NCBI GenBank assembly: GCA_963514005.1
Contig: OY740814.1
Span: 12,276,001 to 12,340,000, forward strand
DNA from: Raja brachyura
Taxonomy: Eukaryota
DNA: 64,000 nucleotides
Direction: 5' to 3'
Part shown: piece by piece, positions 1-64,000 of the stretch
Position numbering within the stretch: the first letter of the stretch is position 1
Layout of the letters: each line of letters starts with the position of its first letter
The notes under the pieces: model-generated
What the model saw: the letters and a program-made list of their open reading frames with translations, nothing else
What the model was told of the DNA's origin: nothing
Database searches by the model: none
Position numbers and translations under genes: made by a program

Positions 1-845
1 ATGAAACTAGGGATAGACCTTTCACCCCCACCAGCCTCCGCATCCAACACTTTCTCCCACCACATTCTGTGCCGTTCCCACTGCCATTCACATCTTTCCA
101 TCCCAACCTTTTTCACTTTCCACAGAGACCACTCCCTCCACAACTCTGTGGTTTGTGACTCCCTTCCCCAGGCTTTCCCCTGTAACACCTATCCCTACTC
201 CTCTCTCTCACTTCCATCCAGGAACCCCAGCTGCCCTTCCATGTGTGACAGAAGCTCACGTGCACCACCTGCAACCATGTCTACTGCGCAAAGTGCTCCC
301 AGTGTGACCTCCTTTATACCAGCAGAGCAAGCATAGACTAGGCAACCATTCCTCAAACGTGATTTGGGGGGGGTGGGGTGGAAGTGGTATGGTTAGTCTT
401 GGAGGATGGGCAACAGAATCCATGGTAGAAACTGGTACAGCAGCACTTCCTATTCTGCTCGGGGTAGCCTTCAACCCAATGGTATGAATATTGAATTCTT
501 ATTTCTTGTAATACACCCTCTGTGTCCTCTGTCCCGCACACACTGTCTCCCACCACCCTAGTTGCCCTACTCCTTTCCCCTCTGCCCTTCTATTCCCAAG
601 TCCCATATTAGCTTTTTATCCCTGCTCTTTCTCCATCCCCTGGTCCTTCCACCCATATCCCTCTCTCTGACCACATATCACTACTCCTTTCCTTATCTGA
701 CACCCATTTGTCTCATTTTTGCCTGTAGCCCTTTGTCACTCATTCTACTCCACTCATCTGCCAGTTGCCCTCACCTCTTTACCAACTTCTCCCCCAGTCT
801 GAAGAAGGGTCCCAACCCAAAACATGGCCTGTATTTCCCTATTGC
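1..845 (+). mobile_element. Degenerate Penelope-like 3' fragment
   Basis: Decayed similarity to the linker/EN region at ~50050-50360 and to the tail motif CTGAAGAAGGGTCCCAACCCAAAAC at 799. Confidence 0.65.
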
Positions 846-3092
846 TTATGATATTGTATCATATGACAGTGTATTGACAGGAAATTAATTTAAACCTCAT
901 GAATAGTTTCCTGTAATTGATCCAATTAATATGGATTAAAAACTACAATTGCATTACATGAAAGATCCACAATCAGAAACTGCCCCTTTTTTGGACTCCT
1001 AAACGTTTCTCTAGATGAATAGCCCAAATTTCTGATTCCCAAACGCCACCTGCTTTATCACACATTTTGATAATTTGTTTTAAACTGCAGTAGATGCACT
1101 GAATTGTATGCAAATGTATTCAATTCATGGCAATGGAAGGTGCAGAAGATTAATTTATCGTTGTAAGCATTGCCCTGGGTGTCTCATTTTCACATTCTAA
1201 TCTCTTGTGGCACAAGTTGGATATTTATTAATTGTGGTAAAATCAAAGGAGCTCAAGTAGATCTTAAAAGTTGTTTTTTATAATGAAATGGTTCCCATTG
1301 TCAGTTTTGCAGCTGGTGTAACAATGTAACAGTTTGATGGGAACTGAGAAGTCTGACATTAGCCTGAAATCATATTGCAGTTTCAACCTTGAAGATGAAA
1401 CTGGATGCTCTCACTGAATTTAACATGAATATTATTACTTTATATATCCACTTTAAAATGCTCCTAAACAATATAATTGAATAACATTGGCCATGGGTTT
1501 TCTTGATGGAGTAAAATTGCACAGTTAGAAACAATTAGATCTTAACTTAAGATTTGTTTTCATTATTTTGTGGATGGACATTTATTGAATGATTTCAGCT
1601 GTTATTCAGAGAAGGCATAGAGTTCAGGTAATTGGCAAAAGATCTTGAAGTTGTACAAGTTGTGTGGGATAAAACCATTGTTCCCTTATAATGAATGTGC
1701 TGCCTGATAGTGGAAAGAAATAGAATAGTAACATTCAAAATGAGATCACTACAACTAGTTGAAGGGGGAAATTTAAGAGGACTGTGGTGAGTGAGCAGGA
1801 TGGGAGCCGGATTGATTGGGTAGTGTCTTCCCAATAAGCAATAAAGATGCATTGCTCCTTACTGCCTGCTGTGCTTATCACCCCGATATCATTGGGTGTG
1901 TGTCAGGATAGCATACATTATATAATGTTCTGTAGAATCATATTTTATTACTAAATATAGAATTGGGGATATCTGTTTAAGCAAGATCATTTTATATTAG
2001 TCAATCTAACATAGCATGTGGTAGAAACAATTTCCCAGTCATAAATGCGTGGCATAGTGTAGTAAACATAGACTCACTTAGTAAACATAACCCCACTTAT
2101 CAAGTTTTGCTTCTGTTGAAATCAGTGGAACTAAATCTCGGAATCAGCACTCGGGGCAAACGCCTTATTGCATGTTTCATCGTACTTCTCCAATCCCAAT
2201 GTCTTAACCTTTCTGCCAGAAAACTCATTGTTTTTTCTCCAGATCTGTTGCCCCCTATCTTTGCTGCACCATCGCCATCTGTTCCAGAGCACCATGTACG
2301 TGTCTCTCAAAGGGGTCTGATTATCAACAAAGCCAGGAGATGTGAACCGATTCACACACTCTGAATACCGTGCACTGTGTGTTTTTTAAACTCCCGAAGA
2401 AAACAATTTTTTCCATTGCACTTTTCTTGCTGTGCCTCGTACGTTAAATAAGCTTCAATTATTTTCTGTGAGATTTTATTGTGTACATTTGCATCCTAAG
2501 ATGTAAAATGTATGCCCAAATGTAAGTCTTCTACCAGCCATTGTGGTGCAACTTGCCATCTTAAAGGTTGTTTATTTCTCTTTTTTATCTCTCAACTGCT
2601 GCATCCAAGAAGAGAAATTTGTTTTAGAATAGAAAAATTGATACTAAATTATTTGCTTGCTGTTGACTGGTGGAACAGGACTAAAGGGCCGAATAGCTCA
2701 CGCATGCATCCTACTGCCCTCATCTGCCTGGCAGTGATTCAGCTTGTATAGATGTCTCAAAGGTTTCTGATAGCTGGGGACTGCTTTTCTAAAAGCCAAG
2801 CTCCTGGTAGGTCTACTAACAATGTCTTGTCTCTAAATTGTCATCAGAGGATTTTGAATTCTGTATCTGTCCCAGCCCGAAAATGGCAACTCTAGACCCA
2901 GGGAGTTTTCCTGGCAAATGTTGACCTAATCAAATTGTTTCATTTGGTGACTGATTAGGGTTCATAATCTGTTATTTAGTTTTAAGCCAATGATGATGGT
3001 GGGATGCCTGACATATTACCTTGCCCGTGTCAAACTGTCCTGGACCTTTTAATAATTGGCTCATTGTTAGTTTGTCTCTCACACCATTCTTA

Positions 3093-3607
3093 AGGGGCTG
3101 TTCCACTGCGGCAACCTAATTGGCGAGTTTAGAAGAGTTTGAATAAATGTCATGTTGAAGACTTCCTTCGACTATGTAGAAGACCTCCTTCAACTATGTT
3201 GAAGACTAGCTTCAGGAAAATTGGACTCCGAATAATGGAAGTGAAGACTACCTCCTTCGACCTCCTTTCGACTATGTTGAAGACTATCTACGCTTACCTT
3301 TGACTACTCTGGATTACCTACGACTAACACGCAGACCTACCACGACCTACTTCGACTGAACCTACGGGTAAAAAAAGTATTGTTTTTTTTTTACCATGGC
3401 AACCTTTTTTTACTCTCGGGCATTTTTCAACATGTTGAAAAATACGCTGCGACCTAGCTGAGGCCTCGAGTACGGGAGGACTACTCTCGAGCATGAAGGA
3501 GAGTTACAAAGACCTCCTAGGACCTCGTGTCAACCGTGCTGCGAGTATGAGTTGAGGGCAAAGTCGCCAGAACTCGCAGATTAGGTCGCCGCAGTGGGAC
3601 AGGCCCC
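3093..3607. mobile_element. PIF/Harbinger-like MITE
   Basis: TIRs AGGGGCTGTTCCACTGCGGCAACCTAAT / ATTAGGTCGCCGCAGTGGGACAGGCCCC; TTA on both flanks; internal TTCGACTATGTTGAAGAC subrepeats. Confidence 0.8.
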
Positions 3608-4602
3608 TTACCTTTGAATAAGTCAAGTCCCATTTCAGGGTCGTGAACGAATATTTCTGGCTAAAACTCAGTAATAAGGAGTAACTGAATACAATCCAGA
3701 AGGATACAACCAAATATGAAGTTTTCAAAAAAAGTGAAGTTTTCGCGATAACTAAAATTTCTTTCATTCCTTTTTACTTTTCCTGCAGTCTGGCAAAAAG
3801 CAATATCGTTTTTTGCGTTCCATGGTCCATTTCATAGATTAATGCTAAATTTGTTTAAATTGAGGATGAGGAAGTATTGTATGTAATTTGTATGCATATT
3901 GCAAAGTACTGTTATGCTTTGTATACTTCATGTTGGTCAAATTGGGTTTTTTTTCTTTGTAAATGCAGAATAGCTTTGGCTTGACCTGCTCGAATTACCC
4001 ACTGTAATAGTCATCTGTTAATGTTCTAATTCAGAGTGTTTGTTGTGAATGTGGAAAGAAGTATCTCATTCCTCATTGAAATCTTATATTGATTTCTGTG
4101 CCGTACATCTCGTTCAACAGCTGCTGTTCTGGAGCATGTGAGCAAACCCTGTAATGGATAGATGAATCTACCCACGGTCCTTTCACAGTGGCAGTGTAAA
4201 ATGCTGCTACATATGGACAACCTTAACTGATTGTAAATCTGATTAGTATTGGCTAGTTCTTGGCTTTCATCTCACAGGAAGCTAATTGTGTTATATAAGG
4301 GAATCTGACAAGAGACTTGTTTAAGCAATAGTGCTTCAGTGGCATTGTGCTAAGACAAAAGCAAGCTGCATTTTACATTCACAGTAAAATCGGGTGCATT
4401 AGCAACCCTAAAAGTGTAAAACGCCATTAAGTTTCCTCCATAAATTTTCTGTTAAAATAAACATTTTTTTTTAAATGACAGATTTGGTTTTCAACTTTGA
4501 TTCCGGCAAGTTCAACTTTGAATTGGCGAATATATTTCTGACATATTCATCTTGCACTGAGCTTTCTTGTCATTTTGCTGAACCCAACTATGACTACTAA
4601 GA

Positions 4603-4751
4603 GGGTTACACAAAAAGCTGGAGAAACTCAGCGGGTGCAGCAGCATCTAAGGAGTGAAGGAGATAGGCGACGTTTCGGGTCGAGACCCTTCTTCAGACCC
4701 TTCTTCTTGTGTAACCCTCGATTCTCCAGCATCTGCAGTTCCTTCTTTAAC
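4603..4751. mobile_element. Fold-back Penelope tail-only insertion
   Basis: 16-bp TSD ACTATGACTACTAAGA at 4587-4602 and 4752-4767; reverse tail followed by the forward tail end. Confidence 0.82.
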
Positions 4752-4784
4752 ACTATGACTACTAAGATGTATTTTGAATTGATT

Positions 4785-5272
4785 GGTAGGAAAGAACTGC
4801 AGATGCTGGTTTAAATCAAAATGCTGGAGTAACTCAACGGGAGAGGAAGCATCTTTGGAGGGAAGGAATGGGTGACGTTTCGGGTCGAGACCCTTCAGAC
4901 TGATGTCGTGAGTGGGCGGGGCAGAAATAGAATGTAGTCGGAAACTGTAAGACTGGTGGGAGAACTGGGAAGGGGGAGGGGATGGGGAGAGGGAAAGCAG
5001 GAAGAGAAGGGGTGGGGGGGGGGGGGAGAAGAGAGTTAAAGTGCTGAGCAACCGGGAGATCAGGCAGATTAAGGCAGACTGAGCGGAGGTGTTCAGCAAA
5101 ACGAGCGCCAAGCCTGCACTTGGTCTCGCCAATGTACAGGAGTTGACACCTGGAACATCGGATTTAGTAGATGAGGTTGGAAGAGGTGCGAGTGAACCCC
5201 TGCCTCACCTGGAAAGACTGTCGGGGTCCTTGGATGGGTCGAGGGGGGAGGTAAATGGACAGGTGTTGCATT
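4785..5272 (-). mobile_element. Penelope-like 3' fragment (GIY-YIG remnant + tail)
   Basis: The reverse complement matches 50180-50420 (YIGET and RFAEHLRSV codons) and the tail. Confidence 0.8.
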
Positions 5273-7175
5273 TGAATGATACTGTTCAGCTGTTATGGCA
5301 TGAAGTTGTTTTTGTCAATGCTTCATCCTCATAATGGACATTTTGTATTTGGGGTAAAAGTTTCTCAGAAACATTTCACCCTCGAGCACCTCCACCAAAG
5401 AGGCAATTGTTCATGTGTGTGTGTTTTCATAGTGAATGTCAATAAACTCTTCAGCCTTTGAAGCGTCACAGTTATTTCTGCTTCAGCGTTTGTTGTGTAG
5501 ATATGCATCCAGCATGGTCACTGCATGGAGACTGGGAATAGGAATCCTGGCCCAACTCTTTCTGGCGTGACCCATCAGTATTGAGTTCAATTATATTGAC
5601 CAGTAATTGCTCCCCTCATAAATTTACAACATACTAAGGATCTTTCTCACTTTTATTAGTGTGGATACTTGTAGGACAAACTCTCTGGGCTCTTGAGTAA
5701 GGTGCCTTGCAAGATGCTGTAACTGTATTTCTGTTGAAACTGATTATTTTTTTTTGGCAGTGCTGATTCAGGAATAATTGTTATTTTTTTTTCCCCCTTG
5801 TAAATTGTGTGCACCTTTTCACCAAGACGGATGATTGATTTCTGACATTTATTACACCCCCTACGGGTTGGTTGATTATTAACTGGTCGCAATCTGTAGT
5901 TTTTACCCATTGATTAGATTTTGAGTTTCTTTAATCCTTAAGAGTTTGTATTGATCTATAAAACGTGTCTCTCTTTATGTAGAATTAATTCCTCTGTACA
6001 TATTGATCAGTTACAAATTTTGCAGAGGTGTGAAATTTTTATGAGCCCTAATGTTGTTGGGGTTAGTAACACGCTTGTATGGGTTGTGTGGCAAGGCTCA
6101 GAAAGATCATTTATCCTGAGGGAAGTTTTGTCATTTGTAACTCTGCAATCCTGAAAGAGTTTGGAGTTCCTTTCAGGTCCTGGAGTGTGAGAAATGACTC
6201 TCCTCACCAGGATCCTTTCAATTGCTGCTGGCAAAAACATCTGTGAGATGGTCACCACTTGTAATAGATAAGTCAGTCTCACATTAGTGCAGTCCATCAT
6301 GTCAACTAAATGAGCAAGCTACCACAGGACTTATTTAGATTTCACAGCAAACATATCTGTCAAGATATTTTGCATGTGTTCAGTTTTACAGTGGTGGACT
6401 ATGTTACGGAAGTCTGTTTGTAGAAATAATGTCTACTAAATGCTGATGTCTGTATGCAGTTTACAGTGGCAGAAGAAAGTTGGAAGAACATTAGTCATCT
6501 TGGTTTCAAATAAGTTTTAGATCTATTTTTGACTGTTATAGAAATCTCACAGGATGAAAATTTTGTATGGGGGGGTGGGGGGGGTGGTAGTGGCTCGGAA
6601 GTATGGATGGGTTCAGAGGTTGTATATAAATGTGTTTTTTAAAAAGGCCCAGAAATTTAATTTTAAGTGAATTATTAATTAATACATAATATAAACAGAT
6701 ATAATATCAACATTATTGGACAAGTGATTGTGTTGAAGACAAATCCTTGAGTACCTCTGGTAGGATTAGAAAAGGGAATTCTTGGTTCTTAAACGGCTTG
6801 AGAAATGTTTCCCAGATCCGCTCTTTTTAAAATCATTCACTTAAACACCTGTTTTGATTAACCTTTTGTGTGAGTACACGTTTTGTGAATGCTCGGATAC
6901 TGTAACCAGCTGTAAACGTTGCTTCAGAGTTGGAGGGGAGTGATTTTGAACTTTATTTGAAAAATAGTTTGTGAGATGTATTCATATAAACTTTAATCCA
7001 ACAGAATCATTTCAAAAATCAACCTTTCTGGTTCTCATTGTCTTATGATCGTGGGGGGGTGTGTATTAGGAAATATTTTGTGAACCTTCCTACAAATGCA
7101 GAGATTTTAGTTTTCTCAGAGGTTTCATTTCTTCTTGTGACTGAATTTGTAAACTGGATGTTGCTTTTGTTTCAG

Positions 7176-7320
7176 GCATGTCTCCGTTTGAGGTTCAGCC
7201 GGTGCCCACGGTCGTGAGGGAAGGAGAAGTGGCTCGGTTTATCTGTAAGATTCATGCAATTCCACCACCAATCATAACCTGGGAATTCAACCGGACAACA
7301 CTACCCCTCGCTTCCGACAG
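7176..7320 (+). CDS. PRTG: PRTG exon (~3), Ig2 N-half, 145 nt
   Basis: ttcag|GC ATG ... GAC AG|gtatta; [48 protein letters not shown]. Confidence 0.93.
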
Positions 7321-10300
7321 GTATTATTTGCGGGAAATCTACAATTTCCATCAAATTGTGAAAAGCTAAAATCTGCATAATTAAAGCTACTGTAATGTAC
7401 AGTAAAACTAAAATTAACTGGCGTTCTCTGGACTGTGGGTGCAGGGCTGACTGGCCAATTGGATGTTAATTCTACTAATACACCAATGTGTTTTAATGTC
7501 ACTCTTTTGCACGGTGCACAGTGGTATTTGTAAAACTTTTGAGTGAACTTTTAGTGAGAAACAGGCTGTAAATTTTTGCTTGTTAAAATAAACAAACACT
7601 TTAGTCCCTGGGCTCCAGCTGTAATCCTGCCCATGTGTCTGACCCCCTGGTGTGTGTGTGTGTGTGTGCTGGACCCCAACCCCACCTTTGCCATGTGCTC
7701 TGTTTGTCCACCCGTCTCTGCTTGCACTCGGGACCCCGAGTTGCTGACTAGAAAAATGAAGGAACCAAATGACAAACCAACAGAATTTTTGAACAATTAG
7801 ACTGGAGTAACATAATTTGAATATAATAATTATACTACTTCTGCGCAATTTTGCTTTTGTTTCAATTGCAGTTTCGTTTTTTAGTTTAGTGATACAGGCC
7901 CTTCGGCCCACCGTGTCCGCACCGACCTGCAACCCCCGCACATTAACACTATCCTTATACACACTAGGGACAATTTACACTTGTACCAAGCCAATCAACC
8001 TACAAACCTGTACGTCTTTGCAGTGTGGGCGGAAACTGAAGATTCTCTGAGAAAACCCATGTGGTCACAGGAAGAAAGTACAAACTGCATACAGTCAGCA
8101 CCCATAGCCTGGTTCAAACCCGGGTCTCTGCCGCTACAAGCACTGTAAGGCAGCACCTCTACCGCTGAGCCACCATGCTGCCATTTCTATTGTTAATAAA
8201 ATGAAATTTTGCTCAGTAGCCTGAATCATTGCCATTGTCATTACATTGTACTGTTGTCGTGTAAATCTGCATGTTCAGTGACTTGTTTTAGAAGACTAAA
8301 TTCCTCTTCTCAGGATAACTGTGCTGCCGACAGGAGTCCTTCAGATCTATGGTGTTGATAAACAACACACCGGACAGTATCGTTGTGTAGCGACCAACAT
8401 CGCAAATAGGCGGAGAAGTGCGGAAGCCATTTTAACAGTTGTTCCAGGTAAATGATTGAGATGTCTTTCTTCCAACATAGTTTCCAGTAATTGGTTCCCA
8501 TTAGATTTCCCGTTGAACTTTTTATATCTGAAGATAATTGTTCCATCTTTCTCTAAGTCTGCATGTGCATTATGTGCCAGGCAGCGATTCAATAGATGAG
8601 TGCAAGTTATGTTTAACCATAGATGTGTTAAGAATATGGCAGTGGGACTCATCAGCATAGCCTTGGCCCGCTAATGCCAAACACATTCAAGATGTCATTG
8701 GTTTTCAGTCAAATTTCCAAAACTATGGACAATTATGCTTTTACTGAAATAGGTGGAATGTTGTGTTTAAGGTGGAATTGGCTCCCTCTCTGATTTGGAA
8801 GAAAATAGTGCTTAGAATCTGCACAAGAGTTTTTTTCACACAATTAAAGTGACCAATTTTCCATAGCTATGATCATATTGCCAATGGGGCTACCCGATTT
8901 ATTGTTCCAGTTCAAGTTGGTACTTGAATTGTGATAATGGTACTTGCTGTTAACACTTTAAAAAAAATCATTTGGGGTTCCATTATATTATAAGGAAAAA
9001 GGAAGACGTTTTATGTAGGATCACTCATGGTACTTGATTTGATTGGATCCAATGGTTCTTTTGCCATTTCCTGGGGATCTTGATGCTACTTGGTAATTTT
9101 CATGAATTAGTGGTTGTTTAAATATATATATATCTCCTTAACACCTATTTCAATTTTAACAAGTTTTTTTTCTAACTTTGCTTTGGTGGGGTTTGGAATT
9201 CTATGGGAAATATCTATGACTGCCATTGATCATTTATCACTGATTTGTCACTGACAGCATGGGAGCCCAAGTCATTGCAGAAACCAGTGATAATTGCAGG
9301 TCCCCAAAATATCACTGTGCCTGTACATCAAACAGCAATGCTGGAATGTGTTGCCATTGGTTCGCCCAAGCCCCTCGTGTCCTGGAGTCGTTTTGGTGAG
9401 TTTCCATTTCCTGTCTTTCTATCGATTGATTGATACTTTATTGTCACATATTCTCAGTACAGTAAATGTTTTGCATACAACACACAAGGATGCAAAGAGT
9501 TGCTATGTATAGGGTGCTGACAAAGTCACAAAGGTATTCAGTATAGTCCCAATGGTTCCTCTTCCATCTCCACGCTAGGTCCCACTCTATTCTCGGCGCC
9601 TCCCCATGCCGGGGCCCTCTTTGTTCTGTTCCTTTCGCTGCCAATATTTAAAAATCATAACACAATGGTTAAATTAGTTTGGAGTGCTGTGGGACACAAG
9701 AGACTACATTGGTCGTAAGGTCATAAGGAATAGGAGTAGAATGAGGCCATTTGACCCAACAAGTCAACTCCGCCATTGAATCATGGCTGATCTATCTCTC
9801 CCTCCTTCTCCCCATAACCCCTGACACCTGTACTAATCACGAACAAGAGCAAGATTGCTGGGATCTTGTGTAAAAAAACACGGTGCAACACAGCGGGTCA
9901 GGCGGCATCTGTGGAAGGAAATGGACAGATGATTCGGGTTTGAAAAAGAGTCCTGACCTAAAATATCGTCTAGCTATTTCTCTCTACAGATGCTGCTTGA
10001 CCCACTGAGTTCCTCCATTGGTTTGTTTTAATTTTTTGCCTAAAATATTGTGATTCATGTGACCATGAATCAATATTTAACAGGCAATAATATTAAAAGA
10101 TGCTTTATTTTCCATGCTGATCACTTTAAACACCCAATGAGTTGCAAATCTGTGGAATTCACTGCCATAGAAGGCAGTGGAAACCAATTCAATGGATGTT
10201 TTCAAGAGAGTTAGATTTAGCTCTTGGGGCTAAAGGAATCCGGGGATATGGGGGAAAGAGCAGGAATGGGGGTACTCATTTTAGATCAGCCATAATCATA

Positions 10301-13300
10301 TTGATTGGTGGTGCTGGCTCGAAGGGCTGAATGGCCTACTCCTGCACCTATTTTCTATGTTTCTAAATGTGTTTAACATTTACTTCGTCATTGCTATTAT
10401 AGTTTGATTTCCATCCAAATTATCAAATTTTAATGGTTCGTGCATTTAAATTTCCAAACAGATCACAGGTCTATTGATGTCTTCAATACTCGTGTTCTGG
10501 GGAACGGGAATCTGATGATATCGGATGTGAAGGTTCAACATGCTGGAATATATGTGTGTCGGGCCACCACACCTGGCACACGCAACTACACTGTTGCAAC
10601 AGCTATGCTTACAGTGCTGGGTAAGATAACAAACACACCATGATAAAGATTCTAGTTTTACGTAAATGAATTTGTGTGGTTTTTTTTTTAAAGGTGCTTA
10701 CCACTGTTCTTTTGAACGAACTTAACAATATAAGTATGCTCATAATTTAAATAAGTTAAAAATTATACAATGTTTATCCTCTATATATAACAGCATTGAA
10801 CCAGTCTTTCAGAAATATCCCTTTATGTGCAGAGAATTGGGTTGGCGTCACCATTGATTTATGGATAAACAGGAAAATTGAGTCAGAATGTCATGAAGAA
10901 CAGTCAATTAATATTTTTGGTGTGATTGGTTGAGGGAGGGGTATTGGCCTGGGAAAGCCCCCTACTTCACTTCAGATAGTGTCATACATCCATTAGAGAA
11001 ACTGAAGAGAGAGTGCTTTGACTGTACAGTACTCCCTTTAGTACTGCACAAATGCTTTGCTCTAGATTATGTGCTCAGTCTCAGAAATGAGGGCACAGCC
11101 ATCCAAGCCAAGTTGACAGGAGTGGTATTTTGTTTACTGTTATTTACAAAAAGAGCAAAGCTTTTTAAAAGGTAATGAAATGGAGCTGGTATCCATGAAA
11201 GAATGTGGACGAACACAGTGGACATTCCATAAGGGACTGGTGAATAGTGGGATGATAACTAACTGAAGCTACTGAATTACCTTGGTTTGTGTGAAAGGCT
11301 TTGGTAGATAATGAAAAGAAAACACGAAACCTATATTGAAACAAAACACCAGAATCTTGTTCATTAGCATTGTCCTTGATACATGTTTAGCCACTCATGT
11401 GTTCCCTTTTGTTTCTTTTTGATCCATTTGTGGTTCTGATTTGGATGTGAAAGATAAGGTGTCTAGAGGCAATTTATAGTTTTTTTTTAACACATTTTAT
11501 TTGTTAGTGAACATTATCAAAATGAAGAATGCTACTACTGTGCAAGATGAAACGCTTATCTAATTTGGGCGCAAGGTAACAGCATGAAAAACGTCAGTGT
11601 GGTTTAGCATAGTTAGTTACACAATAATGATTAGTTACACAATAATGACCAGTCTGAAGAAGGCGACGTTTCGGGTCGAGACCCTATCTCCTTCGCCCCT
11701 TAGATGCTGCTGCACCCGCTGAGTTTCTCCAGCTTTTTGTGTAACCCAATGATCAGGTGGGAATGGTTTGAGCTTCTACAAAAGGACCAAACTTGCTATT
11801 CTGAAGCCCCCTCCATTTTAAAAAAAAAAGTCACACTGCTTTTTCTTGCTACTTTTACCTTTTGCCTGTGTCAGTTCAGCACTCCCCATCACCCCCCCCC
11901 AAAAAAAATGTGTATTTTTTGAGTGAGACACGCGACACTTTTTCCAGAGCAAAGGAAAGGTCTCAAAGATGTTTTCCATGTTGTTTGCAGCACCACCTTC
12001 CTTTGTCGAGTGGCCCGAGAGTCTGACACGCCCGCGTGCTGGTACAGCCAGGTTTATGTGTCAGGCGGAAGGTATTCCGACACCAAAAATTAGTTGGCTG
12101 AAGAACGGACAACGGATTCATTCCAATGGACGTATCAAGGTCCAGTATAGCAGGTTCGCTTTTTTGTTTTAAAAATCTTGCTAATGGAATTTTTTTTTTA
12201 AATGATGTTATTGCGTTTGAAAAATGTCTACTATTTTGTTTTTTGCCTGAAGTGTAGCTGCTTATGCAATAGTTTGGTTTGTTAAACTGCATGAACAACG
12301 GTTTAACTAGAAAATCAACTGTCTTGATTAAAAATAATCTGGGAAGTAAAAATTAAAACTCTTTTAAGCCAAATTTGAGTGACAATTTTTACCAGAACAG
12401 CTTGATTTTATATATGTATATAAATATTGTGATGGTCATCTAGCACAGAAACATGCCCTTAGGCCCAATTTGTCCACACCAAGATGCCCCATCCATGCAA
12501 ATCCCATCTGCCCATGTTTGGCCCATATCCCGCTAAACATTTTGGATCCATATCCCTGTTCAAATGTCTTAAATGTTGTTATAATACCGGCCTCAACTAC
12601 CTCTTCGGGCAGCTCATTCCTAATGCCTTCCACCCCCTGAGTGGGAAAAAGTTGCCCCTCGGGTTCCCATTAAAACGTTCTCCTCTCTGTTTAAACCTAT
12701 GTCCTCTGGTTCTTGATTCTGCTACTCTGTCTAAAAAAAATCTGAGCATTCACCCATGATTTTATACACCTCTATATACGATCACCTCTCAACTTCCTGC
12801 GCTCCAATGATATAATGTCCAAACCTGCCCAACCTCTCCCTATAGCTCAAACCCTCGAGTCCTGGCAACATCCTCGTAAATATTTTCTGTACTTTTTCCA
12901 GCTTAATGACATCCTTCTATGGTAGGGTGACCTAAACTGAACATAGTGCTCCAAATGCTGCCTCACCAACATTTTGCATACGTTTATCATAACAACATTC
13001 AATACTGTGACTGAAGAAGGAGTAGGAAAATCTACCAAAAGCTTTTTTAACTATCTTATCTACATGTGATGCCTCTTTCAGGGAACTATGTATCTGCACT
13101 CCAAGATCCTACTGCTCTACAACACTCCTCGGGGTCCTGCCTTGGTTTGACCTCCCAAAATGTATCACCTCGCACTTATCTGCATTGAACTCCATTAACC
13201 ATTCCTCAGACCACCTGCCCAGCTGATCAAGATCCTGTTGTAATTTTTGATAACCATCTTCGCTATCTACGATACCACCCACTTTAGTGTCATATGCAAA

Positions 13301-16300
13301 CTTATTAATTATGCATGCGCATTCTCATCTAAATCGTTAAAGTGAGCCTAAACGCCAATGGGCCCAGCACCAATCCCTGAAGCCCACCTAGTCTAGGGCC
13401 TCCAGTCTGAAAACAACCTTCTACCTTCACCCTCAGCTCTTCCATGTAGCCAATTCTCTATCTAGTCGGCTAGCTCTCCCTGGATTCTGTGTGATCTAAC
13501 CTTCCAGGGAAGCATACTATGCAGAACTTTATTAAATGTTTTGATGAAGTCCATGTAGACGATGTCTATCACTTTGCCCTCGTAAACCTTTTTGGTTGGT
13601 TACTTCAAAAAAGTCAATCAGATTCATATGACATGGTCTCGTGGGTACAAAACTATACCGACTATTGCTAATCAGCCCCTGTCTATCCAAGTGCATATAT
13701 ATCTTATACCTTGAAATCCTTTCCAGTATCTTGCCTACCACAGATGTTAGGCTCTCTGGTCTATAGTTCCAAAGCATTTCCTTGCAGCCCTTCCTGGCAC
13801 AAAATTAGCCATCCTTCAGTCTACTGGTACTTCACCCATTTCTAATGATGATTCATATACCTCAGCCAGGGCTCATTCTTTTCCAGCCAGGGCTGCAATT
13901 TCTTTTCCAGCTTCCCACAGTGTCCTCAGATTTATCTGATCAGGCCTGGGAGATATATCTACTTGATCTAAAATGTATACCTCCCTTGGTGGTAAAATCC
14001 TTATGTGGATGAAGTGAGGATGTGAATGAGCTTGACCAGAATGGTATGGGCCCCATCCAATACAAATCCATATGTTTAATTATAATATGAATCAGAAACT
14101 CATAGTCCGATCCTCACAGGCTCTGGGTGGTAGCAACATTGATATTAAGGGACATAAAGCTCAGTTAATTTGTGCATGATCGTTGATTGTCAGCAGGAAT
14201 TGTTCAGCATGGTTTGCAGTGACCAGGTGCTCCTTTTTAATGCAGTATTCTTTTCAGTACATCACAACTAAATGATGCCAAATGCACCCTTGGCTTTGTG
14301 AAAACTAAAGAAAGCTGAAGGAATCAAATTATATTTGTGCCCAGAGTGTCAAACTTCAGTTAAAGTCATGGATATTTTGCTTGCTAAACATGCCACATGT
14401 TGTGGAGAGCCAAAGCCTCAGTGGGTTCCAGGTACACTCACTCATGTCTGTTGGGGTGGTGTGGTTGAAATTATGTTCCGGGATCGAAAAGAAGAATTGT
14501 CTACACTTCCTGCATTTGTATTTGACTGTTGATGGTGGATGTGAATGGGATCAGGCTGGGAGCAACGATGACTGTTGCCGAACTGGGAGTGGACAAAGTA
14601 CATGCAGAACTCTGCTTACCAACTCCTGATTCTGAACTTTCTCGTCCCGTTTAGGAAACTTGGGTCAGTCAGCTACTTTTAATGGGAACACGGTTGCCTG
14701 TATTGTTGGAGTTCCCTGTTAAAAGATGTCAGTTATCTTAAAGAGATAACTTTGCATGGACTGGCCATCGCTGATAAGAAATGACACGAATAAGGCAACC
14801 TTCTTGTAGGCATTGTGGTACAGCTCGTGTTGACAGATTTTTATGGTAAACGTGTTGAGAAGGCAAATCATAAACATCTTTGACATCCCGATGAACGTGG
14901 ATGTTAAGAAGTTTTGCATTCCAATGTGGTTAAAATATGACCGTTCTCCGAGTAATAACCAATTTGTGTGCATGAGATTTTGCCGTTAATTATGATATCA
15001 TATTGCCATATTAAAGAGCTGATTTCAGGCTTTGTATGCTAGACTTGCTGATGCAAGCCTGAGTCCAGCACAATGAATGTAATCAATGACAGGCTGAGAA
15101 ACCTCAGATGGAGCCACTTATCTGTACAGTGCAGATAACCAATAAAGCTGCATGAACCAGCTCGCTTTGCAACTTGTGGACCGTTGCCATAAACTAAAAG
15201 TCGAGTATTATCCCTGTGGCTCGCTGTTTACAATATGAAGGCTGGTGTCATCCCACCAAGGAGTTCCAAGTTGGCTTTGTGAATAGCTGCACTATAGGGC
15301 ATGTTTGAGAGGGTCTTCATTGAAAGCTGCTTGCTTGAACTGAATTGAACCAGTTTCGCACTGAAATTAAATATTTTTGTACAAATGAAGTTCACGTGGT
15401 TAGTAGACTTGTGTGGGCAGTAAATCAGTCACATTGTTATAATTTTCTTCTGTACAATCCAAATATTAATATCCAAGGTATGACCTCTTTTTAAAACTTT
15501 CAAATATGAATTGGTGAAGAACTGAATGTAGTTATTTACAATAAATATTGTCAGTTTTGTTATCGTTGATAATTTGGTGAATAAAACAAATTATTATTTT
15601 TATTTCAAGCAAATTGGTGATAAACCAGATCATTCCTGAAGATGATGCCATTTACCAGTGTGTGGCTGAAAATGAACAAGGATCGGTTCTTTCAGTGGCC
15701 AGATTGATTGTAATAATGTCTGAAGACAGGCCAAGTGCACCTCGAAACATCCAGGCTGAAACTGTGTCGAGTTCAGGGATTCTTTTGTCTTGGCAAAGGC
15801 CCATGTACAATTCCGATAAAGTAATTGCATACTCTGTCCATTACATGAAAGCTGAAGGTGAGCCTTGAATATTTTTCTGACACTCGGAGCCGATGTTGCT
15901 TAAGGGCCTGTCCCACTATACGAGTTTACCCAAGAGCTCTCCCGAGTTAAAAAAAAATTCAAACTCGTGGTAAGTACGTAGCGGGTACGTTGGAGCTCGG
16001 GACGTCTCTTAGTGGCACGTAACGCTAACAGCAGGTACTCGGGGAAATGCGGTAAGCTCGAAGTCCAACAAGAGCCCTGAGTACCTACGAGCGGCTATTA
16101 CCGTAATTCTCTGAGTTCGAATCGGGGGAAACTCAGGAGATCTCTTGAATTACCTCGTACAGTGGGACAGGCCCTTTAAGCTAGTTTCTCGCTTTCAGCC
16201 AACACAGAGTTGGAAGCATTTAAATAAAATGATCTCCCTCTGAGCTGCTCTCTCTGTCTGTCCCTCTGCCTCTGTCTGTGTGTGTGTGCCTCTCGCACTC

Positions 16301-16322
16301 TCGGTCTGTGCGAGTGTGTGTG

Positions 16323-16365
<43 letters not shown>

Positions 16366-19300
16366 GTGTATGTCTCTATCTTTGTATGTCTGTGAATATT
16401 TGACGCTGTAAACCGACAAGGTACATCTAAACCAGAACTTGAGGAGAAGCACCAGTTTGAACATATTCCAAGTAGGTTGTTTTAAAGTTAATCTACAAGT
16501 ATTATCATTTTGTTGGTTGTTTGTGCTTGGGCATTCTCCCTTCCTGGTGTCTCATTGGAATGTGAGAAGATGACCATCTGTTGTTAATATTCTGTTGCTG
16601 GGCAGAGGTCACTACAAGAGAATAGCCCCTCTAATCAAATGCGAATAGCAGCCTTCTCTGCACAAACAATGTGATCTGTTGAGATGATTAAAATCGGGTG
16701 GAAGGTTTACCTTCTCAAGGGAAAGGTGTTTATTATGAGTTCATAGAACAGAGAGTATAGAAATGCAGGAAGGTATAATTAAAGTGTGTGGTGAAGTGTG
16801 TTCAGGCAGCACCACCAGTTTTCTGAAGGCATTAAAGTGTTGGCTACAGAGTGCAGCTAGCAGTCGAATGGTTGCTTTGTGTTCCATTATAGTTATTTCG
16901 TTAAGCCCCAGCATGAGTTCTGTTGAAGCATTCAGAAGGGTAACAAGACTCTTTAATTTTCCTTCAAGGATTTTGTTCCATAGGTCAGAAATCAGGACTT
17001 TTCAAATTCATTATTAGCCAGTAATTACTACTTGTGTATGGGGCTCCTGGGTTTTGCAAATTAAGCGGCTTTCAAGCTTATTCATGAATGTGGGAAAATG
17101 TAATTGGGAATAATTTTGCTTTTGGCTGTATTAAAATGCTCTGCCTTTAAGAAGCAAATGAATGATGAAGCTGATGATGGAAGATCGACTTCTAATAAGA
17201 ATTGCATTATTATTGCGTCAATAGGGAAAAGTATTATTTGCTGTGAAATTAAATGAAAAGGCAGAGATATATAACAAATTTTAAGAGAGATTTAGACAGA
17301 TTTGTGTCTTACTTTTTTGCTTGTGTGCCTTCTGCAGAAGAACTACAGCCATAAATGTGTTGCTGAGGTTACTTATTCTTGGTTCACAAATTAACAAGAG
17401 TATTTTCTTTCTCCAGGTTTAAATAATGAGGAATATCAAGTGGTTATTGGGAATGATACAACTCGTTACATTATTGATGATTTAGAACCAGCCAGCAACT
17501 ACACATTCTATATTGTTGCCTACATGCCCATGGGAGCCAGTCGAATGTCAGAACATGTGACTCAGCACACCTTGGAAGATGGTATACAAAGCTATTCTGA
17601 GATTTATTTGTCCCTCTTAACCCCAATCTCATGTCTTCTGCCCATAACCCCCTATTGCCTGTACTAATCAAGAATCTATCTATCTCTGCCTTTAAAATAT
17701 TAATTGAGTTGGTCTGCACGGCCTTCTGTGACAATGAATTCCACAGATTTACCATCCCTTTGTCAAACCAAATCTATCAATTTCTTCCAACTAAAAGCTT
17801 GGAAAGCTCTTGGTTATTTAACATCTGGGCATTACAACAATGATTTATTCAGTCACAGGTGTAGTTTATTTCAAATAAAATCGGGAACCATCTGATCCTA
17901 AAATTGGATGAGATGCTTGAAGTTTTTTTACCAATCCCTAGTCTTATTTTAATTGGAGCTTAATTTATCCACTCCCACCTGTGATATATGGAAGTTGTGC
18001 AGATCATGTTTATTTCGCAGATATACATTTAAAAAAAAATGCATGCATCTTCCATCTTCAAACTCTCATTCTACCAGAGAAAATAGCAATAGAATTTCTG
18101 AAACAAGTTGTTAATGTATACAAGTGTGGCACAATGAATGAATAAGGTTAAACCTAATCGTAGCTTAATCCTTGTATTAGTCTATCAACTGTAGCTGGTG
18201 TTGTTTTTCACAAGTTATGTTGCATTGAATATGATGATACTTGAAATCGAACAGAGTAAATACTGTCTACCTGATAAAACAAGCGTGCACGGAGAAACAA
18301 ATCTCGGCATTCACCCTTGAATTATCAGGTTAAGAACTTATTTTAAAATGCTGTGTTAAATGATGTTTACGCAGTCCAGTAGTACAGATTAATCCTCTTG
18401 CATGCTATGCACATGGTACTATGGAGTATAATAGTTGACTGCTGCTTCTAAAATTTGATTCCACTGACTTTTGAAAGAGGATTAAACATGTATGTATTAC
18501 CACAGCTTACCTTTAGTGAGTTTGGCAGAGATAGGTTTCATTCACAATGATTGCAGCTGAAGTAATTTGATTCTCTTGCCACCCAAATGTAATGTTTCTA
18601 AATAATATAATCACTTTTACATGGATATCTTTTAAATATCATTTACTTTCCTGATTCTTTCCGATGCAGTCCCTCTAAGAGTGCCAGAAATCAGTTTGAC
18701 CAGTCGTAGCCCAACCGACATCCTGATCTCGTGGCTTCCCATTCCAGCCAAGTTCAGGAGAGGTCGTATTATTGCCTATCGCATTCACTATCGTAAAAGC
18801 ACAGAGCGCGCTGTCCACTTGGTGGAGCTTCCAGGAGCCATATCGGACCACCTGCTTGAAGACGTCGAACCTGACAGCACTTACCTTGTACGAATCTCTG
18901 CAGCAACCAAGGTCGGCTGGGGAGAATCTTCAATCTGGACATCCCACAGAACCCCAAAAACTACCAGTGTCAAAGGTAATCCATTGTGTTAGAGAAAGAG
19001 AAGAGAAATATCAGGCATCTCAACGGGTTCGCATTTTATTAACAATCTAACACAGGTTTTATCATCAGGTACTGAACTTAGAATATTGGATTTTTTAAAT
19101 CCAGATCTATAATGATAGGATATTCTGGCAATCTGCAATGTTGTGTATGGTTTGAAAGATTGAACACTGCAAATTTATAATGTTCGTGTTCACGTCCAGT
19201 CGTGTAAGAGATAATTCGACTTGGAATTCCAATTAGTTACATTTTTCTGAAAAAAGAATGTGCACCATTATACCAGTACATGTCTCTGAGTTTAATAATT

Positions 19301-22300
19301 ATAACAGATCAGCAATAATTCAGTGTTTTTCTACCTTTTTTGATTCGGTGTGCATTCATTACTTTCCTAAGCAGGCATGGACCTCGGTCCCAGACACTTT
19401 TGTCTTGTTTTTTTATTGTGGGTTTTATTAACATCTCAATTGAAAGTCTGAATGGTGGGGTAGAACTAACTTGAATATTCTAAGACTCTCCCAATGTAGT
19501 TCAGATAATAAATACTTATGCTGAAAGGTAACATTTTAGTAGAAACCTTTGGCATGGAGAATGGTTGTTTCCTTTAAAAATGCAAGGCCATTCTCTTTGG
19601 CAGATTTGGGGAAGAGAGCTTACTTTTCACACACAATTTATTCAAAAGTTAAACTACAGATACTGTTGCACCATTTATTTAAAAAGAAAAACGTGAAGGC
19701 TTAAATTCACCGTTCTAGATACTCAGTTCTGATCTTAATCCAGAAACTAAATAAAATATTTTTTTCAGCCTCTGCCATCTCACTACGTCCCCCTCAATCC
19801 TCTCACAGTATGACAGCGTGTCCTCCAGTATTGGCCATCAGCAGGGCTCCGTGTCGACAGAGGAATAATGAGTCGCAAATCCTTGGCCAACCAATGACTC
19901 TGTTTTCCATTTGGAAATGCAGTTTAGTCTTTTATAATTATCTGGCTCCTTTGTAATCCGAGTTCACTTATCTATCTTCCAATCGTGACTGTGCCAAACA
20001 CAAGTTTGAATTGTACATATGTTCAGCACAAATACATCTTATCTTGACTGCTGATAGCATTGTAGGAACCTTGATAATCTACCTTATTCCAGAATCCATT
20101 TAGTTTTGATCAGTACATGAAGACTTTCTCTGTTGGGTCAGTCAATAAAGGTAACATGTTTTTGAAGGAAACTCAACAGGAAAGTGCAGATTCCATTCAC
20201 AAGGCATTTCATTTGCATTGGTCCCTTTTGGACCAAGATGGGGGGAAAAAGTCAGGATTCCTCCTTAATTCTGGCCATTGGTAACACCTGGATTTAGTGC
20301 ATATGTGTTGCATGTATCTTGAATAAAATATTTTGAGCTTGGCTATGAGATCCTTGTGTGTTTTGGAAACAATTGCCATCTCAGTTGAACAGTGACTGCT
20401 TGGGTATGGCTCGCTTATTTCTCCCCGGCTCTTCTACCCCAACAGATCATTATCTTTGGGGTAGACGTGTGGAAACCAAAAGATTCTTGTAAATAAACTG
20501 ATATGGGAGTTTATACATTCCTCTGACGAATGATGTCTAGCTGCCTTTCAAAATTTAGTGCAAACACCTAAGTTTGGATTGAATTCTCCTGAGGGAGCTC
20601 CTTTCACAGTTGCCATTTCAATTAATTTAATTTGATTGGAAATACTTGTAAATTTCTTGTGATCCACTGAACTATTACAGAACTGTCTTGATGCTTTCAG
20701 TGAATTTAAGTTTTGTTTAATGCAGATTCCTAATTCAATCCTTAATTAATTTGAGATTAGTTTGGGGAAATAAATGCAAGTGAAACTAGCCTGTAGACTT
20801 GAGAAGGACGAATTATTTTAATATAATTTCCCAAACCAAACCCTGCCCCTCCCCACAAGGAAAAGCATCGGTGATATATCTTTCTTTGTTAAACTTCCAA
20901 TTTTGAGACAAAGTAAAGAAATCAACATGTGATGTTTACATTGCAGTGCTTCATTCTGCCTCATTCATCACCACTGTTATGGAAACTCTCGTTGCATCCC
21001 CCTCCCGTTTATCAGACTGGGGACACTGCTAGGACCACACTTCTCTTCACCATCCATCAGTGCCATTTTGTGATCCCGGGACAAAGGAATTTCAGTTCTG
21101 TTGACTTAACTTATCTCTATGCAAATGTGTGCTGTGGAACTGCAATGTAATCCTTGCTAGATCTTAGTGAGAAATAAGGGCACTTTGAACTAGATGAAAC
21201 GGATTCAATAACAGGGTAATTTGCAACTTGTACCGGGTCCTTCAAACTGGGGGCTGGGTTGAGGGGCTAGGGTGGGGTGGGGGTAGTGAAGGAGGGCTTG
21301 CTGGTTGTTTCATTCCCCAAGTCAGAATCTTGTTCACTTTTGATTTATTTTGGTGACTTTAATATTTTGGAGAGAATGTAAAGTTGTGAGCAGGTGCATC
21401 CAAAAATACTTTGAATTCAATATGTAAAACGTGAATCAGGCCTTAAAAGGTGTTCTGCTGCGACACATTTCCTTTTAGTCTCTGGATCTAAATTGCAACT
21501 GAAGCTTGTTGCTGGAGGTGCTTGCCATGAGCTCCTGATGTGTCGTGCCTAGCAAAAGCCTGCTGGCCACCAAATCATTCTCCCTGGGTCAGGCTGCATT
21601 CATTATGGAATCAATACCAGGCAGTTAAAATGGCCAGAGCACCTCAGTAAATGCATGTCTAAGTCAATTGTCAGAGCATTAAAAGTGAAATAGCTTGATC
21701 AAAAAAACAATATCTACGGGCATATCTGTTAATGAAGGTACTTTATAGAACTTTAAAGTGCTTTTTCCTGTAAACGACTCAGATTGAGAATTGCAATTAA
21801 ATAGTGAGAGCCATAAATATTTTTTATTTTATTTATTTTTTTACCTTTCGTAACGAGTGCACAAAGTGCTACAGGATAATATTGTAAGTCATAAGGTGAG
21901 GCTTGTTAGAGTTTCTTGTTGATGATTGCATCATCTTCTAAAGGATACAACTTGGATTTGATAGCAATGTCTATTTTAAAATGGTACCACTGATGAAACT
22001 ATGGACTTCAGGATTTCAGTGGAGAACAGGTTTTGAGTTGTATTATGAGGTGCAGGAGGATGGAAGTAACTTGATCTATAGGAAGTATTTAGGCTGACAG
22101 TTTGGGTTAGGTTATTACGGTGCCTATTTTTAATCAAAATGCTAAATGTTGTTGCATTATGATTTTGTAACCCAAAGTAGAGCATCTGGTGATCTGCCTG
22201 TTGTTCACAAGAGATTGTCAGAATAATCTTGTTAAGATGTTGCTGCTGTTCCCCTAGCGACCTTTGCCCTTGTGCCAGTAACATTAGGATGGGCCCCAAA

Positions 22301-25300
22301 TCAATGGATCATGAGGGTTTGCATTAGTCTGCTATCACTGATAGTAAAGATGAGGCTGTGTTTAATGGGAAGATGGGGGGAAGAATATCTTACTGTTTAC
22401 TTTTGATTTTAGTAAATGGTATCCATCTAAGAATAATTCAGTTTGGTCACAAACGAAGAGATGGGGTGTGTTTACATTTGCTGATACAGCCAAATAAACA
22501 GTCAAAGCACCAGTATTTCATTCTGGTGCCTGCTATCTTAAACCATCAATCTTGGAGCTGTCAGGCATGGAGCAGGCCACATCCCTGTGGGGCTCCAGGC
22601 CTGTTGTTTTCATCAGATTAGGGCAGTCAACAGCAGGGTGGACGGCATTCCTTCCCTTAAAAGAAGAAAAGCGAGACTTGGAAAAAGTGCATCCTGAGTT
22701 CTGCTTACACTCGTGTTTTTTTGTCTTGCTTTTGTGTAGCCTCCTATCTGTCATCCCTCTGCCTTTTACTACAGCACTTTAAAAAAAAACTAAATTTTGA
22801 TCCCTTCTCAGCTCAAAAACCATGACTTGTTCAGAAATTAAGGCGCAAAGTAGAGATTTTAAAACACTAGGCAATTTTTAAAACCCCCTAAATTGCAGAT
22901 TGAGAACATAACTTTGGCTATTGGAATGTAAAGTGTGACACTTAAATTCTTTGAAGAAGTACATTTATTTTAAGATCAACTTCTATTGCAGCTGAACCCA
23001 AATATTAGCACAGGGGACTATAGAAACTATGGTGGTAATAGTAATGTATGGGTTGCCTTTTTTTAGTCCAGAATAGTCCAAAAAAAGTATGTAGTAAACT
23101 TATTATTTTAATCTGACAGTAAACTTTGTATGAACAAAATAACATGTTAACAATGATACTTGCATTTACCTATAACTGTCTATAATGAAAGGAAATTGTG
23201 ATACATTGTGAAACTCAAGATATTGAAATCTTAACAGAATAAACAAATTTGTTGTATTAGAGTTACGTAGGGTGCTGCAGTAAAGAGGAGGGGTTGGAGG
23301 AGGAAGGCATGAGAATTAACAAAGTATAGATTAAAGCATGAAGAAAGATAAAGGATCATATTTAATGTTGTATTTTAGAAATAATACGTTCTAGTAGGAA
23401 AAAAAATGAAAGGGCTTAAATAATAGGCATGTGATTCCATTTCCACAGTTCCCCTGGCCCCAGAGCTGCGTTTAGAGCCATTCAACTGCACGACGATTAC
23501 AGTAAAGTGGAAGCAAGCGGAGGAAAACGACGTGCAGATCCAGGGGTACAGACTCTTCTACAGGGAGGAGAGCCAGCAGGAAACGGGGCCGATCACACTT
23601 GGGATGCAGAATTCCCACTACACCATCAGCGGGCTCGGTACGTAATCTTCAGATATTGCGAATGGGCTTGAGGATTGGCCATCTCACTGTGTTGGCACTT
23701 TATATGTTAGTGCCTTTGTCCCCACAAATTCAAAGTTCTCAGATGCTACTTATGGTAAGAAATAGCTTAACACAATTATTTTCCAGAAATATGCATGTTG
23801 AGTTTAGTTTTATACACTCTGCTGGAGGTTCAAAATCTTGTTCTCATCTCCACAGCCTGTTACTCTGTTTATAGTATCTTTTCCTTCATTTGTGCTGGGA
23901 GTCCCCAAGGGTGGGGGAAGGGTGTAATTTAATTTTCCCCATGGATCGGCTGCAGAGTAAAGTTTATTAACACCAAACAAGTTGCTTGACACGGGGTACT
24001 CAAGGTCTGAGGAACAAAGTCTTGATAGTTTTGTTCTAGGAAACCTAGCCAACATTCAGAGATGAGAAACTTAAATTATTTTGCTAATCTTAAGAACATT
24101 TTTAAAGAATGGTTGAAATGGCTAGCTTTCTTCAAATGAGTTGGAACAAAATAAATGCCATGTCTGTTCTGAAAGCACAAGCACAGTCTGAATAAATCGT
24201 GTGCATAATGTTGTATAATGTACAATTGTAACGGCTAAAAATTCAACATTTTCTTTATATGTACTTTTCAGAATGGGTAGTTTGGAATTTACTAGTGAAT
24301 TTGCCCAGAACTTCTAAATCCTTTCCTTTGATTCTATTAATAGTAACAGGATTTGAGTCCGAACATTATCTATTCATTCTTCTGTGTGGTACAAGAATTT
24401 GCCACCTCAGTAACAGGCATGGAGTCAAAGAGTCTCTTTCCTTTTGTAAATACCGCTGTTTAAAATTGTGAATGCGCCCTTTTTTATAAACTTATTTTAA
24501 GCATAGAAATTTCAAGTGAAAATAAGTTTATTTCTCTTTAAACCTAGCATCACAAAAATATTGCATAGAAAGGGGACCTCTTGTGTTGCCATGCATTGTT
24601 TACGTTGGACCTTCCTGAAGCGATTTTTCTTTCTGTTGTGAATTATTGACACAACCTTCTCTGTCAACACGATCCCTTAACACAGTTGTTCTGCATTTTT
24701 GCCTCCAGACCTCCTGAAATGATCTGAAACCTACTTTGTGCAGAGCCATGTATATACCTATTTCTGGCTTCTGTCCGATTGTGCCATATCAATTGTGCAA
24801 ACTAAAATGTGATTCTGCACTATTTAGGCACAGCTTTCAGCGTGCATGCTAGCCAGTATCTATGTGTGACAAAACTTTTCGCATCATTATAAATGATCCA
24901 ATTTCCAAAATCTTTTTTTCAAAACTTTGGAAGATAAAGATGAAAAAATACAAAATTCATGCCTCGGAGTTGGAGTTGGTGTATCAGAAATATCCACCAG
25001 ACCACTTCTTCACTCTGAGTATACTTAGTTATGGAGGCTAGGATTACTCTGGGTTCAAAATGTTTGTGAATTTCAGGAACTCCAGTTTTATTGGTAACAG
25101 TAAATTTTAATCCCCCAGTCTATTTCAATATATTTTGAATATATTGTTAGAAGTGCATTTATTATGACTTTATCCTCTGTAGCCAAGACTTAGAATTGTT
25201 TCCTTTAGTAACGAAAAGGAACAAGAATGCCCAAATGTTATTACATTTGAAAGCCTTAGTCTGAGTGATCTGTTGGCATAAGTCACTGCAGAATTATTAA

Positions 25301-28300
25301 GACTGACCTCGGTCGCTGTTTGGCTGTGGCCCCTGACTGTTGCTTGGTGATGAGCTGAGATGCACGTATCCCTGTCAATGGCCCCAATCCCCATGTGATG
25401 TGGGAACAACAGCACATTCTTAACTACTAACTGGACAACTGACCATCTGTGGCCATTCCAGCCATAGCAGGTGGCTGGCAGCTGACCATTTAACCAGGCA
25501 AAATACTGTCCAGGATAATGAACGGCCAGTGTGGAACTGAACCTAGTCATTGATTGGGTTCTGTTTCTATTCCAGCATCTTTTTTTGTTGCTTTATTTCC
25601 TCTTGATGTCTGTCTCATAGCAGGATACAAAACAGTTACATTTAAGTTTCATTTAATATTACAAGCTAAAATTAATGCATTTGTACCTAGACCTTCATTT
25701 CATATCACACCTCCATCACCTGACTCCTTTTCACCTGGTTCATTTCTTCACACTGTTAATGTTAAGATAGTTTCAAATCAAAAGAATTAAAATAAACAGA
25801 ATACCTGTCAATAAATGGCAGTCCAAATTTAAAAAAGGTTTTTCCTTCACATGGTAACATTCGAATGTGTATAAACTTTAAAATATAGATGTTGGAGTTG
25901 TAATTTAAATGGATCGGCTGCAAAGTGGTGCAATTATTATGTTAGAAAATTATTAAAAACAAGAAAAGATAATTATGAAAATACAAAAATTAAATGGCTA
26001 AAAAATAAATGTAAAGCATTCATGTCCTTTAGCTTCCTCACTTCCCTGTCTGATAATAACGGGTCATAGTTAATATTCAGTTAGTTTCTGCTTTTGTCAC
26101 CAGAATGGTCAGAATTCAGAATGGTCACCAGAATTGAAGAGCATGCTGCAGAATCTGCTATATTTATTGATATTTGTTTAAATTGCTTTTGACCTTATTT
26201 GGGTGGGGTTTTCCCCCCTACTATAAATTGTTGATTTTTACCTTGGATAAACTGTTTTATTGGGAATCTGCCTTCCGTGTATAAAATCTAAGCTGGTTTA
26301 TTATATGCCAAATCAGTTTGTTCCCTCAGTCTTTTCACAAAATTCCAGGTGGGGGTTAAATGGAATGGATTGCTTCAGGCACTTGCTCGAGTCACTGCCT
26401 GTTGACCTCTAGAACCCCAGGAGTTTCTCTTGCTGGTGGATGGAGATAAGTTCTGTCTCTGTTCTTGCAGACTATGCCCATTTATAAATGCAACTGTTTT
26501 CCAGCTCTAATCCATTTTATGAAAAATGCTTGATCGCTATTGATTGTCGCGAGTTTAATTGCAACCTCAATGAGCAATAAGGGCCCATCTCAGATGTTCC
26601 ATGGACTGAGGTTATTGACCAAGTGGATAACAATGGGATACAAATGTGTGAGATTGTTGTATTTCTATTCAATGGAACTTACAAAAATGTGGAAATAGTA
26701 ACTGATGTTGAATCAAATTATTGAATTAAAACCCCCCAAAAAAACTAGGCACAGTGGCACAGCAGTAGAGTTGCTGCCTTACAGGGCTTTGAGCGCCAGA
26801 GACCCGGGTTCAATACCGAATGTGGTGCTGTCTGTCTGGAGTGTGTACATTTTCCCCGTGACCATGTGGGTTTTCTCCGAGATCTTTGGTCCTCCCACAC
26901 TCCAAAGACATACAGGTTTGTAGGTTAATTGGAGTGGTAGAAATGAAAATTGTCCCTAGTGTATGTATGATGGTGTTAATGTGCCCTTCAGCCCACCGGT
27001 GCTGACTCGGTGAGCTGAAGGGCCTGTTTCCATGCTGTATTTCTAAACTAAACTATTGGGCAGGGTGTGCATTATTCGGATTTCAGCTGTATTATTTTAA
27101 AAATAGATCTAGATATCTTGTTTCAAAACACACTTCCCTTGGGAAAACTAACTGAAGAGGAAAGGTATTACATGGTGCAAATCATTTCTATTGAAAAATA
27201 CCATTATTTTCACATGCTGCTGTTTTACAGCCGAATATTACGTTATATGCTGCGAAGAGGAATCATTGGCCCCAAACTGTGAACATCGTTTACATGTACA
27301 AGTATTTCCTGACTCCACTCAGAAAAGCATAACTCATTTTTAAACTATACCCTCTAGTTTTAGATCCTCCAGCCAGTAATATTGAGTTGTCGTTTTCTAT
27401 CATGTCATCTTGAAAATTTTGATCCTATGTGTTCTTAACCTACAAAAAGCCAACCAAGAAATTCCTCATTTATGCGATCCTTAATTGAATCCCTTTACTT
27501 AAATCCTTGTCCTGTGATCATTTTACACTCCCACTGAGGACAATGTATTTTCCTTGGGTCCAGTTACAAAAATGACCCATACAATGATATGGAAATTAAT
27601 AAAAGTGCTGATGCAATGAATTATTTCAGTTTAATAAAATAATTATTTTTATTTAAAGGCTATTTGTTCTCACTTCAATAGGATGATTGAAATATAAAAA
27701 AACTTAAATCAAGCTAACTGTTTATTTAATGGAGTGGCCTAAAATGGGGTGTCACTTTACCCTTCAGATATCCGTGGAATACACATTTAAGTTTGACTCT
27801 CCTGATCTGCTGCATAATGACCGCTACTGGAAAATTAGGCTGACATAATTGGAAGAATTGGTTTTGGCTCTGATGCCCGACTGCTGACAACAAATAGGGA
27901 AAGGAAGCCCACATGAGGAACGTCGCTTTCAGAATTAAGCTTTGCCAAGGCTGGTAAAACATACTCAAGTGTGAGCAGTTGCTTTTGGAGGCAGGAGGGT
28001 TAATGGACAAAACACATTAGAAAGCAAACGCTGCAGTTAGAGGCGTGTTTTAATAGCTAATTATGAGTTACACTGTCCTAAGTTTTAGTCCAGATTTAGT
28101 TTGCCAATACAGAGTTTTGCGGTCAGTTTTCAGTGGGAGGGAACAACAAGAGCTGAGTAAGAGTTGGAGTGGAGCTAATTTTTCCCCCCAGTATTTTCTG
28201 CCCGTGCATGGGAAGGTTGCTTTAATGATGGTCTCCCGGGGTGCAATAAAATTATACAGGCCAGGGTGGGCCTGAAAGACAACCCAAATTGGACTAAGTA

Positions 28301-31300
28301 CTATGAAAAGGGGAGGCAAATTGGTAGGAAATGGAGTCTTTTACTAGCTGTTTGTGTTTAAATAGTTGCTGTGCGTTAACAAGGTGTGAAAGCGTAATAA
28401 AGTTAAGAACACCTGTACAGACGTGTGCCATTTTACTATGAGACACAAACCTCTATGACGGGTTTCTGAAAGCTCAGTTCAAAAAGTATCGAGGTATGTG
28501 TTTTTCACAATTAGTTCTGGATTTTTAAAAATTATTTGAACGTAAAGTTATCGTTAATAAAAGCTAGCCAAAAGAGCAACATATTGATTATCCAGTCCTA
28601 ATAATCAATATGTTGCTCTTTTGGCTAGCTTTAAAAAAAAATCACCCTATTGAAGTGGCAACAAATAGCTTTTAAATAAAAATATTATTTTATTGAACTG
28701 AAATAATCCATGCATCAGCACTTTTATTAATTCCCATATCATTGTATTCTATCTAAAAACATTTTTGATTATTGTTGAACGTACTAGTATTTTGTGGAAT
28801 GTATAATTTTCATAGGATAATCTTGAAAATTTCACATTTAATAGTGATTGGGGGATAATGATTTGGCATAACTGTGCATGTGGTTCATGTTTTCCTCGTA
28901 CATCCCCATGGCAGAGACCTGATGGCCTGAAGTGGCTACTCTGTGCACACTTACAGAGTAGCTTTATTCTCCCGCTAATTTTCCAAGTATCCTATTCTCC
29001 TTACATTCAGCCATGATCACATTGAATGGTGGTGCAGACTTGAATGGCCAAATGGCCTCTTCCTGCACCTATTTTCTGTGTTTCTATGTTTACATTCCCA
29101 TCAGTTTAATCCCAGATTCCTCTTCTCGCCTACGGAAGAGGGATAATTTATAGCGGCCAATAAGTGAGTTCAGTATTCTGAAAAATACAAGGAATCATGG
29201 GATTTGTCAAAGGTCATTCGTGATATAGAAAAAGCGAACGGTGCTGGCTATATAAACTGTATACATTTTAATCTTCATATTTCATGCGTAAAAATATATT
29301 TAATCTGAGGAACGGGGGTTCCAGGTAATGGGAGAGCAGGGTGTAACAGCACGAGCGAGACAGAGGGCAGATTGGGAGACGGGGAGAGACTGGACTGGCG
29401 GAGAGGCATTCTCGGCAGCTGAGCTGCTACATGTATACAGACCTGCGTTTCATCCATAGTCAGGATTGATCCCGGGTCTCTGGCGCTGTTGAATTGCTAC
29501 TGGACTGTCCCCGTCCCCTCCCGAGTGTCCCATCCCTGTCCGGGGGTGGCCAGAGATGTCCGGGATGACCCTGGAATGACAGGGACACCGCTTGGAGTCA
29601 GGGTGGCCCCAGGCTTACAGCCAGCGCAGAGAAGTAGCGCTAACTCCAGCACAACTCTGCCTGTCCCACCGGGTTAACCGACAGCCCTGGACTGACGGGA
29701 CACCGGCCCGGAGCAATGGCGACCCGAGGCATCAATCCAGCGCGGAGAAGAAACGCTATAGCTCAACTCTGCTCCAACTCCTGACGAACCCGTTCCCCAA
29801 TGGGCCGGGGACCGTCAGCTTCTCCGCGTTAGAAGAAGAGGCTCTTCTTACCAAGTAAGAAGCTTTTGTCTTTCTTAATTGCTGAAAAGGCATGCATGTA
29901 TTCTGTTTATAGACAAGAGTGGCTCACTGTTAGAGCTAAAGAGAAACCATTGAAAAATCTTATCTCGGGGAGCACTAAATTTATAATGGAATGACAAGTC
30001 TTAAATACAATCTGGTATCGTAGGACCATGAGCTAAAAGGTTACGGCTAAAGAGGAACAGATAATGTTAAACATAATGTATTTGTGCCTGTGAGCCCAAA
30101 GATCTCGGGATTGCAATGTTTGTGGTGCAAATCTCTGATTGTAACCATTACCAATAATTTACCACATTAATTTAGGAGAGGTACACTTTATTCAAGATTG
30201 AAAGCTTTAATTAATTTAGCTGTGCTGTTGGTTATGAGGGTCCAGTATAAATTAAGTAGCTGTATCACTGAAATAGATTCACTCGAGGGGTGGGGGCGGG
30301 GGAACGAGAAATGGAAGGCACAGGGTTCAGAGTGAAATATGAACTCTTTTAGGCATTGAAGTGAAATCATCTGAATTTACCCTAGAATATTTTGAATTCA
30401 GTTATTCAAATCAATGATAATTTTCAAAGAATGAATTTATAAAATTATATTTATTTGTGTGTAAATTGAAGGAACATTTTTTAATGATTTAAAAAATCAT
30501 TTTATTGTCCGCAATGTTATTTTTCACATTTTTAGCGGATTAGATCTGTTTGTTGTGCCCTTTGATTTAGCATAAAAAAGTGTGTAAGATATAGTGCCGT
30601 CAAGTTGTCAACCTTACTCGAGTAAAACCACCTTTCTCTATGCTTCCTGTTATTCATTTCCTGGTCCAGAGACTTGAATACACAATCTGTGTCGACTTTA
30701 CACTGCTGGATGGGGCATCTATTGGATCTAGACCTGAGGCGGTTAGATGGTTGCATGGAGGAGGGGAATTCCCTCCATCAGCCTGTTCAATATCTATATC
30801 TTGGGCGGCACAGTGGTGCACCGGTAGAACTGCTAATTCACAGGGCCAGTGACCTGGATTCAATCCTCACCTTGGGTGCTTTCTGTGTGGAGTTTGCATG
30901 TTTACCCTGTGACTGCGTAGGTTCCCAATCAGGTGCTCCTGTTTCGTCTCATGTACCAAAATCATGCAGGTTTTGTTCACCAATTGCCGTTTGCACAGTT
31001 GTTCCTAATATGTAGGGAGCAGTTGAGAAAGTGCAATAACATAGAATTAGTGTGAACTAGACCAAGTGGGACCCATTTGGCCCCGTTCCCCCAACGCAAT
31101 ATTCCAGCAAACTGCGCAGCGCGGCTGACAGGTTCCCGCTGCGACGCGAGTCACGCAGCCGGCAAGTGGGAGCGCCACTGCAACGTTTTTAAAGTTCAAA
31201 TTGGCAATAACCTGTAAAATATAAAATGAACGTGATCGCATCTGACTCTCCCTCTTCAGTCCCCTATTATCCTCCCTCCACCCTCCACCAATCCTCCTCT

Positions 31301-32092
31301 GCTTCCCCCCTCACCCGGTCCCTCCCCTCCTCCCTCTTCCCCTTCCCCATCTCCATTACCTCGCCATCCCTCTTCCTACACCTATCCTCCTCCATTCCCT
31401 CTCATCCCCCAGCACTCCCTCCCCCTCCTCTTCACCCCCCTTCTATCCCCTCTCCTCCTCCCCTTCCCCACTGCCTCCCTCCCCTTTCACCTATTCTCAG
31501 TCACCCCCTTCCCTCCCTACCCCACTCCTCTCCCTACCCCCTCCTCTCCCTGTATCCCCCTGATTCTCCTCACCTCCCCCCGATCCCACCCCACACAATG
31601 AAAACCGCACTTTTTTAAAATCCCAACCCCAAAATTAAAATTACGACGTTTGTTTTAAAACTGGAGTTTTTCTTTTGTGATTTTTTAATGTAAATGGAAC
31701 CCTCCCCCTTATCCCACCCCATGAAAATCGCTTTTTTTCCCCCTCAAATGAACCCCCTCCCACCCCCCACAATGAAACTCAAGATGTTTTTTTTTAAAAG
31801 GGGCACTGGTGATGGGCAGGGCAAGTTTTTTTAAAAAGTGGTTTTAAGTTTTAAATGTCCGTAACGTAAAATATACCCTAAATCTGAACGAAACTTGTTT
31901 AATTGAGATCACAGGACAATGCTGATTAAGGTGGTGAAAGAATTGTAGCGCTATCGTGTACCGTTTTTGCACAAATGTAGTTACGTACAAATATTGAAAC
32001 AAGATGTGAGTTTTAGTAATATACTAGACCAAGTGGGACCCGTTAGGTCCCATCCCCTCAATGCGGCGCGCGCGCACACACACCGCACACAC

Positions 32093-32164
<72 letters not shown>

Positions 32165-35100
32165 TGATATTAATATTATTAATTTGCTCCGTTTCCCCCA
32201 TCCCCTGCACTATCCACTCACGCATAGCCCCCCGGTGCGTTGAGGGAGGGGGGTAGAGATTGACGGGTTGGGGGGGTTCCTAGCATCACAGGGGAGGAGG
32301 TGCAGAGAGGGAGGGGAGGCGATGAGAGAGGGAGGGGGGTGTTCGGCCCCTTTTTGAGGCAGGGGGGTGAGTGAATAACCCGGGGGGCAACCCCAGCTAA
32401 ACTCGGCGTCATCTACCCGGTCGTAGAGCAGCACCAGGCCCTGGTTCTCGTACTCATTCCGGCCCTGGCTGTAGACTGCAGCCTTCACAGAAATATAGAC
32501 ACAAGATGAGAGTTTTAGTAATATAATATAAATAATACAAATATATAATAACATATATAAGATTAGATATAGATAGGTGGATGATTAACGGACAGCATGA
32601 ACTTTGTGGGCTGAAGGACCAGGTTCCTTGTGGTATCTATACCAATGCTGGTTTACTTTTCAGAGGAAAAACTAACTCTTCCTTTACTGTTCACGGGACT
32701 TTGTCGTGCACAGATTAGCTGCTATAATTCCTAAATTACAACAGGGATAATGCTCAAAAGTTCTATGTCATTGGCTTTAAGGTGCTTGCAATTAAACAAT
32801 AGTTATGGCAGCCGTCGTCTGAGTTTGCATGGTCAAACAATAGTAGCTGTCCTTTGAAAATAATGTAAGATCTGGTATCATTGTGTCTTGTGGAGGTTTG
32901 TAGATAAATGCATCATCAAAGCCCTTTTCTTCAAAAGTGATGCCACGTGTTTGTGACAAATCCAAAGGTAACATTTGGTTAATGAAGGAACATCTCCAAA
33001 CTAATATTGTTCGAGGTTTTATCGCAGTGCAGTGAGATCAAAAAAGGCCAAAATTTATCTGATTAATTATCAGTCAAAATGCACAATTTTGTTTGAATAA
33101 ATGAAAGATAAGACCTGCAGATGAGCAAGTAATGATATAAGTAAATATTAGAATGATTTGTAAACATGGTTAATGGCTTGCCATATTTATCTTTTGTAAA
33201 TGATTAGTTCAATGCACTTTTCTTTGAAGTGACTTAAATGCCAGTTGGCTAATGTATGTTAATGCCCTTCAAGTACTCGTGTTATTCTAAACCTCCAGTG
33301 ATCGCCCGCATTTTTGCATGTCACTTTATGAACGAAAGTGAATAGTTAACGTCAGTAAATAGATGTGGACATAATCAGAAAATTGTAGAGATAGTTTTGG
33401 TGAAGAAACTAATCCTCTTTGCATCTTTAAAGTACACGTGTGCAAATTCCTGTAAGATTCTCGCGAAAACTGTTTGTAATGCACCCATTCTAGATAATCA
33501 GAAGAAAGAAATGGTTTCTGCAATTATACAATCGTCTGTAATGATTTGCACTTTGTAGATCCCACTTCTCCGTTCTGTTCTTGTACTCTTTTTGAAAGAC
33601 CAGACATAAGAAACAAAACACTGCTGCTTTGGACTATTTGGAGTAGGATTTCACCCACTCCTATCAGTGGTGGTGGTCACATCTGCCCTTTGTCGTCCCT
33701 TCCAGAATTTTTTTCCATTGGAGTCGAATTTTGGAAGTAAGGTGCGACTTGCATTTGCTAATATATCATACATTTAGCGTGATGCAATAGTGGCTCTATT
33801 AGCAATTCAGGGAGCTTTTTATAAACCTGGAACCTGTTGATACATATATTCAAAGCTATTGTCAATGCTAAGACACAAAATGCTAGAGTTAAGGGCCTGT
33901 CCCACTTTCACGACCTAATTCACAACCTCTGCAGAGTTTGACCGTGACTCATACTCGCAGCATGGTCGTCACGAGGTCATAGCAGGCCGTGATGCTAGTC
34001 GTAGGTACTCGTGGCATCAAGTAGGTCGGGGCGTTTTTACTAGCCTGATGAAAAATGTCCATGAGTAAAAAAAGGTTGTGAATTAGGTCGTGAAAGTGGG
34101 ACAGGCCCTTAACTCAGCAGAACAAGCAGCAACTCTGGTTAGAAGGATTAGTTGATGTTTCAGGTCGAGGCAGCAACTCTGGATAGAAGGAATGGGTGAC
34201 ATTTTGAGCCTCAACCCGAAACGTCACCCATTCCTTCTATCCTGAGATGCTGACTGTCCCACTGAGTTACTCCAGCATTTTGTGTCTATCTTCGATGTAA
34301 ATACACATCTGCAGTTCCTTCCGACCCATATTGTCAAAGCTTCATAAATTAGTAATTTATGCTGAGAAATATTATATAGGACTACTTCAAAGATATTGTG
34401 AACAACTTTAAAATTGTTTTTGATCATTGCTCATGATTGAGAGGTCGTGTAAATGTGAAGCTTGAACTACTATAATTTATCTTCAGTTAATGAAATTGAA
34501 AGGCCAGTTATTGATCATTGAAAGAAGTTCCCCGTTTCAAATTGTCCGTTAAGGCACTGCTAAGTTCAAGGAGCAAAACTTGAGTGGGTGCTTTAGCTGG
34601 AGCAGCTTTAGTGGGAAAAGATTTTTACATTCTACCCTGTTTATCACTCTCATTTTGTATATCTTTATCAGGTCATCCCTCAGCCTCCTCCATTCCAGGA
34701 TAAACAAAACCCATTCTATCCAATTTCTCTCTTGCGTAATAACATCCTTCCAATGCAAAACTTCTCTTCAATTAATTTGTTTAAAAATTTTAATGCATTT
34801 GAGTTTAGGTTAAAGATACAGCACAGAAACAGGCCCTTTGGCCCATCGAGTCTGAGCCAAGTCATCAGTCATCCCTGTGCCCTAGCACTATCCTAAACTA
34901 GGTACAATTTTACCATTTTTGCTGAATCCAAATTTCCTACAAACCCGTGTATCTTTGGAGTGTGGGTGGTAGCCGGAGCACACGGGGAACCCCACACGGT
35001 CACGGGAAGAGCGTGCAAACTCCGTGTCGACAGCACTCGTAGTCAGAATCAAACCTAAGTCTCTATTGTTGTCAGGCGGCAACTCTACCACTGAGCCTGA

Positions 35101-38100
35101 GGTGTTTGCCCAGAAGGTACTTTAAAGCTACTTCATTATAATGAAATTAGTAATAATTTGTAAAACATTAAAATGGCAAAATTATGATCCCTGCAAAATA
35201 TTGCAAGTATTGTGTGTCAGGAAGCAATCTATTTAAAAGTAGAGAAGGTTTATTAAAAAGAGTCCACCGGGGACTATACTGGAAGTTGGACAATTTTATA
35301 CAGGACTTTTTTTACATTTATCGAGCCAATTAACCTACAAACCTGTATGTCTTTGGAATGTGGGAGGAATCCAAAGATCTCTGATAATACCCACGGGGAG
35401 AACGTACACAGTCCATACAGACAGCGTCCGTAGTCGGGATCGAACCCGTGTCTTCGGTGCTGCATTTTGCTGTAAGGCAGCAACTCTACCGCTGCGCCAC
35501 CGTGACTGTACAGTATCAATGGCACTGTTACACTGTCAGCTTTGGACAAATCGGAACGGGTAACCTGCCCCTCTGCTATTGAAAGAGGTGTGTTCATGCA
35601 GTTGTATTGATGATCTGTGAATCTTCAGAACTCCTACTTATCACTATCAATTAAAAGCATACCCTGAATCATTCTTGTGCCTCACCGTCCAACATAAGTT
35701 TTTGTTGTACAGTTTGAAACACTTTTTTGCCTCCCCTCAGTTCATATTTTGCCCTATGAAAAACTTGGTATATTGCCTGGTGTATTGTCTGGTGTATCGC
35801 CTGGTATCCTGGCCAATGTTTTACCTTTTTATCAAACAACAAATTAGTTATATATTTGTGGTTTGTCAGACTTGAAAATTCACAAAGTTGCTTCAGCAAT
35901 TGCCTCCATAACATGAGTGACGACACTGTAGCAGTATTTTATTACTTGTGGGTAATGTGGTAGCCAATTTATTTTAACCATAGCATGTAACAATAAAATG
36001 TGGGCATGAATGTAACTTTTTTAATTGGTACTAAATGTTTCCATTCTTTCAGTGTTCCATTTGAGTTGCGTAGCTCGTGGCACAGATGCCTCCAAACCGT
36101 AGTTCTCATTTTCATAGTAGCTCCTTGTCTTGGACTACTCCATGAATACTGATTCCTTTTTTGGATTGCCTTTGTTTATTTATTGTGGTGAGAGATGAAA
36201 TTCCTTATTTGCTGTTTGAAGTTCACATTCTGTAATTAGTGTTTGCTGTAGAAATCTTGCATATACTTGTCGAGGCCTGATAACCTAGGTCAAAAATTTG
36301 TGACATAAATGTTGTCATAAGATATTCCATTGATAATTTGAGAATTCATTTTTTAATTGTGAAATTGGGCTGCATCTATCCACCTTGCTGGAAGACAAGG
36401 GGGAAAAAAAGTTTAAAATGTTCTAATGATGTTTAACTATGGAGATGTGGTAAACAATTAGTATAATGCGGATAAACTTAACTGGGTAGAATAAGTAAAA
36501 ACAACGGCAGATGTAGAGAAGTGTGATATGTTGCATTTTTGGAGAGGTATAATTATTCTAAAGAGTTTTCGGGGTCCAGAGAGCCTGGGGAATTCATGGT
36601 GCTTGGCTCATTCAGGGAGGAGGGGATGGGGAAGAAGTGATTAGAGCGGGGTGGGGAACCTGTGGCCTTCTAGGCCAATAAGTACGGCCTTTTGAATGAA
36701 TCCAAATTTTGTAGAACAAATCCTTTTATTTTTGTTAATGTTTTTGTTTGGCTTATTACTTTTATTTTAATCTTAAAATGAACGTATTTAAGATACCAAA
36801 GTGTAAACGAAGATTCAACATAATCCTCCCCGACTGACGGCCACAATTAAAACATTAGTAAGTCATGAGGGCTATTTTAACAAAATAATGTACATTTTGA
36901 AGTATTTCTAATTTGAAGTTTTTTGGATGCGGCCTTATTAGATTACAGCTAACTTAATGCGGCAATCCAACATGAAAAGGTTCCCCACCCCTGGTTTAGA
37001 GGGTAGAAACACAGAGCTGCAGTAGCTGGTTTACAAAAATATCACTGTGCTGGAGTAAGTCAGCAGGCCAGGCGACATCTCTGGAGAAGGTGGATAGGTA
37101 ATGTTTTGGGTCGGGTCCCTTCTTCAGACTGATACGGCACAGCCAAAACTTCGTAAAACTTGTGGTATGTAAAGGGTGTTCAGCAAACCTCATGGGATCA
37201 GAGGCTTCATTAGTAGATGTATTGAGCATAAAGGCAGGGAAACTACCTTCAATATTTATGAAGCTTTGGTTGTGCCATAACTATAACATTGTATCCAGTG
37301 TTGGCCGCCACACATTAGGATGTCACGTGAGGATCCTTAACGGTCAAGGGGAGATTTTCTCGAATGATTTTATGGATGAAGGACTTTAACTATGATTAGT
37401 CTATTTGCCTTGGAGTCATGGAGATTTAGGGGAAACTCAAATGTAATAGGCAAGATTATGACTGGTGTAGGAAGATCGAGAAAGGGAAGCTGTTTTATTT
37501 AGCTGATAATATAAGGATGAGGGGGCACAGATTTAAGTCAGAAAATACATGAGAGATGGGGGTGGGGTGTAGAATGTGGGGAAGAAACTTTACGTAGTGA
37601 GAGATGATGGCTTGGACTTACTGCCCATAAAGTTGCTAGAAATGGAGATGATCAATAATTGGCAAGCAATTGTGAAATAATTCTGAATGTTTATTGTTTA
37701 TGGGGATAGAACAAGGCATTGCTGTCCAGGGAGAAACATGGATATTAAAATGGGGAGGGTTGAAGGGAGTTTAAAGGAGATTTTTGAGGCAAGTTTTTTT
37801 TTAATGTAGTCGGAGGTGCCTGCAACACACTGCCAGGGGAACTGGTGGAAGCTGACACAAGAGCAAAGTTTAAAAGACATTTAGATAGGCACACAGTGGC
37901 TTGAAATGGAGGGATCTAGACCATGTGATAAACCATTTAGCTTTGCTAGAGTTAGTTCTAATTGGCATTGTGGTCAACATCGACATCGTGGACTGAAGGG
38001 CCTGTTCCTATGCTGTACTCTTCTCTATTTTATGTTAAGGAGTACATAAAATTAAATCTTTTTATTTGGAAATGAGCTTATGAAAAATATTTCACACTCC

Positions 38101-41100
38101 AGTGCTCTTCCAAATTGCTCTCTTAAATCCAAGTTCTTGCAAAGTTTGTGTTTGGTTTATTGTCATGTGCATCGAGCTAAAGTTGAGTGCTATAGTCAGC
38201 AGAAAGGGAACACGTGATTACAATCGAGCCATCTACAGTGTAGAGTTAGATGATAAAGAAAATAACATGAATAGCCTCTTGTGCGTGATAAAGTCCGATC
38301 AAAGATAGTCTGAGGGTCTTCAGTGAGATGGTAGCTCAGTTCTGCTCTGTAGTTATTGGTACGATGGTACAATTGCCTGATGACAGGTGGGAAGAAACTG
38401 TCCCTGAATCTGGTGAAACAATATGCAGAGCAAAACAATGAGCCAGGTAGGAGTTAAATCTCTACAGAAATTAGGCAATGCAAGCCTTGGACACTTTACC
38501 ACTAGGCCTCCAGGAAAGTTAGTCTTCTCTGTCCATTGGAATATAGACAATGAAGACTCAGTTTTAACTTGTTAAGCAAGAAAAATGAAAGGCCGTATCT
38601 GAAGAAGGGTTGCGACCCTAAACGTCACCTATTCATGTTCTCCTGGGATGCTGCCTGACCCACAGTCACTCCAGCACTTTGTGTCCTTTTTTTTCAGGCA
38701 AGGTATATGATGGGATGACAGCAATGACCCCTAACTCATTTGAACAGATCCTTTGGCCGCTACGAATTCAGAGCGAAATGAAAGAAACACTATTTTGCTC
38801 TTGCACGAGTTGACCGAATACCATTGTGTAGAGTGATAATTTTTATTTTGAATCATGCCATTTAAAGTTAAATGCAATATACCAAAAGCAATTTTTTTTG
38901 AGAATGCAGGTTTCTGAAGTTTCTCAAACTTTAATAATGATTCTTGTATAAATTATAATGAATGAAAAGATAGGGATAGATACATGCTCGGCGGATTCCG
39001 AAAAGCAAAATAATATTTCTTACTTGTGCTAAATCATTAATGCTCAACAAATAAATAAGTCACAGCTGCATCGGAGCAGAATTGTTGAGTCTGAATACTT
39101 GCTTCAATAGTCTTGTCCTGTGCATTGGTCAAAGTTGTTTTAATTTAACCAGTTCGATAAATGTAAGTTTTCTTTCTATTACAAGGTCACAATGGTAGTT
39201 AACCCATGAAAAACTAATAGACCATGTTTATTCTGGAAGAATATGTATTTTTAGGCCTGAAGGCATGTTTTGGACAAATCAGAAATCTCCCTTTTATTTA
39301 CAGTGGTTTATGTTACATACTGAAGTATTAGCTGGCCCTCAATTACTATACACTAGGTACATTTCCTATATCCTTGCAAATTATTCTGTCACTTCTTGAC
39401 CGCCCTTAATGATTTTTGGTAATGCTGTCTTGATTCAGTTTTATCCTCCACTAAAGAACACTGCTCTGTAGACAGGGAACCATTTATTTTGGGTGATGGG
39501 GGTGGGGTGGGGAGTGTTTGACCTGAAGGCCTTCAAAAGGGCAGAACAAAGGCTTGAGATAGGCAGGATTACACAAATAAATCATAAACATCAGGTGACC
39601 ATGAAGAAGTAGAAGGATTTACAATAGGAGCAGCAATTAAATCTCTCCAACCTGGTTTACACTACGACTGCAAATTTCAGTTTGTTGATCCAGGATAAAT
39701 GGTTTGAATTTAGAAGGGGGTTTGTATTGTGAAGCTACCTCTGAATTCCGCTTCCAGCCCTGAGATTCGCAGCATCAGAGAGTTTACATATCAGGCACCA
39801 TGTATGCAAAAACAATATGATTCAAACTGATTATTGAATGCTGAGTGTAGGCAGCAGCTAATGTGAATTGAATGTTAGTTTTACCCTCCTGGATCTATTT
39901 GACCATAACCAGTTATGGGTATCAATTTATTAAAGTTAGCCATGCAATATTAACTTTACTGCAAGATGTGGAAATGTTTCAGTATGTTTTAAATAGTCCA
40001 AGGATTTTGTTGTACTTGCATTCTGATAGTCAGCACCTAAATGTATATACAATGGTTTCGCAAACGCAACAATATCTGTAGTCTGGTTGTTGTGAGTCAG
40101 AAAACCTACCTTTTAGGAGGTTTCTGTAACATCATACAGCTTGATTTTGGCTTTGTTGTGTCACCACTCCCTTTACAGTCCCCCCAGATCTCAGTCTCCC
40201 AATTGCTTCAAAAGCAGGCTTTAGTCAAGGCAGATTCTAAGCGTGTCAAAGGGCATGGCCCAGATGTCACCATCTAGCATGGTTGGATTCTTTCCTGCAT
40301 AATTGCAGCAGCTTTATTGTATTCTGAGAATGAGCTTGGGGCACTTATTCACCCCAGCAGGCTAGCCACTAGACTGTTGCAGGACAATATATGGTGAGCT
40401 TGCGAGGAACTGGACAGCACAGAAGGCATTAACTTTTTGCTTTCAGTCAGAACTTTATCCTGGATCACAGAAATTCATGTGCCTAACTAGGATAAGCCCC
40501 ATCTTGTATTAAGTAGTCAAAGTTAAAAGACACTGGCTGTAAATTTTGTGTAGGCACTGTTTTTGTCTTGTCTAGCCAGACCTTATCTGTTGCTTGGTCC
40601 CAGAGGGGACCTTTTTAGAATTGAGAGGTCTGGTTTTTCAGTAGGTTTGCCTTTGTCTTTATCACCACTAAATGGAGGTTAGTACGAAAGGAATGACCCT
40701 TCAGGAAAAAAAAACATGTTCTCCATGGTTTTGACCTCTGATTCATATTCTCTCTCTCTCCCCCCTCCCCCCCCATGCCCTCGCTGGTGACCTGCGAGCT
40801 CGTTTCTTTTGAAGAACTTTCGATATTTGCAAATATTTTTAACAGTGAAGGGAATTGCCTTTCTTTTGAAGCGAAGCTATTTGCAGCTTGTCAATGAAAA
40901 TAAATGGTTAGCAAACATTTGCTGGTAATGATGCATTTGGCAAGAGGCCCACAATGCTTTACTGACATGTTGGTGCAACTTTTAAATGACCAATTACACT
41001 TAGTTGTCCCCCAGATGTTCCTGAGCCAGTGGTAAAAATGTAATGTTCGCTACAGTTTCGGCATTTATATCGGCACTCGGACCTCCTATTCATGCCACTG

Positions 41101-44100
41101 TAGTTTGTTGAGGATTGGAGTGTTGAGGTGAAAGGTTTGTCAATAGACGAGGGTGACTTTAAAAAAAAAAAAAAAAAAAAAATCTAAATAAATGTTTTCA
41201 CTTGGCATTAGATTTCTGTTTCTGGGGCTTTGACAGTGTAAGTTCGAGATACAGCATGAAACGTGCCCTGCAGCTCACCAATCCAGTGATCGCCGCACCC
41301 TTACACTATCCTACACACGCTAGGGACAATTTACATTTTTGCCAAGTCTATTAGCCTACAAACCTTGTACGTCTTTGGAGTGTGGGAGGAAACCAGAGAT
41401 CCTAGAGAAATCTGTAAGGCAGTAATGCTACTGCTGCACCAGTGGTTATTTGACTTCAGCATTTGAGCAGGAAGAAGGGGCCTGACGCGACACATGATCT
41501 CTCCCTGTTCTCCAGGGATGCTGAATTACTCTAGCACTTTGTCTTTTTTTCCCATGAACTAGTATCTACAGTTCATTGTTTCTACAAGAGAGGTTACATT
41601 TCTGCCTGGCATTGTGTGGCCATATTGGGAGCATTACTGAAGACAAATAGGTTCAGTGTTTAGCTATGCATTGATCAGTGAATTACTGGTCAATGGCAAC
41701 CAGCTATTCAGCATTCAGTAGCTGCTGAAAAAGTCACAAAAATCGGAACCAATGGTTCAGGCACAGACATTGGGTGGGCCAGCAGTTGTGAAAACACATT
41801 TTCACACTCGTACCCGACAAAGCCTCCCGTTGGTTTCCGTTCCAGCTCCTGAAACCCCTGGTTCTTACCGACATCAGTGGGTGCCAGCCTTTCTCCACCC
41901 AAATTAGCTGCTCCCCATTTGGCAGCAGGGACAGTGAAGTGTGAGGTCAAAGAGGTCAGACCTGTTCTCTGTCCAACATTAACATATCTGAACTATCAAA
42001 CACAAGTCAATGAGTGATTATCAGTAATGGAAGCTCTGCCCAGTGTTTATGGTTTTCCCTTCTGCTCCCACTGCCTCCTCACCCCACCCCAAAAAAACTG
42101 CCCTTCGCCAAACCAAGATGCGTGTTGCGCAATTTCAGAATTCAAACTTTTGCTCTGGCTAACGTCAGGGACTTGCTGTGAAAAAAACATTAGAGGCATG
42201 CGTTTTGCATTCCTTTCAGAACCTCTCAAAGCTTCTCACAGCTAGTGAAATATTTGTTTGATGTGTGGTCATGGTTGTAGTGGAGAAAACATTGCAGCCT
42301 GCTTGTGCGTGACTTGTGCTGGGAATAAAAACTAAAGCTGGTGAATTTGTATTGCTTGCCGTATCTCTGATGGCATATTTCACACAACTAGTGTGAGGAT
42401 GAAGCAGAACCTGGATTTTTCCTTTTTAAAAAAAATGCTTGCACTTTCTCTGTCACTCCCGATCATCGAAAATATAATGTAGTGAGGTATAACCCTATAC
42501 AACAGTACTATTTTATGGCCAATAATATACTGTGTTTCATTTAATATGCTTTTTCAAGGAAATATCTGTAAGGTAAATCTTCAAGGGCAGCACAGTCGCA
42601 CAACAGTAGAACTACTGCTTGACAGCGCCAGTGACCTGAGTTTGGTGCTATCTGTACAGAGTTTGGACAATCTCCCTTTGACCACATTTTCTCCGGTTTC
42701 TCCCCCCCCCCCCCCCCCCCCCCCCCCAACACTCTAAAGATGTACAGGCTGGTAGGTTAATTGGCTTTAGTAAAATTGTCCGTAGTGCATCGGGAAGTGC
42801 TTGTGTACGGGGTGATCCCTAGTTGGCATGGACTCAGTGGGCCGAAGGGTCTGTTTCTGCGCTGTATGTCTAAAGTAAACAAAAGTAAAGAAATTATTAG
42901 CCAGCACATTCAGTGAATCATTTCTCCGAGTTTCTACATCTGTCGCATTTGTTCCATTAACGAGGACTTCCTCTATAATTCTCCCCTCCCCTTCCTCCCT
43001 GCACATCTGTTCTGACCCACCTTTCGCCAGATAGACACAAAAGGCTGGAGTAACTAAGCGGGCCAGACAACCTCTCCGGTGAATAGGTGATATTTCGGGT
43101 TGAGGAAGAAGGGTCTCGACCCAAAACATCACCTATCCATTCCTTTTCTCCAGAGATGCTGTCTGATCCGCTGAGTTACTCCTGCTTTTTGTGTCCATCT
43201 TCCATTTAAACCAGCATCCGCAGTTCCATCCTACACCTTTCTCCCAGCACAGTACATGCAGTTTCTTGGGCCCGCACCCCACCAGCTTTCTCATTCTGTG
43301 TTCTACCAATTACAATTTCCATCGACTCCACCATGACCGCACCACGGAAAACAAACTGTTGGAGGAACAGTAGAACCAGCACTTGGTCTCTCCCATGTAG
43401 ATGAGGCCACATTGGGAGCACTGAGTGTGGTGGAGGAGTTGCATGGGATTGTTCATCTCTACTGGAAGGATATTTAGGTCCTTGGATGATGGTGAGGGAG
43501 GAGGTGTGCGACCCGGTGTTGCCCATCCTATGGTTGCAGGGAAATATGCCATGGGGCAGGGAACGGTGGGTGGGGAGGGATGAATGGACCGTAGGGAGTG
43601 TCACATAGGGAGTAGTCCCTGCAGAGAGGGGTGGTGATGGGACAATGTGATATTGGGATCCCGATGCAGACAGCAGCTTTTTTCCCCATTGTTTCCAGCT
43701 ATCTCCCACCAGCCCCCGTCTCAAATCTACAAATCTTCCCTCCCCCACCTGGCACCATCAGTCCCCACATCGGCTGATTCTGCCTGCACCTGTCACACCC
43801 CCGTCTCACCCCTTCCTTCCATCCCTTTTTACTGACTACCGCCCCTTTGCACTGTGTCCTAATTCGGGGCCTTGAAGAACCTTACAGATATTTCCTTGAA
43901 AAAGCATATTAAATGAAACATCACCAATTCCTTCAACTCGGACACAAAGTACAAGAGTACCTCAATGGGACATATAATGCTGGAGCAAAAACACTATCTG
44001 CAGTTCCTTGTTTCTTCCTTCCCTCCCTTCAACTCCCCAGAGGCTGCCTGACCCCTGTCGTAGTTTGATCTTTGTTCTAGATTCTAATGTCTGTGGTCTC

Positions 44101-47100
44101 CCCTTCCTGCATTTCACACGGATTGCTGTCTTCATGATTCCCTGGTCCATTCTACCATCCTAAACCATCATTACTCTTCCCATGGCACCTTCCATGCAAC
44201 TGGATACGATGCAACATACAGTGCCCTAAATAAATGATGGGTCTTTGTCCCAAACATTATGGAGGCCACTGTATGTCCATTCACCTCTTCCCTTCCATTT
44301 GAGGCAGCAATTCACTTTTACTTCCAATCCAGTCACAGCATTTGTTGTTCACAATGGGGTCTCCTCTACGCTAGAGAAACCAGACACAGATTGCATGATC
44401 ACTTTACAAGGCCCCTGTACTCAGTCCACAGGGGTGATCAAACTTCCTGTTGCAAGTCACTTTAAATCTCAATCTTACGCCCATTTTGACCTATCTGTCT
44501 GCTGCCTCCTCCACAACCAAAGTAAACTAGAACAACATCTTATCTTCTGTCTGGAGACTTAGCAGCCGTCTGGCAATGAACAATGAATTTACCAGCTACT
44601 CCTAAATCTTATCATTTTCCTTTCTCACCTCGTTTCTATAAAGTGCCTCCCTGATAGTTTTATAATAGAATTATTTCTCCTTATCTGATCTATTGTCCCT
44701 TGTAATGTTTTGTCTGACATCTCACCCCTACCCCAGCTCTGCTTTGAAAACAAACACCCCTTCACTCTCCCACCCCAGTTCCTGACCTTTAATGTTGACT
44801 GGTTTCTCTTTCCACAGATGCTGCTTGACTGGCTGAGTTCTTCCAGCATTTGGTTTTATTTCAGATTCCAACACCAGCAGTTTTATTTGTTTTCCCATTC
44901 AGTGATTATGCCAATTGATTGTTCTTGCCTTTGGATTAAGCCACAAATGTCACAGGTTTAAACCCCAACAGTAAACTTTTCACACTTTGTTAAAGTAGAT
45001 TTGTTACATTGGTTTGCAAACCTAAATCTTATCCTCACACTCTCCCCTTCATTTCCTTGCTCTCTTTAAAACCGTGCCCTGATATAATCTCAACGTGGTA
45101 ACTGTTACCCTCCATTATTTTCCACTGGCTGTTTTTCGTGGGTTGGTGGAACCATCTTATTCAGGACAAGGCAGCACCATTTAGAAAGTAATATAATAGT
45201 TTATAACAAAGCTCCGTCCATGAATGAGCAGCTGGCTACCTGGATCATGCCAAGTGGTGTACTTTGTAAAATGGAATATGGCAATATAGTCCTCATTTAA
45301 AAAAAAAAATTGTTGATGAAGAAGACTTGAGAGATGCAAGGATTGACTAGCATATCTACATTGGTTTACAAGTAGATGTAGCCAAAGAAAGGACCTGAGA
45401 TTCTAGGGTTCATATTTCAATTGAGTAAATAAAGAGCTGGTAGAGGTTCTTGCAAAGAATAAAGGATATTATTTCAAGCCCCAGTTGAGGATGGTGTACA
45501 GTTTGAGGATCCGGCATGAAAAGAAGAATGGCGCTGGGGGAAAGATGCACTTTGGAAGCGGTTGAGAAAGAAGCTAATGAAAGATGATTTCCACTGGTCA
45601 TAGTCAGTAAGAAGTAGGCATAATGTAAGACTGACTCCGGAAGCCTAAAAATAATGATAGACTTAAAAAACATTGAATATATTACAACATGGCTATTGAA
45701 GGGATTTTAAATTGGCTTGTTTGAGCAGGAGCTGGATAAATTAAAGATGCAACTAAAGCCACAGGTGTTAATTAAGTTGGAGCGGTTAATATGGTGTTGA
45801 GTTGGCAGTAGCTTGGGTCAAAACCGTTTCATCTTATATTTCTATCCTATTAATATTTCCACTCTAATTTGCATTAATTTGTTTGGGAAGAGTTCAACAG
45901 TGGATAGATAATGTGATCCAATGACTTGTGTGAATCTATTCAAGTTGTCGTTAAAAGCTAGTGGCCCCTGAGGCTTCTTGTACAAAATGTACAAGCAATT
46001 AAAATTTGCCCTGCTGCATTGATGCCTTAGATTGCATCTGGGCAATTCAAATCATGTATAAGATTGTGTCTCACGAACTGTGACATGCATTAAAATATTA
46101 AAGACTCTTTAAAAATCCTTTGAGACGATGCCTCATTAGTTTGAGAGATTCAGCATGCTCCAATGACGTCTCTGAGGAGTGTAGAAGCATGTGGGTTAAT
46201 TCTGCATTTCTCAAACCTGCTACTTAAATGCTGGTGAGCACAGTGTTTATAACCCTATTATGCTGCTGCATGTGAAAATGTCATTGTCCAGTTTTTGTAC
46301 GTAGACCAGTAAACATGCTTGACTCTTGAATGAACATATAGAAATATCCTGTGATGGCTTTTGGATATAATGGTAGAAGTTTATTGTTTTTATTATATAC
46401 ATAAAATAAAATTCTTAGTGCTATCCATTGCCAATGCTTGAGCTGTATACACTTACTGAACATGTCGACATGTTGGTGACATGCGCCGAGTTGGGGAATG
46501 TAGTGTTTGCACTGGTAGTAGCAAATTTCTGTAACTTCTGTTGGAAAGATCAAGAGAGTCATTTGTGACAGATTTATTCTTGGTTACAGTACATCAATAA
46601 CACAATGCCTTGCAGAGATCGGTTGTGGCCACTTGGCTCTGGAAACAACTTGCCACCTTGCTGATGATTAAGGTCTGAAGGAATTATAATATCCATGCCA
46701 ATAGAATAAGGCAGTTCTTCAATCTTAATAAACCAATACCAGTATATAACTGCGAAATAATTTAAAATTGAAATGTTTAAAAATGTTTTACCACGGGATG
46801 GTGAATCTTGAAATTCTTTACCATGGCAGGTAGTGGAAGCTGCATCATTAGATGTATTTGAAGTAGAGATGGATAAATATTTGATAGATCGAGGACTGGA
46901 GGGCTGTGGCGAACTGACACGTGAGGAATTTAGTTTAGTTCAGAGATACAGTGTGGACACAGGCCCTTCGACCCACCGCGTCCATGCCGACCGCACATTA
47001 ACGCTATCCTACACCCACTAGGTACAATTTTTACATTTACCAAGCCAATTAACCTACAAACCTGTACGTCTTTGGAACGTGGGAGGAAACCGAAGATCTC

Positions 47101-50100
47101 GGAGAAAGCCCACACAGGTCATGGAGAGAACACAATCTCTGTACAGACAGCACCTGTGGTTGGGATCGAACCTGGGTCTCCGCCGCTGCATTCGCTGTAA
47201 GGCAGCAACTCTACCGCTGAGCCACCATGACCGGCCTAATTGAGGACTGCAAAGATCAGCCATGATGATATTAAATGGTGGCATAGGTTTGAAGGACCTG
47301 ACGACTTGCTCCTGTCGTGTGTCCTTGTGTTCGCTGCCCAATGGATTTATGGTCAAAGATATTTTTCTGCATAAAATGTTCTACGTAGGCCAAGTGTACA
47401 GCAAAGTCCAACTACGGTACTCTGAGGTTCTGTCCCTATTCCATCCACATTTTCCCATTTATCAATTGTCCTTTACCACTGTGCAGTTTGAAATGACTTT
47501 ATAACCTTTGAGTCCTGCATCTCATTTTGGCTGCACTCTTTGACAACATGTGCCACTTATATGGGAACTGTACTTTGTTCTGACAATTGCTGTTTCACTC
47601 CCTCAAACTCTTCATTTATGTGTTTGGAATTCAAGGGCTTGGTCAAGCAAATTCAAACCTCTAACCAGGTAACTTCACCAATAAAGCTTTAGTACCATTT
47701 CACGTTTCTTTCATTTCAATGTTTGTACTCATTGAGCTGATCCAACATCACTGAAGACGATCTGTAAAGTATTCTCTGTGAAGTGAATACCAAACTGCAC
47801 ATTTCCAACTGTACTTGTTTTACTCTAACAAGCCCTTCATACTGAAACACAATACAAATTCCACTAGCTATTTGGTACTTCCCCTTAAAATAAATTTATG
47901 TTGGAGCACTTGAACCCATTGCATGTAACGTTCATTCCTTTGAAAGTGTCAGCTGTGGTATTAAAATTTAAAAAAAGAAATAAGGGGACAGAAGAACAAC
48001 TCGAGCAAGAGTTAACACAAGTTATTTCAATCTTGGTGGGGACACCAATAGTGCAGCAATAATTCTGTGGTTGTCTGTTATTTTAAGGTAAATATTTCCA
48101 TTGTTAGATGGTGCATAATAAATTATGGTCTGCAGTGGATCTCCTGATAAGTGGTGGCTCTCAGCTTTTATGGGGATTATTTAAACGCACTAGAAGTGTT
48201 CTGCGTCGGAGCCTCCTGTAGGTTATCTAGTTACAAGAAACCATTAAAACTGCAAAAGATGTGCTTTTGTTTTAGATGATCCATTAACAGCAGCAGCAAA
48301 AATAATGCTGTGAAATAGGAGCTCCACCATCCAGGGAGGAAGTGACTGGCTTTGCCAGATTTTGTTTTTATTTTTGTAGGTCTTTTCACTGATGCATTCT
48401 TAAACAATTGTTTGGAACATCTTAAAGTAGAGGATTTTCATTGAACGCTGGAATTAAAATTATAGTGAAGATGCTTCTGCTAATATTCTATTTTAACTGA
48501 ATATTATTCTTGCACATAATGATATGTTGATAGGCAATTTTGTTTTTGTGTATAACCAATCCACTTCATGTGCCAATAACAATCCTTAAATAATCCGATG
48601 ATTTGCTCTGAAAGCTAAGTACAAGTACTTTGCATTATGGAATCTATAATTTGTCAATGTAATTATTTAATCTTTTCACTAAAAGGAATTTGCACAGGCC
48701 TTCAGCTTTTCCTAACATGTGCCCTCTCTGAGACCTTTGGAGTCCATATGTCAAAAGAAAAACAAAGTTTTGTCTGCTCGAAGGCCATGTAAGAGTGAGC
48801 TGCCAAATGATGCATTCCCCAATTTTTCTTTCCTTGCACAATGGGAATGAATCTGCTCTTCTTGCCTTGTGGAAACGTGTATTGATCATTAATTATCTTA
48901 TTCACATTTTGCAAAATTGTAACTGTAAACCTTTGGAATGGGCAAATTAGAATGACAAATAGTTTCAGAAGTTACTCATTTAACACACAATGATCCGGCC
49001 TTTCCTAATTGTTCTACATCTGATTACTAATAGATATATCATAGAAATCTGTTCAAGATTACTTTGGGGGATGGAGCTGAGCCACACAGACTATATTGTT
49101 GACTTATCTTGAATGATAGTGGAGTGATGGTGTGGAGGGAGGGGTTGGCTACAATTATCTTGAGTGCCTCTGGCCAGGCAGTGACAAAACCCCATCTAGT
49201 TTTGTGCTCTAGATTGCTATCTAGTTTCACTCTACACCTCCATCCCCCACCAGGATGGTCTCAAAGCCCTCCGGTACTTCCTCGACCAGAAGAGCAACCC
49301 ATACCCATCCACTGACACCCTCCTCCGCCTAGCGGAGTTGGTCCTTACCCTAAACAACTTCTCTTTTGACTCCTCCCATTTCCTCCAAACACAAGGCGTA
49401 GCTATGGGCACACGCATGGGCCCTAGCTACGCCTGCCTCTTTGTCGGGTACGTCGAACAATCTTTGTTCTCGGCGTACCAGGGCCCCACCCCCGACCTTT
49501 ACCTCCGTTACATTGACGACTGCTTTGGTGTCACCTCCTGCACCCACGCAGAACTGACTGACTTTATCCATTTCACCACCAACTTCCATCCGGCACTCAA
49601 ATATACTTGGACCATTTCCGACATTTCCCTACCATTCCTTGACCTCACCATCTCTATTGCAGGTGACACACTCCTGACTGACATCCACTACAAACCAACT
49701 GACTCCCACAGCTACCTGGACTACTCTTCCTCCCACCCTGCTTCCTGTAAGGACTCCATCCCCTATTCCCAATTCCTCCGACTACGCCGCATCTGCTCCC
49801 AGGATGACGTGTTCCACACCAGGTCATCGCAAATGTCCTCGTTCTTCAGAGAACGGGGTTTCCCCTCCCCCACTATCGATGAGGCTCGCACCAGGGTCTC
49901 CTCCATACCCCGCAACACTGCCCTCTCTCCCCATTCCCCCACTCACAACAAGGGCCGAGTCCCCCTGGTCCTCACCTTTCACCCCACCAGCCAGCGCATA
50001 CAACAGATAGTCCTCCGCCAGTTTCGCCACCTCCAACGTGACCCCTCCACTCGCCACATCTTCCCATCTCCCCCCCTGTCTGCCTTCCGCAAAGACCGCT

Positions 50101-53100
50101 CCCTCCGCAACTCTCTCGTCAATTCTTCCCTTCCCTCCCGCTCCACTCCTTCCCCGGGCACTTTCCCTTGCAACCGCAAGAGATGCTACACTTGTCCCTT
50201 CACCTCCCCCATCCACTCCTTTCAGGGACCCAAGCAGTCATTCCAAGTCCGACAGAGGTTCACCTGCACCTCCTCCAACCTCGTCTACTGCATCCGTTGC
50301 TCCAGATGCCAGCTAATCTACATCGGTGAGACCAAGCGGAGGCTAGGCGATCGTTTCGCCGAACACCTCCGCTCGGTCCGCAATAACCAACCCGACCTCC
50401 CGGTGGCTCAGCACTTCAACTCCCCCTCCCACTCCGTATCCGACCTCTCGGTCCTGGGCCTCCTCCATGGCCAGAGTGAACAACACCGCAAGTTTGAGGA
50501 ACAACATCTCATATTCCGCTTGGGGAGTTTGCATCCTCTGGGCTTAAACATTGAATTTTCTCAATTCTGTTAACCCAGACTGCTCCCTTCCCCCCCCCCC
50601 CCCCCCACCTCTCCCTCAGCCCTCGGGCCCTGACATTCCTTCTCCATCTCCCCCCCCCCCCCCCCCCAAGTCGCACTAGCTTCTCATTTTCACACCAGAA
50701 ACAGCTTACAATGGCATGCTTCCCTTATCACCAATACTTTTTTGCATATCTTTAACTCATTGTTCTTGCTTTATCTCTCCATATCACTGTTTATATCTCT
50801 CGTTTCCCTGATCCCTGACCAGTCTGAAGAAGGGTCTCGACCCGAAACGTCGCCTATCTCCTTCGCTCCTTAGATGCTGCTGCACCCGCTGAGTTTCTCC
50901 AGCTTTTTGTGTAACCCTGCTATCTAGTGACCTCTGCTGGAAAGTTTTCATTCACTGGTATTCTTATGAACACGTTCCCTACATCTCTCTTTGCGCTGAG
51001 CTGCCAGAACAGTGTTAGAACTGCAAGACTATTGCATTTTGAAAGAGAAAGGGTAAAGTTATGCTTTGGTTGAAGAATGGAGTGCAGAAGATTTTTTTAT
51101 TACTTACATAATCCATTTCTGGCTTAATTTGTTTTACAACAGCTGTACCTAAAAAAAAACATGAACATAACCATACAATACTTGCTAAATTGATTCATTT
51201 GAATACTTGAAATATATTTGAGAAAATCGGGGCTTGGTTTTTACTGACCTCATTTGGTTAATAAGGTTGACTCTTTTGTGTTTGTGGTCACTTAATGAGA
51301 CTATTCATTTTGAATTTCCTGTAAGGTATTTTGGTAATATTGTGGTAACTTTAATTCGTACAGATTTCATTGCATGGAGCAAGAAGGCAATCAAAATGCC
51401 CAAAAATGTTGCATTGCTGTTTTAGATAAGAAAATCTTAACCCTTATAATACTGTAGAGTGATGAATTGGTTGCATTTACAAAGAGAGGCCCCCTGTGTT
51501 AAGATGCATTGTGTAAACCATTGCTGTAAGCAATATCTCTCACTGAGGAAGGGCAATTCTATGTTGACATTAGACCTTTGCTTGTCTCCATTTAATGGAA
51601 CGATGACCGATTCAGGATAACCACTCAGCAGGCCAGCAGACATTTTAAGCTACTTGACAGTATGATAAATGGTTAGTGTGGTCTTCCTCTGGCATTCAAC
51701 AGGTCAGCAGGGGTCCCATGTAGATAAGTCGTTTTGTAAAAGGATCCTTAAACCAGTTACCACGGGCTTTTATTTTGTGCTTTATTTTGTACTTTCTCCA
51801 GAAGAATGCTTACTGAAAATCATAGATAAGTGTACACAACCTTAAAAAAAAAAGTTTATTCTTAGTTTGATGTTGATTGCTGCGAATAGTAATTGGTTTT
51901 GTTTTATTTTTAAATAAGTTGGCTTTCTTCAGAATCCAAAAAGCCCTCAACAGTGTATTATGATTGGAAAAGGATTATTTACAGAAATATCTGACAGAAT
52001 ATTTCTGGGACAAACCGATTCCATCAAGACCAAAAATTCTGCCTTTTTTTGCTGCAATAAGTGGTATGTCTCATATCAGCAATGATAATGGAAGAGACAC
52101 CAGTGCTGATGTGATCACACATTGTCACATTAGCTAGCAGGCATCCATGGAGCTGCTAATAACTGACACCAATTTGTACCTTCAAATGCGGTCTTTGAAT
52201 TTGCATCCACTTATTTTTTCAATTGAATAATTTGACTGGGATTACAAATTGGATGCATAGTGAAGTTAGCATTTATGTGGAAGGGGGGAAGGAAAATGGT
52301 GGGCATTGTTTTGTAGCGGGCGCACCACTGATGATGGGATGTGTTGAGGATGCTGACAGTGAAGATGTGGAGAGTGGGTGATTGAGAATGTTACGGAGAG
52401 GAAGATGAGCAACTCACCTGCTCCATCGATGTCCGAGGTAGGGCTGGGCCTTTTAGCTAACACCTAAACGGGTCGTGTGCAAATTTCCTTGATGCACCAT
52501 CTCCCCTGGCAGTGGGAATGAGAGAAGCCATCAAGAACCCCTTGGCCAGCCCCAATTTCTTAATAGGGTTGACCCATGATGTCATCAAGTGTTTATGGGG
52601 GTGGGGGAAGGTTACTTAGATAACCAAATGTTAAACAAATGGGTCTTTCATTCAGAAAGATTACGAACCCATTGGTTTTAGTATTGTTTGAACTGTTTGA
52701 ATTGTTTTTTTTACACACTTGCATCAGCTTGAAATATTTCAAGAATCATGATATTCTTGACAAACTGTGAAGTTGATGCATTCTGCATTTACAGCAAAAA
52801 TACTGGTAAAGATAGCCCATAGCCCACAGTAACTGCCCATAGCCCACAGTAACTGCAAGTCCAAAACAATGAGGGATATTGTACACTGAATTGGGATTTA
52901 GTATCAGTAGAAGGAAATTTTCAATACTAGGACATGAAAAACATAAATCAGTAGTTGTTTGCTCTGGGAGGATGCTATTGAAATTTTATATTTTGGGTAG
53001 ACAATGCTGGAGAAACTCAGCGGGTGAGGCAGCATCTATGGAGTGAAGGAAATAGGCAACGTTTCGGGTCAAAACCCTCCTTCAGACTGTGATTGATTTA

Positions 53101-56100
53101 ATATTTTGGGATTTTGTTTGCAACTTTCCTGGTCACCCATCCATCCACCAGTTGTGTCTGCATGATTTTTTTTAATGTTATGAATTCCATTTTATTTAGA
53201 TTCCCACTTTTTCACTTCCTAGCATCCACTTTATTGTTATACATTTGCCTGGTTTAGGATCCATTTGAGTAAATGTAATATGATTTGTGTGGATATACAT
53301 TGACTGGATGTACAGGGACTATTAAGTGGAGTGTGGGGGAAGAATGCGATCACAAAACTATCAACTAATACTGGATATTATTTCTTTTAGACCCTCGAAG
53401 GAAGTATCACATGCGTTTACTGGCATATAATTCAATGGGTGAAGGTTACCAGGCAGACCAGACAGTGAGCACCCCAGGATGTGTGTGTAAGTGCTCAATG
53501 TAGTCAATGTCTCATAATGTTCATTTCATAATTGAGAAGTTGTGTATATTTTAAGTAAAATTCCTAGAATGTGGTCTGTCCACTGCTAAATCTTCAACAC
53601 CAATAACGAGCCATTGAATAGTGATGCTGTAGGTGTGGCTGTTTTAAAAATAAAACATCCTGTCCGTCACAGCCGAAGCAGTCAACAGTTTCACTGGTTC
53701 CCGTAAATCATTTCCGATTTCTAGGGAATTGGATTTTATTTTCTCTGGGGTTTTATAAACTCTTTTCTCACTCTGTCAAGACCTTGCACAACAGATAAAG
53801 ACAAACTATTGGCCGTAAAACTGCAATAATCCAGTATCCAATTGCTTGTAAAACTTGGTTGCTGGGCATCCGGCTCACTCGATGGAGGAGGCGTGGGCTT
53901 AGAGGGCAGCCGGGAAGAGGGTCAGGAATTTGGGGCCAAGTGTGTGGGGGAGTTGGGGGTCAGCAACATGGGTAGGTTTGCAGCTGGGCCTGGGGCATGC
54001 AGAGTTTGTATATTTCCTGTTCCCTTTCAACTCAGCGATTTCACTGAAAAACATTTTCACTTATTTCACTACCGCGTGAACATAAAATGACATGGGTACA
54101 TTTTAATGTTTAAGAGTAACACCTAATAGCCAGGAAAATCTTCTTGTCCAACAGTAATAAATCCCGAGCAAACTGAATTTTCTGAGCCAGTTTGTGTGTG
54201 AAGGAAAATGGGAGTGTACTACAGCTACAGTCTTAAAAAGTGGAACGTGTCACAAAATTCCAAATTCTCAGCAAGCGATAGATCTATGCTCTGAGTCACT
54301 CGGTGAATTGGATAGCAATTCTAGGGGAGCCTGGTCTTTGCCCTTTGTGTGCCTCTCAATCAATACTTCTAGTGCTCAGCTGGTTGGTGAAACATCAGAA
54401 TTTTCCCAAATGTGTTTTATTCTTTATAAACCCCTCGCACATCATTTAAACGCGTCGATTCCCCTGTAGAGGTTAATCATATATTCTTGGAATCCAACAA
54501 CCTTGTTTTGCAAACCCAATAAAGGTATAATTAAACCAAAATACAACCGCTGAATTCCTCCAGCAGTTTGTTTGTTTTTGCTCAAGATTCCTGCATCTGT
54601 AGTCCATTGCATTTCCAAAGGAATCATTAATATGTTGACAAAAATGTACATGTTGTTCCATATTCAGATGCTTTGAAGATCAGTCTTGTTCAATTTATTT
54701 TGGCTATATCTGGGGCTTTCAATAGCAACTTTTCCCCCGAGGACAGAATTTGCATGCAGCTGTTAACCATCAATACTTATCCCTTTTCCATGTTGATAAA
54801 AAACTGTAGAGTATATAGATTTTATGGTATTGGCCTTCAAATAAAAATTCAAAGTGCATTTCTAATTTCTCAACATATTGCCATTATTTAAACATTTTGA
54901 AAGCCTACTAGAGATGAATAATGTGTATGTTCTTATTTGACAGCTGTTCGAGATCGCATGGTGCCACCACCACCCCCTCCTCATCACTTGTACGCAAAAG
55001 CCAATAGTTCATCTTCTATTTCCTTACAATGGGGGAAGCCGGCTTTCACTGCAGCACCAGTGATCAACTATACTGTCCGCTGTAACCCTGTGGGGCTGCA
55101 GAATGCTTCACTTGTCATGTACCTTCAAACGTAAGTTGATTTCCTCGCTGTAAATCTACAGCTCTAGGTGTTAATGATGGTGTTTATTACCAGTGGCAGG
55201 AAAAGTCACTTTTTTAAATTGTTAATTTTATTTTGCAGCATCGTGGAAATTAAGTTGACTTTGAATAATTCCTGACATAGCTATTACTGTTACTACCTTC
55301 AAAGTTAACCTCTGCCCCTGTACTTGTGAAGCTATTTGACAAAGCCATTCAATATTTACAATGGTTTCTCATAGTGCAGTTGGGCTCTGATTCGCTTTCA
55401 ATTAAGTCTAGGCTTTACAAATGTGTCTGTTTGTGACACCTTGTGGCTGTCCACAACTTCCCCTCGTGATCAGGGCCAATCCACTATTGAGAACTTCTCC
55501 CATCTTATCTCAAGGTAAATAAGGATGTCAGATAGCAAAAATGCTGGTCACCTTCCTGGTATCATCTGTTGTCGGGCAATGTGAAAGAAACCTCTGACTC
55601 ATTGGAGAGAGCTGGGATCAGATACTTGTTTACTCCAGAGTTGCAGAGGGGGAAGGGCAGCTGCAGGCAGGCTGAAGCTTTTAACTAAACAGAGGTTTTA
55701 TAGACAAACACCATAAACTTTTACTTATGATTTTCATTGTGATGTCGCACTAAACCATTCTTTGTTTAACAATTCTGAACTATTTTTATTACAAGTTTAA
55801 CAAGTCACATTGCAAGCAATGAGCTGTGTTGTAACTCGGCCTCCTTTTCTTTCACCCTGTTCTAGTGAAGTGGCTTGGTCAGTAGTGTTGCAGGATTGCC
55901 AATTGCAAAATGTTAATGGTTCAGATCTTAGATTACTTATTTAATTTTTCTCAAAGTTGTTACCCTATCCTTGATGCACTGATCCAAAATCAACAATTAA
56001 TTAATTTGTTTTTTTTAATCTCTACTGAGTATTCTTTCCATTTGTTTTCCGAGCATGCAGTTCACACGGGGGGGAAAACCTAATTCTTCCTTTTCATGGA

Positions 56101-59100
56101 AGTGGACCATTGATAAACTGTCGGAAACACAGGCCACAATAAATGTCATCCCGTGTTGCTTATCATCAGAATAATGACAGAATTACTGCAAATACATGGA
56201 AATAAAGGACAATTAACCAGTTTGAAAATGTATATACCAAGAAAAGAATAGACCCAATATAATCATGAATCGGTTATTTTTGCTTTTACAAGAGTTGTCA
56301 TTCTTGAGCAAATTTCTTCCAGTTGAACAGTCTGGGTCTCGACCCAAAACATCATTTATTCCTTTTCTCCAGAGATGCTGTCTGACCCGCTGAGTTACTC
56401 CAGCTTTTTGTGTATCTTTGGCTTAAACTGGCATCTGCAGTTCCTTCCTATACACTTTGTCATCGGTTACCTTCATCCTTAGTTATCAGCTTGCTATATT
56501 TAATTTTACCTGGGCAAAGCAGCTGCATGGTCCAAGTATACAATACAACTATAGTAAACTGTTTCATATTTATTTTATTATAATGTTGTACTTAACATGT
56601 AAGTAGGCGGCCACACACCAATGCATTTTATTCAATCCTGTTTTCAATGTGCAGTACATAATGCTCAGCTATCAAATCAGCCCTGAATACATTTCTCTTC
56701 TGATAATCCTATTGTTTTTAATTTATCCAGTTCTGAGACGCACATGCTGGTGAATGGTCTGCAACCCTTCACTAAGTACGAGTTTGCAGTGCGGCTTCAC
56801 GCAGACCAGCTCTCCAGCCCCTGGAGCCCAGTGGTTTATCAGCTGACCTTGCCCGAAGGTAAGGACAACATCGCGCTCTTCACCGCTCAGACCCCAAATA
56901 ACCCCATCACATCTACTTGGAAACAAATGTTTACCTGAATCTAAACCACTTATTTTCCCGGTTAACCAAATATGGTTATGGCACATTCCATCATTGAAGA
57001 GATTTCAATATATGGCATGAGTTTATCATGGTATTTTATGTGCACATTTGAAACACTTTTTGAAAACAATAGGCCATTCCTAATGGAGTTGTGTTCTATC
57101 GGAAAGAAATGAATTATTCCAAAGTAAACAAGGATAGAAGTACCCTGCACAAAAAAAAGTTTAGAAGGAAATATATACTTCTCAGGGTAACAGGCTATGA
57201 CGTGAGGGCAACTTCAAGAATCAATGCATCAGCCCCACAACCATGCCAACAATGAGTCTTTTTTTACCATGATCGAGGAATCAAGAACCAGAGGGTTCGG
57301 TGGCTGGACACTTTAATTCTCATTCCCATTCCTACACAGACCTTTCTGTCATCGGTCCCCTCCATTGTCAGAGTGAGGCTAAATGCAAATTGGAGGAACT
57401 TGCAGCCCAGTGGTATGAATATTGATTTCTCTCACTTCGGGTAGCCCCAGCATTCCCCCCCCCCCCCCCACCCAAGTCGCACTAGCTTCTCATTTTCACC
57501 CCACAGACTGCTTACAACGGCCTGCTTCCTTTGTCATCGTTACTTTTTTGCATATATTTCATTCATTGTTCTTTATCTCTCCACATCACCATCTATATCC
57601 CTCTTTTCCTCATCCCAGTCTGAAGAAGGGTCTCGACACGAAACGTCACCCATTCCTTCTCTCCAGTGATGCAGCCTGTCCCGCTGAGTTACTCCAGCAT
57701 TTTGTGTCTATCAAGAACTAGAGGGCATTGGTTTAAGGTAGTTGGGGGGGGGGGGGGGGTGAGGGGATATTTAATAGGAACCAGAGGAGTAAATTTTTTG
57801 CACACGGGGTTTCCGGGAATATGGAACATGCTGCCAGTGGAAGTAACTTGAGGCGAGTACAATTACAACTTTTAAAATATATTTGGACAGGAACGTGGAT
57901 AGGAAAGGTTTAGAGGGCCATGGACCAGGCGCAAGCAAATGGGATTAGCTTGGATGGAGTATCTTGGTTAGCATGGATGAGTTGGGCCAAATATCTTGTT
58001 TCTGAATTCTATGAATCTAACACTGTTATTAATTTCTCTTGCAGCTCCAACCAATCCCCCTTCAGGAGTCAAAGCCACGTTGATAGAAGAAGGAACTGCT
58101 CTCATTTCTTGGAAGCCCCCAGAAAACACCAACACTGCTGTCACTCATTACACCATCCTGTATGCTTCTAGGAAAGCTTGGATTGGCGGCGAGTGGCAAG
58201 TGCTCCATCGGGAAGGTGAGCTTCACTCAGCAAGTGTGAACTCTTGAGCATTTGTTCAGTTTTAAATCTGGAAGCTGCAAACTACTTGACTAAACTTTCA
58301 TGAAATCAGTGGAAATGAGAGTCTGAGAATTGTGCAGTAAAGTACAGCCAAAGTGGTCCATAATGTTCCCAACTTCCTTCAACATGTTTGTGATCCAACA
58401 TCCTGGCTGAAAACTCATGTGGCCTGATGATTATGAATGAACAAGGCCTGGTCAGTGGTCAACTCAATGGCTGCTACAGCAATGAATGTAGTGAAGAATC
58501 TCGTGTGTTGAAGCTGTTCATTGCCTTGTGCAAATGTTGCTTGATGCTTATCAGCACCTGGCTCTCACTGCCATAGGCACAGGTAGCTCAGAACTTGTGA
58601 CCACGTCCTGTTGGGTTAGGCCTGGTCTCATGGCCAGGCACCAGTCCATTATCCCTGTACAGCAAACATAATGGAAATGTATCTGGCATTGCATAATTCA
58701 GCAGGCTCTTCCACATGTGTTCATACATGGAACAAACTTTAATCCAATTTGTTACACCACAACATCCTGCTGACTTTGTGTGCCAGGTGCAAGTTGACCT
58801 GCCAAATGTATTCATTGCAATTTTCAAAATTGTTATATTGAAATAATGCATTGTGCTTGCTTCACGAGATCATGCTTTTGTATCACTTTTTGTTTTTAGC
58901 CTTCAATCCACTAATGTTATGGTTGTTTTTAGGATCAATTACTATGACTTTGTTGGAAAACCTTGATCCGGGAAATGTATACCTCATTCAAATATCTGCA
59001 ACAAATGAAGTAGGAGAGGGACCCTTTTCCAACATTGTAGAACTGGTGATCCCTGCTACAGAGACTGTATACTTCAGTCAAGGGCCAAAGTGGTCTGACT

Positions 59101-62100
59101 CTCTCAGCAGTGCAGATGCCAAAGGTAAATACATAGCCCAAACCAATATAATTTTGTGCATCTTTCCTGCCAGATGTATTTTGCAGTAAATTAAATGAAC
59201 GCCCTTGTTAGTGAAATGCTGATCTGAGCTACAAAGATAAACTGGGCAATTTACACTGTACTTTTAATCTATTCTAATTCTAATATGTTGTTCATATCTA
59301 TAATGAGGTGAGATGAAACAATGAATTAGGAATGTATGAAGTAGATGCTTGTTTAATCCACATTCTACAGCAATGCATGTTTCCATAAAGCTAATTGGAT
59401 TTAACACGATTAATCAAGGAACACTATTTCAGGTACGTGGGCTGAGTTGGTTATAATGCAATTTTGATTGGATCTGGGGAACCTCTTACGAGTTACTTTG
59501 GAATTTGGCAAGCAAAAAAAAAACTCTTGAGGGAAGGAAACAGGCTGGGGTTAAAAAACCCTGCATTTTACCTTCCTGCAGTAATCAGACACCATTGTCT
59601 CTTTAGAACACTGTCTGTCAGTTACCTCACTGATTGTGCCTGAAATTGAAAGCAATTGCTTCTGCTGACACTTGTGCAATGATAGTCTATTAAACAAATA
59701 ACATGCAGCCTTCAGTATTTTTAGCTTCCACTAACAAAAATAAACATATTAAAAAAACCTTTATTTGAAAATCGTGCAGGAAAAATAGTTTGTTAATCTG
59801 AGTGTGAAACACGCTCGCTCCTTTTTTCCCCAATTAACATAATTGATTTTATAACACAATTGCATATAACGTGAGGCTTCTTAGAAATTCAACTGTTGTG
59901 TTATAGCGGAATAACCTGTGCTTTTAATCCCCAGTAAAATCAATTTAATGGTGGAGATTTCTGATAAAGTAATAACAAAAGCTAAAAGGATATAATGTAT
60001 TTAGAACATAGTCAACATCTGCTTCCCTATCCTCATCATTCATTGTTACCTGCTCAAAAAAGCCTAAGTTGTAACTGACCTTCTCTGCACAAAGCCATAC
60101 TAACTAGTTCCTATGGTTCTAATGAACATACCACTTTGCTTGTTCCACAGGTAACTCTGATGTGTTTTATCACCTGGACCAAAAATCAATGACTGGGATT
60201 ATCGTTGGAGTTTGCATTGCCCTGACTTGTATTATCATCTGCATCCTGATCCTCCTTTATAGAAGCAAAGCAAGGTATTGTTTAAGTGTTGGGCACAATA
60301 TGCAGACAGTTAAAGATAATGGGTAAAGATTTATATTGAAATGTATTCTAAATGTTTTGAATATAATTGTTGTGAGTGGGAGATGTTCAGCAGTCTGTGT
60401 GCTGCAACTCTCCACCCACCAGCCCCACCGAGACTCATTATTACTTGTATTTAAACACCATTTTTACTAAAATGTCATCTTTTGAAAAAGGTAGCATTTA
60501 CTAGCATTCTGCCATTTCCACTTACATCAGTGAATAAACTGGGACTACATTCAGCACCTGCACAATCTGATGATGCCAGTATTTTTGTTGACATTTTCTT
60601 TAAATGGTGAATGTTTCTGTTTGTCCAGGAAATCCAGTGCTGTCAAAGCTGAGCAACACGGAAATGTTCAGTTAGCACATGTGACGAGGCCACTGGTCAA
60701 TGGGAACCATCTTGCCAAGAGTAAGGATGAACAGTGGGAAAATATGGAGACCTTAATGCCAATGATGCCTGAAAATGCCTTCTTGGACACCAAGGTAATT
60801 TTACTTTTGTTTTATTCATATTGTTATTATGTTCCTTGCCTCTTCTCCTTCCAAAACAAGGCACTACTTCTTTATGAAAGTAAATGGTTTGTACTATCTT
60901 AGAAAAGAAGCTGGCCTTTCAGCACATCATATCGGCCATCTAGTACCTAACCAGACTAATTGCATTTACCAACACTTGAATCATACCCTACTATTCCTTG
61001 GTGATTTAAGTGCTCATCCAGATGTTTATGTGAGAGTCTCTGCCTTCACCACCACATCCAGATGTGCATTCCAGATTGCAGGCACCCTCTGAGTCACAAA
61101 CCATTCTTCTGGTTTCCTCTAAATCTCCTCGACCTTATTTCCTATGGTCTTAGACATCTCTATCATCAGGTAAAGTTTCTATCCATGCCTGTCATATTTC
61201 TGTGTAACTCTACCAAGTTGCCCCTAAGTTTTATCCAGTCCACACTAAACCTCCCCAACCTGGGATGTCAGGACTTTCATATGAAGAAAGACTGGATAGA
61301 CTCGGCTTGTACTCGCTAGAATTTAGAAGACTGAGGGGGGGTCTTATAAAAACATACAAAATTCTTAAGGGGTTGGACAGGCCAGATGCAGGAAGATTGT
61401 TCCCAATGTTGGGGAGGTCCAGAACAAGGGGTCACAGCCTAAGGATAAGAGGGAATTCCTTTAGGACCGAGATGAGGAAAACATTTTTCACACAGAGTGG
61501 TGAGTCTCTGGAATTATCTGCCACAGAAGGTAGTTGAGGCCAGTTCATTGGCTATATTTAAGTGGGGGTTAGATGTGGCCCTTGTGGCTAAAGGGATCAG
61601 GGCGTATGGAGAGAAGGCAGGTACAGGATACTGAATTGGATGATCAGCCGTGATCATATTGAATGGCGGTGCAGGCTTGAAGGGCCGAATGGCCTACTCC
61701 TGCACCTATTTTCTATGTTTCGATGTAATAATGGAAAATTATTTGCATTTATATCTTGTCTGCACAATCTGAGGACATTCCAAAGTACTTTGCAGCAATC
61801 TCATTTGGTGTTGCCTAATGAATGTCTGCTCACCCTTTACATCCCAGGGGTGGAGATGAAGAGTGCCACTTACAGTTATTAGGTCAGTTCAGGTGACTTG
61901 GGGACATGTGTGTAAATAGTTCAGGGGGCTGAGAAGTAAAAGGAAGAGAGAAACCAGGAACAGAGAAAATTGAAGACGAGTACTTTACATGCCAATCTGA
62001 AATTCTAACTTAAAAATAGAAACTTACTTTGAGCAGAAGAAAGCACAAAAAGCATTTTAGGAGTACTTTTGTTAAACTTGTTATATTTAAGAAGGGGACT

Positions 62101-64000
62101 AGTGATGTAAAAGTAGGCATTAATCCTAATGAGGCAGATACTACCACAACATTTAAGAAACATTTAACATGTAGAGGGCGGTCACGGTGGCACAGCGGTT
62201 GCTGCCTTACAGCAAAATGCAGCTACAGAGACCCGGGTTCGATCCCGACTACAAGTGCTGTCTGTATGGAATTTGTACATTCTCCCCGTGATCTGTGTGG
62301 GTTTTCTCTGAGATCTTTGGTTTCCTCCCACACTCCAAAGACGCACGGGTTTGTAGGTTAATTGGCTTAATTAATTAGCTTGATAAAAATGTAAAATTGT
62401 CCAAGTTGGCGATATGCAGAGTACTGTCCTGCCGACTACAAAATTCAGAAGGTCGAGGGATATGGGACAAATGCAGGCAGGTGGGTCTAGTGTAGATGGG
62501 GCACATTGGTCGGGGTGGACAAATTGGGGCAAAGGACCCGTTTCCATGCTGAATTACATTCCTGACTCTTGATGAGGAATCTTGTTAAAGCCTGAAATAG
62601 TTTCAGGCTTCTAAACAGTGGGAAACAAATGAAGTAATTGGTTTAAGAGCAAGCTGAAAGGAGGAAAACACAAGGTACTGGAGGAGCCCAGCAGGTCAGG
62701 CAGCATTTGCTGAGGGAATGGACAGACACTTCTGGTCGTGACCAAAGCTAACAAAGTGCAACTTGAGCACATTCTGTGCAGCAGGCTGCAAGTGAGCATA
62801 AAGTAACCTTGGTGAATGTACTCTTTACAACAGGGTGGATCTGATCTGATCATTAGCAACTCTGGTCACAGAAAAGAAAAGTCCAAAAAATGCTTTTTGT
62901 TTGGAAGAAAAAAGAGATCAACAAATACATTCAAGGAGGAGCAGGTATGATTGGGAACAAACGCTAAAGTAGTTATGATCATACATTTGCATTGAAGGAT
63001 AATGTAAGATTTGTTGATGGGGTGAGATTGAATAGGATGGAAGTAGTCTCAGACTCTGGTTTTAGTCGTTGGGCTCTATAGACTTGGGCTTGTTTGGCAA
63101 TTTCTTGCATCAGCTGATGCTTGCTACAGTGTCTATAATGAGAGCAATTCCTGCCAGAAATAGAATTGGAATTTATTGGGCTTGATTTGACTTGTCAGTT
63201 TTATTTTTGGTTACTTTAAGTGCTTGACCTGATTAACTCATCATGATGAATGAATCCTGCAATTGCAGTTTTACGCAGCAAGTCACACTTGCTCAACAAC
63301 TGATGGCACCAATACCTTTAATTATTCCCCATTCATAATCACTTATTTCCCCTCATTTAGACCCATACTTGCCAAAATGTATTTAATTGGCCGCCTGCCT
63401 GATGTATTTTTTAAAATTATTATGGATAAAGCCTAAGTGTGGTCCTAGTTTTGCAATGGAAGTATTTTGGGTTAATGTCCAATAGTTTGAATATTTTGAG
63501 TTCTCTATGGGGGAAAATAAAGGTTAAATGTTCATTCCAACCAAGGGCGTTGTCTGGGATTTGAAACTGTTTCTAAATCACCATTCTTTTGCTAGCAGCC
63601 AGTGAGAAGAAACGGGTTTGGCGTGTGCCCCTACCAGCTGACTGGACTAAGCCGTGAGGAATCAGGAGGCTCAGTACTGATTCCCCCCACATCATTGCCA
63701 GCTGTGTTTACCGCCATGGGAGATACAGAATATTCTCACAACAGTGATGGAAGCCACGAAACTGGAGATTCGGGCAGGTATTCGCATGATTCCAGGGAGG
63801 AGATGGAAATGCTGCACCTTTCTTCTGTCACGTGTGATCCACCTGCCTTCTTGGGATCGTCTGTCCAGGGGGAAACTGCCACCATTCCTGTCCAGCCTAC
63901 CTCCGAGGAAGATCAACGTCTGCTGGTCGTTTCTCATTCCACTACCTCTGACCTACTGGCGCTGCCTCGACCAAGCCACATGTCTTCAAAACCAATGAGT
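7176..64000 (+). CDS. PRTG: Protogenin, partial spliced gene: 18 coding exons encoding Ig2-Ig4, five FN3 domains, TM and cytoplasmic tail; 5' exons and stop codon lie outside the window
   Basis: All exons have AG/GT boundaries with compatible phases. The first 17 total 2822 nt (2 + 940 codons) with no stop. Peptides such as [47 protein letters not shown] and [10 protein letters not shown] are recognisable as protogenin. Confidence 0.95.
7878..8182 (-). mobile_element. HE1/V-SINE-like tRNA-derived SINE
   Basis: tRNA-like head GGCAGCATGGTGGCTCAGCGGTAGAG...CCCGGGTTTGAACC, V-domain core and CTAAA tail on the - strand. Confidence 0.75.
8314..8447 (+). CDS. PRTG: PRTG exon (~4), Ig2 C-half, 134 nt
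   Basis: ctcag|G ATA ... CCA G|gtaaat; [44 protein letters not shown]; absent from the ORF track. Confidence 0.93.
9258..9395 (+). CDS. PRTG: PRTG exon (~5), Ig3 N-half, 138 nt
   Basis: gacag|CA TGG ... TTT G|gtgagt; [38 protein letters not shown]. Confidence 0.92.
10150..10365 (+). mobile_element. CR1-type LINE 3' tail
   Basis: TGTGGAATTCACTGCC...GAAGGGCTGAATGGCCTACTCCTGCACCTATTTTCTATGTTTCT, same as ~61510-61720. Confidence 0.75.
10462..10620 (+). CDS. PRTG: PRTG exon (~6), Ig3 C-half, 159 nt
   Basis: aacag|AT CAC ... CTG G|gtaaga; [52 protein letters not shown]. Confidence 0.94.
11649..11747 (+). mobile_element. Penelope tail-only copy with an internal micro-inversion
   Basis: Near-identical to 50819-50917 apart from an inverted 19-bp core and one substitution. 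Confidence 0.85.
11991..12153 (+). CDS. PRTG: PRTG exon (~7), Ig4 N-half, 163 nt
   Basis: tgcag|CA CCA ... AGC AG|gttcgc; [53 protein letters not shown]; the donor is weak but phase-compatible. Confidence 0.88.
12437..13965 (-). mobile_element. Degenerate CR1-type LINE 3' half
   Basis: Minus-strand ORF remnants [34 protein letters not shown] and [17 protein letters not shown]. Confidence 0.85.
15610..15857 (+). CDS. PRTG: PRTG exon (~8), Ig4 C-half and start of FN3-1, 248 nt
   Basis: ttcaag|C AAA TTG ... GAA G|gtgagc; [24 protein letters not shown]...DRPSAPRN...YSVHYMKAE. Confidence 0.93.
15903..16175. mobile_element. PIF/Harbinger-like MITE
   Basis: TIR AGGGCCTGTCCCACT at both ends; TTA/TTA TSD at 15900-15902 and 16176-16178. 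Confidence 0.82.
16240..16390. repeat. (CT)n/(TG)n compound microsatellite
   Basis: Pure CT run at 16326-16360 within degenerate CT/TG repeats. Confidence 0.9.
17417..17581 (+). CDS. PRTG: PRTG exon (~9), FN3-1 C-half, 165 nt
   Basis: tccag|GT TTA ... GAT G|gtatac; [54 protein letters not shown]. Confidence 0.94.
17605..17760 (-). mobile_element. CR1-type LINE tail fragment
   Basis: Minus-strand [35 protein letters not shown]. Confidence 0.72.
18670..18975 (+). CDS. PRTG: PRTG exon (~10), FN3-2, 306 nt
   Basis: tgcag|TC CCT ... AAA G|gtaatc; [23 protein letters not shown]...[11 protein letters not shown]. Confidence 0.94.
23449..23637 (+). CDS. PRTG: PRTG exon (~11), FN3-3 N-part, 189 nt
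   Basis: cacag|TT CCC ... CTC G|gtacgt; [62 protein letters not shown]; absent from the ORF track. Confidence 0.92.
26748..27054 (+). mobile_element. HE1/V-SINE-like SINE
   Basis: GGCACAGTGGCACAGCAGTAGAGTTGCTGCC...GACCCGGGTTCAATACC, V core, tail CTAAACTAAACT. Confidence 0.8.
27582..28744. mobile_element. TA-flanked element with ~105-bp terminal inverted repeats (Tc1/mariner-like, non-autonomous)
   Basis: 27582-27687 is the ~90% identical reverse complement of 28641-28744; TA at 27580-27581 and 28745-28746; no transposase ORF recognised. Confidence 0.6.
31057..32573 (-). mobile_element. Two non-autonomous Helitron units, tandem or nested
   Basis: The minus strand starts TC and ends CTAG, inserted between A and T with no TSD. 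Each unit has TATATTACTAAAACTC near its 5' end and a GGGACC..GGTCCC-type hairpin just before CTAG (31057 and 32024). Confidence 0.8.
32101..32161. repeat. (CA)n microsatellite inside the Helitron
   Basis: About 30 perfect CA units. Confidence 0.95.
33870..34328. mobile_element. Fold-back Penelope tail element hosting a MITE
   Basis: TSD TATTGTCAA(T/A)GCT at 33857-33869 and 34329-34341; reverse tail then forward tail. Confidence 0.75.
33892..34109. mobile_element. PIF/Harbinger-like MITE
   Basis: Perfect 36-bp TIR AGGGCCTGTCCCACTTTCACGACCTAATTCACAACC; TTA/TAA flanks. Confidence 0.85.
34805..35098 (-). mobile_element. HE1/V-SINE-like SINE
   Basis: Reverse complement of the SINE family seen at 26748. 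Confidence 0.75.
35290..35506 (-). mobile_element. HE1/V-SINE-like SINE, partial
   Basis: GTCACGGTGGCGCAGCGGTAGAGTTGCTGCC head and GGTTCGATCCCG B-box on the - strand. Confidence 0.78.
37215..38030 (+). mobile_element. Old degenerate CR1-type LINE fragments
   Basis: Decayed CR1 3' motifs such as TTTAAAAGACATTTAGATAGG and GAAGGGCCTGTTCCTATGCTGTA. Confidence 0.55.
41243..41441 (-). mobile_element. HE1/V-SINE-like SINE, internally deleted
   Basis: CTAGGGACAATTTACA...GTCTTTGGAGTGTGGGAGGAAACC core. Confidence 0.7.
42584..42880 (+). mobile_element. HE1/V-SINE-like SINE with a long poly-C run
   Basis: GGGCAGCACAGT head; tail GTGGGCCGAAGGGTCTGTTTCTGCGCTGTATG; C run at 42702-42727. Confidence 0.7.
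43029..43233. mobile_element. Fold-back Penelope tail-only insertion
   Basis: TSD CACCTTTC(G/T)CC at 43018-43028 and 43234-43244; reverse tail then forward tail with GAAGAAGGGTCTCGACCC. Confidence 0.75.
43380..44880. mobile_element. Cluster of old Penelope-like fragments in both orientations
   Basis: ORF remnants [13 protein letters not shown] (-) and LPVASHFKS...[12 protein letters not shown] (+). Confidence 0.7.
46929..47234 (-). mobile_element. HE1/V-SINE-like SINE
   Basis: Full head GGCCGGTCATGGTGGCTCAGCGGTAGAG, B-box GGTTCGATCCC, core and CTAAA tail on the - strand. Confidence 0.82.
49227..50573 (+). CDS. Penelope reverse transcriptase + GIY-YIG endonuclease, N-terminally truncated
   Basis: The frame is open from SLYTSIP (RT motif A) through [16 protein letters not shown], a Cys linker [32 protein letters not shown] and the terminal PLGLN. 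It extends the tracked ORF 49338..50573. Confidence 0.92.
   Translation, partial: SLYTSIPHQDGLKALRYFLDQKSNPYPSTDTLLRLAELVLTLNNFSFDSSHFLQTQGVAMGTRMGPSYACLFVGYVEQSLFSAYQGPTPDLYLRYIDDCFGVTSCTHAELTDFIHFTTNFHPALKYTWTISDISLPFLDLTISIAGDTLLTDIHYKPTDSHSYLDYSSSHPASCKDSIPYSQFLRLRRICSQDDVFHTRSSQMSSFFRERGFPSPTIDEARTRVSSIPRNTALSPHSPTHNKGRVPLVLTFHPTSQRIQQIVLRQFRHLQRDPSTRHIFPSPPLSAFRKDRSLRNSLVNSSLPSRSTPSPGTFPCNRKRCYTCPFTSPIHSFQGPKQSFQVRQRFTCTSSNLVYCIRCSRCQLIYIGETKRRLGDRFAEHLRSVRNNQPDLPVAQHFNSPSHSVSDLSVLGLLHGQSEQHRKFEEQHLIFRLGSLHPLGLNIEFSQFC
50824..50851 (+). ncRNA. Minimal hammerhead-ribozyme-like motif in the Penelope 3' UTR
   Basis: CUGAAGA-A-GGGU(CUCG)ACCC-GAAAC-GUC: catalytic core, 4-bp stem II and palindromic ACGU in place of stem III; stem I pairing is weak. 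Confidence 0.6.
53391..53486 (+). CDS. PRTG: PRTG exon (~12), FN3-3 C-part, 96 nt
   Basis: tttag|AC CCT ... GTG T|gtaagt; [32 protein letters not shown]. Confidence 0.93.
54944..55130 (+). CDS. PRTG: PRTG exon (~13), FN3-4 N-half, 187 nt
   Basis: gacag|CT GTT ... CAA AC|gtaagt; [29 protein letters not shown]...[10 protein letters not shown]. Confidence 0.94.
56731..56858 (+). CDS. PRTG: PRTG exon (~14), FN3-4 C-half, 128 nt
   Basis: tccag|T TCT ... GAA G|gtaagg; [42 protein letters not shown]. Confidence 0.94.
57298..57712 (+). mobile_element. Penelope-like 3' fragment
   Basis: EN C-terminus remnant plus a 3' UTR matching 50665-50860 (CCCAAGTCGCACTAGCTTCTCATTTTCAC...CTGAAGAAGGGTCTCGAC). 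Confidence 0.82.
57713..58017 (+). mobile_element. CR1-type LINE tail
   Basis: AGAACTAGAGGGCAT...TGGAACATGCTGCCAG...TTGGACAGG. Confidence 0.65.
58045..58215 (+). CDS. PRTG: PRTG exon (~15), FN3-5 N-half, 171 nt
   Basis: tgcag|CT CCA ... GAA G|gtgagc; [25 protein letters not shown]...[12 protein letters not shown]. Confidence 0.94.
58933..59124 (+). CDS. PRTG: PRTG exon (~16), FN3-5 C-half and stalk, 192 nt
   Basis: tttag|GA TCA ... AAA G|gtaaat; [37 protein letters not shown]...SADAK. Confidence 0.92.
60151..60274 (+). CDS. PRTG: PRTG exon (~17), transmembrane helix, 124 nt
   Basis: cacag|GT AAC ... GCA AG|gtattg; [37 protein letters not shown]. Confidence 0.93.
60629..60794 (+). CDS. PRTG: PRTG exon (~18), cytoplasmic, 166 nt
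   Basis: tccag|G AAA ... AAG|gtaatt; [11 protein letters not shown]...[16 protein letters not shown]. Confidence 0.88.
61262..61722 (+). mobile_element. CR1-type LINE 3' end
   Basis: [34 protein letters not shown]...[11 protein letters not shown] plus 3' UTR. Confidence 0.9.
62176..62402 (+). mobile_element. HE1/V-SINE-like SINE, partial
   Basis: GGGCGGTCACGGTGGCACAGCGG...GACCCGGGTTCGATCCCG head and V core. Confidence 0.8.
62834..62944 (+). CDS. PRTG: PRTG exon (~19), cytoplasmic, 111 nt
   Basis: aacag|GGT GGA ... GAG CAG|gtatga; [37 protein letters not shown]; phase 0 at both ends. Confidence 0.85.
63599..64000 (+). CDS. PRTG: PRTG probable last coding exon (~20), open to the window end
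   Basis: gctag cag|CCA GTG; [13 protein letters not shown]...[36 protein letters not shown]...KPMS; no in-frame stop; missed by the ORF track. Confidence 0.87.

Follow-up and report, generated by a model that had tools for sequence, protein, structure and literature searches.

The 149-bp insert at positions 4603-4751 of the window (the whole 64,000-nt stretch of Raja brachyura DNA analysed here) is a true and recent insertion, it is not an independent family, and to judge from its sequence it appears to be an ordinary insertion of the Penelope-like element (PLE) type. It most probably arose in one event in which both nicked strands of the target primed reverse transcription, leaving a product that is likely unable to move again. 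The initial annotation had ranked this locus as its best candidate for an undescribed system, which it is not because the architecture is already in print: in PMC8557442 and PMC3846280, insertions of endonuclease-bearing (EN+) PLEs consist of an inverted 5'-truncated copy with a 30-40 bp tail at one end. The value of the insert is therefore not novelty of form but evidence on how PLEs integrate, a mechanism that PMC8557442 and PMC11167929 both call unresolved.

Anatomy of the insert and its parent family

Element positions are numbered from +1, the A five bases ahead of the UGA box of the hammerhead. The features of the insert, together with a long copy of its family in the window, are as follows.

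4587..4602, plus strand: left target-site duplication (TSD), 16 bp, present as a single copy in relatives B and D
4603..4698, minus strand: antisense arm of the Penelope end module, from site 1 (+97, the tail-less 3' end) back to +2, the 5' edge of the hammerhead
4669..4696, minus strand: minimal hammerhead core of type I, including helix II and a palindromic stub of helix III; the predicted cut falls between 4669 and 4668
4699..4706, minus strand: 8-nt duplication of +6..+13, from sequence comparison
4707..4751, plus strand: sense stub +87..+131, comprising 11 nt before site 1 and then the 34-nt tail to site 2 (48/49)
4752..4767, plus strand: right TSD, a perfect copy of the left one
49227..50917, plus strand: 5'-truncated long copy of the same family, with an 11-bp TSD and 98% identity to the unit in locus L132

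The perfect 16-bp direct repeat on either side of the 149 bp was recognised in the initial annotation, as was the hammerhead-like motif, whose core we place on the minus strand; the first three letters of the right TSD are also the element's own continuation, giving microhomology at site 2. The insert had been described as consisting only of an inverted tail and a forward tail end, and both arms are indeed there, but the 8-nt duplication between them, which is likely the trace of a template jump-back, had been missed. The 96-nt antisense arm is 96/97 identical (99%) to window positions 50822-50918 and 95/96 identical to the full-length unit in L132.

The suggestion that related species be searched for an empty site was borne out. 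Among the four examined of 21 listed sequence runs, the insert is absent from the contigs of all three related organisms: in B and D one full TSD copy runs straight into the sequence of 4768-4797, and in C the empty site is 9 nt shorter and then continues directly into 4768-4797. The site is filled in organism A, which may be the source of the window DNA. An older antisense copy that bears a tail (4786-4902) starts 18 bp from the insert, and its first letters are found in B, C and D.

The parent is a young and very abundant endonuclease-bearing Penelope-like family. A 33-mer of the insert's arm has 44,550 exact matches in the 2.7-Gb genome, and full tandem units of 3.9-4.0 kb with reverse transcriptase (RT) and GIY-YIG domains, present in three of 12 fetched stretches (L131, L132 and L141), end in the same module as the insert. 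The profile matches (RVT_1 at E 4e-4, GIY-YIG at E 5e-4 to 9e-4) both lie under the Pfam curated cut-offs; the RT-then-GIY-YIG order and the catalytic motifs are visible in the translation. The long copy in the window, which retains the C-terminal part of the RT, a Cys-rich linker, the GIY-YIG domain, the 3' UTR, the hammerhead and the site-1 end, is itself not autonomous, and its open reading frame carries a C-x4-C-x2-C motif at residue 324, between the RT and the endonuclease (EN). A Zn-finger-like Cys-rich linker between RT and EN marks Neptune and Nematis (PMC8557442), and the sequence of the linker here points to an element of that type.

Copies of the family have two fixed 3' ends, site 1 at about +97 and site 2 at about +132, and the 34-35 nt between them are the Penelope tail. 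Tandem or partial-tandem pLTR units are also present (576 exact read-through matches genome-wide), and read-through units start at -2..+7 in 8/30, in a walk that stopped early on divergent copies. In window 50499-50820 and in L131-L141, an acceptor-like motif closes the polypyrimidine tract upstream of +1, and the candidate ATG near +165 is overlapped by a donor-like motif.

Shared breakpoints and the question of a mini-element family

Three further fold-backs lie in the window, none with an assigned strand.

33857..34341: older-subfamily fold-back with a 13-bp TSD (12/13) and a TTAA-flanked inverted-repeat element inside; no intact core
43018..43244: older-subfamily fold-back with an 11-bp TSD (10/11); no intact core
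9882..10016: decayed older fold-back, TSD not found; no intact core

The initial annotation rightly saw that the reverse-plus-forward architecture recurs within near-perfect repeats at two of these loci (at 33857/34329 and 43018/43234), and for the degenerate copy at about 9850-10030 no TSD was located there, again as it had said. What did not hold up was the grouping of all four into one family built around a hammerhead: the sense arms of the other loci are only 86% (33870-34328), 84% (43029-43233) and 73% (9850-10030) identical to the young arm, each locus has its own centre, and a pattern check recovered an intact hammerhead core in none of the three. On this comparison the four loci have a common architecture and no recent common ancestor.

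The fold-back at 33870-34328 owes its length to two internal additions, a 44-nt duplication and the TTAA-flanked inverted-repeat element, which occupies 33889-34112. The latter, which we take to be a Kolobok/T2-type MITE, has 43-nt perfect terminal inverted repeats, and a diverged copy of it occurs at about 3400-3611. Elsewhere in the window, a young-family copy at 11613-11756, absent from the initial annotation, has a left end lengthened by an 18-nt tandem duplication and a hammerhead disrupted by local inversion of +11..+35, and a lone near-perfect 71-bp hairpin at 28560-28630, unrelated to the Penelope end, gives a weak miRNA-type match in Rfam, far under the cut-off.

One of the two readings offered initially was a non-autonomous ribozyme-bearing mini-element family, that is, a fold-back element of SINE/MITE-like or retrozyme-like kind whose own master copies are transcribed and mobilised in trans. 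Non-autonomous PLE derivatives are on record (PMC8557442; bioRxiv 10.64898/2026.07.22.740005), and short copies are indeed common. In an unselected sample, taken as 95 of the first 100 listed 33-mer matches and covering the first 3.8 Mb of one contig (C1), 71 insertions comprised 28 solo short, 18 solo long, 19 fold-back and 6 complex copies; the solo short ones are near-identical, at 85-165 bp, and leave room for a minor non-autonomous source. The fold-backs in the same sample range from 137 to 3874 bp, with a TSD in 17/19.

The proposed comparison of breakpoints gave a divided answer. The junction of the insert is unique, occurring once among the 86 genome-wide matches to a stub pattern that allowed a gap of 0-14 nt between the arms, and no breakpoint inherited by the insert was found among them; 30 of these stubs, when examined, had 24 different junctions, a TSD in 26 and a site-1/tail pair in 27. 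But one exact centre is common to about 900 loci (1,723 strand matches). In a sample of 51 such loci, which amount to 50 events because L209 and L211 duplicate one insertion, the length is near-constant at about 220-230 bp and a TSD is present in 45, much as a mini-element would have it. One master copy would, however, fix the base at the centre, whereas that base, read relative to the tail, is random (T in 27, A in 22); the likeliest source of the shared breakpoints is accordingly convergence at a run-off point and at local palindromes rather than descent from a mini-master. Other recurrent centres sit at other local palindromes, where they appear as paired opposite-strand matches.

The haplotypes, too, are those of the long copies. 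The shared-centre class spans several of them and an older subfamily, and the same three haplotypes at +45..+47 occur in long (22/3/2), fold-back (13/5/2) and solo short copies (29/6/2), in a tally that skipped nine arms and drew on few informative sites per arm; within the limits of those few sites, none of the diagnostic changes among these haplotypes is private to short or fold-back copies. The copies are not tandem, and they are likely dead ends because they stop at the priming sites, without the RNA of the downstream ORF on which the anole protein depends (PMC11167929). With the unique junction, the random centre base, the long-copy haplotypes and the lack of a cleavage footprint (below) all against it, we regard a mini-element family as very improbable.

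Two proposed priming sites and a probable run-off point

In the route that we favour, the GIY-YIG domain would nick both target strands about 12-17 nt apart, after which the two target 3' ends would prime within the element RNA, one of them at each of the two sites. Priming in a pLTR at the start of the mRNA would leave only about 100-135 nt to copy, and the cDNA would run off the 5' end of the RNA, probably the transcription start, just ahead of the hammerhead; short microhomology would then join the two cDNA ends. In the copy studied here, the site-1 cDNA would have run off, jumped back 8 nt and joined a tail cDNA only 45 nt long. For the anole element, two internal priming sites, the extension of both strands and a need for downstream ORF RNA have been described in vitro (PMC11167929).

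The pairing of ends is strict. A site-1 arm is joined to a tail arm in 19/19 of the unselected fold-backs (p about 2e-6 against 0.5), and in the shared-centre class a tail-less end accompanies a tailed end in 49/51. A more specific proposal, whose prospects we judge to be evenly balanced, is that the enzyme acts as a coordinated pair whose two subunits prime on opposite target strands, the first at site 1 and the second at site 2, that the mRNA begins at the hammerhead's 5' edge, and that priming in the first pLTR mass-produces fixed-end, SINE-/MITE-like minis without any mini-master. If true, this rule would explain the partial tandems as well as the head-to-head pLTRs and the one-sided tail, and it would be testable on the more than 35,000 reaction products recorded in the Raja brachyura genome. 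We found no published account of strict site-1/site-2 pairing, of the run-off point or of this family in the literature searched, supplements, subscription papers and Repbase/Dfam being outside its scope.

The other reading offered initially was a hairpin or self-priming route, and here the notion that these loci are repeated products of an integration route is supported, whereas pure self-priming is a poor fit. According to this alternative (proposed in PMC3846280), one cDNA would hairpin and copy itself, the tail being added or trimmed at resolution. It would account for the common haplotypes of the arms within one copy (at +45, 43 shared-centre loci are concordant, 5 discordant and 3 not covered); concordant arms fit fold-back copying of one cDNA as well as they fit two primings on one RNA. 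It would also suit the nearly equal arm ends of long fold-backs (-1834/-1821, -986/-988), the tail arm that is the shorter one in 11 of 14 unambiguous fold-backs and never more than 2 nt longer, and junctions that favour local palindromes. Against this, the tail has no template in a site-1 cDNA, self-priming by a single route would give one centre base where T and A are equal (27:22), and the sense stub of the insert has only 11 nt besides the tail. Pure self-priming fits poorly because it supplies no one-sided tail and predicts a fixed centre base, and we consider it improbable; a hybrid, in which two primings are followed by fold-back of either cDNA, may have operated.

The 5' ends of the arms are concentrated at one place. 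Exact matches over +4..+34 number 35,267, only 9,447 of which are also exact over -5..+34, and we therefore estimate, with point changes allowed for, that ~65-73% of arms stop there; in the unselected sample 52/99 arm ends fall within -5..+6. As to a possible cap-derived G, the base before +1 is G in 54, A in 35 and T in 11 (a hand count of the first 100 listed), an enrichment, but a TSD could be placed in only 8/30 loci. We think it likely that the stop at +1..+4 is the 5' end of the RNA. The context of +1 fits the vertebrate initiator consensus. In Drosophila virilis Penelope the promoter lies in the pLTR (PMC2377424). An apparent second fixed 5' end was discarded as an effect of query selection (0/93 unselected arms, 0/30 duplication-class loci).

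That the pile-up reflects RNA processing or a block to RT, for example splicing at the acceptor-like site or a protein bound to the hammerhead, rather than transcription start, as the chief alternative to that step would have it, seems unlikely to us, if less so than self-priming. The polypyrimidine tract and acceptor-like motif end at +2, +1..+3 resembles a 3' splice site, and an intron in D. virilis ends at this place, mapping to helix I (PMC4209133, PMC2377424). Yet the 93 unselected arms have no common upstream exon, the two acceptor letters are kept in 4,464 arms, at least about 27% of arms continue past the pile-up site, and the one spliced junction tested, from the donor-like site near +165 to +3, has no copy in the fetched loci. 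This alternative alters only the run-off step of the two-strand route and not the verdict on an independent family.

Some junctions are less tidy. Extra letters between the arms or before +1 occur in L057, L091, L100, L183 and L184, and range from short repeated pieces of the element to about 150 bp of other DNA. At L069:2041-2062 (C1, 1.5325 Mb), a site-1 end faces a tail end across about 20 bp of non-element DNA, a tail-to-tail pair that reverses the usual geometry.

The hammerhead in the insert is an inherited passenger. Its identification rests on the motif of PMC4209133, because an Rfam scan of the window at E<=5 returned no hammerhead family (11 sub-threshold matches, mostly hairpins); by sequence and pattern check the core fits that minimal motif and shares its features, it lies in the pLTR in sense to the ORF, and its activity is predicted. 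The native helix I has two predicted pairs, which the 8-nt duplication lengthens to four plus an extension, and an isolated 56-nt region of the insert has a predicted hammerhead-like fold with helices I and II. Folding of the whole insert is unremarkable (z -1.74 and -0.93), its minimum-energy fold not being a hammerhead. The duplication class has 277 matches genome-wide, with unrelated or varied upstream sequence, and makes up under 1% of arms. Copies ending at the hammerhead cut number 317, against 313 at a control position, which is no excess; about half of both counts are point changes, with true ends in 15/30 and 13/30, respectively. At +1, by a comparable but not identical pattern, there are 4,464 ends as against the 317 at the cut. 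The lack of an excess of ends at the cut agrees with the anole element, in which ribozyme cleavage is dispensable and no reads ended at the cut (PMC11167929). Taken with the one-tail rule and the random centre, it favours two-strand priming over pure self-priming or a route through ribozyme cleavage and circular RNA.

Short head-to-tail arrays of the hammerhead end were each seen once, at L133:1573-2491 (C1, 162.94 Mb), L106 and L134, with periods of 311 bp (two full units and parts), 191 bp and about 328 bp; they resemble nascent retrozyme-type tandems.

The insert among known systems

The end statistics presented here give predictions for the existing in vitro system, and they caution annotators against assuming that every palindromic or solo hammerhead repeat of fixed length with a TSD belongs to a SINE, MITE or retrozyme family. 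In the twin priming of L1, the second target strand primes a second cDNA, and an inverted 5' piece is joined by microhomology within one TSD. The insert is like it in its inverted piece, probable second-strand priming, microhomology and single TSD, and unlike it in lacking a poly(A) tail and in having two proposed priming sites at fixed internal positions, 35 nt apart.

Non-LTR retrozymes (bioRxiv 10.64898/2026.07.22.740005; see also PMC7229834) are likewise non-coding, carry a type I hammerhead and derive from a PLE pLTR. They are, however, tandem, with at least two consecutive hammerhead units (bioRxiv 10.64898/2026.07.22.740005), whereas the minis are solo or inverted, each strand having at most one intact core, and the insert has one core and inverted arms. 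The retrozyme reading was rejected on this ground and also because copies are neither bounded by nor enriched at the cut (317 vs 313), a criterion inferred from the cleavage model.

Metazoan PLE hammerheads (PMC4209133) share with the present one the conserved core, a short helix I, the additional base ahead of helix II and the palindromic stub of helix III, and the same source notes pairs of hammerhead motifs 100-700 bp apart on opposite strands. The family here differs from them in its native helix I of only two predicted pairs, and the insert in having gained pairs by a chance duplication and in having a single motif, with no partner in cis for a dimer.

The in vitro work on the Anolis Poseidon PAc (PMC11167929) offers a close mechanistic parallel, in that the tail is set by two internal starts of RT, both strands of the target are cut and extended, and ribozyme cleavage is not needed. 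The available portions of that account mention neither a strict pairing between sites 1 and 2 across the two ends nor a hot spot of 5' run-off, and the candidate ATG of the present family comes after the tail instead of in helix II. With EN+ PLEs at large (Penelope/Poseidon, Neptune, Nematis and Naiad), as these are described in the sources cited, the insert and its family share the head-to-head arms, the one-sided 34-nt tail, the TSD, the partial tandems, a parent with RT and C-terminal GIY-YIG, and a hammerhead in the pLTR. They depart from them in that both arms of the insert are reduced to the end module, and in that the family has a very high copy number and 5' ends that are piled at one point rather than scattered.
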